Shown piece after piece: positions 1 through 64,000 of a stretch of 64,000 nucleotides of DNA. The stretch is from NCBI GenBank assembly GCA_029856365.1, contig JAHQWW010000003.1, forward strand, positions 1 to 64,000. Reading direction: 5' to 3'. The stretch's first letter is position 1, and every line of letters begins with the position of its first letter. A model generated the notes under the pieces. That model was not told the DNA's origin and ran no database searches. It saw nothing but the letters and a program-made list of their open reading frames with translations. Made by a program: the position numbers and the translations under genes. The stretch is from Candidatus Hodarchaeota archaeon (GTDB taxonomy: Archaea; Asgardarchaeota; Heimdallarchaeia; Hodarchaeales; Hodarchaeaceae).

Positions 1-271
1 CACGTAGACCCAATTTGTGTGCGGTATATGCTGTGTAACTACTGTCTGTACCACCGCTGATTCCCATAACCGCATCGTAAGGTTTATTCTTTCCCTTTTT
101 CTTAATTTTATTAATCAAAGCATTTAATTTTCTAGGCTCTTTGGCATATACTAACTTCATTCCATAAGGGAAATTGATGTTACAGTGGTTACATACCCCT
201 TTTTCATCGAAGAAAATATCAGGATCCGTTGTATCCATTACGCACTTTGTACATACTCTGACATTATTCAT
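1..271 (-). CDS. N-acetyl sugar amidotransferase (WbuX/WbpG-like), 5' part only; runs off the window edge
   Basis: Manual translation from ATG at 271: MNNVRVCTKCVMDTTDPDIFFDEKGVCNHC...YDAVMGISGGTDSSY. Shows CxxC pairs and an SGGxDS PP-loop. Not in the ORF track. Confidence 0.85.
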   Translation of the reverse strand, partial: MNNVRVCTKCVMDTTDPDIFFDEKGVCNHCNINFPYGMKLVYAKEPRKLNALINKIKKKGKNKPYDAVMGISGGTDSSYTAYTAHKLGLR

Positions 272-273
272 GA

Positions 274-918
274 TTACTTCCATACCATTTTATAGATTTC
301 AAATGCTTCAGCGAATTCAAAGCCTGCCTTAAGACCATAATAGCGTAATAATCCATCATTCGCTTGTTCTTTCATATAGTATCGCTTGCTTTGACTTTTA
401 TAACAATTTAGAGCTTCTAATTTTTTCAAGACATCCTCTTTTGACACTTCTACAAATAATTTAGGATTGAAGGGTTCTACAATAATATTCCAAGAGAGAT
501 TATAACCTAAAATTATTTCAGCAGACCATTTAAACGATCTGAGCGTTTCAATAGCCGTTGTATGATGATCTTGGTGTAAATCATGTGAGGATGGGGTGAA
601 AACTATATGTGGCTCTAATTCGTCTCTTATTCGATCGAGTTCCTGAAGAATTTCTTGTCTCTCTTTATCAAAACCTTTGTTAGAATAATGAAAAAATTCA
701 CAGTTCCCCTCTGGTACCCCCATAATGTCAACAGATTTTTTCATTTCGTCAATAATGAGTATATTATCTTCTATATTTGTCAAAGCAATATAATAAACCT
801 CTGCTCCTAAACGTACACATTTAGCTAAAGTAGCTCCAGCACCTAACTCAACATCATCAGGATGAGGGGATATAAATAATACTTTCGTTTTAGAATCTGT
901 TATTAAATTCAAAGACAT
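274..918 (-). CDS. PIG-L/LmbE family N-acetylhexosamine deacetylase
   Basis: PHPDDVE and HQDH motifs. Confidence 0.9.
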   Translation of the reverse strand: MSLNLITDSKTKVLFISPHPDDVELGAGATLAKCVRLGAEVYYIALTNIEDNILIIDEMKKSVDIMGVPEGNCEFFHYSNKGFDKERQEILQELDRIRDELEPHIVFTPSSHDLHQDHHTTAIETLRSFKWSAEIILGYNLSWNIIVEPFNPKLFVEVSKEDVLKKLEALNCYKSQSKRYYMKEQANDGLLRYYGLKAGFEFAEAFEIYKMVWK

Positions 919-1754
919 TAGTATAACCTGAATTTTTTTAATAGTCCTTTTATTATTAAATTAACTTGATTTTTTTGGTATTCACGTAAAAAAATGGAAT
1001 AATCGGGATAATCAGAGGAAGGTTGTACAACAAAACCAATCATGAGTTGAATTCCTCTGATTAAACGTCGTTTGAGAATTATCTCCTTTATTGAACGACC
1101 GATGACATAGAATGGATGATAATTTGCATCCTTCATAGCTCTACCCCATTCAATATATTTGGTTGGATGTCCTTTACCACCAATACGGTCAAGAGAGTAT
1201 TTTATATCCTTAAAGTGGCCAACATTATAACCTAAATATCTAGCACAATGAATAACAGAACTTTCGTGGTCGAAATTTAATGGATATAACCCTCCCATAT
1301 AGTCAAAGATTTCTCTTCTAATCATTCGTCCCCCTCCAATAGGATGGTCAGGATTAAACCTTTTCATCAATTCTGGTCTATCAGGATGGCCGCTTGCAAC
1401 ACCATATCCTTCCATACGGTTAATTAATCTTTCAGCATAATCTTTAGGCAATTTCATATCTGCAGGAACAATGAAAAGATACTTCCACGCTTTTTTCCTT
1501 AGATATCGTAATCCTGCATTATACACATTAGCCATGACATAAGATGAGACGGCAGAATACCCTCTATCTTTCCTTCTTATCACTATAATCCCATATTTTT
1601 CTTTGTAATAATCTAAAATTTGAGGGGTGGTATCACTAGAGCCATCATCAACTACTACAATATAATTTGGTTTAATGGTCTGATTAAGAATTCGATCTAA
1701 TGTTTTGGCGATAATTTTTCCTTCATTACGAGCACACATCAAAATAGCATACAT
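918..1754 (-). CDS. Glycosyltransferase family 2
   Basis: N-terminal ARNE and VVVDDGSSD motifs. Confidence 0.85.
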   Translation of the reverse strand: MYAILMCARNEGKIIAKTLDRILNQTIKPNYIVVVDDGSSDTTPQILDYYKEKYGIIVIRRKDRGYSAVSSYVMANVYNAGLRYLRKKAWKYLFIVPADMKLPKDYAERLINRMEGYGVASGHPDRPELMKRFNPDHPIGGGRMIRREIFDYMGGLYPLNFDHESSVIHCARYLGYNVGHFKDIKYSLDRIGGKGHPTKYIEWGRAMKDANYHPFYVIGRSIKEIILKRRLIRGIQLMIGFVVQPSSDYPDYSIFLREYQKNQVNLIIKGLLKKFRLY

Positions 1755-1823
1755 TTATTTTGTCTTCCTATTGTAAACTCTGATTTTCACCAAAACATTA
1801 TCCAGTATTGCTTATATTTTTTC

Positions 1824-2648
1824 TTAAGTTTGATCTAACTCATTGAAGAGTATTTTTTGATAATTTTTTAAGATTTTAATAATTCCATCGGCTCCTATAT
1901 TGAACAGTGCATCCAATATTGAAAGTCCATTGATAAATTTGCCCTGAGCTTGATAATAAGGATTTTTTTCAAGAAAATCAAATATTTCCTGATAAATTAA
2001 TTTGATACCCAAATTCTCGAAATCCGCTTCAGCTTGGTATTCTCGAGCACCTGTTCCACTCAAGTAAACTGTTCCTTGAAAATGTTTAATAAGATTGAGA
2101 TTATACTCTGATTTCACTCCTTTCACTTGAAGTTTACTTGATAGCACTATGGCGTTATCTATAGATAATATTCCCATAATCCCCTTGATAGAATTCAAGT
2201 TAACATCGACTAATGATTCTACACTCTTGAAGCTTTGCATTAACTCTTTTATTTGTGGAAAATATTCCTTGAAGTATGGAGACTTATGATAAACCCCTTT
2301 TATTTGATTTAAATGCTTTGATTGCCAGTTTTGGTTATTATCAACGCTTAAATCCTTTATCAAAGAATAGTCACTAGTTTTTTTCACTGGAATGGTTAAG
2401 TATGTCTTTTCAGATGATGTTGGTGCTTTTCTAATTAGAGTTCTTTTTGTTAAGCTGCGTTTAGTAAATTTTACATTATCATGAAAAATAAAAACATCAC
2501 TACAAAATAATTTGTAGAAATAACCTAACCAAGGAAAGTAATTTGGTTGATGTATAGCTACTACAATTGTATTTCGTGATTTAAAATCAGATTTCTCTTC
2601 TTTCAAAGTGAAAACCATTTTATTATATTCAAACCGAGTATTATTCAT
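1824..2648 (-). CDS. wbqC: WbqC-like family protein
   Basis: IHQPNYFPWLGYF, YLSGTGA and LSILDALF motifs. Confidence 0.9.
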   Translation of the reverse strand: MNNTRFEYNKMVFTLKEEKSDFKSRNTIVVAIHQPNYFPWLGYFYKLFCSDVFIFHDNVKFTKRSLTKRTLIRKAPTSSEKTYLTIPVKKTSDYSLIKDLSVDNNQNWQSKHLNQIKGVYHKSPYFKEYFPQIKELMQSFKSVESLVDVNLNSIKGIMGILSIDNAIVLSSKLQVKGVKSEYNLNLIKHFQGTVYLSGTGAREYQAEADFENLGIKLIYQEIFDFLEKNPYYQAQGKFINGLSILDALFNIGADGIIKILKNYQKILFNELDQT

Positions 2649-2697
2649 TATATGATTATGTAATAGTAAATCTGGATTGTATTAACATAAGGTTAAG

Positions 2698-3717
2698 TTA
2701 TTCTTTACAAACCATAAAGTTTTTGAAAGGAATCCTTTCATTTTCTTGGCCAAAGAATTTTTTCACATATTTTTTCAATGATTCCCATTCAGTATCGCTG
2801 ATTTTTTGTTTATTACGATTTTGAAATCCTACTGGTATTTTTGGTATTTTTCCTCTTATTTTCATGTCCATTTCATTTTTGTCAATTAATTCGATAATTT
2901 TGTTCATTTGTTGTTGTGGGTTCTCAACTAGTTTTTCAAGTTGTATTATCACATAATCAGATCGGCTGATATTCTTTAAACTGTCTTCTATTGCCTTGAG
3001 AACGTAGAAAATCTGACCTGTGACCTGTTCATAATCATTACTCTTTTTTAATTCAAAATATTCTGGTGGTTTGAGAGAAAACCATTCTTTAGTGTTTCCA
3101 AAAATGGCTTTTCTTCCAAGCAGGATTGATTGTGCTTGATAGAGAGGATTTCGCAAACATATTACGAATTTGGCCTTATTTAGCGCCTTTTTTAGGAATG
3201 TGACCTGTAAGTTACAATATAAACTCCTGAATGCCATAGGTAGGGTGAAAACACTTTCTAATGCTGCTATTTCCTGTTTAAAGTATTTTAAATCAGTTTT
3301 TTTAATTAAATCCTTAGGCATCTTATGATTTTCATCGAATTGAAACCATCTTTGCCAGAAATAGCTAAAGTGATGTGGTTCATTCCATCCTGATGTTCTT
3401 CCATAATTCGATTGGAAAGACATTGGATGTGAGGTGCGAACTTCAAACGCTTTTTCCTGAAGTGCGCCAAAATATGGGGCTTTCCAAAATCTAGCTAAAA
3501 AATTTGAAATATATCCAAAATAACCCGTTTCTGCAACTAATTGATATAGTAGAGTAGTTGCACTTCTTGGTGCTCCGAGAATGAAAATAACGGACTTTTT
3601 AGGTTCGGTAAAAGTTGAAACTAATCCTTTTTCAATTGGTTCTAGAATATTGTTTATTTCCTCTAAGCTTCTTTCTGTTTTTGGATCTTTCTGGTACTCC
3701 TTTAACCGTTCACTCAT
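2698..3717 (-). CDS. PAPS-dependent sulfotransferase
   Basis: 5'-PSB loop FILGAPRSATTLL and 3'-PB motif RNPLYQAQS. Confidence 0.85.
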   Translation of the reverse strand: MSERLKEYQKDPKTERSLEEINNILEPIEKGLVSTFTEPKKSVIFILGAPRSATTLLYQLVAETGYFGYISNFLARFWKAPYFGALQEKAFEVRTSHPMSFQSNYGRTSGWNEPHHFSYFWQRWFQFDENHKMPKDLIKKTDLKYFKQEIAALESVFTLPMAFRSLYCNLQVTFLKKALNKAKFVICLRNPLYQAQSILLGRKAIFGNTKEWFSLKPPEYFELKKSNDYEQVTGQIFYVLKAIEDSLKNISRSDYVIIQLEKLVENPQQQMNKIIELIDKNEMDMKIRGKIPKIPVGFQNRNKQKISDTEWESLKKYVKKFFGQENERIPFKNFMVCKE

Positions 3718-3928
3718 GTGGATGACGATTTAATAACCTATTTTTAGAAGTAACTTATCTTCTGATAGGATGTCTTTGACTGTTAATACTAAGATTTAAA
3801 GTTATTACAAGTTATGTTATAAGAATTTGGTTTATTTACCCGAGTTTTAAGATTAAGTGGAGAATTTACTTTTATTGATGGGCGATTCATTAGTAAATTA
3901 AAAAAATCATCTTACATATTTCCTGTTA

Positions 3929-4765
3929 TTAAAAGTGTAAAAAGAACTTCCACCCAAAATAATCTCTCACTTCTTTATCTTTTAACCGCCATTTATTCTT
4001 TCTTGCTTGAAAATATCCTTTAAGCAGTGTTAAACCACCTGTTCTGGCTAAAACAACCTTCATAAGAAGTAGAATTGGATTGTAACCAAAAAGATAAGTT
4101 AAACGACCATTACGATGAAGATCTTTCTTTACAACACGAGTAGTAGGTCGGCTAGTGTAAAAATGAGTATCGTCAACTTGAGGAGCTTTAAACTTTCTTA
4201 TTTTAGCTTTTGTATTTATCCAAGTATCCCAAGCGACTTCAGGAAAATCATCCAAGTCTATTGTTTTTAGAAATGATGTCTTAATGACTTTACCTGCTCC
4301 TCTAGCATCTTTTCTACCCACTTTCGCCCCTATATTTATTTCTTCCTCGTATTCGTCATCTTCAGTTTTGACGACAAGTACTCCCGATGCACAAGCATAA
4401 TCTGGATTTTTTTCCAGTATGTCTATCATTTTATAATAATAATGTTTAGATGGTCTAGTATCGGTATCAATTATTGATAAATAATCTATATCAGTATCTT
4501 TAATGCTTAACCATGCCTTTTTCAAACCTCTTCCAATGGTATCTAAGTTAGGCTCATCTTTTTTTGGCATAACAAGAGGCTCAATATTTAACTCCCCATA
4601 TTTTTCAGATAAACGTTTTATTTCTTCCAATACACGTTGATCAGGTGAACCATCATCAATAAAAATAGTTTTTATGGGTTTTAATGTTTGTTCCATTAAT
4701 GATTTAGCAAGTTCTTCGAGTGGCTCAAACTCGTTGTATACTTGCACTAATATACAGAGTTTCAA
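3929..4765 (-). CDS. Glycosyltransferase family 2
   Basis: VYNE, FIDDGS and DTD (DxD) motifs. Confidence 0.85.
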   Translation of the reverse strand: MKLCILVQVYNEFEPLEELAKSLMEQTLKPIKTIFIDDGSPDQRVLEEIKRLSEKYGELNIEPLVMPKKDEPNLDTIGRGLKKAWLSIKDTDIDYLSIIDTDTRPSKHYYYKMIDILEKNPDYACASGVLVVKTEDDEYEEEINIGAKVGRKDARGAGKVIKTSFLKTIDLDDFPEVAWDTWINTKAKIRKFKAPQVDDTHFYTSRPTTRVVKKDLHRNGRLTYLFGYNPILLLMKVVLARTGGLTLLKGYFQARKNKWRLKDKEVRDYFGWKFFLHF

Positions 4766-4932
4766 TGATTATCTCCTTGTTTTTTCCAGATTAAATTCAC
4801 TAAATATCTTTTGGATTATTGAATTCCTCTCTTTTTTCCGATATTGTCTTACTATTTTCTTTAAATTGGCTTTTTTACTAATTTTTGAGATCCTTGTCCG
4901 ATTTCTTGTGAATTGCAGCATGTTGGAAGGAA

Positions 4933-5946
4933 TTAAACCTCATCCTGAGTTAATATTGGCTTTGATGCATCTTTTCTTAGTCTTTGTGTAATTACCATAA
5001 GGAATATTAGCCCCAAGGTTACACCAAACCATAAAGTTGTCATTCGTATCAGAATAACCAAGGCTCCAGCCGTTGATAAACTAATAACTAGAAAGTTTAC
5101 TAAGAATAACTCCATGCTACCCTCCATTATACCTAATCCACCAGGAAGGAAAGATAAAGCTCCAAGGAGAGATGAGGTTGCATAAATAAAGATAGAGGCT
5201 TCAAATGTAATAGATATCCCCAGACTCTGTGCCAACAAGAAAAAACCCAGGCCCTCACATGCCCATCCTATGATTCCTAATAGCAAGGCTCCCAAAAACA
5301 CGTCGTAATGAAAGGTGACCACTACATCTGATCGAAATTTATCTATTTTCTTTCCCACTCCAAACAACGGCTTTAAATGGAAGATCCAGCTAAAAAGATT
5401 ATATAATGGATCGAATAAGGTAATTAAAACTCCCATGAGAATTCCGAAAAGAATTATTACAAGCACAAGTAAGAAATCAACTGATTGTTGAAAACCCAAG
5501 ATTAAGATTCCTATTAGCGCCAGGATAGTCACCGCTAGTAAGTCTATTAATCGTTCTGAGAAAGTGGAAGCAAGACCTTTTGAGAGATCTACAGAACTTG
5601 TTTTTTGTAGAAAAAAGGCCCTAATAGACTCACCAACTTTTGCAGGAGTTATCGACAGACTTAGACCTGCGAAAAATATTAGAAAGTTCTCTTTGAACGG
5701 GATTTCAAGTTCTAGACTTCGTGTGAATAGAAGCCATTTGAAAAATCTGCAAAAATAATTTCCCAAGCTTAGAAACACAGCTAATATGACCACTACAGGA
5801 TCAACAGTGATTATTTGTTTTATCAGATCCTCCCAATCACTGAAAATCATTATGAGAAGGTAAACGAATATTGCCAGTATTATGGTAAAAAGAAAAGAAC
5901 GGAAATTCAAAACTTGAGGTATAGTTTCCTTTTTTAACGTTTCCAT
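4933..5946 (-). CDS. UPF0104 / lysylphosphatidylglycerol-synthase-TM family flippase-like membrane protein
   Basis: Multiple TM helices; TPAKVGE, ERLIDL and PGGLG motifs. Confidence 0.85.
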   Translation of the reverse strand: METLKKETIPQVLNFRSFLFTIILAIFVYLLIMIFSDWEDLIKQIITVDPVVVILAVFLSLGNYFCRFFKWLLFTRSLELEIPFKENFLIFFAGLSLSITPAKVGESIRAFFLQKTSSVDLSKGLASTFSERLIDLLAVTILALIGILILGFQQSVDFLLVLVIILFGILMGVLITLFDPLYNLFSWIFHLKPLFGVGKKIDKFRSDVVVTFHYDVFLGALLLGIIGWACEGLGFFLLAQSLGISITFEASIFIYATSSLLGALSFLPGGLGIMEGSMELFLVNFLVISLSTAGALVILIRMTTLWFGVTLGLIFLMVITQRLRKDASKPILTQDEV

Positions 5947-5989
5947 TTAAAAAACCATGAAATTAACTTAAATCAAGGGGTTTAACCAG

Positions 5990-7051
5990 TTAATAGACTA
6001 ATAATCTCTTTAAATGAGGATCTTTTGTGAGTTTCTCTGTTATCCGCTTTATGTCTCGAGCACTATTCCTATGACAAACAAATACACAGTCATTGGTATC
6101 TATGATCACTAAATTTGAAATTCCTAACGCTACTACTGGTTTTTCTCCAAAAATTACGCTATTCTTCACATCAATTCCCATAAAATCCCCGTGAATAATG
6201 TTTCCATCTGAATCTGATTCTGAGATGCAGTCTAAAGAATCCCATGTACCTATATCGTCCCAAGGAAAATCTCCTTTCACAACTACTAAATCGGATGTTT
6301 TCTCCATAACGCCATAATCAATTGAGACTTTTGGGAGGGAAAGAAAAGCGTTATATACCTCCTTTTCATCAAATTCTGACTCCCGAATTTTTTCTAGGGC
6401 TTGAAAGAGAGATGGTATATATTTGCGAATTTTTTCATATAGGACCGAAGGTTTGACAATAAACATACCAGAATTCCACAAATACCCCTGCTTAATATAT
6501 TCTTGAACTTTAACTTCATCTGGCTTCTCCTTGAAGCTCTCAACGTCATATATTGGAACAGGAGTTTGAGTAATCCTTTTTCCAGGACTGATATATCCAA
6601 AACGAGTTTCATTACGACTTGGTTTTATTCCAATTGTTGAAATCTTTCCTTTTTCGGCCAATTGAACTGCAGCTTCTAAAACTTCTTTAAAACGGGTTAT
6701 ATCTGGTAAATGATAATCTGCTCCCATAAATAGTATTACTTCATCTTTGTTTTCGTTAAGAAACTGTGCACAAACATAGCCCATACCGGCTGCAGAATCA
6801 CGACCCAACGGTTCTACTATCATTCGAGCTAGAGGTAATTGTTCTCGGATAATTGGTACAAATTCTTTTCGTATAGATACTGAGGTGTTCTTCTCTCCAA
6901 CAATTTGACAAGCAATCTCGAAAGTTCGTTGAATTAAAGATTTTTTTCCATCAAGAGAGATGAATTGTTTAGGCTTATTCTTACGTGATTTTGGCCACAA
7001 ACGTTCTCCTCCTCCTCCAGCTAAAATTACAATATAAACCACTGGTTTCAC
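5990..7051 (-). CDS. manC: Mannose-1-phosphate guanylyltransferase
   Basis: LAGGGGERLWP, PKQF, FKEKP, WNSGMF, SIDYGVME and WDDIG motifs. Confidence 0.93.
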   Translation of the reverse strand: MKPVVYIVILAGGGGERLWPKSRKNKPKQFISLDGKKSLIQRTFEIACQIVGEKNTSVSIRKEFVPIIREQLPLARMIVEPLGRDSAAGMGYVCAQFLNENKDEVILFMGADYHLPDITRFKEVLEAAVQLAEKGKISTIGIKPSRNETRFGYISPGKRITQTPVPIYDVESFKEKPDEVKVQEYIKQGYLWNSGMFIVKPSVLYEKIRKYIPSLFQALEKIRESEFDEKEVYNAFLSLPKVSIDYGVMEKTSDLVVVKGDFPWDDIGTWDSLDCISESDSDGNIIHGDFMGIDVKNSVIFGEKPVVALGISNLVIIDTNDCVFVCHRNSARDIKRITEKLTKDPHLKRLLVY

Positions 7052-7165
7052 CTTACTCCAACAGAAATGTCAAACATTATTCTTTCTTTTTTTAAAGTTG
7101 TTATAAAATTGATTGAGAGCTAATTATGATTTTGATCAACGTATTTTCACTCTTCAAGTTGATTT

Positions 7166-7540
7166 CTATTGAATATGGAGATTGACTAATCGGATTAACT
7201 CTTTAGAACTAAATGGTTTAGTGATATATTCAACAGCTCCCGCTTGTAGTCCTAGTTCTATATCATGACTTAGAATCTTAGCAGAAAAAATAATAATTGG
7301 AATATTTTTGTATATTTCATCTTTTTTGAGACGGTGACATACATCAAGCCCAGATAATCCACCAGGCATTTTAATATCTAAAAGTATTAAATCAGGTATC
7401 TTTTGGACCTGTTCAAGGGCTTCTTTCCCATTTAATGCTTCCCAAATTTCGAATCCTTCATATTCTAAGATTGTACGGAGTAAACTGAGTGTATCTACTT
7501 CATCATCGACGATTAAAATCCTCTTTTTTTCAATAGGCAT
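7166..7540 (-). CDS. Stand-alone response regulator receiver domain
   Basis: ILIVDDE, LLDIKMP (phospho-Asp) and ITKPF motifs. Confidence 0.93.
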   Translation of the reverse strand: MPIEKKRILIVDDEVDTLSLLRTILEYEGFEIWEALNGKEALEQVQKIPDLILLDIKMPGGLSGLDVCHRLKKDEIYKNIPIIIFSAKILSHDIELGLQAGAVEYITKPFSSKELIRLVNLHIQ

Positions 7541-7789
7541 TGTTTAAACCGAATTGAATATATTTTCCCAAACACCGTTGATTAGAGTTAGATTTTATAA
7601 GGGCTATATAAGCCTTTATAGTAAAAAACAAAAAAACTCCCGACAATTAAAAGGTATGATTTAGTAGTGTCAAAAAGCTCCTTCAAACGAGGCTAACTTC
7701 TCTGTTTATGCTATAATTCATCCAATTTCAAGGCCTGGCCTAATTCTCTAAAAAAAAGGATTAAGCTGAAAAAAATCTGTACAGATGTG

Positions 7790-8968
7790 TTAACATAACA
7801 GGTTGTATAGTGTCCCACGCTCGCATGATGTTCTTTGAAGTTGATGAATACTCCTCTGAATTTTTTCAGGAGTAGCAAGCTGTCCAAATAGCCCACCAGC
7901 CGAACGTGTTATGTTTTCCTCAAATAATGTTCCCCCGAAATCGTTGCAGCCAGCTGTTAATGTGATCTGAGCCATTGGAAACCCTAATTTTACCCAAGAC
8001 GTTTGAATGTTCTTAAATAGGTCTCCTAAAAATAATCGGGAGACAGCATAAAATTTTATATAATCTAAGCTACTTAATTCATGAAAAGAATGATTTTGCT
8101 TTAATTGCGTATTTTCTGCAATGAAGGGAAGGGGAATAAATTCTGTAAAACCATGGGTTTTTTCCTGAATCATTCGTAATATTGAGAGATGACGAACCCA
8201 ATGTTGAGAATTTTCGATATGGCCAAAAAGAATTGTGGCTGTTGTTGGAATCCCCAGCTGATGGGATAATTCAATAATATGAATCCATTCAGCACTACTC
8301 AATTTGTGGGGACATATGACTTTACGAATATTATCGTCAAGAATTTCGGCTGCTGTTCCAGGTATAGATCCTAAACCATGTTTTTTAAATTCCAATAAAA
8401 CATCTTCGACATCTTCTTTTATAGAATTAGCTGCATGAGTAATTTCTTGAGGAGAAAATGCATGAATATGAAGAGTAGGATCAATCTCTTTTAAATTCTG
8501 AAGGATTTCAAGATATGAATCAAAATCCACTGCAGGATGAATCCCTCCTTGAACACAGACCTCCGTTATATGATATGGATATGTTTGCTCAATTTTTTTT
8601 CTGATACTTTCAATTGAAATATCGAAATATCCCTCTTTTGAACCAAGAGGTACAGAATATGCACAAAACAGACAATTATTTGAACAGATATTAGTGAAGT
8701 TTATGTTACGATTAACAACGTATGTTATTATGGATCCTACTTGACGTTCTCTTATTATGTCTGCTACCTGACCTAAAAGATAAATTTCACGTCCCTGCGC
8801 CGAAAAGAGAATCGATAATTCTTCAACTGTAGGAATCTCATCATTTAGAATCTGTTTCAGTACATTACGGAGTTCTCTTCTGGCTTTTCGTAGATCAAAC
8901 TCCTCTAGGTCAGTCCGTTTCGCCGTTTTATCTAACCATCCGTGTTTCAAGTTTTTTAATAGAAGCAA
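7790..8968 (-). CDS. cofH: FO synthase subunit CofH (radical SAM)
   Basis: NRNINFTNICSNNCLFC, PGTAAEIL, NIQTSWVKLG and NDFGGTLFEENI motifs; next to cofG. Start codon uncertain. Confidence 0.92.
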   Translation of the reverse strand: MLLLKNLKHGWLDKTAKRTDLEEFDLRKARRELRNVLKQILNDEIPTVEELSILFSAQGREIYLLGQVADIIRERQVGSIITYVVNRNINFTNICSNNCLFCAYSVPLGSKEGYFDISIESIRKKIEQTYPYHITEVCVQGGIHPAVDFDSYLEILQNLKEIDPTLHIHAFSPQEITHAANSIKEDVEDVLLEFKKHGLGSIPGTAAEILDDNIRKVICPHKLSSAEWIHIIELSHQLGIPTTATILFGHIENSQHWVRHLSILRMIQEKTHGFTEFIPLPFIAENTQLKQNHSFHELSSLDYIKFYAVSRLFLGDLFKNIQTSWVKLGFPMAQITLTAGCNDFGGTLFEENITRSAGGLFGQLATPEKIQRSIHQLQRTSCERGTLYNLLC

Positions 8969-10076
8969 GCTTATAAACTTGTGGTGAGAGCCACTCTAAA
9001 TTAATGTAGCGAGGGTATACTGGGAGTCTCTCACACAATTGATACCCAATTTTTCTGGTAATCTGTTCCAGTTTAGAAAATGAAGGCCAATTATGATCTG
9101 GATTTATAAAATCCAGCGTAATGGAAGAAACTCCTCCCCAATCAGACATTCCTGCTTCTAGAAAGCGATGTTCATGGCCCTCTACAAGATTTGGAGGGAT
9201 TTGAATTGAAATTTCAGGGGGGAGGATATGACGTGCAATGATAAGGATTTTTTCCATCAAATCTATTGATGGAGGAGGGAAGTTCGCCATAATACTATTT
9301 CTATTAGGTTGAAAATTCTGAATAATCACTTCTTGAAGGTGTCGATACTTCTGATGGACATTTTTCAAAGCAAATAAACTTGCTACGATTTCTTCCAGAG
9401 TTTCACCAATTCCAACTAAAATCCCACTTGTGAATGGGATTTTCAATTTTCCTGCTTTTTCAATAGTAGCCATTCTTTTTTTGGGATGTTTATCAGGAGA
9501 TTGTTCATGGGGTAAACCTAAATGTGTTAATCTTGAGCTTATCGTTTCAAGCATCAACCCTATACTAGCGGATACTTCACGTAAATAGCTAAGTTCATCA
9601 AAAGTCAATGTTCCACTGTTTATATGGGGTAATAACTCGTATTTCAAAGCTTTTTCAGCGATAAAGTAAGTATACTCGATTGTTGTGTTAAATCCGTGGT
9701 TTGATAACCATTTCTTTGCATAAGGATATTTTTTTTCAGGTTTGTCTCCCATCGTAATGAGAACTTCGGATACCTTATGGGTTCTTGCATTGGTTAAAAT
9801 TTTCTCTATTTTTTCTGGCTTTAAGAACTCTTGGCCTCGGGGTACCTTGGAACGACGAAATCCACAATAATGACATGCATTCCGACAGAGAAACGTTAAA
9901 GGAATAAAAATGTTGTTTGTAAATGTAATTTGGTTTTGATAAACATTGAAAGCAATAGATTGAGCAGATTTTTTCCAAAGACTTATTTCATTTGGATCAT
10001 TTTGATGTAAAAATTCTATTGCTTGGTTAATAGTTATTGATTTGGGAGGATTAAGTGAAGAGGTATTAAATGCCAA
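8928..10076 (-). CDS. cofG: FO synthase subunit CofG (radical SAM)
   Basis: FIPLTFLCRNACHYC, PFTSGILVGIGE, QIPPNL, DWGGVS and ERLPVYP motifs. Confidence 0.93.
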   Translation of the reverse strand: MAFNTSSLNPPKSITINQAIEFLHQNDPNEISLWKKSAQSIAFNVYQNQITFTNNIFIPLTFLCRNACHYCGFRRSKVPRGQEFLKPEKIEKILTNARTHKVSEVLITMGDKPEKKYPYAKKWLSNHGFNTTIEYTYFIAEKALKYELLPHINSGTLTFDELSYLREVSASIGLMLETISSRLTHLGLPHEQSPDKHPKKRMATIEKAGKLKIPFTSGILVGIGETLEEIVASLFALKNVHQKYRHLQEVIIQNFQPNRNSIMANFPPPSIDLMEKILIIARHILPPEISIQIPPNLVEGHEHRFLEAGMSDWGGVSSITLDFINPDHNWPSFSKLEQITRKIGYQLCERLPVYPRYINLEWLSPQVYKLASIKKLETRMVR

Positions 10077-10093
10077 AACTAGGCCTCGGTTTG

Positions 10094-10747
10094 TTAATAT
10101 AACATTAATTCTATCTGTTCTAATATTCTTCTAAAGCGAGTTGGCTGAAAAACCATGGTTAAATGCTGTTTTAAGTATTTAACATCATTAATAGTATCTA
10201 AGTCTCGAGCAAAGGGATCAAAGTTGAGTACACGATATTTAAGATTTTTAGTATTAGCCTCTGCTTGAAATCGTTTGGAACTATTTTCCCCGAATTGTAA
10301 TGATAAAAAATTACGATTTCTTAAATACAACGCAGCGGTTCCCGAGTTTTTATCGCTTGAGATTGAGGGAACAATCAGTACATCAGTATAGATAGTTTCT
10401 TTTAACAATTGTTGTAAAAATTCTTGAGATATGTATGGTAAATCTGGCATAAGAATTAAAATCGGTTGTTCTTGTGATATTTCTTGTATAGCTTCTGTTA
10501 ACGCCAAATTTAAATCAATACCCAAGTCACAATAAGTGAATGTAGCTCCTAATTCCTCACTTTGATTTATAATAGAAATAGAAGGAGAAATAACACCAAA
10601 AGGACATGAAACTGATCTTATGGTGTCAATGGTTTGAAAAAATGTGATTTCTACTAAATTATCTATAAGTGTAGAAAATTTAGCAGGTACCACTGCTTTT
10701 ATTCGTGTTTTTGTTTCTACAAAATCCTTAATCGGAATAAGTATCAT
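10094..10747 (-). CDS. cofC: 2-phospho-L-lactate/PEP guanylyltransferase
   Basis: IPIK...KTR, DLN.AL, MPDLP, FGENS and DLDT..D motifs; cof context. Confidence 0.85.
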   Translation of the reverse strand: MILIPIKDFVETKTRIKAVVPAKFSTLIDNLVEITFFQTIDTIRSVSCPFGVISPSISIINQSEELGATFTYCDLGIDLNLALTEAIQEISQEQPILILMPDLPYISQEFLQQLLKETIYTDVLIVPSISSDKNSGTAALYLRNRNFLSLQFGENSSKRFQAEANTKNLKYRVLNFDPFARDLDTINDVKYLKQHLTMVFQPTRFRRILEQIELMLY

Positions 10748-10812
10748 AGTCTTAGGTTTTTCCAGAAGTCAAACACCTTCGTCAGTTCACGAAAGGTTGG
10801 AACTTATTTTTA

Positions 10813-11568
10813 CTAAAAATTTTTCACGAAAGTTTGGAAAATACAGGGATCTTTTCTTGCTGCTCTTGCAACGGAAAAATATTGTGCCCCTGTGTCTAAA
10901 ATAGCTTGAGCGCTTTTTTTATCTACAACTGAATTATTTCCTATAACAGGGATATATATTTCATTTATATAGTGCTCTAATAACCCCAGATCTGTTCCTT
11001 TCTCTCCTGTTCTATAAGAATCAATATGTAAGAAGTCAAGCTGCCATTGATTAACTCGAGGGATTAATATGTCTGGATTGATAGCATTTCCACGTACTTT
11101 TAAAGAAATCTTAAAGTCATTGGAATGGAATACCTTGATAATATTCGTGAGGACATCAAAACGTTGTAAAAGACGTTGACCTCCTCCTATTTGTAAAATT
11201 TCCTTTTGTCGACAATGCGCATTAATCTCGATTATTGGTCTTTCGATAATGAGATCTGCAAACTGACGAATAAATTTTTTGGCATCTATCAAGTTATTGA
11301 TTCTCAAGTTGATTATGAGCTTAGTATAAGCTGAAATTGTGTGTGCTTCTCTTAATATTTCATTTGCTTCTTTCCCAACCTGAAGAATGAATTCTTTTCG
11401 TCCTCTTTGAGCAATTTTAACTGAAGCTGTGATCATTTCTCTTCCAATTGAATAACCTCCAATAGTGACCATCCCTGCTCCACCTTCTAACAAACAGTAT
11501 TGTGCAAAATCACCATTTGTTATACCAGCCATTGCAGCTAATATACTTGGATTTTCAAAGTTCCCCAT
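10813..11568 (-). CDS. Archaeal Dus-like FMN TIM-barrel protein (MJ0144/NifR3-related)
   Basis: LAAMAGITNG, EINAHCRQ, SLKVR, IGNNSV and SVARAA motifs; lacks the Dus C-terminal tRNA-binding domain. Confidence 0.8.
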   Translation of the reverse strand: MGNFENPSILAAMAGITNGDFAQYCLLEGGAGMVTIGGYSIGREMITASVKIAQRGRKEFILQVGKEANEILREAHTISAYTKLIINLRINNLIDAKKFIRQFADLIIERPIIEINAHCRQKEILQIGGGQRLLQRFDVLTNIIKVFHSNDFKISLKVRGNAINPDILIPRVNQWQLDFLHIDSYRTGEKGTDLGLLEHYINEIYIPVIGNNSVVDKKSAQAILDTGAQYFSVARAARKDPCIFQTFVKNF

Positions 11569-12501
11569 TCATTTTCTATCCATTATTCGTTCAAAAAGTC
11601 GGATGGCATCAATCTTAGAGTGAATATAAATGTCTTCTAACAGTGGAGTGAGGCCCTTCCCTTCAATTTCTTTTAGGTATTGTTTATCGGTATTATGAAT
11701 CATTAAGGCATCTAGAACATCATGAAACAATTCCGCAATTACTACAGGGGAAATAGAATACCCCCATGCTTCTAAAAAAGCTGATGTTGGACCAGAGACT
11801 GGATTTGATCCGATTATCGGACTAATGGCAATTCGATATCCCGAAGCATTTCGCAATGCTTCGCGTAGAGGGTGAAGGGCTAAAATTGGGCCAAGAGAGG
11901 AAACAGGATTACTTGGACCTATTATAATGGTATTAGCTCGTTGAATAGCGTCTAGGACCTGAGGGGTCGTTCGTTTTAGATCTCCCTCAAAGAAAACATT
12001 TTTAACTTGCAATTTCCCCTTAAATTTAACCCAGAACTCCTGTAAATGCAACGTTTGTTCAGACGTACGAATTTTTGTTTGAATAGCTTGATCGGCCATT
12101 GGAAGTACACGAGATTGGATGTTCAACCGTTTTCTAATGATTTCTGTTACCCCTGTGAGACTTATCCCTTTGTTCAGTAGATATGATCTGAATAAGCATA
12201 ACCCCGCATCAAAATCACCAAGATTAAACCAGACCTCTTCTTTTAACTGTTCTTTGAGGAATTGAACTAAGTTAAAGGTATCGTTTTCTATTCCCCACCA
12301 TTTATCTGTATCTATGAGGTTTGTTAATGTTAATAATATACTGTCAATGTCTGGTGACACATGTAACCCATAAAAATTCCAATCATCTCCTGTGTTTCCT
12401 ATAATTGTAAAGTCTCGTGCATCAGCCACATCTACGGCTCCTTGTAACAATTTTGGTGTCCCTGTACCCCCTGATAAAAAAACAACTCTAGAAAAGCCCA
12501 A
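11569..12501 (-). CDS. cofD: 2-phospho-L-lactate transferase
   Basis: LSGGTGTPKL, NTGDD, SPDID, LGDFD and GPSNPVSS motifs. Confidence 0.93.
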   Translation of the reverse strand: MGFSRVVFLSGGTGTPKLLQGAVDVADARDFTIIGNTGDDWNFYGLHVSPDIDSILLTLTNLIDTDKWWGIENDTFNLVQFLKEQLKEEVWFNLGDFDAGLCLFRSYLLNKGISLTGVTEIIRKRLNIQSRVLPMADQAIQTKIRTSEQTLHLQEFWVKFKGKLQVKNVFFEGDLKRTTPQVLDAIQRANTIIIGPSNPVSSLGPILALHPLREALRNASGYRIAISPIIGSNPVSGPTSAFLEAWGYSISPVVIAELFHDVLDALMIHNTDKQYLKEIEGKGLTPLLEDIYIHSKIDAIRLFERIMDRK

Positions 12502-12607
12502 TCTGTTATCTCCTTGACTGAAAATAATTAATTACTCTATTTTCTCTCCGTTTTCAATGTCATTATTTTAATAATGGGCCACAAATTATTGCTGCCAATG
12601 AATAACA

Positions 12608-13726
12608 ATGTCCACAAAAAACAATGAATGGGATCTTATCTTCATTGGAGAAAATGATAGCATCAATACACAGACAATATGGCATGCTGCCACCCTAGCA
12701 AGGAGTAGGGGGATTCAAGAACGCGACCTTGTTATTATTGATTGGCCAAAAGATCCAATTGTCTGTTGTGGACTCCATCAATCCCTAAATCAAGTTGTAG
12801 ACCTGAATTTCTGTAAATCAAACAATATCCCTGTTATTCGCAGAGTCTGTGGAGGAGGAGCAGTATTACTGGATTCTAACCAACTTTTTTATAATGTTAT
12901 AGCCCATATCGACTCAAAAATTATTCCCCGTCAGATTACCGCTTTATATTCGAAACTTCTCGAACCTGTTGTTAAAACATATCGTCATTTTAATATAGAA
13001 GCAGATTATAAACCAGTGAACGACATCTTGGTTAAAGGCCGCAAGATTTCAGGAAATGGAGCTGCTCTTCTTGAGAGTACTCAAGTTTTAGTGGGTAATT
13101 TTATTTTAGATTTTCCTCGTAAGGAAATGACCCGAATATTAAGAGTACCAAATGAAAAATTCCGTGATAAAGTCTATAAATCCTTAGAAGCTGGAATTAC
13201 TTCTTTCCAAGATGAACTTGGGTATATTCCAAATCGAGATGAGATAATTGATGTATATACACACCACTTTGAATCAATCCTGAAAGTTCATCTTATTCCT
13301 GCATCACTTGAACCTAAAACCCTAGAATTAATACAGCAGTTGAGATCTACTTATTTGACTGATGAGTGGAGATTTCAAGTAGCTCAACGAGGAAAAAGCT
13401 TGATTCACAAAGTTAAGATTCACGCTTCAAATTATATCGTGGAAGGCACGCATAAATCAACTGGTGGCTTAATACAGGTGATTTGTGAATTTCAGGGGGC
13501 AGTTCTAGTTGATATTCTGATAAGTGGTGATTTTTGGATTTACCCTGATCTTATTCTTCCCAAATTGGAACAACATCTACGTAACACCGATCTAAGCGAA
13601 GTAGATCTCGGATTGCATATAGAATCCTTTTTAAGCAGTAATAACTGCGAAAGTCCAGGAACTACCTCTGAAGATCTTGCACAATCAATACATAATGCTT
13701 ATCAGAACATTACCAGCAGTTCTTGA
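12608..13726 (+). CDS. lplA: Lipoate-protein ligase A with fused C-terminal domain
   Basis: IRRVCGGGAV, NDI...RKISGNG, K..GGLI and ISGDF motifs. Confidence 0.9.
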   Translation: MSTKNNEWDLIFIGENDSINTQTIWHAATLARSRGIQERDLVIIDWPKDPIVCCGLHQSLNQVVDLNFCKSNNIPVIRRVCGGGAVLLDSNQLFYNVIAHIDSKIIPRQITALYSKLLEPVVKTYRHFNIEADYKPVNDILVKGRKISGNGAALLESTQVLVGNFILDFPRKEMTRILRVPNEKFRDKVYKSLEAGITSFQDELGYIPNRDEIIDVYTHHFESILKVHLIPASLEPKTLELIQQLRSTYLTDEWRFQVAQRGKSLIHKVKIHASNYIVEGTHKSTGGLIQVICEFQGAVLVDILISGDFWIYPDLILPKLEQHLRNTDLSEVDLGLHIESFLSSNNCESPGTTSEDLAQSIHNAYQNITSSS

Positions 13727-13738
13727 CATTCAGGCACT

Positions 13739-14365
13739 TCAGATCTCGTCAAGGGTTTCTAAGCATTCGATAACCAAATTAATTGCTTTTCTCATTACAT
13801 CCAAACTCATTGAAGAGGATTGAGGGGAGTCAACTATTTGCTCTGGTAGGAGTGGAAAGTGAATAAACCCTGCTAAAACAGATTCAAGTTGGGAAGAGGT
13901 ATCTAAATAATTCAAAGTATGGTACATTAACTGGTTACATCCAAAGGTTCCAGCAGAATTCGATATGTAGCAGGGAATATCATTTTTCTTCAGATATTTT
14001 TCTATATATTTGATAGGTAAAGTACTAAAATACGCCACTGGTTCTCCTTCCACCAATATTTCTTCATTTGGTTTTGTACCGCAATTGTACGCGACTTTAG
14101 AAGCATCAGCTAGATTAATGGCTACTCTCTCAATGGAAATCGAAGGACGTGAAGCTTGACCAGTATTGATTATTATATCAGGGTTTGTTTTGTCAATTAG
14201 TCGAGTAATTGTTGGTTTGATTTCAGTAAATCTTAATGGAATTGTTTTTCCAATCACCTTAATATTTGTAAATGTCATGTCATCTAGTTCTTGCGCGATT
14301 ATATCAGAAGGATTGATTTTATACCCCCCAAAAGCTTCAAAACCAGTTAATAGTAATGATCTCAT
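13739..14365 (-). CDS. pcp: Pyroglutamyl-peptidase I
   Basis: LTGFEAF...NPS, ERVAIN, SAGTFGCN and GFIH motifs. Confidence 0.93.
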   Translation of the reverse strand: MRSLLLTGFEAFGGYKINPSDIIAQELDDMTFTNIKVIGKTIPLRFTEIKPTITRLIDKTNPDIIINTGQASRPSISIERVAINLADASKVAYNCGTKPNEEILVEGEPVAYFSTLPIKYIEKYLKKNDIPCYISNSAGTFGCNQLMYHTLNYLDTSSQLESVLAGFIHFPLLPEQIVDSPQSSSMSLDVMRKAINLVIECLETLDEI

Positions 14366-14481
14366 ATCTTATCCCACTATTCCTACAAATGATTTTAATT
14401 GTATAACAGAGAAAAAAATATAGTATATTTCTTGAATAATATTACCAACTACTAATACTTTCTAATTATAAAAGTGAAATA

Positions 14482-15111
14482 ATGATGCTATCCACTTCTG
14501 CAGATTGGGAATCCTATGCTAAAAGTACGTCATCTGTCATCATGCGAGCTCATTATTTCTTCACTGTCTGGCGAAATTATCTCTTTTTGTTACATGGCTT
14601 GAAAATACCTCAAGGAACCTTATTAGAGATAGGATCCTCTACAGGCCAGAATTCTCTTCGTCTCGCTAAGAAATATAAACTAAGGCCAACTTTAGTTGAC
14701 ACCTCACGACTTGCTTTAGCTATTGCAGATAAGCTTTTTAGACAATCCAAGATTTCTCTAAAATTGGTTCAGCAAGATGTATTGAACTTATCACTTAATT
14801 GTCAATTTGATGTTGTTCATTCCCATGGATTGTTAGAACACTTAAGAAGTCCAGCTCAACAAATCGCGTTTCATAATCATGCTAGATTCGTTCGCCCAGG
14901 AGGATGGTTAATCTGTTGGGTTCCCACTCCTGACATTCTGTACCGTCTAAATCGTTGGTATTTAGAACGGACAAAGCAATGGATATTTGGTTTTGAAAAA
15001 CCCCTCCTTCTCAAAGATTTTATATTACTTTTTCAACACGAGGATCTTCGCATAAGAAGAATTTGTCATCCTCCAGGATGGCTGGGTATTGCAGCTCAGA
15101 AATCTGTTTAA
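14482..15111 (+). CDS. Class I SAM-dependent methyltransferase
   Basis: LLEIGSSTG, FDVVHSHGLLEH and RPGG motifs. Confidence 0.85.
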   Translation: MMLSTSADWESYAKSTSSVIMRAHYFFTVWRNYLFLLHGLKIPQGTLLEIGSSTGQNSLRLAKKYKLRPTLVDTSRLALAIADKLFRQSKISLKLVQQDVLNLSLNCQFDVVHSHGLLEHLRSPAQQIAFHNHARFVRPGGWLICWVPTPDILYRLNRWYLERTKQWIFGFEKPLLLKDFILLFQHEDLRIRRICHPPGWLGIAAQKSV

Positions 15112-15139
15112 AGAAATAACAGAAGTTCCATAAAAAGTC

Positions 15140-16123
15140 TTAGCTAGAGAAGATTGAAGGTTCCTCATCTGGATTAAAGAAAAAGATATTGCTTGGATCC
15201 AAGATTCGTGCCGTTTTACCAGTTTTTCCATGTATTGAATTAGGTAATCGGAGCAGCCGACGTAAATCGATAGACACCTTATGATCTATGCGTGGTACCC
15301 ATCGTCGTAAAATTTCATCGTATTTATTAATCTTTGCCACCCGAAGATTAAAATTCCTTAATAAATTTTCATCAATCTGACCTTCTTGATGATCTAATTG
15401 TTTTAGGATATTGGATGCAACAGAGGAGCTGAAACCCAGATCTATGAGGTCCTTTCGTCTAACATTTTTGAGAAAATACTTGAACACTGTGTGTTCAATA
15501 CGGTAGCGAAAATCGTACTTTAATTTCATGCGATCCTGGATTCGAGCTTTCTCTGCTTCTCCGTGAATAACTGATAGATAATCTATTATCGACATACGCT
15601 GTTCTTGATCTAATGAAAAGCCTAAATCATCAGTTACCCAACCATGTACACCCCGACGCCCAGAAAAAATCCAAGTAATATCTTTCATCCCAAAATCAAG
15701 CCGTAATGTTTCATCAATGATATGTACTGCCAGATTTACTAATTGCCAACAACGTTGACACACCTGATCTGCGCCTTGACAATCACAAACAAATTGGCGT
15801 ACAGCATCATACTCATTCAAGTCAATGTCAAAGACGAGTTCATGCCCAACCCACTCTAGGGTATGAATCGGGGTCTCTCGCGAAGGTGGTTCATTATACA
15901 CAGCTCCAACATAAGCATGATATGGGGTTCGATCCACCAGAAAATCAATCAATGTTTTAGGATTTTCAAATGAAATGTTACGAAAAAACTTCCCTCCTAG
16001 GGTAGCAAAACCAAATTCGCGGGTTGAAAAGTTAGAGAAGTTAATAATGGCTGCAAGTCCATCGATGTCAAAAGTTGCAGAATAATAATCTCGAAGGGCA
16101 GTTCGTTGTTGAGCTTGGTTCAC
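15140..16123 (-). CDS. priS: DNA primase catalytic subunit (eukaryote-like)
   Basis: REFGF, ELVFDID, SGRRGVH and RLPNSIHGKTG motifs. Confidence 0.95.
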   Translation of the reverse strand: MNQAQQRTALRDYYSATFDIDGLAAIINFSNFSTREFGFATLGGKFFRNISFENPKTLIDFLVDRTPYHAYVGAVYNEPPSRETPIHTLEWVGHELVFDIDLNEYDAVRQFVCDCQGADQVCQRCWQLVNLAVHIIDETLRLDFGMKDITWIFSGRRGVHGWVTDDLGFSLDQEQRMSIIDYLSVIHGEAEKARIQDRMKLKYDFRYRIEHTVFKYFLKNVRRKDLIDLGFSSSVASNILKQLDHQEGQIDENLLRNFNLRVAKINKYDEILRRWVPRIDHKVSIDLRRLLRLPNSIHGKTGKTARILDPSNIFFFNPDEEPSIFSS

Positions 16124-17451
16124 TGATTTTTTTCCGCCTCATTATTTATTGATGAATTACTCTCATCTTGTTCTATCATTAATCCTTCGAATTTACTTGC
16201 ATATCTTGCCCATTGCAATGGATGAACGATTTTTCGATACAAAATCCTTTTATAAATAAACGGAAAATATTCTTTGCAGGCAAGAGTGGGATCGCGACTA
16301 CTTCTAGAAACGATTTTTTCTAGTTGGCTTTTAGGTGGGGTAAGGGATTTTTTTTGTGTAAGATGGTTTTTACTAAGAAAATTTATTAATATTGCTGGAT
16401 CTAAGTGAACAAAAGGACAGAAGTAGCTTGTGGCTATGGTAGAACATTTGGGAACATCATAATCTTTTTTTCCACCTTCCAATCCATATAAATGACGTAT
16501 TTGGTAACCCGCTGTTCGTTGAAATTCCGCATAACTTACATTTAGATTATCTACCGACTTTTCGTACCAATAATGGAGTTGATCATCCACAGACATTCCA
16601 ATTTTCTTCAGAAAAAAACCTAATTGAAGTCGATGCGTATGAATCAAACGCCCCGTTTTCTCGAATTCAGAAAATAAATATATCATGCATGGAGGGAAGA
16701 TTTCAGGATGTGATTGTAAATCTTTGCCCTCAAATTCAGCAGAAGAAAATTGTGAGCGAACTTGGGTATGTTTTGCAAGATTTTGTTCGATTTCTTGGAC
16801 TACTTGGTCAATATCTTCATTGATTCCCAGTAAATCTTGAGCTTTTTCAATTTCTTCTTGAAGTCTATTCTCAAAAGCTTTTTTAAGGCTTCCACGGAAA
16901 GAAACTTCATTTGAGACAACCCAACCTTTACGAAGATAACCTCTACGATTTGAAACCATCCATGGTACCTGCGAGAAATGGACACAAATCAGGAAGTCAC
17001 TTGCAGCTCTTCCTCGGGTTGAATGAAATTGATGATATAACTCTGCTAAATTTTCGTTTCGTTTCTCATCCATTTTGTACTTAAACTCTTCATATTCCAT
17101 AACATTCTCTGAACCAAATAAATTCTTGAAAACTACTTGCTTTTGATCCAAAGATGTTCGATCAAAATATAACCGTTCAAATAGGTCTCCCTCTGATTCT
17201 ATAAGCCAAGCTTCTAAACGTCGATTTGTAGCAGCTACTAATCGAAGTAAATATGCCCCTAAACGATAATCATTGTAGATCTGGTTCAATGCATCATCAT
17301 ATATTGGGAAATGATCCCGTACAACCTGTGAAGGATTTTGAGGTAATTGTTCAAGAAGCTTGACACGAATCCATGCTAATTGTTTCCACTGATTAACATC
17401 AATATCAAGGTCAGGTGGAGATTGCAAAATGAACCAGTCGGGTAAGGACAT
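16120..17451 (-). CDS. priL: DNA primase large subunit
   Basis: FPPCM, HRLQLG.FLK.IG, YQIRHLYGLEG..KDY..PKC Fe-S domain and HPL motifs; overlaps priS by 4 bp. Confidence 0.92.
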   Translation of the reverse strand: MSLPDWFILQSPPDLDIDVNQWKQLAWIRVKLLEQLPQNPSQVVRDHFPIYDDALNQIYNDYRLGAYLLRLVAATNRRLEAWLIESEGDLFERLYFDRTSLDQKQVVFKNLFGSENVMEYEEFKYKMDEKRNENLAELYHQFHSTRGRAASDFLICVHFSQVPWMVSNRRGYLRKGWVVSNEVSFRGSLKKAFENRLQEEIEKAQDLLGINEDIDQVVQEIEQNLAKHTQVRSQFSSAEFEGKDLQSHPEIFPPCMIYLFSEFEKTGRLIHTHRLQLGFFLKKIGMSVDDQLHYWYEKSVDNLNVSYAEFQRTAGYQIRHLYGLEGGKKDYDVPKCSTIATSYFCPFVHLDPAILINFLSKNHLTQKKSLTPPKSQLEKIVSRSSRDPTLACKEYFPFIYKRILYRKIVHPLQWARYASKFEGLMIEQDESNSSINNEAEKNQ

Positions 17452-17726
17452 AATTATCTCCTTCTTTCAATGAAATGAGATAATATCATTCACATCTACC
17501 GTTACTTAAGGGAATGGTTTGATACGAATCTCAAAATTCCTCTTCAAATAACTTTTTTATCTTCATCTTTAAGCTTCATTAATTTTAAAAGCTACAATGA
17601 AGTTGACATTTTTATTTTTCAGGGTTTTATATCAAACAATATTTCAGTTAGAATTCTTCCTAATAAACTAAATCCGACAATTATTAAACTCTGTTAATTC
17701 GCACTAATCCTACCCTGAATCTGAAA

Positions 17727-18338
17727 ATGGTGAGTTTTATTCCTAATATATATCTCCGCTACTGTATGAATAAAATGGATATAGTTGAACACCTTATTCC
17801 TAAAGGATCAGGCCGTGTGTTGGATGTTGGTTGTGGAGATATTGATGTCGCAGGCCACGTTTACTGTCATAATCGGTTAAAACGAAAATATAAGGATGTA
17901 ATAGGAATCGATATCAATCCTGGACGACGAAGAAATACGATCCGAGCTAGTGCATCGAATATTCCGTTTGCAAACCAATCAATTGAATATGTAGTGTCTT
18001 TTGACGTTATTGAACATATCAAGGATTATTCAGCGGTCATTAAGGACATGTTAAGAATAGCAAACCGAAGAGTCATCATTATTGTACCAACTACAAAAAA
18101 TCGCTTTATTCGGCCAATTTTGAATTTTCTTCGTCGAATGTTACGTGGGGTTGATAATTTTATATTTCAAGGTCATTATTATGAATTCTATCCATCTGAA
18201 GTATGTATATTCAAAGGATACAGATATTCTTGTAAAGTGATTACAATCAACTATCCAATCATTGGCGCTTCTATTTTTCACAGAAAAGGATTGATTTCTG
18301 CGGGTATCTACATTTTTGATAGACTGAAGAAAGAATGA
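17727..18338 (+). CDS. Class I SAM-dependent methyltransferase
   Basis: VLDVGCG, GIDIN and FDVIEH motifs; true start may be slightly downstream. Confidence 0.85.
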   Translation: MVSFIPNIYLRYCMNKMDIVEHLIPKGSGRVLDVGCGDIDVAGHVYCHNRLKRKYKDVIGIDINPGRRRNTIRASASNIPFANQSIEYVVSFDVIEHIKDYSAVIKDMLRIANRRVIIIVPTTKNRFIRPILNFLRRMLRGVDNFIFQGHYYEFYPSEVCIFKGYRYSCKVITINYPIIGASIFHRKGLISAGIYIFDRLKKE

Positions 18339-18426
18339 TAATTGCTCTGGTTGAAGCAAGAGTAAGTTCTTCAATGAGACTGAATTAAATTATAGGTATT
18401 TTTCAAGTTACTATGATTCAAAAGCT

Positions 18427-19602
18427 CTAAACAGTAATATTTTCCAAATCCTTGGATGTAACTCGAGTTTTTCCTGCAATATAAACTAAAATTCCTGCAA
18501 TGATAATGAAATAGAATTTCATCAACTGAACCAATATTGCTCCAGCTGCAGATGTTTCTGTTCCCAAATTCAGTCCCATTTCTAAGAAGACTGTCAACGT
18601 GATCTCTTTCAATCCAGCCATTCCAGGAATACCAACAGGGATAGCATCTATTGTTCCTCCAAGAAAATTAATTGCTGCTACCTGATCGAGTAATATCTGA
18701 ATTCCAATGGCGTGGAGAATGAGATAAATAGCAACCCAGTGCGCAACTTGGGAAAGAAAGGCCAAGATAAGAGCAAGTAGTGACAATAACTTATTATGAG
18801 CTAAATATTTGAACTGAATACTAAAATCATCGATAATTTTTCCACTTGGCTCTATTGCATCTTTTGCAAATTTCCCAACAAGAGGAAAAGAGGATAATGC
18901 TTTTAAAACAAATATTACAATTTTCTTTGCAATAATAGGGCTTTTTGAAACAAGAATGAAAAATATTATCACTATTAGTGATAGTAAGGAGATAATTATA
19001 ACAAGTGTAACGGCCACGTCATTAGATAATGGTTGCCCAGTCCTATTTTCGATAATGTCACTAAAATACATTAACATTGCAACTGCTACAAAGATTGATA
19101 TGGGAATGAATGCTATCAATCCACAGAGCTTATGAGCTACTACACTAGATAGTATTTCCCCACTGGTTGCATTGCGCTCTTCTTTTTCATTGATAAACTC
19201 TTTAGTTCCCAATGCAATTCTCATCAGACTCTCAATAGCTCCAGCACTAGGAATCAGTAATCCGTAAGAAAATGACGCAAGTTGGATACGATAAACTGCT
19301 GGAGTAGAAGGTCGAATAGAAGAAATTCCTAAGAGAATTTTCCAAGCAAGAGTATCAAATAAAATAGCAATGAAGGTGAACAACGTCCCTGGAACTAAGA
19401 TAATGAGATCTGCACTGAACATAATTTCAAGCATTCTAAAAATACTTACGTTTCCTAAGTATAAATAGATTAATAAAACCAAAGCAGCGAAACTTAGTAA
19501 TAATAGAGTCTTTTTATCAAATGCTTTTCGTAGAGAGATCTCTGTCTCTTCTGTAACCAATTCTGATGAGGTTTCCACAAAATCGACCTCAGATGAGGTC
19601 AT
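18427..19602 (-). CDS. UPF0104 family flippase-like membrane protein
   Basis: Multi-TM; LIPSAG and PGMAGLKE motifs; paralogous to 4933-5946. Confidence 0.75.
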   Translation of the reverse strand: MTSSEVDFVETSSELVTEETEISLRKAFDKKTLLLLSFAALVLLIYLYLGNVSIFRMLEIMFSADLIILVPGTLFTFIAILFDTLAWKILLGISSIRPSTPAVYRIQLASFSYGLLIPSAGAIESLMRIALGTKEFINEKEERNATSGEILSSVVAHKLCGLIAFIPISIFVAVAMLMYFSDIIENRTGQPLSNDVAVTLVIIISLLSLIVIIFFILVSKSPIIAKKIVIFVLKALSSFPLVGKFAKDAIEPSGKIIDDFSIQFKYLAHNKLLSLLALILAFLSQVAHWVAIYLILHAIGIQILLDQVAAINFLGGTIDAIPVGIPGMAGLKEITLTVFLEMGLNLGTETSAAGAILVQLMKFYFIIIAGILVYIAGKTRVTSKDLENITV

Positions 19603-19657
19603 GGGCCGAGACCTTCATATATTCTTTTGCTAAAAAACGATATGCGCCAACCATACC

Positions 19658-20839
19658 ATGAGATGGTTCGAAATGGATATCCCAGAACTGATCTTCGTCT
19701 ACTTGGGGCCCATTCTATACAATCTTATCTTCATTTCATTATGGATCCTCTGGTTTGTGTATCACCGTGAAGAAGAAAATCAGGGACTAAAACGTCTCTT
19801 CAGTAAATATCTTCATAATAGTAAATGGTTCTATCTTATCACAGGGTTATTAATCGTTGTGTTTCTTTATTTATTATTCTCATATGCGATAACTAACACT
19901 GATGTTGATGATGCCATAACCTCAGCTGTACACGCTTTTTTACAGGGAATTAATCCTTATCAGAAAGACGTTGTAGAACATTATGTTAATTCTGAAATGG
20001 TTCCTGGTCGTTATCATTATTTCCCTCCTGATCTTCTCACTTACAGCTTATTCTACATTTTGGTTGGTCATTTTTTTGTTTTCTTTTTTGACACTTATTG
20101 GTTTGTACCATTGCATTTTTTGCTGATAATCCCAAGCTATTGGATAATTACCCAGCTTGTTGAATGGCCTCATCACCGACTTTTCCCTTTTACTTTACTT
20201 TTAATTACTCCTTTTTTATTCACCAATTCAATGCTTATGTGGTTTTTTTTCCTTATAGGATATTATTACTATGAAAAAAAGGAAAGACACATCCTTGGTA
20301 TGGTATTCTATGTTCTTGCAGCCTCGGTTAAATACATGGTGGGTTTTATTATTCTCTTTTATTTCGTTCGAACTATAAAAGAACTTTATAAAGAGAGAGG
20401 CCCCTTTAACATTTGGAAATTAGTTGGATATAAGCTTACTCCTTATATTATCTCCAGTTTGGTCTTAATCTTGATTTGTTTGCCATTTGGGCTCATCGAC
20501 GTTATAAAATCAGTTTTTATATATCAAGGGGATCCCCAGTACAGAGAGGATGTTGCACAATCAGTGGGTCCATTACTGATTGAAATCCTTAAATCCCTGA
20601 ATTTGATATCTCTCTATCTCCCTATTGTAGGAGTCATTGTTATTCTAGCTCTTATTATTCTAATAAAACAACCTACTTATGATCAAATCATCCACTTTTC
20701 TTTTCTTGCTATGATTATCCTCCCATTCTATGCTACAGAGCTGTTTATCACTCTTCCTTTCTTCTTTTGGTTCAAAGAAGGGGGGGAATCAATGCCAGTG
20801 AGCATTAAAAATGATGTACTATCAAAACTGCAGCCCTAA
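19658..20839 (+). CDS. GT-C fold (GT87/PIG-M/PimE-like) membrane glycosyltransferase candidate
   Basis: About 10 TM helices; first loop TDVDD...GINPY...YHYFPP; conserved K in AASVKY. Confidence 0.6.
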   Translation: MRWFEMDIPELIFVYLGPILYNLIFISLWILWFVYHREEENQGLKRLFSKYLHNSKWFYLITGLLIVVFLYLLFSYAITNTDVDDAITSAVHAFLQGINPYQKDVVEHYVNSEMVPGRYHYFPPDLLTYSLFYILVGHFFVFFFDTYWFVPLHFLLIIPSYWIITQLVEWPHHRLFPFTLLLITPFLFTNSMLMWFFFLIGYYYYEKKERHILGMVFYVLAASVKYMVGFIILFYFVRTIKELYKERGPFNIWKLVGYKLTPYIISSLVLILICLPFGLIDVIKSVFIYQGDPQYREDVAQSVGPLLIEILKSLNLISLYLPIVGVIVILALIILIKQPTYDQIIHFSFLAMIILPFYATELFITLPFFFWFKEGGESMPVSIKNDVLSKLQP

Positions 20840-20864
20840 CCCCTAAAACCATTTCAACGGGATG

Positions 20865-21107
20865 CTAACGCTTTCTATCGGCAATTGTAGTAATCACAGA
20901 GATACTACGAACAGAAAAACGTTCATCAACATAAAGAATACGCACATGTTTCTCTTCTGAATCGTGGAGACCATGGATGTCAACAACTTGACACACTCCG
21001 GAGATTGAAGGTTTATAATCATTCTTATTCATCTTTAAAGGAATTGCCTTCTTGCAAATTGAGCAGGGTTCGCAATTGAGATCTACTAGATTAGTCTTAG
21101 ATGACAT
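20865..21107 (-). CDS. Small putative zinc-binding protein (CxxC...H...H)
   Basis: CSIC, DIHG and HVRILYVD pattern; resembles a small domain common in Asgard proteomes. Confidence 0.6.
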   Translation of the reverse strand: MSSKTNLVDLNCEPCSICKKAIPLKMNKNDYKPSISGVCQVVDIHGLHDSEEKHVRILYVDERFSVRSISVITTIADRKR

Positions 21108-21284
21108 TATCCGTCTCGCCTGTGATGCTTTCTCGAAAGAACTCCAATCTTCATAGCTTCAAAAACCTTTGCTAATTCTTAATATTAACTTCATAAAATA
21201 CTGATTACATAAATTTAAATAGTGATGTTTTACCTAAAAAGCAAGAATACCTAACTATTCAACCAAGAAGCAGGGGTTCTATAA

Positions 21285-21617
21285 GTGGATGATGAGGAAC
21301 TTGTTGTAGACACTCCTTGGGGAAAGTTAATTACCTCAAAAGGATTAAAAATCCTCTTAACAGGATTTGAGAATGATTTGGAAAAAATAGGGAAGAATCT
21401 AGCTCGTATTGAAACACGCTTGGCTGAAATTGAAGGTACACATTCAAATAAAACTGTAAAGAGTCGAATTCAGGCAGTTGAAGGGTCACTTAAGTCACTT
21501 GAAGATGATATTCAAGAATTTCGTAAAAAACAAACTGCTTTTGCTGCTCACATAAAAAAGACTCTTCAAATATTCTACTCTAAACTGGATGAAATAGCGA
21601 TTGAAAAAAAAATATGA
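21285..21617 (+). CDS. Hypothetical coiled-coil protein
   Basis: Heptad pattern LEKIGKNLARIETRLAEIE...VEGSLKSLEDDI. Confidence 0.65.
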   Translation: MDDEELVVDTPWGKLITSKGLKILLTGFENDLEKIGKNLARIETRLAEIEGTHSNKTVKSRIQAVEGSLKSLEDDIQEFRKKQTAFAAHIKKTLQIFYSKLDEIAIEKKI

Positions 21618-21637
21618 AGATGATCTAGAGGGAGAAA

Positions 21638-23896
21638 TCATGGGAGAGTACGATCCCCTGGAGACCTAAAGACAGTTTGAATTCGAGTAGCGAGTTTTAT
21701 CCCAATTTGTGGAACAGTAGTTAATTCATCTAAATTAGCTGAAGCGACAGCCTGAATAGTTTTAAATTTATCCAACAAATTATTCGCTTTTGTAAAATTA
21801 ATTCCAGGGATGGCAGCCAACATGAACATTTGAATTTCTTTAATATTTTGTTCTTTTTTTGATATTGTTGGCAATGAAAATTCTGCAGGGGTATCTCTTT
21901 GTTCACGTTTTGCCAATTGAAACAGAAGTGTTGCAGTTTCCGAATCATTTCGGGTAAAAACTACAGGAATTTGGAAGTCAAGGATTATTGAACTAATAGC
22001 ACCCATGATACTGTTTATGTGAATTTGTCGTTCTATTACTTCGGATTCCAACTGAATCAGTAATAAAGGCAATCTTTGTTGTGCAAGTTTTGATAATTGG
22101 GATTGTTGTCCTGGGGATGAGGGTTGAAACAATCTTCCATCTATTATAGAACTCACAAAATCTGAATAGGTTTTCCGTTCTACTACCAAGCGGTTTGAAA
22201 GAACGTAATCACCCACTTCTAGCTCTTGAGATTGTAGAAGAGCTCCATTTCGTTTTAGTAATTTGGGAATACGACTTGTAGCTTCACGAGTATCGATAAT
22301 AACTAGAGGTACTGAAGTTTGAGGGTCGATTGGATCCTTTTCTTCTTGTTTTACAAAGAACTTATCCAAAGTTTTGATACTATCGTGAGTTTCCTTATTT
22401 TCTAATATAATTTGTAAGTCATTTTTTAGGAATTCTTTCATTTTCTTGTTCTTTCTCTTAATTGCCCAGTACATAGACTCATCGCGAGTATCCTTGGTGA
22501 CTAGGTGGATAACTCGCGATTTCTTCTTCCGTCCTCTTCCTCGTCGCTGAATTGCTCTGATAACAGAAGGTACCGAATCATAAAACACGACCAGGTCGCA
22601 ATTTCCAACATCTAATCCCTCCTCACCAACTGAAGTGCTTAGAAGAATCTGTAAGTCACCTCGTTTGAATTCCTCAACAACTTCAAGTTGTTGTTTTTGG
22701 GTTAATCCTTTATCATCCTTCGAGCTTGAATGACCAATGAAGATTCCAGTTTCAATGTTGCACTTAGACAATTCTATATTTAGGAATCGAATTGTATCGC
22801 GATAATTACTGAATATAATGATCCTAGAGTCCTGGGAAGTGGTCATTTTTAGAACATCAGTAATTTCATCTATTAGGTGTCGAAGTTTAGGATGAATTAA
22901 CGATTTTTCTGATAATACTTTCTCAAGGGCAATTATTCTATGATCTTCCAAAAATATCCTTAGGGCTTTTGATGAGGTCTTTCGACGCCATTTTTGCAGG
23001 CTATTAAACGCTTGAGGAAACCCCTGACTTTCTACGAGTTCTTTTAGATGTTGCACTCGAATTAAATTTGAACTGAAAATTAATAATCCCCCAAATTTAG
23101 AATCCTGCTTAGTAAGCTTTACAACTTGTTGGTGAATCCCTAAGGCTTCTTTTTTTCCTATATATTTGAAATCTAGAAATTCTGGTATTTGTTCTTTTAG
23201 AGAAAGAATTAGTTCATCCTGATAGTCCTCTAGAGTTTTGAGAACCGCTTTATATTCCTCAGGAAGCTTTATCCAGATAACTTTCGGAGTATGTATAGAA
23301 ATATATTTTTTAACGTCCAAATCAGTAGTATCTGTTACGGATACTTTAGTAATTCTGAGGTTCTCACACATTTCAAGAATTTTCTCTGGATTATTCCCCG
23401 GTGTTGCAGTAAACCCTATAATCTGACATTTAGCTTGAGCAGCTATTCCTACGTACGCATAATCACCAGTAGCTCTATGAACCTCATCGACACAAAGTAA
23501 ACCGATTTTTTGAAATTCTAGACGATCATAAGTTAGGTCATTTTCGATTGTTTGGGGTGTACCCACAATAATCTTGGCATTGGGATAGCTTTCTTTCCGT
23601 TTTGGAGGAGGAACTTCTCCTGATACCTCAAGAACCATATCAGAAGGCAAATTACCAATGAATTCACACATCATTTCCTTAATCTGATGAACAAGTGGTC
23701 TGGTTGGAGTTAAAATGAGAATTTTTGTTGTAGGATCCTTCTTTAAGTAATAAGCTGATAAATAAGCCATAATAACTGTTTTACCTAAACCTGTTGGAAG
23801 GACGACGAGAGTATTCCCTGAATTTGTTACACACTCAGAAAAGATGACCTGTTGGTAGATTCGTGGTTCAGCAGTGGTAATTAATGACTCATCCAA
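21638..23896 (-). CDS. hef: Hef (FANCM-like SF2 helicase + ERCC4/XPF nuclease + HhH)
   Basis: PTGLGKT, DEVH, TAT, QRRGR, GDY...ERKT..D and C-terminal HhH motifs. Confidence 0.95.
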   Translation of the reverse strand: MDESLITTAEPRIYQQVIFSECVTNSGNTLVVLPTGLGKTVIMAYLSAYYLKKDPTTKILILTPTRPLVHQIKEMMCEFIGNLPSDMVLEVSGEVPPPKRKESYPNAKIIVGTPQTIENDLTYDRLEFQKIGLLCVDEVHRATGDYAYVGIAAQAKCQIIGFTATPGNNPEKILEMCENLRITKVSVTDTTDLDVKKYISIHTPKVIWIKLPEEYKAVLKTLEDYQDELILSLKEQIPEFLDFKYIGKKEALGIHQQVVKLTKQDSKFGGLLIFSSNLIRVQHLKELVESQGFPQAFNSLQKWRRKTSSKALRIFLEDHRIIALEKVLSEKSLIHPKLRHLIDEITDVLKMTTSQDSRIIIFSNYRDTIRFLNIELSKCNIETGIFIGHSSSKDDKGLTQKQQLEVVEEFKRGDLQILLSTSVGEEGLDVGNCDLVVFYDSVPSVIRAIQRRGRGRKKKSRVIHLVTKDTRDESMYWAIKRKNKKMKEFLKNDLQIILENKETHDSIKTLDKFFVKQEEKDPIDPQTSVPLVIIDTREATSRIPKLLKRNGALLQSQELEVGDYVLSNRLVVERKTYSDFVSSIIDGRLFQPSSPGQQSQLSKLAQQRLPLLLIQLESEVIERQIHINSIMGAISSIILDFQIPVVFTRNDSETATLLFQLAKREQRDTPAEFSLPTISKKEQNIKEIQMFMLAAIPGINFTKANNLLDKFKTIQAVASANLDELTTVPQIGIKLATRIQTVFRSPGDRTLP

Positions 23897-24302
23897 AATA
23901 AACTAACTCACAGAAACTAATTGAAAAAAATTCTCAATGAAACATTTTCCCGTGATTATTAAGCATTTTTTATTCGTCAATCAAACATTTTGATTAAATA
24001 ACTTCGCTTAAAAAATCTAGACAGCACTTGAGATAGTATTAAACGGTTATAAATAGGAGATCTTCTTTATATTCCACATTCAAGAGATTATATAGAAAGA
24101 TAAAGAAGGGAATTGCGATAATTCCTGTTTATGGGAAGTAATTTTCACAAAATGAGAATTAGTAGAAATTAAAAAGCTAATATACCATTAATAGCCTATT
24201 TTTCCGAGAAAAAAAAATAAATGAGAATATAAACATACAGAAAAATATCTTTAAAAATGGGGGATCAGATAATTCATTAAAACTTAGCATTTATGGAAGA
24301 AA

Positions 24303-25136
24303 GTGATAAAAATGACCGAAAAAGAAGTACCTCAGGAAGAAGCAACATCTATTACTGAAATAGAACGTAAAATCACCCTAGATCTCTGGAAGACGAGATT
24401 ACATGGGGAAATTGTTGGAATAAAACAAAAAGAAGAATATATGGCTAAATCTCGCCAATTTACAAGAGATCTTGAACTTTTTGGTGAAGTTATTGAAAAA
24501 AAGAAAGGTGAAGACCAGACCATTGGATACGTTGGTTATCGAAAAAGTCTGTGGGATGAAGAGAAAGATAACTTAGAAAGACGTTTAGTTATTAAACTTT
24601 TTTCTAAATCAATGTATTATCAAGGAACCCTAGAAGAAATGGTCGGGAGAGAGTTCACTCGTTCATTATCTGCACGACATGATTTTCCCAGTTTTAACTT
24701 AATGATTGATGATTACGAGTACTTAATTCCACTGAACAAAATTCGTGGCGGATGGTTCGTTCCAGAATGGTTTGTTTTCCGTATCGACGATGAAGAAGGA
24801 TTTATTCCAATTATTTTAAAGCATAAGATGGGACTTGGAATTGATTATCGGGTGATAAATGGCATTGGGGATATACAATTCGGCAAAATTGATGGAAAAA
24901 AATTTGATGTAGGGGGACGATATGACATCAGCCTAAAATCCACTGATGAACGTCTAGTCGATAATGTTCTCGTGCGAGTATTGATCCTCTTCGCAGCTTC
25001 TTTGAAGTTTCACGAAGAAATTTTTAAGAAAATCAAGAAAGGAACGAAAAAAATGAAAAAAAACGAATGGCAGCCATCACTTTCGAATGAAGAAAAACTT
25101 CTTCGACGCAATCCACGAGCTATACTTAGAAAATAA
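24303..25136 (+). CDS. Hypothetical protein, possibly tubby-C/LURP-one/scramblase-like beta-barrel
   Basis: Beta-rich; GIDYRV...GKIDGKKFDVGGRYDI followed by a hydrophobic helix (LVRVLILFAASL); fold call is weak. Confidence 0.5.
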   Translation: MIKMTEKEVPQEEATSITEIERKITLDLWKTRLHGEIVGIKQKEEYMAKSRQFTRDLELFGEVIEKKKGEDQTIGYVGYRKSLWDEEKDNLERRLVIKLFSKSMYYQGTLEEMVGREFTRSLSARHDFPSFNLMIDDYEYLIPLNKIRGGWFVPEWFVFRIDDEEGFIPIILKHKMGLGIDYRVINGIGDIQFGKIDGKKFDVGGRYDISLKSTDERLVDNVLVRVLILFAASLKFHEEIFKKIKKGTKKMKKNEWQPSLSNEEKLLRRNPRAILRK

Positions 25137-25154
25137 ATCACAGGAGTACTGTCA

Positions 25155-25808
25155 TTGGTTCCTGAAGATGAGAGCTTAGAATTCGTAATTGAACATCTCA
25201 AGGATATGATTCAAGAACAACCAGATAGAAAAATAGAAAAGATTTCAGATCTGACAGGTATTCTTTCTGATTTTATGTCCACGTTTTTAGTAGTGGTTGA
25301 CGCTCTAATTTCAAGCAGCCAGTTAAGATTCGGGGCAATTGATCAAAAATTAACGGAATTTGAGGATCTTCTATTTAGTGCTTCTAATAAAGGATTATCA
25401 GAATTATCTAAGCTATCACAAGTAACAGAAAAAAGGACTATTGAAGAAATAGAACAACCAACACAAGAATCCATAGTTGAACCAACCAAATACCCACCAA
25501 TCCTATCAGGTGATGTTAGGATCCCTCCGCCACCACCTCCCCCTCCTCCTTCCACAACCTTAACAAAAAAACTAATGCCTTCAGCTAAGTCTACAGAAAT
25601 TCCTGAAGAAGATTCCATTGAAATATCAGAAGATATAGAGGTAGAAGATCTTGCAGCGTTTGCATTTCAACAACGAAAGAAAGAGAGAACTCCTCTCTCT
25701 CGTCCAGTCTCTTCAGGCTTTAGCGTAGGATCACTCAAAATGGAATTAATGAAAGAGTTAAAAAAGAAATTCAGCAGTGAAAAAGTTACTCAAAATGATT
25801 CACCATGA
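25155..25808 (+). CDS. Coiled-coil / polyproline / C-terminal amphipathic helix protein
   Basis: P9 tract at 25524-25550, acidic linker, C-terminal SLKMELMKELKKKF. Confidence 0.7.
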   Translation: MVPEDESLEFVIEHLKDMIQEQPDRKIEKISDLTGILSDFMSTFLVVVDALISSSQLRFGAIDQKLTEFEDLLFSASNKGLSELSKLSQVTEKRTIEEIEQPTQESIVEPTKYPPILSGDVRIPPPPPPPPPSTTLTKKLMPSAKSTEIPEEDSIEISEDIEVEDLAAFAFQQRKKERTPLSRPVSSGFSVGSLKMELMKELKKKFSSEKVTQNDSP

Positions 25809-26545
25809 GTCTAGTCAAAATCTATCAAAACGGGGTGAGTTCAGGTTATCTTTTTTGTTAAAAATGTTAAAGAATAATGATAGGTTTTGAATAAAATTGT
25901 AATAATCTGCTTGAAAATAATTCTAAAGAAAGAACATCATACAGTAAAAATAGACCACTTAAAAATCAATAATAATTATTGAAACAGATTATCTTCGAGA
26001 AAGGGATCCAAAGACCATTCTTTAAGGATGTTAGAGAGAGTACGATATAAATACTGTTTTCCGTAATTCAGGGCCGTCTTTAATAATCCTTCTATGCTCA
26101 GGGCATCATCAGACAAAAGAAATCCTTCATTTCGAAAGAGGAGGAACTTATTCTTAAAGCTAACTAAATAGGCCGGAATAACAGAAAGGAACTATGAATC
26201 ATATTAATGGATATCACATCAGATTTGCGAAGAAAATATCAGAAAAAAAAAGACCACAATGATAATTTAATGATGAAGAACTTGGCTAAAAATGATGGAT
26301 TTATAAAAAAAAGGTAAAATTAGTCTTAAAAGCACATTTATCATTTTATTAAACTATGAAAAAGCTTATAAGACAAATTGTCGGAAAAAAAAATCTAATT
26401 AATCTCAAATTCTGACCTGAATACCATTTCTTCGAAAAAAAACTAGTTCGATCAGCACATTATGTATATATCGTACTTAATTTATAGATACGAAAAACGG
26501 AAAAAACGGGCCTCCTGCTGTTTCAGGAAGGGTGAAGTTCATTTC

Positions 26546-26620
26546 AGAAAGGTATATATATGAATAGTTCGAATAGTTCGATTTGATTCGATTGCGTTCG
26601 GAAAATCCAAAAATCGAACT
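26546..26620 (+). promoter_or_regulatory. BRE/TATA followed by four phased TTCG direct repeats and one inverted copy (putative operator array)
   Basis: AGAAAGG-TATATATA, then TTCG at 26568, 26577, 26587 and 26597, and CGAA at 26615. Confidence 0.6.
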
Positions 26621-26762
26621 CACTACTCTGCATGTCATCAAATAAGAATGAACTGATACAGGTATGCAATGCCAAGAACATGCTCGTCACTAATTCCTTT
26701 ATAGAGTACAAAACTAGTATGTTAAAAAAGATATATTAGTTTGATGAGTATGCCATAGTATT

Positions 26763-28121
26763 TTGATATATGAAGTTGGTTGGATAGAGGATCTACAAAT
26801 GACAAAACTAGCTGACAAGATTAAAGAGGCTTTGAAAGCAGGACGTTCTGGCCAACTTGCCAAAAAAACCCCCTTTGAACGATTTGGTTTAACTCAGGAT
26901 CCATTCAGATCAGATGCAGATCTTAACAATCCTGATTTCTTTGTTGCACGAGAAAAAGTTCTTTTAGACTTTGCCATCCTAGTTGGAAATGCTATTCGTC
27001 TCTTTGAAGAGGAACCTTTATCCCCTTTTCGTCATTTACTTGCTCATGGCTTAAGAGGTAGTGGAAAATCTTATTTAGCCCGTCATTTCGATAGAGAGTG
27101 GGATCAAATCGGTTTTCAGGATTATGTGACCGTTTATACCGACTTATCTTCCTGGGGAGAACCCATTGAGGTTCAATTTAGTTCATCTTCAAAGACATTA
27201 GAGACTTATGAGAAGTTCCTTAGTAAAATTAAACTCGTTGATAAGCCTCTTATCATTTTCATTGATGATCTGGACTACACTATTACTGGTACCCCTGCTA
27301 TCCCACGTATTAAACAGTTCATAGCCGACATCGAGGCCCGAGCTGAGAATGGGGTCATAATCATCGGTTTTGTTAACAGTATAACTTTATCGATCCTCTC
27401 TGAAGACACTCATAAAATTCTCGCACGGGAATTTCTATCCCTTTTCAATCCTGAATATTTCTTTTTCCCTGTTTTCTCTAAAACCGAAATTAGAAGACTG
27501 ATAATGCAGCGATTAAGTGTTGCCAGAAACCCAATGGATCTTATTTCAGCTAAAGCTATTGATACAATCGCTGATTATAGCCTAGGTGTTCCCACAGTAG
27601 CCTTACAGCTCGCTGCGGACTGTTTAAAGGAATTAATTGTTCAAGATATTGATAAAGTGACAACCCGAATTGTTAACGCGGTTTTAGAACAGGAAGGTTA
27701 TACTGAAGCCGTAGAACTTGTAGAATCTGTTGACAAAGACACCTCGGAGGAAACAATAAACTTAATCACCTCAAAACGACGAGATATAATTGCAGCTATT
27801 CTTGGCCATCAATTACAGGAGAGATTCTTTTTTCCAGCTACAGGAGTAGATGGTTTACGTAGCTCCGATCTAGCTGATCTTTTTGCTGTGAATCTCTCAA
27901 CAATGAATTATCATCTCAAGCCTTTGACCTCCACTCTTCCCATTCCAATCTTAAAAGCAAAGGATGATGTACATGATGCTCGTTCAAAGATTTTCTATGT
28001 TGACTGGGATTCCCATATGACTAGTGCGTTGGAAATCATCACTGTTTATCAGCGATTGAGACAAAAAAAGTATCGTATAGAACCAACAGCTATTTTCTTG
28101 CCGAGGAGGAAGAAATCATGA
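26763..28121 (+). CDS. AAA+ ATPase with C-terminal winged HTH (Cdc6/Orc1- or ExeA-like architecture)
   Basis: FGLTQDPF, Walker A GLRGSGKS, Walker B IIFIDDLD, HTH SSDLADLFAVNLSTMNYHL; likely start ATG at 26799. Confidence 0.8.
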   Translation: MIYEVGWIEDLQMTKLADKIKEALKAGRSGQLAKKTPFERFGLTQDPFRSDADLNNPDFFVAREKVLLDFAILVGNAIRLFEEEPLSPFRHLLAHGLRGSGKSYLARHFDREWDQIGFQDYVTVYTDLSSWGEPIEVQFSSSSKTLETYEKFLSKIKLVDKPLIIFIDDLDYTITGTPAIPRIKQFIADIEARAENGVIIIGFVNSITLSILSEDTHKILAREFLSLFNPEYFFFPVFSKTEIRRLIMQRLSVARNPMDLISAKAIDTIADYSLGVPTVALQLAADCLKELIVQDIDKVTTRIVNAVLEQEGYTEAVELVESVDKDTSEETINLITSKRRDIIAAILGHQLQERFFFPATGVDGLRSSDLADLFAVNLSTMNYHLKPLTSTLPIPILKAKDDVHDARSKIFYVDWDSHMTSALEIITVYQRLRQKKYRIEPTAIFLPRRKKS

Positions 28122-29254
28122 AAGATACGGGACTAGATCCTGAAATCAGTGCGATATTTGAATCTGCTGCAAGGAAGGTAAAAGAAAAGAAGAAGTGGAG
28201 GAAATTAGGTTATATCTGTGATCCTTGTGATCCATTACTTCCTCTCCAACAACCTAAAGCCTTTTATGGAGAAAATCCTCAAATCGAAACACTGATTGCG
28301 AAAATCATCGATTTCATCCACGAACCTACAAAGGATCTATTGTTTTTCAAGGGACCACGGGGTAGTGGAAAAACAATTTTTGCCCAGATTTTTAAAGAAT
28401 ACAGTCAGAAGTTAGAAGTTTCAGCTAATTATCAAGATGCATCTACTTTTTTTACAGAACGCTCATTTCAACCCAATGAAGCCTTATCTTCCAGTTTAAA
28501 TATGGAGGCAGAGGATGTCATCTTTCTTGACAAGGCTTTCCATCTACACAAATCGCTTCCCAAACTTTTGACATTAAAACCACCTACAGATCATCTCTCA
28601 CCCAAAATCATTGCAATTATGGATAGTACTGAATTTGAAATTTATCGTCGCCTTTGCATTCAAAGAGGTGATAAAACTTATCAACATTTTTTACCAATGC
28701 CCTACTTGAATTCAGTAGATATCAGTAATATCCTTCAAAAACGTCTCCATATCTGTTATAGGGGCACTTTTACATCACCAATCTCTGATGAAATTATTCA
28801 GAATATAACAAACTTATCCTATGGTAATCCAGGAATAGCCATAAGAATCTTAGATGAAACCCTAAGATTTTCTCTAAATGTGGAAGATATACGTTACACC
28901 TTTGGAATTAATCCAGAAGCTTTAAACCATTTTCCTTCAAGTAAATCACCAATTTTACGTGAAATTCTTGTACGAGACGTTCAGAACGAGTTTCTTCCAC
29001 TAGAAAAACGGGAGTATATCATACATAAAGAACTGACCATTTTAATGAATAAAACAAAAAGTACGATAAGTCACCACTTAGGAGATTTATTAAGTAGTAA
29101 TCTGATCTATGAGCAATCAACGGATCGAGATAAAAGAGAGAAGGCCTATCGACCAAATAAAGCGATTTTTGGTATTCTTGAGCATCTTGCATTCGAATCA
29201 ACTACGACAGAAGATGCTCTAATTGTATTTGAAGGGATTAATCGTGAAGAATAA
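28118..29254 (+). CDS. Second AAA+ ATPase-wHTH paralog with degenerate Walker B
   Basis: GPRGSGKT, IFLDKA, SYGNPG and HTH KELTILMNKTKSTISHHL; ATGA overlap with the upstream gene. Confidence 0.8.
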   Translation: MKDTGLDPEISAIFESAARKVKEKKKWRKLGYICDPCDPLLPLQQPKAFYGENPQIETLIAKIIDFIHEPTKDLLFFKGPRGSGKTIFAQIFKEYSQKLEVSANYQDASTFFTERSFQPNEALSSSLNMEAEDVIFLDKAFHLHKSLPKLLTLKPPTDHLSPKIIAIMDSTEFEIYRRLCIQRGDKTYQHFLPMPYLNSVDISNILQKRLHICYRGTFTSPISDEIIQNITNLSYGNPGIAIRILDETLRFSLNVEDIRYTFGINPEALNHFPSSKSPILREILVRDVQNEFLPLEKREYIIHKELTILMNKTKSTISHHLGDLLSSNLIYEQSTDRDKREKAYRPNKAIFGILEHLAFESTTTEDALIVFEGINREE

Positions 29255-29651
29255 TTATCAGTTACTTGGATTAGAGGAGCTAACCCTCGAATATTGTCGA
29301 CAACGTAATTTGATTGTTAATCGAGATTTTCATCACCATGGAGACAGTCAAATCAATCTCATTATCCAAAATGGTGATGAGAACGAAGGTATTGGAGTTA
29401 TCATTAAAGACTGGAAACGTGCTGTTGGTGTTGATATCATTATCCGTGCGGAAAAGATCATGAAAAATAGTCGGGTTTTATCAAAGATGCTAATTGTAAC
29501 AAATCTCTTTTCAGACCCCGCGCGTTCCCTAGCAGAAAAAATTCGAATTTTTTTACTCACAAGGAATGATTTGATTCGCATTCTTTCTTCTGGGATAAAA
29601 TCAACCACAATAGAAGATAAACCTGATAGCCAGAATGTTATGTTGTACTAA
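29223..29651 (+). CDS. Mrr-like restriction-endonuclease-fold protein, probably catalytically degenerate
   Basis: IKDWKRAVGVD...LIVTNLFSDPARSLAEK..IFLL matches the Mrr_cat pattern; likely start GTG at 29244. Confidence 0.7.
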   Translation: MYLKGLIVKNNYQLLGLEELTLEYCRQRNLIVNRDFHHHGDSQINLIIQNGDENEGIGVIIKDWKRAVGVDIIIRAEKIMKNSRVLSKMLIVTNLFSDPARSLAEKIRIFLLTRNDLIRILSSGIKSTTIEDKPDSQNVMLY

Positions 29652-29801
29652 CAAGGTATGGTATTAAAATTAATAAAAGATACAGCAATTTTAATCACAT
29701 GAGGTCATCAATTAGCCCGTTACCGTCACTAATAGCTCTGAGATGGTGATAATTTCAGTTCCATATTTCCAAAAAAAATGAGTAAAAAAACTGCAAATTA
29801 T

Positions 29802-30227
29802 TTAGTTCGAAGTATTTACGTAAAACGTTAGAAATACTAATGTTGGGATCCTTGATTGAATCTGTTTGAAGTGATGCGCAAAGTAACTTGACCTAGGTAA
29901 GAACACCTCAAGCAGAAATGGAGTAGAATTTGTTAACCCAAGGATTTTTTCTATCGCCCACTTTTCAAGCTTTTCCCCTAAGACATAGTATTGGCTCTTT
30001 CTCTTCTGAAAAATGAACGGTAACATCAACTGATCATTTAAAACGTCTGGGACTAATCTTTTCATCAGTTCGAGTTCTGAGATTTGCACATATGATTCTT
30101 CCCCGTTGTTAAGCACAATCACAGGATGGGAGAGAAGCTTTGTCAAAGACTTTTTTGTTTTGGGCAAAGATGCGATGATTTTCGCTTTTTCTGATTTCCA
30201 TAATCCTTCTAATAGTTTTTTTGACAT
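29802..30227 (-). CDS. DUF61/UPF0216 family protein
   Basis: LP..KKSL..LL..P...L.NG......ELE...LMLP pattern. Confidence 0.65.
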   Translation of the reverse strand: MSKKLLEGLWKSEKAKIIASLPKTKKSLTKLLSHPVIVLNNGEESYVQISELELMKRLVPDVLNDQLMLPFIFQKRKSQYYVLGEKLEKWAIEKILGLTNSTPFLLEVFLPRSSYFAHHFKQIQSRIPTLVFLTFYVNTSN

Positions 30228-30290
30228 TGCATATCGTTCTCTCTATTCTTCTGGATGTATGCTTAATTAAACACTATAATTCTGTAGTAT

Positions 30291-31040
<750 letters not shown>

Positions 31041-31683
31041 GGTCCAATCGCCTGAATGTACTCTTATTTAAGGGCTTTTCTTTAGAATTCTTTAACTCTT
31101 TTTGGTACCAACCTATTCTCAATTCAACTAGGTTTTTATTGAATGAGAGGATAATTTCATTTGACTTCCAATATTATTCCATTCAAACTAAAAATAGCTA
31201 ATCCTCCGGCGAGATTTTACGATATTAAAGAAAGAAATGGTTGTAATAGCATTTTCAATCGAAATTACGTAGTATTCCTTTATATTGGCTTCGTACAAAT
31301 ACAATACCATCTTTTTGATCATATGTGGAGACTCAGGCATGTAACGTTATCTTGGGGGGCATATTCTCCTGTCTAGTTAGACTATGATTGTTCCAGTGAG
31401 TAACTGTTCGGATATATGAGGAATTTTTCTTGGTTTGTTTATCCAATAAACTGTTTTTTAGGTGATACTTTTTTTTCCAGCCAATGTTGATAACTTCATC
31501 GTCACATCTAGCTAGAATTCGGTGTATATGAACCCAGATATTTCAACAGACATCAATTCCATCGTTTTATGAGTTGTAAATTGAGGCGTGGAATAGCTTT
31601 TCGAGATGAATTGATAACAAAATTGAATCGTAGAACAATCTACATAAGTTTTTTAGTTAATTCTTAGTTAAAACCTAAAATTA

Positions 31684-32481
31684 ATGGTAAGAGGTCTTAT
31701 CATGGAAAAAGAATCATCTGAGCTTGTTTTTCGATCAGATCCCAATAAAACTGTTTGTGAATGCACGACTGATATAAGTCCGGAATGGATTGCCGTTGGT
31801 TTTCCTGGACATGGATTAGTTGGTAATATTGCTGCAAAGCACATTATACAAGAACTTGATTTAAAGTGGATTGGATCAATCCGTTCTCCTCTTATCCCTC
31901 CTGTCTCTGTGTTTATCGATGGTATTCTATCATATCCTTACAGGATTTATGGTAGTAAAGAACGTAAAATCGTTGTTCTAATTGGTGAATCTCCTTGTCC
32001 ACCTCAAGCATATTATTTTCTTGCTAATGCCATGTTAGATTGGGCAATAAACATCGGAACTAAACAAGTGATTTGTTTGGACGGATTTGTAGCAGATCCT
32101 CGTGATGAAAAAACGAATAATGTATTTTTAGTGGCTGAACCTCAGGTCTATAAGGAAAATAAGGAATTAATGCAATTGGATTTTCCCAAACCCCACACTG
32201 GTTTTATTTCTGGTCTCTCTGGTGCAATTATGAATGAGGCTCTTCTTACGCAAATTGAAGGCTTTTCACTCCTTGTACCTGTATCCACTCCATATCCCGA
32301 CCCGGGAGGAGCTGCTAAACTGATTGATTCACTTAATCAAATAAAAGGTCTCAAGATCGACACTTCTAAGCTCCTTCAGGATGCTGAAAAAATTCAGAAA
32401 TCTCTGATGGAATTAGCAGAACGAAATCGTCAGCTATCGCAAGGTGAAGGAATAGAACCTAGTAAAGGCCTTTATGTCTGA
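31684..32481 (+). CDS. PAC2 family proteasome assembly chaperone (PbaB-like)
   Basis: GFPGHGLVGNIA and YPDPGGA motifs; C-terminal LYV (HbYX). Confidence 0.9.
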   Translation: MVRGLIMEKESSELVFRSDPNKTVCECTTDISPEWIAVGFPGHGLVGNIAAKHIIQELDLKWIGSIRSPLIPPVSVFIDGILSYPYRIYGSKERKIVVLIGESPCPPQAYYFLANAMLDWAINIGTKQVICLDGFVADPRDEKTNNVFLVAEPQVYKENKELMQLDFPKPHTGFISGLSGAIMNEALLTQIEGFSLLVPVSTPYPDPGGAAKLIDSLNQIKGLKIDTSKLLQDAEKIQKSLMELAERNRQLSQGEGIEPSKGLYV

Positions 32482-32498
32482 AAAGGATCACATTTGTT

Positions 32499-33008
32499 TC
32501 AGCGATTACTCTGCCACTCAAGAAGACAATCCCAATTATTAAAATAGTTTTTCAGAGATTTTGCCACGGATTTTGAAAGCTTAGAATTTGATTGTTTGTT
32601 CAAAATTTGTAGATCAGAGAATGGCAGAGTCACTATCCATTTGTCATTTTTAGTCTTCATTCGATGTTTTTTTGCTATCTGCAAAAAATTTTTCGATTCT
32701 AAAATAAAATGATGTTTCTGAAAAGTCTCATCTTCTTCAGGTAAACGTATAGCGAGAATTATGAAACTCTCATTATCCATAAAAAACCCTATTTCAAGCT
32801 CCCATATAATGTTGGAACCTTTTTTTAATCCTGTACACACTTTAATATCAGCATAGCGTACGAGACCCCCGTTTTCTGAACGAATGACCATATCTACTTT
32901 ACCAGATCCAGCATATGGACTGAATGACTCTACACCCATCTGATATAATTTTAATTGGATATCTAACTCATCTATTCCATCCAGGCTAAATTCTTCATCT
33001 GGATTCAT
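32499..33008 (-). CDS. PD-(D/E)xK nuclease-fold protein
   Basis: E...L...G...P.....VDMVI....YADIK pattern. Confidence 0.55.
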   Translation of the reverse strand: MNPDEEFSLDGIDELDIQLKLYQMGVESFSPYAGSGKVDMVIRSENGGLVRYADIKVCTGLKKGSNIIWELEIGFFMDNESFIILAIRLPEEDETFQKHHFILESKNFLQIAKKHRMKTKNDKWIVTLPFSDLQILNKQSNSKLSKSVAKSLKNYFNNWDCLLEWQSNR

Positions 33009-33252
33009 TCACATAATGACCCCTAACTGTCCCTTCATATCAAATATTTTAAAATACGTTGCTAAAATATCTTCAATTCAATTTTCAAATACATGTAAAG
33101 CAAATACTTTTGCAAGATTTCTCATTGTTCTGTTTAATAAAAAGTTTTTGAAATTTATTTCAGAAGAGGTAAATATTTCTTGAAAGAAAAATAGTATTCA
33201 ATTCCACTAGAAAATCATTACTAGATAAAGCTCTAGGAAGAAAAATGATCTC

Positions 33253-34254
33253 TTAAGAAGGATTAGAAAACAAAGTTAGTCGTTCATGACACATTGGACA
33301 TTGATTGAATACTTTCAACCATTCCAACAAGTGATTACGATGAAAAGTATGTTGACAGATCGGACACGCAACACTATCATCATCAGACTCTATAGGATAT
33401 CGACAAATTACACAATACTTTTCAGATTGTTTAAATACATCCAAAGGGATGTCACTGATTGTCTCACCTTCATGGCAATCATCTACGGCTAAAATCAATT
33501 CACCGACCCTATTGAGCTCTAATCTCCCGATGATTTCTTCTTGAAACAATATGTGTTCAAGAATACGTTGAAGCAAATGATAATCTACAATTCGATCATG
33601 AACGTGTTTTTTGACTTTGAACATTAAGTAATCAGATTCAATCTCGTTTCGAGGTCGGGACATCTGGGTATTAATAGTATCGAGTATAATTTGCCTCATA
33701 TTTGATAAAAAAACAATATTCTCACGTTTCTTTTTGATTTCATTTAGAGATTGACCTACTAACTTGACAATATCCCTCAGTTCTCTTTGAATGTGCGAAG
33801 TGCTAATAGGAGGGGAGCCTACTGAAATTTCATTTGAAGTTACATTTAATATCTCCTCCATTTCAATGTAAAATTCATCTAATTGTTTTAGAATGGTTTT
33901 AGTGTTATTTAGGGTCTGGAGTGGTTCAATTAATTCAATTTGAGCTATTATTTGTTTCACATCAAAACGACGGGTGACCAAGTCATCTAGGTAACGCGAA
34001 ATCTCTATAAAAAAGGGTTGGCGTAATTTTTTATTCACAATATATGAAAAGAGAATACTTAGTAAGAATCCTGTGATGACAGTAAGCTTTTCAAGATTAG
34101 AAGATAATCCAATTGCACTTAGAACAGATGTTACCCCAATAAATATTACTATTAAGATGATAAAATTCCCAGTTGTTTTATTTCGTGATAACCTAGAGAG
34201 TTTTACAACATTGGTGGCCATTATTACACCAAACAACAGAAAATAACACTTCAA
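33253..34254 (-). CDS. Membrane-anchored RING-H2-like protein (putative E3 ligase)
   Basis: Two N-terminal TM helices; C-terminal CVIC...CPICQHTFHRNHLLEWL....CPMC. Confidence 0.85.
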   Translation of the reverse strand: MKCYFLLFGVIMATNVVKLSRLSRNKTTGNFIILIVIFIGVTSVLSAIGLSSNLEKLTVITGFLLSILFSYIVNKKLRQPFFIEISRYLDDLVTRRFDVKQIIAQIELIEPLQTLNNTKTILKQLDEFYIEMEEILNVTSNEISVGSPPISTSHIQRELRDIVKLVGQSLNEIKKKRENIVFLSNMRQIILDTINTQMSRPRNEIESDYLMFKVKKHVHDRIVDYHLLQRILEHILFQEEIIGRLELNRVGELILAVDDCHEGETISDIPLDVFKQSEKYCVICRYPIESDDDSVACPICQHTFHRNHLLEWLKVFNQCPMCHERLTLFSNPS

Positions 34255-34324
34255 AACTTTCTGGATTTATTTTATACGAGGATTAATTAAAAACTAGCCT
34301 AGAAAAAGACTCCGCAAAACCTAC

Positions 34325-35290
34325 TCATTCCAGTAAAGCCTGTTCCTTTTTACTATCAGTAAAACACTCATAATAGTCTGATTGAACAATTGAATTTTCA
34401 TAATTTCGATCTATGATTGTATTTGGTAAAACGACACTACTCGTTAATTCTACCCCCTTTTTAACCACAGAGTTGTCTCCTATAATGGAGTTCTTTATGA
34501 CAGCTGATTCATCAATATGGACATTTTTTCCAATTATATTTTCATTAACTCTCCCTTTCTGAATCTTATGAAGAAATTTGAGGTTATAACGCCACAAATC
34601 ATGAGATGTACTGATATGAAAGACTCTCTTCGCAATTAGTCCGCCCACTCGCCCTCCATGACGAATGGTTTTGTTAATTGCTGTAGCTAGTTCATATTCA
34701 CCACGTTTGGTCTTTTCGATGCTTTTTATTATGTTGAAAATTGATTTTGAAAAAATATAAAGAGCTGCTGAATTTAGATCACTCAGTATTTCAGCTGGAG
34801 TTTGTGGTTTTTCTCGAACCTCTAAAACACGGCCATTTCGATAATCAACTGTGGAGGATTCTTTCATTAAGTCAAACTCCATTATTTCAAGAGAAAGAGT
34901 GATGTTATTTCTTTCTTTGATATGTGTTCTACATAATTCCTTTAAGAAAGAAGCTGAAAACAATGAATCCCCTGCTATTACCAGAAAATGTTTGGTTGTT
35001 AGATATTCTTCAACCTGTAAAACCGCATGTGCTGTCCCAAGTGCTTTTTCCTGAGCGATAAAAAGTGTATTGATGTCTGGAAAAGCCATATTAATAAATG
35101 AGGGGATAATCTTGTCATCTTTTTGGATAACAATTCCAATATTTTGAATATCAGCCTTTAAAAGTCGTTCTATTGAGTATTGTAAAATAGGTTTGTTTAA
35201 TAAAGGTAACATCGGTTTAGGAGTGTTGTATGAAAATGGATGCAGTCGTGACCCTACACCTGCAGCCAAAATAAACGCAGAAACAGTCAT
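34325..35290 (-). CDS. Sugar-phosphate nucleotidyltransferase (RmlA/GlmU-like)
   Basis: LAAGVGSRL, PKPMLP, LGTAHAV, EKP and RGEYEL motifs; short left-handed beta-helix tail. Confidence 0.9.
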   Translation of the reverse strand: MTVSAFILAAGVGSRLHPFSYNTPKPMLPLLNKPILQYSIERLLKADIQNIGIVIQKDDKIIPSFINMAFPDINTLFIAQEKALGTAHAVLQVEEYLTTKHFLVIAGDSLFSASFLKELCRTHIKERNNITLSLEIMEFDLMKESSTVDYRNGRVLEVREKPQTPAEILSDLNSAALYIFSKSIFNIIKSIEKTKRGEYELATAINKTIRHGGRVGGLIAKRVFHISTSHDLWRYNLKFLHKIQKGRVNENIIGKNVHIDESAVIKNSIIGDNSVVKKGVELTSSVVLPNTIIDRNYENSIVQSDYYECFTDSKKEQALLE

Positions 35291-35392
35291 TTTTGTCAGA
35301 TCAATTAAATTAACCGTTATTTTTCAATTAATAAAGATTTATAAGTCATTTTGTTAGAATTGTCTCATAATTAATAATCGGGGATTAGTTGC

Positions 35393-36136
35393 ATGGTTCG
35401 TTTAAAAGCTGTTTACCTGATTAAAGAGGAAGGATTTGTAATATATCACCAATCATTTGGTGTAACAGAGCAGGATCAGGATATGGTAGCGTCTTTACTT
35501 ATGGCTTTGAGGAGTTTTGGAAAAGAAGCTTTAGGAGAGGGAGGATCTTTGTCCAAGGTAGACTTTGGAGAAGGGGCAGACATGATTTTAGAAGCGGGTA
35601 ACCGAATAGTTGCAATCGCGGTAGTAGTTCTCGATAAGGAACATAAAGAACGAGAGGAGTATGACATTCGTAAAGACTTATTGAAATTCGTTAGAAAAAT
35701 TGAGGAAAAATACTCAGAAGAGCTGAATGACCCCATTTTTCAAAAGAGTGCTTTTTCTGGAGTTGCAACCCAAATATATCAACATTTTTTCCGTGATAAA
35801 ATGTCTAGGATTCATCAAAACCAATTTGCAAGTATTAATGAGTACTTGAAATATCCCACAACCCTATTATTTGAAATCACTCCTCGGGGAGGTAAGCTCT
35901 ATCAATTTTATAGAGAATTTCCAAAATTCACTGAATTAATCGGAGATATCCAGAAAGAAGAATTTGATAAATTAATTGACAGTATGCAAGACAAGAATAG
36001 CATGGTTTCATTTAAAGATTGCCTTGATCTCTTTGGTGAACAGAAGATGGATCAGATTCTTGAAATATTCAAATTTTTGACAAATCGTGGAATGTTTGAA
36101 GCATATAATTTTGAACGAATAGCAATTGAGTCATAA
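35393..36136 (+). CDS. Longin-like domain protein with putative C-terminal wHTH
   Basis: VYLIKEEGFVIY...MVASLLMALRSFGKE longin pattern; C-terminal helix-rich segment ending LTNRGMF. Confidence 0.65.
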   Translation: MVRLKAVYLIKEEGFVIYHQSFGVTEQDQDMVASLLMALRSFGKEALGEGGSLSKVDFGEGADMILEAGNRIVAIAVVVLDKEHKEREEYDIRKDLLKFVRKIEEKYSEELNDPIFQKSAFSGVATQIYQHFFRDKMSRIHQNQFASINEYLKYPTTLLFEITPRGGKLYQFYREFPKFTELIGDIQKEEFDKLIDSMQDKNSMVSFKDCLDLFGEQKMDQILEIFKFLTNRGMFEAYNFERIAIES

Positions 36137-36160
36137 TTAGTATTCATTCTAGAAATGAAC

Positions 36161-37015
36161 CTAGCATGTAACATCTTTCCCGCAATGAGGACATTTAATA
36201 GTTTTTTCCCTCTGGGTTCGTACAATAAATGCAGTCATCTTTCTCATTTCTTTTTGCATTGTATTGAGTTCAGTTATAATTCTCGTTTCAATACTGGTGT
36301 TAATTTGCTGATTCATCACCTCAGGAAGAGTAGAAATATTTTTAGTCAACTGTTCGGCTGCTAGTACTAATCTTTGAAGAGTTCCATCCTGTTTAGCCAA
36401 ACGTTCTGTCACAGATGTCTTTAATTCGTTGACGGATGACTCTAAGTAAATAGAGATACGATCACGCAGTGATGTCAATTCTACTTGGATTATTGCATTC
36501 ACTCGATCTCTAAGTTCAGCAACAGTGGTTAATTGATCAGTCTGATTCTCAATTAGGGCATTTAGATTACTTACAACGTTATCAAGTTTGTCTGAAATCA
36601 CTACGAAATTATTAATACTAGCTTCGAATCGGCCCTTGGTTTCTTCAGTAGATGAGTCTACCATTGTGGTGATATCATTGGATAACCTCCGCATACTCCC
36701 AACAACATCTTCCACGTAGCTAACTTTAATAAATTTCAGATCGTTCTTTGTTTCTTCAGCAGTTGTCACGAATGTCTTTTGAAAAGACCCAATGGATTCC
36801 TCAAGGTTAGAAATTACTGTAGGAAGGTTTTGGATTGAAACCTGTAAATCAGAACTGATTTTTGAAGTGTCAACTATTTGCTGGATCGTAATAAGCTTTT
36901 CATCAATACCATTTGTAAGTTGGAGGAGGTATTGTAATTCTGAGGGATCTTTAATGGTCTGTTTTAATTCCAATATCAGTTGCAATATCTCTTTAATGTC
37001 ATCTTCTAAGCCCAT
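36161..37015 (-). CDS. Long coiled-coil protein with terminal CPHC motif
   Basis: Continuous heptads; ends IKCPHCGKDVTC. Confidence 0.75.
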   Translation of the reverse strand: MGLEDDIKEILQLILELKQTIKDPSELQYLLQLTNGIDEKLITIQQIVDTSKISSDLQVSIQNLPTVISNLEESIGSFQKTFVTTAEETKNDLKFIKVSYVEDVVGSMRRLSNDITTMVDSSTEETKGRFEASINNFVVISDKLDNVVSNLNALIENQTDQLTTVAELRDRVNAIIQVELTSLRDRISIYLESSVNELKTSVTERLAKQDGTLQRLVLAAEQLTKNISTLPEVMNQQINTSIETRIITELNTMQKEMRKMTAFIVRTQREKTIKCPHCGKDVTC

Positions 37016-37183
37016 ACTATTTCCTCACATCTTTTCACTATTGTTGAGTAATAAACTCAAAGATTCTAAAAGATTTTCGAAGCTTCAAGACTCCAGCAGT
37101 TAAAATTCTAATCTTTTATTAGGGTTAATTAAAGATGCCTAGTAAATGTCTTTGAATCTTATTACAATGTTCAGGGAAACAGG

Positions 37184-38269
37184 TTATTTCAAGCGTCTTA
37201 AAAACGTCACAAACTTGTCATTTTCTAACATTGTGTTATTTAATCGATTGATCATAATAATCGTTTCAGAGTAAATGAATTGCTTGAAATCATTCTCTGT
37301 GGCATTTTGTAAGTCTAGATAAATCTCTTTCACAACAGAAAATGAAATATTAGGTATTCTAGATTCTAGATCTCCTGTTCCGAGATTATAATTCTTTAAA
37401 ATACTGGAGGAGACACGAAGAGAGTCTTGCAGCTTTCGATTATCACCAGAGTACTCTGAAATACTCAGATAATAATTCTTTACAATATCTTGGACTTGTT
37501 CTTGTTCCAAAGATGTAAGACTTAATTCATCTTCACTAGGAAACAATCGACGGAGGTTTTGGAGTAAGCGTGCGGCGGGGGCTTCTCGTAAGAGCTTACC
37601 AATAAGATTCTTTAACTCAAAAGATGGAATCTGAATAATTTCACGTGGATTAGGGAGAGAAGATTCTGATTGAAGCTCGTAACGATGTAGCTCTTTACAT
37701 GCAGCAAAATAGTAATTAGGAAAACCCAAGTGAGACAAATTCGAATATGAGGAAAATAATTTGTCAATAGTCTCAACGATTCCCCATTTGTCCAGATATT
37801 CAGTATTTCGTAGAAATAGACCTATTTTTTCCTCTAGAGGCTTTGTTGTTTGAGGCATTCCTGAAGCTTCTGTTGGTGTTGAAATAGTAGAGTGTGCACC
37901 TAGTAATGAAGAAACTTCCAAATCGATTTTTTCTATTTTTTCTAGAATTTCCAAACCTGATTCCGGTTGTAAACGCATTTTAGAAAGAAATTCCTGGACC
38001 ATGGTTAATGTTTCAATTACATCATCATTTAGGCCATCCTCACTCCTTAAAGTTGTAACTAGTGTTGAAAGAAGCTTAATGAGTAAGAGATTCAAACCAA
38101 TGAGGAGATTGATCTTCTCCCCCATGTTACCTCGTGAAGTCCAAAAATTAAATGAGGGATACTTCTGTTTATCTTTATCAGGTGCCAAGTTCGATTGATT
38201 TCTAAGAAGTTCGTTAGAATCAGGTGAGTCTCGTGTAGATTCGAACCTTGGGTGATCATTTTCGTCCAA
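37184..38269 (-). CDS. Hypothetical alpha-helical protein in the tubulin-like cluster
   Basis: Long ORF starting 14 bp after the tubulin-like gene; no recognisable motif. Confidence 0.7.
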   Translation of the reverse strand: MDENDHPRFESTRDSPDSNELLRNQSNLAPDKDKQKYPSFNFWTSRGNMGEKINLLIGLNLLLIKLLSTLVTTLRSEDGLNDDVIETLTMVQEFLSKMRLQPESGLEILEKIEKIDLEVSSLLGAHSTISTPTEASGMPQTTKPLEEKIGLFLRNTEYLDKWGIVETIDKLFSSYSNLSHLGFPNYYFAACKELHRYELQSESSLPNPREIIQIPSFELKNLIGKLLREAPAARLLQNLRRLFPSEDELSLTSLEQEQVQDIVKNYYLSISEYSGDNRKLQDSLRVSSSILKNYNLGTGDLESRIPNISFSVVKEIYLDLQNATENDFKQFIYSETIIMINRLNNTMLENDKFVTFLRRLK

Positions 38270-38283
38270 CTTAATCCAGCACC

Positions 38284-39648
38284 TTATTCTGGTTTGATGT
38301 AGTAACCAAATAACTTCTCCAAATCATTAACCGCTGCATCTAATTCTTTCCTTGTTGTTCCTTTTGATCGTTTAAACCAATGTTGTTTCAATTCCGAGTC
38401 ACCACTATGAAGATTGATGAGTGCTTTGGCCTCCTCAAGAATATCATATAATTCTGGTATTTTTGGCAAACCAAATAATAGAAGGAGCGAGGCTCGTGTG
38501 GTATCATCATCATAGGCACAGTAAGTTGGAGAAATACTTGCACCCTTAGCTAAAAATGGTGTCAATGCCTTTTTCAAAAGTGGATCATACTCCACTCGTG
38601 CAATATTACGGGGACCACTGAGTACAGAGAAAACAGATGAAGCAGCAGGATTTGTTCCCATATTTGTCAAGCTACAGTTAGAAAGAGTGTATTCAACTGC
38701 AGTGGATAGTTGAGAGTCCATTCCTCCAATTTCTGGAAAAACGGATAAATCGTCAAACATTGCTGGTACAACAACGCTATCCAATTTCAATGCAAAGTCA
38801 CCAATATCGGTAGTAGGTAATACTTCCTTTCCGATTTCAGGTACTCCAGGAGACAACATTTCAGCAATCGATTCTAAAGCTAGAGGGTTGATTAGTTCAA
38901 CAAAAGCCTCTTCTATCTGAGCTGGATAAGCTGTTCCGTCTTGGCCGATAACAGTTGGAACACTGGAACTAACCTGCTCACTACTTAAATCAGCTAAATT
39001 CCTTCCGATTTGTCTACTCAATAAATCAACAGATTCCCCACGTTGCCAACTTAAAACCCGTTCAAGCATTGTTCTATTAGAAAGAAGAAGGATAAGATCT
39101 GGCCCCATGTTTCCTTCCTCTAGTTGGAGTCGCAATAATCTTGATAACGCCCAGACGCTATTAATCGCTTCAGAAGACTGGTTAACGAATGGTAAGACCC
39201 CAAAAACATAAATAAAAATTTTACGTTTCTCCTCTTCAGCAAAACGGTTTCTTAACAATCGTATTAAAGCAGGAGTTCCACCACATCCAGTACCTCCTCC
39301 AAAACTGGTAAAAATACAAAAACCACTGATTCCCTCGTAACCAAGCCCTTGTAACTGATTTAGTACAATATCCTGAGAATTCATAACTGCTTCATAACCC
39401 GCAGAAAATTTTCCACCTACTCCAATCTCTGCATCTGAATAAAGAAGTGTTCTCTTCTTGGAAATGGAATACTTCTTTCGTGCTTTTAACAAATCACCAC
39501 GATCAGTATTCATCACTAGATATTCTCTGATGCGCTGAGGTAACTCACCTTTTTTTGATTTGGCTAAATAACTACCTACTAAATTTGACCCACACTCACC
39601 AATACCGATTGCGAAGATTTCTGACTCTGTTCCTCCTTCAATTGACAT
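38284..39648 (-). CDS. Divergent tubulin/FtsZ superfamily GTPase (CetZ/tubulin-like)
   Basis: GIGECGSNL (T1), NTD (T2), GVGG (T3), GGGTGCG (T4 signature), VLPF, LSN and TDIGDF (T7-like). Confidence 0.9.
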   Translation of the reverse strand: MSIEGGTESEIFAIGIGECGSNLVGSYLAKSKKGELPQRIREYLVMNTDRGDLLKARKKYSISKKRTLLYSDAEIGVGGKFSAGYEAVMNSQDIVLNQLQGLGYEGISGFCIFTSFGGGTGCGGTPALIRLLRNRFAEEEKRKIFIYVFGVLPFVNQSSEAINSVWALSRLLRLQLEEGNMGPDLILLLSNRTMLERVLSWQRGESVDLLSRQIGRNLADLSSEQVSSSVPTVIGQDGTAYPAQIEEAFVELINPLALESIAEMLSPGVPEIGKEVLPTTDIGDFALKLDSVVVPAMFDDLSVFPEIGGMDSQLSTAVEYTLSNCSLTNMGTNPAASSVFSVLSGPRNIARVEYDPLLKKALTPFLAKGASISPTYCAYDDDTTRASLLLLFGLPKIPELYDILEEAKALINLHSGDSELKQHWFKRSKGTTRKELDAAVNDLEKLFGYYIKPE

Positions 39649-39699
39649 TTCAACACGCTCTATTTGTATTATTTATCTATATATTCATTATTATATTGG

Positions 39700-42600
39700 C
39701 TATTTTTCCAGTTTAATACCAGATTTGATTTCAATAAGTAATTTCATTACTAGAGATAAGTACGATCGAATAACCTTATTATGAGGATATGTTTCTCTGA
39801 TTTTCTTAGATATTTCTTTATACTGTCGTGAGTTCTCCTCTCTGCTCTCCGTTGGGGTGTACCGAGGACGGAACATACGAATAGCATGATGCCAATGGTT
39901 CAATTGCACTGAAACCTTTTTCCATTCTTTTCTTTGTTCATCTATTAGTGGTATTAACTCCAGAATATATCTAAGATCATGAGAATCTAAGAATTCCTCA
40001 CGAGCTTTTACTAATTTAGATAAAGGAAAAATATTCTCAGACGCTTCCTCTGTATATCTCTTGAATACTTCCTGAATGTTAGAGTAATATTCTAAATTCC
40101 CCAACTCAATCTGTAGAGCAGCATTTCGATCTTTTTCAATTTTCTTCATGATTTCAATGACGGTCCCTCGTACTGAAACTAGTTCAAGTATTGCTTGTGT
40201 TAAGCGGCTAATGTGATTTGTTGTAGCAATTTCTTGAAATTGACTCAGATATGCAAGATCAACTCGTTCGTCTTGCCGTAAGTCAATTTGGTAATGATTA
40301 AATAAATATTCAACCGCATCTTGAATTTCAGTAATATAGCGTTTTCCCATGGATCTAATTTCACGACAAGCTTTTGTATCAGTTTGCAAGCGATCAATTT
40401 CAACAAAAACGTCAGTTATTTCCAGTAATTGGACATCTTCTTGATTTTTAACTATTACTTGGCTAAATGTTTCGATATATCCCCCGACATACTCGATAAT
40501 ATTGATCCCAACTTCTTTCAAATCATTAACATTTTTCAGAACCTTTCGTGATTCCTTTACACCATGTGCTAACAGAACAGCGACGATTTCTGTGTCATAC
40601 AAAAAAATTAGCTGCCGTAATTTGTGTGCTAACCGCTCATGGGACACTTCCTCGGCTTCAAAATCTGCAATTTTTTTCTCAGCACCAAAAACCCGATCAT
40701 CAAGCGGTGTTATTTCATTTATCCGTGGAAGACTGAGTCTTAGCCAATTGTAGAGATTTTGGTGAAGTGTAGCTAAGGAATCTTTCGCCATTTGCAAACT
40801 TTCCAAGCTATAACTTTCAAAAACGTTGACTAATCTGATAATATCCTTGTGAGTTTTAATCTCAGCCATTTTCTCGTTCATAAGTTTCAGGGTTTCTTCA
40901 AAAAAGATTGTATACTGGCTAGGAAGTTTAGAATAGTCCTGTATATGAGAGGATATTTCCCGTTCCATTTGTTCAGCCAATGTGGAAGCTTTTCGTTCAA
41001 CAAAAGCTCTTAATTGCCAAAATTCGGTTAAAGCTTCAGAATAATCAAGGTCATCAATTTCTCTATCAGTAGAATAGATTAAACTGCTTTTTCGAGATTT
41101 TAATAGCCTAAAAAGTCTTCTATCGACTCCCTCGAGATTTGTTATCTGCTTTTTTAATTCAATAAGAATTTCATTTTTATTTTCTTCAATCGTTTCAAGG
41201 AAAGAAATGTATTCTTTAATTACAGCCTCAATATTTCCTGATTCTGAATATTCATCAATTAAATCCACGATTTTACTGCGTTTTTCTCGTAGGTCAAATC
41301 GTGTCTCTATAGGAATTAATGGAAATGGAATCGACTTTAAATTCTCACGGATCCGTGAGGAAATCTTGTACTTCCAAACTGGAATCTTTTCATACTCATC
41401 TAAAAGCTCTTGGGTACTTTTTTGGGCAACAGCACTAGCCTCATCTCGGAATGATTTCAAATCGTCAACTGCAAGAATTGGAACATGAACCTTTAATTTA
41501 GGGGGAATTGTTTCTAGATTTATCAGTTGATTATAAATCGGATGTATTTCATTATCTATTTTATTCCAAAGTTCAGTTTTAATATTTGTATTAAGTCTAT
41601 GAAGTCTTTCGATTTCATGAACTAAGTCACGAATATCTATTTCTTCCACAATTTTATGTTTTCTTTGATATTCGATTTGATCTTTTAGGTCTTCAGATAG
41701 AATATCCCGTAAACTTTCACGTGAATCATAGAGATTCAACAAATTTTGTCTGAGACTTTGTTGAGCTGGTTTAGAAAAATAAGCAACCAGTCGAGTCTCC
41801 CAATCCTTTATTTCTCGAGCCTTACTACTTAATTCACTGGGTGATAAAGCCTCAAAATCGCGAATAATCGGTATTTGAGGCCCCTCACTTAAATTTATAA
41901 CTTCTTGGATGTGAGGATTTTCTAGTAATCTGAAGAAATAGTTTTGACACTCTTCAGCTAGAGCTGACTTCAATTCGTGATATCTTTTTGCGAGTTCTAC
42001 CCATTCCTGAAGGTCTCTTGTTTTCGCTGCCTCTTTTTCAATTGCTCGTATATCCTTAGTGAAATCAGATGGAACTGGTATCTTCATTGCACGAATAGCT
42101 TTAGAAGCGTTTATTAGTTCTGATGTACTGATCAGCTTCTTTGTAACAATAATTTGTTGTTGACGCCAAGAACGGATTTTCTCAATATCTTGGATTATAG
42201 TGGGTATATTTGTAGATGAAACATCTGTTTCTGGAACTGGTGAAAAAGAAGATTCCAGTCCTTCTCTTCCTGTAATCTGTATAATACGTCCGATTTGATC
42301 CTCAGTTTCTGTTTTTAATGAAATTTCATAAGTTCTTAGAGCATTTACGAATTCATTACTCAATGAATTCAATCTCTTTTCCAATGTGATGAGAGTTTCT
42401 ACTGAAGTTGTTTTTTCCGTACTGGCTTGAATATCTTGTATTTCCTCCTTCAGTACATCAATTTTTGCCCAAAGATCCAAACCAATTGAGGCTACTGTAT
42501 CGATATGTTGTTGTAACTCAGAAGACATTTGAATTATTGCCAGTTGGATTTTACCTTCTGTACCTTTTCTGCGCTGCTTTAAATATGCGTTTTCCGCTTC

Positions 42601-43218
42601 CAACTGACTATAGACTTCTAGTAAATCAGGAATAGTCATCACATGAATGCTTGTTTTTGTTGTTTGATTCGTTATTCGAATCTTTTCTTCATCAAAATTA
42701 ACAAATTTTCCATAAAGTTCGATAATCTCTCGATTAAACAATAATATAGATACATTTTTTCCTCTTAGAACCTCTGAAATCTGATTATAGGTTCTAAGCA
42801 CATTTGAACTAAATTTCACAATCTCTTTGATGTTAAAACTGGGAATTTGTAGTTTACGAATGGTTTCTGTCTCTTGGGGGATAAATTTGGCAATTTCTTT
42901 GATGTTATTTGCCAAGTCAAAGTAAATCTTACGATATCCAACTAAAAGGGTATTTAGTAAATCCTCAGATAATTTACCAAATTTCTCTTTATTTTGAGTA
43001 AGGGATCTTTTCATTCCCCTCTTTTTAAAGAATCCTGCTGTAGGCAAGTCTTTTTCCAATTTTTCGATTTCTATCACTAATTTTTGTGCTTCGTTTAAAG
43101 TGGAGACAGCTTGCACTGTTGGGTCAATTGATCGTAATTCAGTCACTAAATCTCGAATCTTATGAAGAACTTCCTTTGAAAGGAGTTCTCCTGCTTCCGA
43201 TGTCATATTGGCTGGCAT
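39700..43218 (-). CDS. 1172-aa all-helical repeat / coiled-coil protein
   Basis: E/K/L/I-rich amphipathic helices throughout; no Walker motifs or TM helix seen. Confidence 0.8.
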   Translation of the reverse strand: MPANMTSEAGELLSKEVLHKIRDLVTELRSIDPTVQAVSTLNEAQKLVIEIEKLEKDLPTAGFFKKRGMKRSLTQNKEKFGKLSEDLLNTLLVGYRKIYFDLANNIKEIAKFIPQETETIRKLQIPSFNIKEIVKFSSNVLRTYNQISEVLRGKNVSILLFNREIIELYGKFVNFDEEKIRITNQTTKTSIHVMTIPDLLEVYSQLEAENAYLKQRRKGTEGKIQLAIIQMSSELQQHIDTVASIGLDLWAKIDVLKEEIQDIQASTEKTTSVETLITLEKRLNSLSNEFVNALRTYEISLKTETEDQIGRIIQITGREGLESSFSPVPETDVSSTNIPTIIQDIEKIRSWRQQQIIVTKKLISTSELINASKAIRAMKIPVPSDFTKDIRAIEKEAAKTRDLQEWVELAKRYHELKSALAEECQNYFFRLLENPHIQEVINLSEGPQIPIIRDFEALSPSELSSKAREIKDWETRLVAYFSKPAQQSLRQNLLNLYDSRESLRDILSEDLKDQIEYQRKHKIVEEIDIRDLVHEIERLHRLNTNIKTELWNKIDNEIHPIYNQLINLETIPPKLKVHVPILAVDDLKSFRDEASAVAQKSTQELLDEYEKIPVWKYKISSRIRENLKSIPFPLIPIETRFDLREKRSKIVDLIDEYSESGNIEAVIKEYISFLETIEENKNEILIELKKQITNLEGVDRRLFRLLKSRKSSLIYSTDREIDDLDYSEALTEFWQLRAFVERKASTLAEQMEREISSHIQDYSKLPSQYTIFFEETLKLMNEKMAEIKTHKDIIRLVNVFESYSLESLQMAKDSLATLHQNLYNWLRLSLPRINEITPLDDRVFGAEKKIADFEAEEVSHERLAHKLRQLIFLYDTEIVAVLLAHGVKESRKVLKNVNDLKEVGINIIEYVGGYIETFSQVIVKNQEDVQLLEITDVFVEIDRLQTDTKACREIRSMGKRYITEIQDAVEYLFNHYQIDLRQDERVDLAYLSQFQEIATTNHISRLTQAILELVSVRGTVIEIMKKIEKDRNAALQIELGNLEYYSNIQEVFKRYTEEASENIFPLSKLVKAREEFLDSHDLRYILELIPLIDEQRKEWKKVSVQLNHWHHAIRMFRPRYTPTESREENSRQYKEISKKIRETYPHNKVIRSYLSLVMKLLIEIKSGIKLEK

Positions 43219-43516
43219 CCTTCGATAATGAGGTGTAGTCTCTTTTCATTACCACTTAGGTAGAGGGTTCTTTATATGTTTCAGTATTATACACACACTA
43301 TACTTTTCCCCTTTTTTAAATTAATCAAATAATCAAACACTCTGTGGATCTAAAATGCCTTTATTAGCTATACCGCTGGCAAAAACTAAGGGAAAATCAA
43401 CTTAATTTACATAAAAAAAGGTATGACTCATGAAAGTATGAAAGAAAAATTTAAGCAATTATTTATAAGAGAAAAGAAATTAAATTTCAAGATAAGGCTA
43501 AACTATCAATTCATGT

Positions 43517-44338
43517 TTGAAGGTTGAAAGATTGCTGAACGCATTGTTAATCTCAATAGGAAATGAGTTACTATCAGGTAAAACTATCAATACAAATGCG
43601 ACTTATCTTGCGAAAAATCTTACAAATTTAGGATTTGTCGTAAAAAAAATCATTACTGTTCCTGATGATCCAGAAATTGTACCAATCGAGATTTCTCACG
43701 CACTCTTATCGAATGATTACCGAATTATTCTTATAACGGGAGGTTTAGGTCCGACTTGGGATGACTCAACAGCATTCTTTCTATCAAAAGCACTAGGTGT
43801 TGACACAGAACTTAACGCTAAAGCTTTATCAATAGTTACACAACGCTACCAAGTTTTATTCAATAAAAAACTGGTAGAAACGTCTGAAATTACCCCAGCA
43901 CGAAAAAAAATGGCAATTCTACCAGTAAACGCTGATCCTATTGATAATCCTGTTGGGACTGCCCCTGGAATCTTTTTTAACCATAAAGACTCAAATACAT
44001 GGATTTTCTGTCTTCCTGGGGTACCTCGGGAAATGAAGGCAATGTATCTTTTAATTGAGTCCGAAATTATGGCTTTAATAAAAGAGAAACATATGAGTTA
44101 CTATGAAACAGAATTTACATCATCGTTCACAGATGAATCTTTACTTGCCCCGTTTTTAATACGAGTGCGTCAAAAGTATGATGTGTGGATAAAATCACTT
44201 CCAGAAGCTTATCAAGAGGAAAAAAATATTCGCTTAATTATATCAAAATCAGCAGACTCAGAGGTGGATGCGAAGAAAGAAGTTATGGATGCAAAAGCAT
44301 ACCTCCAAAAATTATTAGATTTATCACATAATTCCTAG
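43517..44338 (+). CDS. CinA N-terminal-like molybdopterin-binding-fold protein (ADP-ribose/FAD pyrophosphatase type)
   Basis: IGNELLSG..INTN, TGGLGPTWDD, NPVGTAPG and LPGVPREM motifs. Confidence 0.9.
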   Translation: MKVERLLNALLISIGNELLSGKTINTNATYLAKNLTNLGFVVKKIITVPDDPEIVPIEISHALLSNDYRIILITGGLGPTWDDSTAFFLSKALGVDTELNAKALSIVTQRYQVLFNKKLVETSEITPARKKMAILPVNADPIDNPVGTAPGIFFNHKDSNTWIFCLPGVPREMKAMYLLIESEIMALIKEKHMSYYETEFTSSFTDESLLAPFLIRVRQKYDVWIKSLPEAYQEEKNIRLIISKSADSEVDAKKEVMDAKAYLQKLLDLSHNS

Positions 44339-44586
44339 TGAAGTAATAGTGTAACCCATATATGTAGGAAAATTACTAGGAACAACTGAATGAATTGCAG
44401 TTAATATCTAATGTCTAAACTTTGTATAGAAAATAAATATAGAAGAAAAACTTTACAAGAGTGATAGCTGAATATCATACACAGTGTTGTTGTTTTCACT
44501 TAGATCACCATCTTTGTTAGACTATTTAAATGAGATCAAACTAGGATTTAATTGCAGAAAAATGGCATTGGAGAATTGCTTGCCAA

Positions 44587-46893
44587 ATGAGCGACGATAA
44601 TGATTCAAAATTACTACTACTAAAAGTTGCAGAGGCGAACCAGGGGGACGTGGGACGAGGATTGGTTCGCATAGATTATTCCATCATGCGGGAAAATGGA
44701 TTAGAAACAGGAGATATAATTGAAATCTCTAGTGAGAGAGCTAATGGAAGAAAAACAGGTGCCTTGGTCATACCTGGAAGACGAGAAGATCGGGGGAAAA
44801 ATATCATCAGGATGGATGGGTTAATCAGAGGGAATGTGGGGACAAGTTTAGGTGAAACTGTTCGAATTCGGCAAATCAAAAAACGAGAAGCAAATCGTAT
44901 CACTATAGCACCTGCAGAAGAACGTATTAGGCTTTTAGTTAGATCAGAAATTATTCGTGAACGTTTACAGAATCATCCAGTCTCACGTGGTGATTTACTG
45001 GTTATAACGGGGCAAATCCGTAAGATTCCTCCCTCTGGAGGATCCAGTGGAACAGGAATGGATGATTTCATCTCTCGTTTCTTCGGCGCATCAAGTCCCG
45101 TATCTTTGGGTGAGATTAAAGTTGTGGTCGTTGCAACGGACCCAGAAGGCATTGTTACGGTAGGAGATACAACAGAAGTCAATATTGTTGAAGAAGCTCC
45201 TAAGGATCTTCGAATGATGCCACGAGTGACATACGAGGATATTGGTGGCCTATCGGAGGAAATTAAGCGTGTGAGAGAGATGATCGAGCTTCCGATGAAA
45301 CATCCCGAACTCTTTGAAAGGTTAGGGATCGATCCTCCAAAAGGTGTCTTATTACATGGACCTCCAGGTACAGGAAAAACATTACTTGCCAAAGCTGTTG
45401 CAAATGAATCAGGAGTTAATTTCGTATCAATTGCTGGGCCCGAAATTATGTCAAAATTTTATGGAGAGAGTGAACAACGAATTCGTGAGATTTTTGAACA
45501 AGCTGAGAAAGACGCCCCAAGTATTATTTTTATAGATGAATTAGATTCAATCGCAGTAAAAAGGGAAGAAGTCACTGGAGAAGTAGAAAGACGAGTTGTT
45601 GCTCAATTGTTGGCCTTGATGGATGGTTTAAAGAGTCGTGGTAAAGTTATAGTTATTGGGGCAACGAACCGGCCTAATGCACTCGATCCTGCCTTGCGAA
45701 GACCTGGACGATTTGACAGAGAAATTGAAATTGGGGTTCCAGATAGAAATGGGCGTTATGAAGTCTTGTTGGTTCATACAAGAGGAATGCCTATTGATGA
45801 AGATGTCGATTTAGAAGAATATGCTGCTAAAACACATGGTTTTGTTGGAGCAGACATCGCTGCTCTTACAAAAGAAGCTGCAATGCATACTCTTCGAAAA
45901 GTTTTACCAAAAATTGATTTTGATAAACCTCTCACGCCAGAAATTCTTTCAAAATTAGTTGTCTCGAAAGAAAATTTCGATGAAGCACTTAAAATTACAG
46001 AGCCCTCAGCTATGCGCGAAGTACTGTTGGAGATTCCAAATATTCACTGGAAAGATATTGGGGGTCTTGAAGGGGTGAAACAACAACTTATTGAAGCTGT
46101 AGAATGGCCCATTATTTATCCTGAGATGTTTAAGCGCCATGGTATTACCCCTCCCCATGGTATTCTTCTTTATGGTCCACCTGGGACTGGAAAGACCCTC
46201 TTAGCCAAAGCTGTTGCTACTGAAAGCCAAGCAAATTTCATAGCAATTCGTGGGCCTGAGTTTCTGTCAAAATGGGTTGGTGAAAGTGAAAAAGCTGTTC
46301 GTGAAGTTTTTAGGAAAGCTAAACAAGCATCTCCTTCTATTATATTTTTAGACGAGCTTGATGCCATTGCTCCTCGCCGAGGAGTATTTGCTGGTGGTAG
46401 CCACGTCACGGAGAGTGTTGTGAACCAAATATTATCATTACTAGATGGTTTAGAGAATCTTCGTGATGTTGTTGTACTAGGTGCAAGTAATCGACCAGAT
46501 ATGATCGACCCAGCTCTCCTCAGACCAGGGAGGTTTGATCGATTATTATTGGTGAAGCCTCCTGATACTGAATCTCGAGAAAAAATCCTACAGATTCATA
46601 CAAATGCAATGAGGCTGGCGTTGGATGTCAACATTTCCCAACTTGCTAGTGACTTAGATGGATATGTAGGTGCAGATATAGCTGCAATTTGCCGTGAAGC
46701 TGTTATGATTGCACTCCGTGAAGATTTAAACACGGAATTAATAGAAAAACGTCATTTTTTTGAAGCAAAAAAAGCCATTCATCCCAGCATTAGTGATAAG
46801 ATTATCAAAGAATTTGAAGAATTAGAACGTAAGCTTTTAGGGAAATCGGAAATTGGACGGAAAGATGTATTAGGATTGAAAGATTATCTCTGA
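44587..46893 (+). CDS. cdc48: CDC48/VCP (VAT) AAA+ ATPase
   Basis: N-domain plus two AAA modules (GPPGTGKT twice, DELD twice, RPGRFD twice). Confidence 0.97.
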
Positions 46894-47073
46894 TATGCTC
46901 TCAACAATGAGATAGTACGATCTTATTATAGCTAAGGCATAGTATTTCCATGTTCTCTTCTTGAGAAAAAGTGAACACTATTATATTACAATATTGACGT
47001 TTAAGTATTTTCCAATCTGCCCCATTTTGGTATAGTTAAATTCTCCTGATATTTATCCATAATCCAAAGAATA

Positions 47074-48024
47074 TCACTTGGTATTATCTGCAGATCGAAT
47101 TATTGGTTTATAAATGTCTAAAGGCCACTGTTTCTCCATCAATTTCAGAAGCACACGTGAGTCAAATTGATCAATCTCAATCGAAGCTGATGCTGTTTTC
47201 ATTAATCGTTCAGCTATCAATTTTGATCGTACGACGGAATCGGAGTACCCTATTATGAGTCCAATCACTAAAGGATGATTTTTCACTATAACAAGCTGAA
47301 GATCGGAAGCTGTTATTACTTCCATTCCAGTTGGATTCTTTGATAATTCTTTCACTGTTTCACTAATACCCAAATTTAGCTGATCCAGGATAGGACGTTC
47401 TATATTTATGAATTTCGTAGTATAGATCTGATGTGTTTCGAGATCAATTAAAATTACTACTCGTACTTTACATTTGAATGTGGATTCAACTCCAGCCAAT
47501 ATATCGGCTATCCAGTCAAATGCATCATAAAAATTCTCACCAGTCTTTGCTGATACCCGAAATAAGCCTACAGGTCTATCTGATCTTTGCGCGCGAGGTA
47601 AATCAAGATCCTGTACAATTAGATCAAAAGCTCGAGCCCCCTCTAAGTCAATTTTATTAGCAATGAAGAGAACAGGGGCTTTCTCGTTTCTCTGAATGGA
47701 ATCCCAGAAAGCCTCTGATGCTTCTGTGATACGAATATCAGCACTATCAAGTACAAAAACGATTGCTGACGCTTTTTCTAGAGAATCATGCCATAAAAGG
47801 TTACGGTATATCTCTTGTCCACCTAAATCAACCAAATTGAACTCAATTTGACGATATCTCACGGTTCGATAGTTGACACCGAGGGTTCGTGTTGTAGGTA
47901 CAAATTCTGAACGTAAAAGTCTATTAACGATTGTGGTTTTACCAGCGCCGTCGAGACCAATAATGGTAATCTCATATTTCTCGACCTTTTTTCCTTTGAA
48001 AATTCTTCGCAATATACTCGACAC
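47074..48024 (-). CDS. Arf-like small GTPase fused to a C-terminal roadblock/longin-like domain
   Basis: GLDGAGKTT, DLGGQ, NKID and SAK motifs; N-terminal amphipathic helix; about 130-aa C-terminal alpha/beta domain. Confidence 0.88.
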   Translation of the reverse strand: MSSILRRIFKGKKVEKYEITIIGLDGAGKTTIVNRLLRSEFVPTTRTLGVNYRTVRYRQIEFNLVDLGGQEIYRNLLWHDSLEKASAIVFVLDSADIRITEASEAFWDSIQRNEKAPVLFIANKIDLEGARAFDLIVQDLDLPRAQRSDRPVGLFRVSAKTGENFYDAFDWIADILAGVESTFKCKVRVVILIDLETHQIYTTKFINIERPILDQLNLGISETVKELSKNPTGMEVITASDLQLVIVKNHPLVIGLIIGYSDSVVRSKLIAERLMKTASASIEIDQFDSRVLLKLMEKQWPLDIYKPIIRSADNTK

Positions 48025-48456
48025 TAATAACCACCGATCGTAATAGAGTAGTCAATAATTCCAAAAAAATTAATGTATTTTTTGTAAATAAATTTTCTAC
48101 TTGCACTCATAAATCTTTACAAATCATAATTAAGAATGGCTAGAAAATCAACTTAATTAATTTTGAGGAAACACTCAATATCTTTTCCGTTATTCAAAAA
48201 AGAGGGATATTACTAATTTATATTCTTAAACTTTTTAAATGAAGCTACTTTTTCATCATTGATATGGGCTACTACCAGTCAGAATTGGAATTTCTCATGA
48301 GTTTTTTAGCTTCTTTGAGATATTTACACTTTTTCTTATAGACCTTTATGTGGAGTGAAATAAACTAAACTTCGCTTTGGGTTAATAATAGAAATATTAA
48401 GTAAACTTAAAATTGCATCTTAAGCTGTTAGGAGACTTTAAAGGAGAGATTTTATT

Positions 48457-49404
48457 TTGAGAGGTAATTTTACAGAAACTCCAGAGTTTCGTGAACTAAA
48501 AACTACAATGAAGAAAATTAAAAATTTAACCATTCAAGGTGCTACGAATGTTGCTATTTTTGGGGTTCAAGCTTTCGCAAAACATGCCAAAACTGTTCCA
48601 TTAAAAGGAGATGATCTATTTAAACACTTAGAGGCTGTTGTTGATCAACTTAGCAGTGTTAGAGTTACAGAGCCAGCATTAAGAAATGGTTTACGATATG
48701 TCATGACAGGGATACGGCTAGATGGAAAAGAAACTGCTGATATTCATGGCAAGAAGTATATTAACTTAATAAATGAAGCTAAGCTGAAAATCTTTAAAAC
48801 TGGGGCCGAACGAATACAAGATGGCTCGCGAGTTTTCACCCACTGCCATTCGTCTATTACAGTGGGGATTTTTCTTGAAGCAGCTAAGCAAGGGAAGGAC
48901 TTCGAAGTAATTAACACAGAGACTCGACCTCTTTATCAAGGGAGAAAGACAGCAAAAAAACTATTAGAGAATAACATTAGAGTTACTCACATTGTAGATT
49001 CAGCAATGCGATGGGCAATGAACATTTACAATCCTCATATGATTTTTATGGGAGCAGATGCTATTACTGTTGAAGGGGTAGCTTTAAATAAGATTGGTTC
49101 CCGTCTCTGTGCTCTAGCATCGGAAGAAGAACATATTCCTCTCTATATTTGCACCTCGCTTTTAAAATATGATCAAGCTACCAGCATAGGCCGACTTAGT
49201 GAAATTGAAATGCGTGCTCCCTTTGAAATTTGGGATGATGATGTTCCTCCAGGTATTAGGGTTGTTAACCCTGCTTTTGAAACCATTGACCGAAATAATA
49301 TCTCTGCTTATATAACTGAAGCAGGATTAATTCCCCCTCAAACGGTTCATATGACATTTCAACGTCTGTATGGCAAAAAAATTCAATACTATCATCATTT
49401 TTAG
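48457..49404 (+). CDS. Ribose-1,5-bisphosphate isomerase (eIF2B-related family)
   Basis: IQGA, THCHS (catalytic Cys), ETRP..QG, GADAI, NKIGS and NPAFE motifs. Confidence 0.85.
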   Translation: MRGNFTETPEFRELKTTMKKIKNLTIQGATNVAIFGVQAFAKHAKTVPLKGDDLFKHLEAVVDQLSSVRVTEPALRNGLRYVMTGIRLDGKETADIHGKKYINLINEAKLKIFKTGAERIQDGSRVFTHCHSSITVGIFLEAAKQGKDFEVINTETRPLYQGRKTAKKLLENNIRVTHIVDSAMRWAMNIYNPHMIFMGADAITVEGVALNKIGSRLCALASEEEHIPLYICTSLLKYDQATSIGRLSEIEMRAPFEIWDDDVPPGIRVVNPAFETIDRNNISAYITEAGLIPPQTVHMTFQRLYGKKIQYYHHF

Positions 49405-49455
49405 AGTAAAAATTGCATTATTTCATCAAAACAGTTTAATAGGATCTTTTAGGTG

Positions 49456-49812
49456 TTAACGAATATCAGGCCCGTCACCTAGATAATATGCATCGTCCTC
49501 TACAAACCCTATTTTTTCAAGTTCATCACGTATGCTTCTTAGAATAAGTTGTTCTTCATTTTCATCATCTTCATATGGCCAAATCGTGAATCCAACGATT
49601 ATTTCACATTGATGAGTTTCATCATCAAAACTATCCAATTCGACATAAAACCCTCGTGCGGTTCCTGCGAATTCTTTTTCTAGTGTTTGACTCACTTCGA
49701 TTAGGTTTGCATCGGCTGATTCGAAGGTCATTTGCTCCTCTCCCTCACGAAAAAGACCGTTGAAAACATAATATCGTGTAATAGCAGCAGTCAAAGACTC
49801 ACGATAAACCAT
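49456..49812 (-). CDS. Hypothetical acidic protein
   Basis: ORF with coding-like composition; no motif. Confidence 0.6.
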   Translation of the reverse strand: MVYRESLTAAITRYYVFNGLFREGEEQMTFESADANLIEVSQTLEKEFAGTARGFYVELDSFDDETHQCEIIVGFTIWPYEDDENEEQLILRSIRDELEKIGFVEDDAYYLGDGPDIR

Positions 49813-49937
49813 GGGAATTCACAGGCCTACTGACAATTTCTTTCTAGAAATCCTTTATATTAATGCATTTTATTCTTCAATGATATATTAATTACTGAGA
49901 TTAATTTTTTCTTTTCAATTGTTACGATATCTTTGTT

Positions 49938-51197
49938 CTAAAAGAAATCATCTAATGTTTTTCGATTTAAAATGGGGCTTTGATGATAATAAAATCTCAT
50001 TGGAATTGTTAAATTCTCACCAATAAATTGAAGTGCCTGTTGCAAATTATCAAAACACTGATATGGATTGTTGACTGCTTTACGCATGTTTTCCCGGACT
50101 TGCCAAACACCCAATGGAATTGAATATCCCTTTCCAACCTCACGAAAAGCAACCACTGCGGCTTTACGCCTCATTTGTACGAGCTTTTCTTGTACAGCTA
50201 ATCTAGCAGCATAATAACCTCCAACAGTATTAGTTGCGTAAGTTTTTCGTCCATTTGGCCCTTCAGTATCAGTTGAAATTCCTGGAGTTGAACTAGTAAG
50301 ATTCCAAGCACTCTTTTTTTTCCATGTTTCATGATAATCGAAGTGCCACTCACGCCTAGGAATAAATAGAACCCAAAAATCATTATCCAAGTAGGAATTA
50401 TGAAAAACCATATAATCTTGAATTTCAGGATAGTCTTGAATTTGTCTCCTGAGATGATTACCAGTCATATCGTCAACAGCTGTGATACTCCACCTTGTAG
50501 GTACAAACTTTCGATTTTTAGTCAAACCTAATAAGCCAGCAGATAATATTCTTGATATTTGAGTGACTGTTGCCTCTGTTTTATATAGTTCTGTGACTGC
50601 AGAGACAGCATTCAAATCAGAATCACTTACAACTCGATCGACTTTATGATCGACTTTAGGTGTTGTTGTCAATTGGATAGAGTCTATATTAATACGAGCA
50701 CCCATAGGTTGGGTGAAACGATCGAAATTTATGTCTAACCGAGGTTTTTTAGAGAATTTTACTTCCAAATCAATAGGAGATGAAGATTGGATTTGTTCCT
50801 GTGTGATTTCAAGGATTTTTGTGGACGAGGTTATATCTGTGACTTTGATTGGTTCAGCTATAAATCGAAATAACTTTGCTCGGAGGTTAACTATGTCTTC
50901 TAATGACATATTTGTCTGCCAAATATCAGGTTCATCGATTACCTGAATATTTTCCCAGTTAATTGCTGCCATTGGTCCTAATCTAACCTTAGGATATCCG
51001 AATCTACCAACAAACAAGCTCGGAGGGCTAGGCCCATAGTATTCATTTTTTAATTTAGGTAAGATCTTCCTAACGGGCAATAGGGCCTTTGTTTTAAGAA
51101 TTATGGGACAATAGGAAAGACCACATAAAAATTTCCCGCCCTTACAGCGTAAACAGAGCTCTTTGTTTGTAGATAATTTAACCATGATTTCACTCAC
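49938..51197 (-). CDS. nreA: Nre family DNA repair protein
   Basis: CLRCKG...CG...CP, SPPSLFVGRFGYPKV, VPTRWSITAVD and PLGVWQVRE motifs; C-terminal PIP-like RKTLDDFF. Confidence 0.93.
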   Translation of the reverse strand: MSEIMVKLSTNKELCLRCKGGKFLCGLSYCPIILKTKALLPVRKILPKLKNEYYGPSPPSLFVGRFGYPKVRLGPMAAINWENIQVIDEPDIWQTNMSLEDIVNLRAKLFRFIAEPIKVTDITSSTKILEITQEQIQSSSPIDLEVKFSKKPRLDINFDRFTQPMGARINIDSIQLTTTPKVDHKVDRVVSDSDLNAVSAVTELYKTEATVTQISRILSAGLLGLTKNRKFVPTRWSITAVDDMTGNHLRRQIQDYPEIQDYMVFHNSYLDNDFWVLFIPRREWHFDYHETWKKKSAWNLTSSTPGISTDTEGPNGRKTYATNTVGGYYAARLAVQEKLVQMRRKAAVVAFREVGKGYSIPLGVWQVRENMRKAVNNPYQCFDNLQQALQFIGENLTIPMRFYYHQSPILNRKTLDDFF

Positions 51198-51245
51198 TAA
51201 GTACTTTATATAGACTCATTGCTCTTTACACAGATAATATCTTTT

Positions 51246-52631
51246 TTAAAGTGTTTTTTGAACTGGTTTTGAGGAACGAGTCACATTCACATTTTTATAA
51301 TTTCCTTTCTGACCAATTATCAAAGTCCCATATACTCCATCAAACCCATAGGGATGAAAAGTGAAATTACCAGCTTTAACTTGTAGAATTGCTTCAATTA
51401 TCGATGTTTCTATTTGACCATGAAGTTTTGCTTCAACTTCTTCAGAAGTAAGTTGCCATAAAATCCGTTCAGGGCCTATATAACTTGTAATTCGCCGATA
51501 TTGATTAATTAAAGACTTAGCTGTCTTAGTTCTTATATTTAAGACATGACTTAAGATATCTATTAATGGTACCATACGAATGAATTTTTTTGGTGGTTTT
51601 TCTTCCCCAAGTACTCTTTTTCCTTTTTGAGTGTTACTAATCTCAACACATCTCTGGAAGACCCCGATTGTTAACGGTTTTTTACAAATTGGGCAAATAT
51701 CATCTAATGGTACGTGTTGAGGAGAAAAATAACAATAATCATTATCACCGTGTAAACCAGGGCGTTTCCTTCCTGCACGATGACCAGTTAAAAAAAACCT
51801 TCCTTCTTCTGGAGGAAATTCAACTGTATATAACACTTGATTATTACGTAGAGCTAATACTATACTTTGATAATCAAATTTCGATACAGAAAGAACAGTG
51901 AATTCACGGCCCATCCTATGTAAGGCACTTGAGTGAGCATCTGAATTTGATATTAATGTTCTATCATCTAATTCAGGAATTAATGCTAAGAATTCGGGAT
52001 CAGCGGATAACCCAGTCTCAAAAACGTGTAATCTTGAAGTTGCTGAAGCGAAAAAATCTGATAAATAGTTAATACGAATATTGCCTTTCCCAGATCCGAA
52101 AACTCCTTGGGGTGTCATAATATGAGCTGGAATAGCCTCGATCCATGGATCTAAATCTAAAATGGCGTGAATTCGTTCTGCAACTTGATCTGAAGATTGA
52201 CATGTAATAAAAGGTCTTGCCATTTTATGGTGTTTAACCCCCCATTGGTCCAATAAAACTCTAAATGTTTCTATTAAGGGAAAATTTGGAAATAGAAAGA
52301 TTACATGTGTTTCTTTAGAATATTCTCCTATCTTTGCCGTGAAAATCATTTCCGTCTGCAAAATAAACCGAGTTTGATTATTATTTTGGAGAAAAAATAC
52401 TCCTTTCATATCTTCAATAAGAGCTTCCTTGAGAATATCAGTCCACATTGTGAATTGACAATCTCCTGTCCCAATCAAGTCAACGCCTTTTAATGGCATT
52501 GTCTGATTCGTTTTTGCTAAATGTAAAATTCCTTTTTTCCGATTTATAAGCTTAGTTTCTGGTTTAATTCCAAGGCTTTGAGTTCCACCAGCAAAAATAG
52601 AATGAGCGTGTAAATCTACCGCTACTTCCAA
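51246..52631 (-). CDS. endoQ: Endonuclease Q-like PHP-domain protein
   Basis: DLHAHS, GTGD, PAHIMTP, ETGLSAD, SNSDAHS, GRE, CPIC....IGV and GFDGVYG motifs. Confidence 0.85.
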   Translation of the reverse strand: MEVAVDLHAHSIFAGGTQSLGIKPETKLINRKKGILHLAKTNQTMPLKGVDLIGTGDCQFTMWTDILKEALIEDMKGVFFLQNNNQTRFILQTEMIFTAKIGEYSKETHVIFLFPNFPLIETFRVLLDQWGVKHHKMARPFITCQSSDQVAERIHAILDLDPWIEAIPAHIMTPQGVFGSGKGNIRINYLSDFFASATSRLHVFETGLSADPEFLALIPELDDRTLISNSDAHSSALHRMGREFTVLSVSKFDYQSIVLALRNNQVLYTVEFPPEEGRFFLTGHRAGRKRPGLHGDNDYCYFSPQHVPLDDICPICKKPLTIGVFQRCVEISNTQKGKRVLGEEKPPKKFIRMVPLIDILSHVLNIRTKTAKSLINQYRRITSYIGPERILWQLTSEEVEAKLHGQIETSIIEAILQVKAGNFTFHPYGFDGVYGTLIIGQKGNYKNVNVTRSSKPVQKTL

Positions 52632-52646
52632 TAATCGTTCTCCTCA

Positions 52647-53978
52647 TTAAATATTAAGTTTATTAGGCATATTACTATTATCATTATTGTTTGAGTCAGG
52701 TTTTACTTGATATTCTAACACCTGCTCACTGACTAGTTTCAATAGTCCTACTCCTTTAGTAGAATCACCGACCATGAAGAGAGAAGTATCTTTCGTGTTA
52801 TTTGTTGCCCACCTTAATGCAATGGCGTTCGATCCATGTTGGGACAATACCATTTGAACCAAATCAGTACGAAACAATCGTGAGCTAATATTGTTAATTG
52901 CTATGAAAATCTGGCATATAAACGCATGTTTTCTTGCTACACGAATAGTGCTAGCGCGGAGTGTGTCAACTTTGTCCATACTACACCGTAAAAGGGAAAC
53001 ATCTGTAATAATTGGTTTAAAGCTTTTGAGTAATTCGAAACTCTTATCTAAAAACTGATTTTGAGGATATAGTTTGATTTCATCATTAATTGACATTGAA
53101 TATCTCGAAATATAAGGTTGTGAAATATTCGAGCCTTGTATATTCAAATGCCATAAAATTTCCCGAAAGGTTCTGAATAAACTCCCAAGGCGCCCTTTGC
53201 CTGAACTAAATGCAATGATAAAATTATTCCTAATATATATTAAATAGAATTGTTGATTACTGTAAGTTTTCCCATGTATTTCGATGGGAAGCGCATCAAA
53301 GAAGGTTCCAAATGTCTTTAACTCACGCTCATAATCTTGTAGGAGTGTAGGAATTGTATTCACTAAAGAAATTATATCTGGAGACAGAATGATGTTATGA
53401 AGAGCTCGAATGGTTCCATCTGAAACCAAAACCGTCTCCGTATCTGTACAAATTTCACTAATTCGATTTTGAAGGGTATGATCAATTTTAGTTAAAAGAA
53501 CTTTCCTAATGTTACTGAACACCTTGTTTAATGAATAGGCTTCTTGCTTACTGTTGTTTTGAAATTTTATTTCTCGGATGGCTTCTTGAAGAATATTTGA
53601 GAAAGCAAGAGAATGTTGCAATAATTTGTCCTGATGAATGCGTGGGATAAATAGCATGAAACTTTCAATTCGATTTTTTCCTCTAGCTTTAGGATCCTCA
53701 ATTGTGAAAGAGTGGATCAATACACGGCCGCGGATACCTGTAACATTGATTGGTATTATTGCAGTCTCAGACTCTCCTGTTGGTTCACCCACACCAATTG
53801 CCATCGTAAATAACGTTGTTGTGATACCTTGAAGAATAATTGTCGGGATTTCTAACTCATGGGTCAAATGAGATTTTAATACAGGACCATGTTCTTCATC
53901 AAAGACTATATGGGCCAAAAAAAATTGAATAGGAATATCTTCTGACGTTTCGGAAGTTCCCATGATATTAGGTCTCAC
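52647..53978 (-). CDS. Folliculin/SMCR8-type longin (uDENN) domain fused to putative roadblock-like domains
   Basis: FDEEHGP and HSFTIEDPKARGKNR motifs; two C-terminal segments ending in roadblock-like LGSL/VGLL helices. Confidence 0.72.
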   Translation of the reverse strand: MRPNIMGTSETSEDIPIQFFLAHIVFDEEHGPVLKSHLTHELEIPTIILQGITTTLFTMAIGVGEPTGESETAIIPINVTGIRGRVLIHSFTIEDPKARGKNRIESFMLFIPRIHQDKLLQHSLAFSNILQEAIREIKFQNNSKQEAYSLNKVFSNIRKVLLTKIDHTLQNRISEICTDTETVLVSDGTIRALHNIILSPDIISLVNTIPTLLQDYERELKTFGTFFDALPIEIHGKTYSNQQFYLIYIRNNFIIAFSSGKGRLGSLFRTFREILWHLNIQGSNISQPYISRYSMSINDEIKLYPQNQFLDKSFELLKSFKPIITDVSLLRCSMDKVDTLRASTIRVARKHAFICQIFIAINNISSRLFRTDLVQMVLSQHGSNAIALRWATNNTKDTSLFMVGDSTKGVGLLKLVSEQVLEYQVKPDSNNNDNSNMPNKLNI

Positions 53979-54168
53979 CTTTTACTTGTTGAAACCAAAT
54001 TGAAAAGGATTCTCAGTCTTTGTGTGAAATCAATCTCTATCTAGAATCTACCTATATCCTCAATTAAGTGTTTTTCATTACTTATACGAAAATATTTCTT
54101 TCTTGGATCAAGAGAAAATAACATCTTTAAATGTGATAAAACATTATTGACATAAGAAAGTAATAAAT

Positions 54169-54465
54169 CTAAGATTCAGACTCTTTCTTCTTTATCAAAT
54201 CGATTATATCCTCCCATTCTTGCTCTTGCTTTTGTTTTTTTGGAGGATTTAAACGATTTTCTACTCCTAGAATATCTAACGCCCATTGGCGCTCTTTTTC
54301 ACGTTTTTGCAACTTCTTTTTTTTTCGATGTTCAGCTGCATTGATCCAAGTCTCTAATGCTGCTTCCTGTATTCCACATTTAGTACAAACATACAATCTT
54401 TCCTCAGGATTCCAAAAAAGGGTTCCATTCTTGCAATTAGGGCAAGGAATTCTTGAATCGCGCAC
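54169..54465 (-). CDS. Small zinc-ribbon protein with basic helix
   Basis: CPNC....LFW......YVCTKCG pattern. Confidence 0.75.
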   Translation of the reverse strand: MRDSRIPCPNCKNGTLFWNPEERLYVCTKCGIQEAALETWINAAEHRKKKKLQKREKERQWALDILGVENRLNPPKKQKQEQEWEDIIDLIKKKESES

Positions 54466-54486
54466 AGGAGGCTTAGACAGAGCTGT

Positions 54487-54981
54487 TCACTTCTCCATTG
54501 ACAGAATGTTATCTAGTTCTTTCTGAGTAATAGATAAGGATGAAATTTGTGATTGAGGACGCTTTGAAGGAGGCCATTGTTGTATTATCTGCATTATTGA
54601 ATCAATAGCTGGGCCAATTATCAACTTCAAGAGCTCAAGATCCACATAAGGATCTGTCAAGACTCCTAAGAAAGCGATACGCCCAATTGCTCGTAAAAAT
54701 AATTTAAAATTATTTCTTTCTGCAGTGAAAGAAACCCAGGGGGAACTCCCAATTTCGTGTCTAATGGTATCCATGTTCGATTGAATTCCAGCCACTAAAG
54801 AACAGAGAATAAGACTGCTTTCTTTACCTAGCGTACCTTCTAAATTCGCCTCTTCAATTAGAAGTCCATCTGTATCTACACAGAAACCTGAATAAATACC
54901 ATCTAGAGAGTTCACGATGTCAGTTAATACTTGTCGAAGTCCAGTTTTCGATTGTCTTGAATTATCATTGGAAAAGGTCAA
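54487..54981 (-). CDS. Roadblock/LC7 (MglB/LAMTOR-like) domain protein
   Basis: VDTDGLLI...LFLRAIG..AFLGVLTD..VDLELL pattern. Confidence 0.85.
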   Translation of the reverse strand: MTFSNDNSRQSKTGLRQVLTDIVNSLDGIYSGFCVDTDGLLIEEANLEGTLGKESSLILCSLVAGIQSNMDTIRHEIGSSPWVSFTAERNNFKLFLRAIGRIAFLGVLTDPYVDLELLKLIIGPAIDSIMQIIQQWPPSKRPQSQISSLSITQKELDNILSMEK

Positions 54982-55198
54982 GGATCATCAACCAGATCTT
55001 AGTCATATTGTTGAAGAAACCCTTTATTTAGTTAAGAAAAGACTATAATTGTCTTATATCTGAATCTATTTAATCTTTCTCACGTTTCTGACAATTGAAT
55101 CTATGCTTAATTATGAATATAGATTAAGTAAATCAGGAGAACCACGATAAAAGAGGTGGATAGCTCATAGAGAAACCTCTTTATTATCAAGAGATGGT

Positions 55199-55208
55199 CT
55201 TTATAAAG
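55199..55208 (+). promoter_or_regulatory. TATA box of the SRP RNA gene
   Basis: TTTATAAA ending about 22 bp upstream of the predicted 5' end. Confidence 0.65.
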
Positions 55209-55228
55209 GCCCATAAGACAGACTACTT

Positions 55229-55533
55229 GGAACAGTAGGCGGCTGAGGATAGCGGCTCAGCTAAATCGTAACGCTATATGACGAGCTTAATCCCAGAACT
55301 GAGATGCTGAAGCCTGGTAAGGCTCCTTGGTTTGTGCAATGAGAGATCCTCCGACTAGGTGGCTTCTGGCTGAGATTCCTCTGGAGAGAGGAATAAGAAA
55401 GCGAGGTTAAACTGGGTCAGGCATGGGAATGAACAGCCCTAAGACCGAGAGGTTATGCTTTTCGGGTTCGGGTCTTAAGCACGGCTAAGTTCAACCGATC
55501 TAGAGTGGAAGCCCCGAAGTTCTGGTCTGTTCC
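55229..55533 (+). ncRNA. ffs: Archaeal SRP (7S) RNA
   Basis: GC-richer ~305-nt island; 5' GGAACAG pairs with 3' CTGTTCC (helix 1); helix 6 ATTCCTCT-GGAG-AGAGGAAT; helix 8 GGGTCAGGCAT-GGGA-ATGAACAGCCC; T-tract downstream. Confidence 0.92.
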
Positions 55534-55694
55534 ACTATCATTTTTAAAATAACAGAGTTAAAGAATTGTATCTCTGGTTTCTTTACTTGTAAGAATCCAT
55601 AAGAGACCTAGAAGAACAGAAATTCAATAATAGAATAATCTTTTTTATTTAACATTGTTAGTATCATTTTCTTCATTGATACAAAAGTTTAAAA

Positions 55695-55747
55695 GTGTCG
55701 CGCGACACGATCAACACGAGCAACACTAACAACACTAACAACATGCA
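55695..55747. repeat. 14-bp perfect palindrome plus five tandem 9-bp CRACAY units (putative operator array)
   Basis: GTGTCGCGCGACAC (55695-55708); cgacacgat caacacgag caacactaa caacactaa caacatgca (55703-55747). Confidence 0.8.
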
Positions 55748-55824
55748 CAGGAAAAAACTGTCATTTTAAATTCAATTTTGCTCAAATTTCCCATTAAATA
55801 GTATGAAATTGGTGAAAAAAGAAC

Positions 55825-56103
55825 TTGATGCAAATTTTGCTAGATAAAGAAGAGATCAATAAAGAATTACCAACTATTATTAGTTCAATACCTTTGCCTC
55901 AAAGTGCAAAGAGAATTTTCGAAATTTTATGTCAAGAGGGGCCTCTAACATCAGGAGATTTGGAGAAGAGATGTACCTATTCTGATCGGACAATTAGAAA
56001 CGCCCTGAAGAAGTTAATAGGAATAGGTTTAGTCATAAAAGTTGCTAATTTCAGCGATATGCGAACTTCATTGTTTCATGTTCAAATGATGAATGCTGCA
56101 TGA
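55825..56103 (+). CDS. Small winged-HTH transcriptional regulator
   Basis: LPQSAKRIFEIL..EGPLT..DL......RTIRNALKKL...GLV pattern. Confidence 0.85.
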   Translation: MMQILLDKEEINKELPTIISSIPLPQSAKRIFEILCQEGPLTSGDLEKRCTYSDRTIRNALKKLIGIGLVIKVANFSDMRTSLFHVQMMNAA

Positions 56104-56143
56104 TCCGATTTTGTATTGAATAGCTTATTTTACTTTTCTTTTT

Positions 56144-56758
56144 TTAGAAGAAGAATTTTTCCCCGTAATAATTCCAGAGTATTTTCCAAATCCAACTAAT
56201 GGGCAGTCCTACCACGTTAAAGTAATCTCCCTGTATTTTACTAATTAAAAATGCGCCCAATCCTTGAATTGCATAACCTCCTGCTCTATTTTGCCATTCA
56301 CCCGTTTCCAGGTAATACCGTATCTCTCCTTCTGAGATTATCCTGAATTTTACTAATGTGGAAACTTTAGTCTGGTATTTCACTTTATCGGGGTAAATAA
56401 GAATTGTACAGCCTGTGAGAACCGTATGAGTCTTACCAGACAGTGTTTGTAACATAATTTTCGCTTCATCTCGATCCTTAGGTTTACCTACAATCGTGTG
56501 AGATGGATCAATGACAACTGTGTCACATCCTATAACAATATAATTTTTCTTTTTGTATTGAAGTTGAGAAGCGACTAAAGCTGCCTTTTTCTGAGAAATA
56601 TTTAACACGAACTTTTCAGGATCAGCAGAGAATTCAGTTTCATTGTCATTTTCATCTATTTCACTAGGAAAAACTGTAAAAGGTAATTGAACCTGCTTCA
56701 ATACCTCGGCTCGTGCTGGGGATTGGGATGCAAGAATTATTTCTGGGAAGTGTGACAT
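56144..56758 (-). CDS. maf: Maf family nucleoside triphosphate pyrophosphatase
   Basis: IILASQSPAR, GCDTVV, GKP, LSGKTH, AGGYAIQG and NVVGLP motifs. Confidence 0.95.
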   Translation of the reverse strand: MSHFPEIILASQSPARAEVLKQVQLPFTVFPSEIDENDNETEFSADPEKFVLNISQKKAALVASQLQYKKKNYIVIGCDTVVIDPSHTIVGKPKDRDEAKIMLQTLSGKTHTVLTGCTILIYPDKVKYQTKVSTLVKFRIISEGEIRYYLETGEWQNRAGGYAIQGLGAFLISKIQGDYFNVVGLPISWIWKILWNYYGEKFFF

Positions 56759-56909
56759 TTTTTGTTCAATTTTTTGAAATTAAAAAAAAGACTTAAGGAC
56801 TATTCATTTCCTATTGCAAATAGTAATTCTCTGAAAACTCCAAATGATCATCTATTTTTCTTTGGTAAAACTCTTTTTTTCATAAAAAAATAAGGGCTAG
56901 GCAAATAGA

Positions 56910-58109
56910 ATGACAGTAGAGAAAAACATTTTTGATTCTAAGCGAATCGCCATTCGTATGTCTCAGATTCGCCCATCAGGATTGAGAAAATTATTTGATC
57001 TTGAACATAAAATCGCAAAATCCTCTTCTCTCAAGATTCTCTCTTTTGGGCTTGGAAATTTAAATATTCCAACTATGCCTGAGATTATCAATCAATTGAA
57101 AATTGCCCTTGATGATCCTCTTTCTCACCGTTATTCTCCGAATGCTGGACTCTTCGAACTACGAGAGGCATTGGCTGCTAGATATAAAACTGAATATCAT
57201 CTCGATTACTCTACAGATCAAATCGTTGTTACTTCAGGTTGTTTAGAAGCTTTGATTGATACATTCTTTGCTCTTATTAACCCTGGTGATGAAGTTCTCA
57301 TCCAAGATCCTACTTTTGGTTACTATGCTAGCCAAATTACGCTTGCTGGAGGAGTAGTAAGACCAATTCCTTTGAATGACAAATTTGAACTAGAAGCAGA
57401 AGCAGTGAACGAAGCTATCACCTCAAAGACCAAAGCTCTTGTTCTAAACTTCCCATGTAATCCGACTGGTAGTGTAATGAATCGTGAACAGATCCAAGCA
57501 GTAGTCGAAACTGCAACGGATAAAGGAGTTACCATAATATCCGACGAAGCATATGAAGCAATCACATTTAATGGCCACAAACATACATGTGCAGCAGAAA
57601 TTGACTATGATAACGTGATTATTATTTCATCTTTTTCTAAAACTTATTGTATGACTGGTTTTCGTGTTGGTTATGTTATAGCTCCCCCTGAACTTCTTAC
57701 TCCTATTTCATTAGTTCATCAATATAATACTGCTTGTGCAAACAGTCCAGCTCAAATAGCTGCCAGAATTGCTTTACATTCTCCCTCTTCCATTAGGGAG
57801 GCAATGATGGAGACCCTTATAAAAAGGCGTACTGAGACTATTAAAGCTTTTACTTCTGTTAAAGGTATTGAATTAAATTATAATCCACTAGGGGCTTTTT
57901 ACATTTACCCCAACGTCAGAGGCCTAGGGATGAATGGAACAGAATTCTCTGAAATTCTCTTAGAGAATTGTCAGATAATAGTGGTCCCAGGAACAGAATT
58001 TGGAACTGCTACCCCTGACCACGTTCGTGTATCTTATGGTTTTTTAAACCAAGAAGATATCCGAGAAGCAGGCACACGAATTCAATCATACTTTTCAAAA
58101 TCTCATTAA
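56910..58109 (+). CDS. Class I/II PLP-dependent aminotransferase (AspC-like)
   Basis: PCNPTG, SDEAY and SFSKTYCMTGFRVG motifs. Confidence 0.93.
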   Translation: MTVEKNIFDSKRIAIRMSQIRPSGLRKLFDLEHKIAKSSSLKILSFGLGNLNIPTMPEIINQLKIALDDPLSHRYSPNAGLFELREALAARYKTEYHLDYSTDQIVVTSGCLEALIDTFFALINPGDEVLIQDPTFGYYASQITLAGGVVRPIPLNDKFELEAEAVNEAITSKTKALVLNFPCNPTGSVMNREQIQAVVETATDKGVTIISDEAYEAITFNGHKHTCAAEIDYDNVIIISSFSKTYCMTGFRVGYVIAPPELLTPISLVHQYNTACANSPAQIAARIALHSPSSIREAMMETLIKRRTETIKAFTSVKGIELNYNPLGAFYIYPNVRGLGMNGTEFSEILLENCQIIVVPGTEFGTATPDHVRVSYGFLNQEDIREAGTRIQSYFSKSH

Positions 58110-58230
58110 ACGAAGAAAGGCCTGATTAAGAGTGCATAGGTTTCGTTGTTTTAAATAAATCCTTTATTCTTGACCATTTCTCCAAAATAGAGTCGCAGAA
58201 AATATAAAAAATATTAATTTTATTATTTCT

Positions 58231-59568
58231 ATGAATCTAAAGGTGCAAAACATGTCAGAAAGTAGAGAATTTATTCTTAAAGCTGATGATTTGCCAGATA
58301 AATGGTATAATATCATCCCAGACTTACCAGAACCTCTCCCACCACCTAAAGATCCTCCTGAAGGGTATTCAAGAGTTAAAGACCTGCCCAACATGCTCTT
58401 ACATGAATGTTTAAAACAAGAAATGTCGAATCAGAGATGGATACCCATTCCTGAGGGAATTCGTAACCTATATTTAGCTGCAGGAAGACCAAGACCATTA
58501 TTCAGGGCAAAAAATCTTGAGGAAAAATTAGGGACGCCCGCAAAATTATTCTATAAATCAGAATTTTTTAGCCCAACAGGTAGCCATAAGGTTAACACTG
58601 CCCTTGCTCAAGCTTATTATGCAAAACAAGAAGGCTTTGAACGACTCACAACAGAAACAGGGGCAGGTCAATGGGGTAATGCACTTGCTTATGCTGCGAG
58701 TTTAAATGATCTAGATTGCACTGTTTTTTGGGTTCGAGCTGTTTATCGTTGGAAAGAGCAGAGATTAAAATTCATGCAATTATATGGTGCAGATGTTTAT
58801 GCTTCTCCTAGTAACAAAACGGATTTTGGAAAGAAATTATATAAGGAAGACCCCAACCATAATGGTTCTCTGGGAATTGCTATTTCTGAAGGATTAGAAG
58901 AAGCCAAGAAAGACCCGAAAGCAGTTTATTGTCTTGGCTCTGTATTGAATCATGTTTTAATACATCAATCTATAATAGGCCTTGAAACCAAGGCACAGAT
59001 GGAGCTTGCTGGAACATATCCTGATGTTGTGATTTCGTGTCTTGGTGGGGGTAGCAACTTTGGTGGGATTGCTATTCCCTTCATGCGTGATGTCCTTAAG
59101 AAGAAAACAGAAATTAAGTTTATTGCCTCACAAAGTAAGGCAGCCCCGAATTTACAGGGAGAGTATAAGTATGACTTTGCTGATCACGCAGAAATGACTC
59201 CTATGTTGAAAATGTATTCACTTGGACATCAAGTAACAATGGTACCTATTCGTGGTGATGGTCTTAGATACCATGGCTGTTCACCAATCTTGAGCTTATT
59301 AAGGCATCACGGTTACATTGACACAGTAGCTTATCCAGAAGATGAAAAATATGTTTTTGAGAGGGCTAGAGAGTTTGTACGAGCAGAGGGCTTTCTTCCT
59401 GCACCTGAATCAGCGTACAGTATTACGTGTGCTATAGATGAAGCAATAAAGTGTAAGAAAGAAAATGAGGAAAAAGTTATTGTTTTCAATGTAAGTGGAC
59501 ATGGTTTCATGGACATGGATGGTTATGCTGAGATCCTAGGTTTGAAAAAGCAGCTGGACAGGGCATGA
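58231..59568 (+). CDS. trpB2: TrpB2-type tryptophan synthase beta-like PLP enzyme
   Basis: WYNI, GSHKVN, TETGAGQWG, GGGSN, GLRYHG, PAPESA and SGHG motifs. Confidence 0.93.
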   Translation: MNLKVQNMSESREFILKADDLPDKWYNIIPDLPEPLPPPKDPPEGYSRVKDLPNMLLHECLKQEMSNQRWIPIPEGIRNLYLAAGRPRPLFRAKNLEEKLGTPAKLFYKSEFFSPTGSHKVNTALAQAYYAKQEGFERLTTETGAGQWGNALAYAASLNDLDCTVFWVRAVYRWKEQRLKFMQLYGADVYASPSNKTDFGKKLYKEDPNHNGSLGIAISEGLEEAKKDPKAVYCLGSVLNHVLIHQSIIGLETKAQMELAGTYPDVVISCLGGGSNFGGIAIPFMRDVLKKKTEIKFIASQSKAAPNLQGEYKYDFADHAEMTPMLKMYSLGHQVTMVPIRGDGLRYHGCSPILSLLRHHGYIDTVAYPEDEKYVFERAREFVRAEGFLPAPESAYSITCAIDEAIKCKKENEEKVIVFNVSGHGFMDMDGYAEILGLKKQLDRA

Positions 59569-59644
59569 AGGGTTCCTGAGAGATGTTGCTCTAATAGCAG
59601 AATCTTTATGAGAAGTTCGATCCTCCCTGTGTAATCTTATATTT

Positions 59645-59857
59645 TCACGCAATCAATCTTCGAGATATATAATCGGATAGCTTCTTGTTACGGGGAATCC
59701 TGGTTACAAACGCATCCATACCACATTCATTGCACTTCAGACGAAGTGTCCCATGATTAACGATGGTACTGATGGTATGAGTATGACACCAAGGGCATAG
59801 AAGCTCTAATTCAGCCCGATGTTGTAGATCTACATTCTCTTCAATTTCGATAGTCAC
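59645..59857 (-). CDS. Small C4 zinc-ribbon protein (aIF2beta/Elf1-like spacing)
   Basis: CPWC-x17-CNEC; strong GGAGG RBS before the GTG start. Confidence 0.75.
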   Translation of the reverse strand: MTIEIEENVDLQHRAELELLCPWCHTHTISTIVNHGTLRLKCNECGMDAFVTRIPRNKKLSDYISRRLIA

Positions 59858-59880
59858 TTTTTTACCTCCTTTTCTTTATT

Positions 59881-59998
59881 AGGATGGAAAACTGCCCATT
59901 ATGGGTTCATTTTCCGATATAGCTTAGCTATATCACACCAATTCGATTTTGGTGAGCTTTTCCTGTATGGAGATGCAAACTAGTAAAACTAGAGTGCA
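59881..59998 (-). promoter_or_regulatory. Putative structured 5' leader or small RNA with four consecutive hairpins
   Basis: Stems GGAAAA/TTTTCC (with inner CCCA/TGGG), GATATAGCT/AGCTATATC, CACCAA/TTGGTG and CTAGT/ACTAG; TATA-like element near 60022-60029 on the minus strand. Confidence 0.55.
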
Positions 59999-60707
59999 GA
60001 TAATTTTTTTTCTTTAGGGTCTATAAAAATGTTATGATTTATGACGAATTTTGTAATTTTATACATATTTTCATGTTAATTTTCATACTGATTAATTTCA
60101 TCTAACAGGTTTATTCTGTGTTTAAAGGATTAATATAATTATATTTTATCACTATTTATTATAAATCTTCCTGTATTGGTAAATCTTATCAATTTCTACG
60201 ATTATGAATTTTTTAAGGGAATAATAGCTCACATCTTATTCATAAACATAAAATTTAGAAAATTTTAAAGCAAATGAATCTAGTATGACCTGGATTGGCA
60301 AAAAAATTCGCTGATTAGCACAGTTACAAGAAAATTCTAGATTAATGATAAAAATCCTTAAAAAAAGATCTATTTAATTTTTACACCTACAAAACTGATG
60401 AAAAATACCTTCATGTGATGTTTAACAAAAAGAATGTGAGGTATCAAGCTATAATTAATATATCATCAGGTTTTTTTCATTGTATTGCATTTGTTAGCAT
60501 TTATTTCTTAAAACATTCTTGTAAAAATTAACAGATCTCCATTTAAAACTACGATATATTGTTTGAGTAAAGATTAAGTAGCAATGTTTTCACTTCATTC
60601 TATAAAAAATTTTTTCATTAAAAAATGTCTTTACTATTTAAAGCAAAATTACCTTGAACCATCCATTAACAAGAAATTTCTAGATTATTTAGAACTGTGT
60701 CCCCAAC

Positions 60708-61871
60708 ATGGCAATTATTCACCAGATATTTAGTAAATTCGCCTTAATTGGAGATGATCTCAGATTAAAGCAGAACGTACTGATTGATATCAATAAGCAA
60801 GGTAGAATTTTAAATATTAATTATAACTCATCGAAAGATGAAAATGATGTAAAATTTTCTTTTCCTCATCATTTGCTTTTACCCAAGTTTATTAACTCTC
60901 ACACACATCTTGGTGATACCGTTTTAAAGGATCAAGCTTTTGGATTGTCTTTAAATGAAGCTGTAGGGATCGGAGGTCGTAAATATCAAGCTAATAAACA
61001 CGAAAGAATCCATAGAATCACTGCAATGAGATCTGCAATAATAGAAATGATCGAAAGTGGTACTTCGGCTTGTTATGATTTCAGAGAAGGCGGATTAAAT
61101 GGAATTATTGAACTCCAAGAAGCTGCAAACGATCTTCCAATTGATCTTCATATCCTTGGGCGACAAAATACCAAGATTGATTTAGATGACGTTCTTTCTC
61201 AATGCGATGGATTGGGATTACCTACTCCTCTTTTCTTTTCCCCGCACGAATTGAATATGATTCAACAACAAACTTCTTCTCGGAATACCTTGGTGGCAAC
61301 ACATGTTGGAGAGGAGCCCCAAGTAATTCAAGAATCTCTAAATCAGTTTGGACTTTCGGATTTACAGGTGGCTTTGAAATACCTTAATCCGAATATTCTG
61401 ATTCATTTAACAGCGTATGATGAAAATGATCTCATTAAAATCCCTTCTTCTAAATTTATTGTTTTTTGTCCCCGATCCAATGCTTATTTCGGACTGGGAT
61501 TTCCACCAATCAACTATTTTCTTAACAAGAAAAATTTGATTGGCTTAGGAACCGATAATGTTATGACAATAGCCCCAAACATATTGGAAGAGCTAAGATG
61601 GCTTGTATTACGATTAAAAGAGCAAGGAATTTCAATTGACCCGGTTCAAGCTCTAAAATTAATTACAATTAACCCCTCAAAAGCATTAAAAATGAAAACA
61701 GGCTGTATCAAAGAAGAATTTTGGGCCGATTTATTAATTATTAATCTTCAAAGCTGTAGAACCGCGTATGGAAAAGATCCAATCATGAGTTTACTCTTTC
61801 GTTGCCTTCTTCCAGAAGATATTTCTCTTAATCTTTTCCACGGAGAAATTGTTTCCAATGAGCTCTTTTAA
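60708..61871 (+). CDS. Metal-dependent amidohydrolase (deaminase subtype)
   Basis: NSHTH, HVGE, IH, CPRSN and GTDN motifs. Confidence 0.88.
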   Translation: MAIIHQIFSKFALIGDDLRLKQNVLIDINKQGRILNINYNSSKDENDVKFSFPHHLLLPKFINSHTHLGDTVLKDQAFGLSLNEAVGIGGRKYQANKHERIHRITAMRSAIIEMIESGTSACYDFREGGLNGIIELQEAANDLPIDLHILGRQNTKIDLDDVLSQCDGLGLPTPLFFSPHELNMIQQQTSSRNTLVATHVGEEPQVIQESLNQFGLSDLQVALKYLNPNILIHLTAYDENDLIKIPSSKFIVFCPRSNAYFGLGFPPINYFLNKKNLIGLGTDNVMTIAPNILEELRWLVLRLKEQGISIDPVQALKLITINPSKALKMKTGCIKEEFWADLLIINLQSCRTAYGKDPIMSLLFRCLLPEDISLNLFHGEIVSNELF

Positions 61872-62568
61872 ACCTCCTGAGAACCGGCCTTTTGTATTAC
61901 TGTCAGCAGCTATCAGTCTTGATGGTCAAATCGCAACACTTCAAGGTAACACCCTTCTATCGAACTCAAAAGATTGGATTCGGGTCCACCATTTAAGAGC
62001 AGAATCTGATGCAATAATGGTTGGAAGTGGAACTATTCGAGCTGATGACTCTAAACTGACCGTTAATGAAAAATTAATTAATAAAGGCATTGAAAACCAT
62101 CCCATCCGAGTCGTAGTTAGTTCGAAAGGTATTATTCCTTTGAAGTCTAGGGTAATTACCCATCGACCTGATATCCTGACCCTAATTGCAACTACATCAC
62201 AATGTTCTCAAAACCAAAAAAAAAATCTGGAAGAAAAAGGTTGTCATGTCATTACATGCGGAGATGGCCCCTTAACAGACCTAATCCAGCTATTATACAT
62301 CTTGAAAAAGGATTATCACGTTAAGAAATTAATGGTGGAAGGGGGAAGTCTCTTGAATGGAGAAATGTTAAATAATCAACTTATTGATGAAGTTCAACTA
62401 GCGATAGCACCAGTAATTTGTGGTCAAGGCATTCCTCTTTTTAATCTTTCACAGGCAATTCCTGCATTTTCAAAGTCCCCCTATTTCGAAATAAAAGCAC
62501 ACAACCAAATAGATGATATGATATGGCTTAAAATGTCAATTCACTATCGATCCAGACGAGTTTCATAA
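61849..62568 (+). CDS. RibD C-terminal-type pyrimidine reductase (ArfC/Rib7-like)
   Basis: AISLDGQIA, VHHLRAESDAIMVGSGT..AD and VEGG motifs; no deaminase domain. Confidence 0.88.
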   Translation: MFPMSSFKPPENRPFVLLSAAISLDGQIATLQGNTLLSNSKDWIRVHHLRAESDAIMVGSGTIRADDSKLTVNEKLINKGIENHPIRVVVSSKGIIPLKSRVITHRPDILTLIATTSQCSQNQKKNLEEKGCHVITCGDGPLTDLIQLLYILKKDYHVKKLMVEGGSLLNGEMLNNQLIDEVQLAIAPVICGQGIPLFNLSQAIPAFSKSPYFEIKAHNQIDDMIWLKMSIHYRSRRVS

Positions 62569-62673
62569 CTATCTCCTTAATAGTTAATGAAAAATGATGT
62601 AAATAAGCTGATACTAGATTATTTTCCAGTCTTTGGGAGGTTTGTTTGAGTCTGTGTTTTTGAAAGAGGTGTT

Positions 62674-63588
62674 TTAACCCAAAAAGAAGAGAATTACAGC
62701 ATATATTATTGCAATGATAACCGCATGTGACCCCTCTGGATCAATTGACTTAACAGCAAAATAAACCAGCACAATACCCCAAATAAGGAAAATAATATCT
62801 ATAAAGAAGAGAATATCCCCCACTATCCCAAGAGGAGTACTCATTGCTGAAAAATCCAATATATCATTGATTATGATAGTTGATGGTTCAATAAAAAGAG
62901 CAAAAGCGGCAAGTCGAACCAGTTCATTGAAAATTCTAGGAAGAAAACTCCAACCCACGATAGATATCATAGTTTTAAAGTTTCTTTCATGTGATGGAAC
63001 TCGGGACGAGAATATTGCATGTAAGATCCACAGGACAATACTTCCAACCAACCAAGTAATAAAAAATCCAAAAGGAGTAAAAAATGCAGATAATATCGTA
63101 AGAAATTGCATAAATTCTTCCATTTCAATATCCATCCCTGACAAACCCAAGCTCTCAAAGAAAGAAGAAGAGAATTCAATTGTAGTCTTTAAGGTAAGAA
63201 CATAAAGAGCTAAACCTGAAACAATTCCAGCTATTAGAACAATAAGAAATGGTTGGCTTAAGTTTGGTCGTTTAACAATCCGAGGCATCTCCAATTGAGG
63301 AGACATCAATACTCCTTGAAAATGTTGAGTAAATGGTAGAGCTGGTTCCCTCACTATTTTTTCAGGTCTATATGAAGGTGGATAAGTAGGAGTACCTCTA
63401 TCAGAAACAGTTGGAGGGATTGATGTATGTGGAAAGGAAGGTTTCGCTCTGACCACTCCAGTTGAATCAATGGTTGGAACTGGAGTGCCACAGTATGCAC
63501 AAAAAGTAGCTCCCCCTAGTAGCTTCTGACCGCAATTTCCACAAAATTTTGGAGCTGTTTCAGGAATATCTTTACTCATGAAAATCAA
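62674..63588 (-). CDS. Double zinc-ribbon + Yip1-like membrane protein
   Basis: CGNCG...FCAYCG, Pro-rich linker, about five TM helices with GWSFLP. Confidence 0.75.
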   Translation of the reverse strand: MIFMSKDIPETAPKFCGNCGQKLLGGATFCAYCGTPVPTIDSTGVVRAKPSFPHTSIPPTVSDRGTPTYPPSYRPEKIVREPALPFTQHFQGVLMSPQLEMPRIVKRPNLSQPFLIVLIAGIVSGLALYVLTLKTTIEFSSSFFESLGLSGMDIEMEEFMQFLTILSAFFTPFGFFITWLVGSIVLWILHAIFSSRVPSHERNFKTMISIVGWSFLPRIFNELVRLAAFALFIEPSTIIINDILDFSAMSTPLGIVGDILFFIDIIFLIWGIVLVYFAVKSIDPEGSHAVIIAIIYAVILFFLG

Positions 63589-63868
63589 CTTAATGATGTT
63601 AATACAGGAGAATATTCTATTATAAGCTAATGAAACATGAAATAAAAATTTATTGTTTGCGATGGCTATTTTTCACTAGAACATCCCACTAAGTATCCCC
63701 AAAGGGCTTCTTTTTGAATTAATCTGTGAAATAGAACTTGATTGAACTCTATTTCATGTAAAAAATATGCTTTCTAGCTATCAACAGTGATTCCAGAAAT
63801 AAATGGGAGGAGATAGGTAATGAGTGTGTCAAACAGGTTATGGTGAGAAAAACTAGTCAAAAATAGGA

Positions 63869-64000
63869 TTAGCCTGATCTGTCTTTTAAAACAACAATAG
63901 TGAAGCCAGCTGCTTCGTCAGGGGTGATGATTATTTCTGATTTAGGCATCTCTACGTATACACTTTGAAGTCGTCCATGATCGAGGGCATCTGAAACACT
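63869..64000 (-). CDS. C-terminal end of a probable roadblock/LC7 protein; 5' part lies outside the window
   Basis: Manual translation: SVSDALDHGRLQSVYVEMPKSEIIITPDEAAGFTIVVLKDRSG*. Confidence 0.55.
   Translation of the reverse strand, partial: SVSDALDHGRLQSVYVEMPKSEIIITPDEAAGFTIVVLKDRSG

Follow-up and report, generated by a model that had tools for sequence, protein, structure and literature searches.

An Asgard-specific, CetZ-related branch of the tubulin/FtsZ superfamily encoded within a conserved three-gene module

We analyzed a 64,000-nucleotide stretch of DNA from a Hodarchaeales genome (hereafter the window). A tubulin-like gene on the reverse strand lies there between two co-oriented genes, and we assigned the following features (nucleotide positions in the window, residue numbers in the encoded protein):

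39700..43218, (-) strand: upstream gene for a 1172-aa all-helical protein; co-oriented, universal neighbor of Asg.Tub
38284..39648, (-) strand: Asg.Tub gene, a 454-aa tubulin/FtsZ-superfamily GTPase (open reading frame and translation, PF00091, homologues, AlphaFold)
39136..39621, (-) strand: N-terminal GTP-binding domain, residues 10-171, with loops T1-T5 (Pfam; same span in a whole-genome search)
39580..39606, (-) strand: T1 loop GIGECGSNL with the family-specific Glu18 (invariant; counts in the 2023 data set)
39280..39300, (-) strand: T4 signature GGGTGCG with the family-specific Cys122 (117/120 homologues; counts in the 2023 data set)
38929..39039, (-) strand: H6-H7 insertion, residues 204-240, variable, acidic and mostly disordered (pLDDT; length in the family)
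38794..38817, (-) strand: T7 loop and start of H8, PTTDIGDF, with the catalytic-type acidic residues D281 and D284 (invariance; model; CetZ string)
38299..38457, (-) strand: predicted C-terminal helices H11 (398-413), H11' loop/helix (414-432) and H12 (433-450) (pLDDT, structural alignments, invariance)
37184..38269, (-) strand: downstream gene for a 361-aa partner; co-oriented, 14-nt gap; compact helical C-terminal domain at 146-361

The reading frame at 38284-39648 translates without a stop into 454 amino acids and is a real, intact gene. Its N-terminal half matched the Tubulin/FtsZ GTPase family PF00091 (E 2.1e-17), and more than 120 homologues were found, every one labelled as an Asgard lineage. 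The protein is a member of Asg.Tub, an Asgard-specific, CetZ-related branch of the tubulin/FtsZ superfamily. One homologue, P0079 (56% identity, E 6e-159), is OLS26264.1, one of the four sequences in the published Asg.Tub C-terminal alignment, and PWI48967.1 carries the string TTDIGDFALKL exactly as the 454-aa protein does. Alignment with P0079 and 29 others showed few gaps and 40+ invariant positions over the Asg.Tub-C region (approximately residues 219-454), and the Asg.Tub rows, including the 454-aa protein and P0079, were monophyletic in two trees (100/99 and 99/96).

Asg.Tub was named in earlier work and is no new discovery; the value of the 454-aa protein is confirmatory. Santana-Molina, del Saz-Navarro and Devos introduced Asg.Tub in 2023 as a "novel CetZ-like group in Asgardarchaeota" (Front Microbiol, PMC9871819), treated its four sequences phylogenetically only, and concluded that they were more likely CetZ-like. 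[quoted passage not shown] We found no biochemical or cellular work on any Asg.Tub member in the searchable literature. Our analysis, which established family membership, fold, catalytic-motif conservation, synteny and distribution, adds to the 2023 paper more than 120 clusters, a predicted structure, a Glu/Cys signature, a fixed three-gene synteny and a second module in Hodarchaeales.

The motifs quoted in a preliminary description of this DNA were all located in the protein: GIGECGSNL at residues 15-23, GGGTGCG at 117-123, LLSNRTM at 188-194 and PTTDIGDF at 278-285. They are invariants across more than 120 Asgard proteins, neither quirks of a single gene nor chance. Among the approximately 120 full-length homologues, GxGE[CA]G[SC]N[LI] occurred in nearly all and PTTD[LI][AG]D in 116, and the Cys noted at a T4 position where Ser or Thr is canonical proved to be a family trait, with GGGTGCG in 117 out of 120. 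The family alignment revealed invariant or nearly invariant residues at G15, G17, E18, G20, N22, N47, T48, G76, G78, G117-G123, P153, N163, N191, F249, N254, D281 and D284, with nucleotide-binding loops T1-T6 and the H7 Phe/Asn pair conserved to the same degree across Asg.Tub.

Glu18, invariant in the 31 aligned members, replaces the Gln of tubulin and CetZ and the Gly of FtsZ. Counts in the 2023 superfamily data set were 4-5 for GECG, versus 84 for GQCG and 30 for GQAG, and 3-5 for GGGTGCG, versus 155 for GGGTGSG and 624 for GGGTGTG; among the occurrences listed, GGGTGCG belonged to Asg.Tub rows only. The T1 Glu (GxGECGSN) and T4 Cys (GGGTGCG) are nearly diagnostic of Asg.Tub. The T1 loop had been described as tubulin-like, which separates it from FtsZ but not from CetZ, whose GQCGN/GQAGG loops likewise combine an amide or acid at position 4 with Cys. 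Both acidic residues of T7 are indeed retained, as D281 and D284 are invariant across the family; the loop precedes a helix at 282-288 in the AlphaFold model, and its T-D-[IL]-G-D-F is essentially the VTDLGDF of Methanothrix-type CetZ. The reported insertion lies between H6 and H7 and comprises approximately 35-40 residues rather than about 50. Across the family it spans 24-43 residues with a net charge of 0 to -10; in the 454-aa protein, pLDDT was 37-62 over residues 205-245, and the core (223-241) was predicted to be disordered.

By sequence profile, CetZ is by far the closest family. The Asg.Tub profile aligned with a CetZ set verified against the PDB at E 4.6e-26 (hhalign; 345 columns, residues 11-407), compared with 9e-11 (133 columns) for Asgard tubulins and 3.6e-9 for FtsZ, and it matched Haloferax volcanii CetZ1 at E 8e-14. 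The mosaic of FtsZ and tubulin features described earlier is present, but such a mosaic typifies CetZ-like proteins. Asg.Tub and CetZ (4B46, 4B45 and Methanothrix thermophila 3ZID) have in common the fold, including H11 (our statements on CetZ H11 come from structural alignments made here), together with the T1 Cys, an NT(D) T2, an LPF T5 and a TD.GDF T7. They differ in that the CetZ set has an invariant Q10 and a nearly invariant S113 where Asg.Tub has Glu (GECG) and Cys (GGGTGCG). Asg.Tub also has an extra H6-H7 insertion of approximately 35 residues, an extra conserved H11' (LHSG..WF.RSKG) and an H12 predicted to pack on the body. Asg.Tub occurs in Asgard archaea and CetZ in Euryarchaeota, and their gene neighborhoods are unrelated.

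Asgard and eukaryotic tubulins (OdinTubulin 7EVB, AtubA/B 9F6T and beta-tubulin 4FFB) matched the model structurally over its full length (Z 36-37, approximately 360 residues) and also carry the T1 Cys. However, identity was only 13-19%, the profile match was confined to T3-T5, T3 is GVGGKF in Asg.Tub and GAGNNW-type in tubulin, and the acidic tail of tubulin is absent. Tubulin_C (PF03953) matched 0 out of 31 Asg.Tub members even at E 10; the same profile recovers Asgard tubulins (E 1e-12 to 4e-28). With FtsZ, Asg.Tub shares the superfamily fold, an NTD-type T2 and a DxxD-type T7, but its T1 is not GGGGxNA, H11-H12 are present, and the C-terminal linker and peptide are missing. Tubulins ranked above FtsZ among PDB profile matches, the 454-aa protein scored 31.9 bits against the FtsZ equivalog TIGR00065 (cut-off 295.2), and FtsZ_C (PF12327) had no match in the 31 members.

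Our structural statements on Asg.Tub derive from a predicted model (AlphaFold; pLDDT 86, pTM 0.86, with pLDDT of approximately 90 over residues 400-450). Against PDB chains, the structural Z-score (VIA) was 37.3 for OdinTubulin (362 aligned residues, rmsd 2.9), 35.9 for beta-tubulin, 35.5 for CetZ2 (327 aligned, rmsd 2.6) and 29.2 for FtsZ; among CetZ chains, 4B45 gave 35.5 and 3ZID 34.3. The predicted fold is thereby tied between tubulin and CetZ at a Z of about 36. The C-terminal extension, previously likened in placement to tubulin H11/H12, is so placed in the model but consists of three helices rather than two: H11 (398-413), a short H11' (419-429) and H12 (433-450), with pLDDT 89-95. The strings concerned are PELYDILEEAKALI..., which begins at 398, and RKELDAAVNDLEKLF at 433-447. 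Structural alignments ended at model residues 452-454 for tubulins (reaching tubulin chain residues 420-437), 416-421 for CetZ chains and 395 for FtsZ; in the model, the last helices superpose on tubulin H11'-H12, and these two are matched by tubulins only.

The proposal of a tubulin-like outer surface did not hold at the level of chemistry, as the protein lacks an acidic E-hook and its conserved H11' loop, WF.RSKG, is basic. The H11' segment is conserved as LHSG.S.LK..WF.RSKG, and the C-terminal invariants are E399, A407, L410, H414, S418, W424, F425, K429, G430, L446 and F447. Searched alone against PDB sequences, the last 75 residues matched neither tubulin nor CetZ, so a tubulin-like pattern (WF..G...EL..A..D/N.L...Y) emerges only from multiple alignments and from HMMER segments below threshold. 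A published multiple alignment pairs G430, E435-L436 and the final Tyr with the tubulin GEGM..EF...Y block. We treat the tubulin-like C-terminal sequence pattern as a lead rather than a result. A weak counterpart of the H12-like sequence also lies in the tail of Methanothrix CetZ, which is unmodelled.

We built a maximum-likelihood (ML) tree (LG+C20 PMSF, FtsZ outgroup) from a set that included nine Asgard tubulins and left out eukaryotic tubulins and artubulins. Tubulins grouped with Asg.Tub and unnamed relatives at 95/95, and at 100/100 after removal of five long rows. The nine Asgard tubulins formed their own clade (100/100), which excluded Asg.Tub and had a stem of 2.4-2.6 substitutions per site. 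Asg.Tub fell outside the CetZ grade, although the difference was not significant: AU tests did not reject a joint Asg.Tub/CetZ clade (p 0.227 and 0.321, delta lnL 7.0 and 2.5). A bearing on the FtsZ-to-tubulin transition, as suggested in the preliminary description, is possible, with the ML tree placing Asg.Tub nearer to tubulin but the AU tests allowing a CetZ-sister position.

One alternative, which we regard as doubtful, makes Asg.Tub the sister of the tubulin clade, a surviving CetZ-like/tubulin intermediate that already had the H11'-H12 outer helices. The ML grouping and its strengthening without the five long rows argue for it, as do the structural alignment of residues 419-452 with tubulins only, the rank of tubulins above FtsZ in profile matches, the published pairing with the tubulin GEGM block, and the intermediate position that Asg.Tub also occupies in the phylogeny of Santana-Molina et al. 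(PMC9871819). These points must be weighed against the AU results, the very long tubulin stem and a tree set without eukaryotic tubulins or artubulins. Furthermore, profile similarity to CetZ was 15 orders of magnitude above that to tubulin, Tubulin_C matched no member, loops T2, T3, T5 and T7 are of the CetZ/FtsZ type, the C-terminal 75 residues alone matched no tubulin, and the 2023 authors preferred a CetZ-like placement (PMC9871819). Tubulin sisterhood concerns evolutionary history and does not conflict with the filament mechanism described below.

Asg.Tub has two metagenomic relatives, the AGGTGCG proteins P0126/P0137 and a GGGTGNG group. A broader proposal, unlikely in our judgment, is that Asg.Tub and these relatives are together the closest living sister of the whole tubulin clade, their CetZ-like core having already gained the H11'-H12 outer face of tubulin, with that face read by the giant helical protein in a MAP-like manner. 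If true, a stage lying between CetZ-type filaments and microtubule-type tubulin would be widespread among the archaeal relatives of eukaryotes and accessible to experiment.

Almost all of 80 loci kept the gene order giant protein, Asg.Tub, ~360-aa partner, with gaps of 5-50 nt or gene overlap. Homologues of the upstream protein (871-1185 aa) lay directly 5' of Asg.Tub in nearly all of these loci wherever the contig permitted, and homologues of the downstream protein (approximately 300-380 aa) lay directly 3' in Hodarchaeales and in Thor-, Sif-, Borr- and Baldr-labelled loci. This order persists despite divergence of the partners to 20-27% identity. The host Hodarchaeales genome carries a second, paralogous Asg.Tub module. 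The neighbors had been noted before as unknown coiled-coil or helical proteins (PMC9871819). The 1172-aa protein matched no Pfam or NCBIfam family and gave only chance-level helical matches in a profile search of PDB sequences. For the 361-aa partner, modelled at pLDDT >90 over 146-361, Foldseek against the PDB returned nothing at E <= 0.001 and a profile search of PDB sequences nothing below E 0.16. None of the five cluster proteins had a convincing transmembrane segment; a single Leu-rich stretch in the 361-aa protein (53-71) is not conserved in Thor-type partners. Complex prediction for Asg.Tub and domain 140-361 of this neighbor, run without controls, scored 0.00 and is uninformative either way.

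Asg.Tub is probably a GTP-dependent filament former, judging by its conserved sequence features. The natural reading is an active, polymerization-activated GTPase, because variation is absent or nearly absent in T1-T6, the H7 Phe/Asn pair and the acidic residues D281 and D284. The best explanation overall, and one we consider likely, is a CetZ-related filament-forming GTPase that acts with its two neighbor-encoded partners as a cytoskeletal module. The N-terminal domain would bind GTP through loops T1-T6, subunits would stack head to tail into protofilaments, and T7 (D281, D284) of one subunit would enter the nucleotide pocket of the next and trigger hydrolysis, and therefore filament turnover. 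H11, the basic WF.RSKG loop and H12 would lie on the outer face of the filament as a putative docking site for the giant helical protein and the ~360-aa partner, and the module may serve cell shape or membrane/cell organization, not a division ring. We infer GTP binding and hydrolysis, polymerization, partner binding and a cellular role for Asg.Tub; the roles of both partners are guesses, since neither has a recognizable fold or family. CetZ1 offers a precedent, forming GTP-dependent polymers that require T4, T7 and the C-terminal tail (bioRxiv 10.1101/2024.04.08.588506). Two points count against the filament reading: the 454-aa protein lacks a membrane anchor, an acidic tail and a C-terminal peptide of the FtsZ type, and Glu18 (T1) and Cys122 (T4) are unusual substitutions beside the phosphates.

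Asg.Tub was present in 124 out of 399 sampled Asgard genomes and was nearly universal in Thorarchaeia-type families and in the Hodarchaeales genus of the 454-aa protein. True tubulins were found in 8 out of 399, never in families having Asg.Tub, and have been reported in "~1%" of Asgard genomes (PMC13394414). The host genome encodes a separate canonical FtsZ, one only, and, like two near-complete genomes from its genus, combines a single canonical FtsZ with one or two Asg.Tub genes. Most FtsZ-dividing archaea have FtsZ1 and FtsZ2 (PMC9871819), so Asg.Tub could be a cell-division protein standing in for the missing second FtsZ. The tubulin-superfamily repertoires of ten genomes made this substitution very unlikely: Thor-type and f28 genomes retain Asg.Tub while carrying two canonical FtsZ genes, and in Heimdall family f4 a single FtsZ occurs without Asg.Tub. 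Moreover, no sepF or other division gene adjoins Asg.Tub, which also lacks the FtsZ C-terminal peptide.

The constant presence of dedicated partner genes recalls type III partition systems, in which tubZ is paired with tubR, and TubZ chains matched the predicted fold (Z 27-29). A TubZ/PhuZ-like filament that segregates DNA or cargo, with the neighbors as adaptors, nevertheless seems extremely improbable: the locus lies on the chromosome in single copy and is conserved vertically across Asgard classes, plasmid or viral genes are absent nearby, neither of the two core partners showed a DNA-binding domain, and Asg.Tub is nearer to CetZ and tubulin than to TubZ in sequence and fold.

The outer surface of tubulin is the platform for motors and MAPs, and a CetZ-like core with predicted tubulin-like C-terminal helices would make Asg.Tub a test case for the origin of that surface. 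Asg.Tub occurs in about a third of Asgard genomes, compared with approximately 1-2% for true tubulins. If it forms filaments with two dedicated partners, it would represent a major cytoskeletal system, so far unstudied, of the prokaryotes most closely related to eukaryotes.

Translation of the window showed that the minus-strand ORF at 38284-39648 runs for 454 codons without interruption. We found in it every sequence string that the preliminary description had quoted, as follows.

Strings present in the translated protein
Residues 15-23: GIGECGSNL, T1 loop
Residues 117-123: GGGTGCG, T4 loop
Residues 188-194: LLSNRTM
Residues 278-285: PTTDIGDF, T7 loop
Residues 398-447: C-terminal strings PELYDILEEAKALI... 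and RKELDAAVNDLEKLF

In a Pfam search, residues 10-171 matched the GTPase domain of tubulin/FtsZ (PF00091, E = 2.1e-17), and the C-terminal half of the protein had no match. Together, the strings and the PF00091 match confirmed the initial observation, and the interpretation placed on the gene was, as a whole, partly supported. The window has a G+C content of ~35% and also encodes Cdc48, a RING-finger protein and further Asgard-typical genes. The closest loci (96% protein identity) were in MAGs of Candidatus Heimdallarchaeota or Hodarchaeota, which makes the source a Hodarchaeales-type Asgard archaeon; its genome is 84% complete. The gene is real, intact and conserved.

Searched against 5.8 billion proteins, the sequence had more than 120 full-length homologues. 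Those with a name all derived from MAGs of Asgard archaea, with the labels Hod-, Heimdall-, Thor-, Hermod-, Loki- or Prometh-archaeota, and were annotated as "hypothetical" or, in two cases, as "Tubulin-like protein CetZ". One homologue (P0079, 56% identical to the studied protein) is exactly OLS26264.1, which is among the four sequences of the supplementary Asg.Tub-C alignment of Santana-Molina et al. (PMC9871819); PWI48967.1, a second sequence of the published set, has the TTDIGDFALKL string of the studied protein. The protein is thus a new member of the published, experimentally untouched Asg.Tub family, for which the literature search found no structural, biochemical or cellular work. The family was isolated in an exhaustive 50%-clustered library, with three representatives below 1e-30, one at 1e-21 and the rest above 1e-10.

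Among about 120 homologues, GGGTGCG was present in 117, PTTD[LI][AG]D in 116 and GxGE[CA]G[SC]N[LI] in nearly all. In the largest stored alignment (file 40) of the superfamily files of the 2023 authors, GGGTGCG occurred 3-5 times, GGGTGSG 155 times and GGGTGTG 624 times, while GECG occurred 4-5 times, GQCG 84 times and GQAG 30 times; the GGGTGCG occurrences listed were Asg.Tub rows in every case. Given this rarity, the T1 Glu and T4 Cys are nearly diagnostic of Asg.Tub. Both are also present in its nearest unnamed relatives, P0126 and P0137 (GIGEGGGNL or GIGEGGCRL, plus AGGTGCG). Across 31 diverse Asg.Tub members, loops T1-T6, F249 and N254 of H7, and D281 and D284 of T7 were invariant or nearly so, which is the set that would be expected for nucleotide binding and polymerisation-activated hydrolysis. 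The mosaic of tubulin and FtsZ features described initially does exist, but it is largely that of CetZ, since T2 (MNTDRGDL), T3 (GVGGKF) and T5 (GVLPF..QSSEA.N.) belong to the CetZ/FtsZ type and not to the tubulin type, and T7 agrees with VTDLGDF of Methanothrix-type CetZ.

When the Asg.Tub profile was compared with PDB sequences, the matches were CetZ1 (8e-14), Methanothrix CetZ (1e-8), CetZ2 (3e-8), beta-tubulin (2e-6) and OdinTubulin (3e-6), with FtsZ absent from the best 60. Using hhalign, we aligned Asg.Tub to a CetZ set (itself matching PDB entry 4B46 at 1e-143) at 99.7% and E = 4.6e-26 over 345 columns (residues 11-407), to nine Asgard tubulins drawn from genomes at 97% and E = 9e-11 over 133 columns, and to nine Asgard FtsZ at 96% and E = 3.6e-9 over 219 columns. 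No Asg.Tub member matched Pfam Tubulin_C or FtsZ_C.

A confident AlphaFold2 model of the protein, built from a 64-sequence alignment, had a pLDDT of 86 and a pTM of 0.86, with pLDDT falling below 50 only at residues 1-7 and 223-241. Foldseek placed OdinTubulin, gamma-/beta-tubulin, AtubB and three CetZ structures within one E-value order of magnitude.

DALI-like comparison of the predicted model with known structures
OdinTubulin: Z 37.3, 362 aligned, rmsd 2.9, model 7-454
beta-tubulin: Z 35.9, 361 aligned, rmsd 3.2, model to 452
BtubA: Z 35.7, 351 aligned, rmsd 3.2, model 8-452
CetZ2: Z 35.5, 327 aligned, rmsd 2.6, model 9-416
Methanothrix CetZ: Z 34.3, 318 aligned, rmsd 2.6, model to 421
FtsZ: Z 29.2, 301 aligned, rmsd 3.2, model to 395
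TubZ: Z 27-29, 298-349 aligned, rmsd 3.4-4.2, model to 414-418

By these Z-scores, tubulin and CetZ are tied for the core of the predicted fold. The last two helices of the model (419-429 and 433-450) were covered by tubulins only and superposed on H11'-H12, in agreement with the tubulin-like placement proposed for them. The unmodelled tail of Methanothrix CetZ aligned weakly, in a sub-threshold HMMER segment, to the H12-like sequence of Asg.Tub, so a C-terminal helix of the H12 kind may go back to the ancestor of CetZ-like proteins as well. In its chemistry the outer surface differs from that of tubulin: Asg.Tub has no acidic tail, with just 2-22 residues after H12, and the net charge of its H11' loop (WF.RSKG) ranges from 0 to +5, with a single one of the 31 aligned members lacking a positive value. 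The insertion after LSNRTM, put at about 50 residues, is real but shorter, at 37 residues here and 24-43 across Asg.Tub; it consists of an extra helix (205-214) and a variable, acidic, disordered loop preceding H7.

In a maximum-likelihood tree of 53 sequences (LG+C20+F+G4 PMSF, FtsZ root), Asg.Tub was monophyletic (100/99), with P0126/P0137 and an unnamed GGGTGNG group as nearest relatives. Together these were sister to tubulins (95/95, rising to 100/100 once five long rows were taken out), and CetZ formed a basal grade. A single clade of Asg.Tub, its relatives and CetZ was not rejected by the AU topology test (delta lnL 7.0, p = 0.227) or by a second one (delta lnL 2.5, p = 0.321), the group tested having been chosen after inspection of a quick tree. 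Given this non-rejection, a very long tubulin stem and a sampling in which the tubulins were nine Asgard sequences, Asg.Tub may group either with tubulin or with CetZ; Santana-Molina et al. likewise left its position undecided (PMC9871819). The GGGTGNG group (metagenomic P0135, P0143, P0149, P0155 and P0162) formed a 100/99 clade beside Asg.Tub with a C-terminal helix ...IR(N/D)NL(D/E).YL, and the string GGGTGNG had zero occurrences in the 2023 superfamily data set.

Of the 399 Asgard genomes sampled, 124 had Asg.Tub, including 20 out of 21 in the window's genus and 75 out of 89 in three further families taken together, with the Thor-type family f31 supplying most matches. It was absent from all 135 genomes of f20, the largest family sampled, and from all 31 of f4, another Heimdallarchaeial family. 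Genuine tubulins (with Tubulin_C) were present in 8 of the 399 genomes (families f6, f19, f26 and f27) and never in the same genome family as Asg.Tub; as numbers are small and genomes related, this exclusion is only a pattern to watch. Asg.Tub might simply stand in for a lost FtsZ, but the repertoires, which vary by lineage, argue against this: the window's genus combines one canonical FtsZ with one or two copies of Asg.Tub, Thor-type genomes keep two FtsZ plus one Asg.Tub, and f20 genomes have two FtsZ only.

The f4 genomes have one canonical FtsZ only. They also have a degenerate tubulin-superfamily protein of 379 aa (L090:5960-7099 (+), genome G015; T1 AVGDAACII, T4 SGGGTGSAGS, PF00091 E ~1e-7), and a gene for a 436-aa multi-pass membrane protein lies directly upstream (L090:4639-5949 (+)).

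Across 80 species-representative loci, the Asg.Tub gene had a fixed flanking order, with neighbour homology confirmed by BLASTP.

Asg.Tub module and adjacent genes in the window
39700..43218 (-): giant all-helical protein, 1172 aa
38284-39648 (-): Asg.Tub gene
37184..38269 (-): partner, 361 aa
36161-37015 (-): 284-aa coiled-coil protein ending in KCPHCGKDVTC, conserved beside the operon
35393-36136 (+): 247-aa convergent gene, conserved beside the operon

The intergenic gaps within this module are 51 nt and 14 nt. At the 15 Hodarchaeales orthologous loci, the order is a 1170-1185-aa helical protein, Asg.Tub, a ~360-aa protein, a coiled-coil protein of ~285 aa and the convergent ~247-aa gene. 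At Thor-type loci, a WD40 propeller gene in divergent orientation and a 208-aa gene precede a ~895-aa helical protein, Asg.Tub and a ~355-aa protein, and the three-gene core is retained in Sif-, Borr- and Baldr-labelled loci. The partners matched no known fold or family. The 284-aa and 247-aa genes, conserved in the Hodarchaeales loci (L010-L024) only and not in Thor-type loci, are lineage-specific additions outside the core module. The WD40 beta-propeller gene (~630 aa; L004:3185-5065 (-) and equivalents) is always divergent from the operon in ~45 Thor-type loci (L026-L082), with the conserved 208-aa gene beyond it; neither occurs at the Hodarchaeales locus.

The source genome carries a second paralogue on another contig (C12).

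Second Asg.Tub paralogue
L002:1474-2808 (+): Asg.Tub, 444 aa

This paralogue is 55% identical to the studied protein and keeps GIGECGSNL and GGGTGCG, with TTDLADY as T7. It is preceded by a giant-protein homologue (ORF L002:1-1461) and has no ~360-aa partner downstream. Six further Hodarchaeales loci have this second module (311 aa, ~1140 aa, Asg.Tub). On the complete chromosome of Heimdallarchaeota bin6 (CP070695.1; L007:9377-12905), it adjoins two small GTPase genes of the Arf/Rag type (737 aa and 300 aa), and a roadblock-like gene lies nearby.

CetZ1 polymers are GTP-dependent and require T4, T7 and the C-terminal tail (bioRxiv 10.1101/2024.04.08.588506). From this analogy, and because the catalytic apparatus is completely conserved, we infer that Asg.Tub subunits would polymerise head-to-tail in a GTP-dependent manner, that T7 would activate GTP hydrolysis in the polymer, and that the conserved H11-H11'-H12 face may provide a platform for the co-encoded helical partners.
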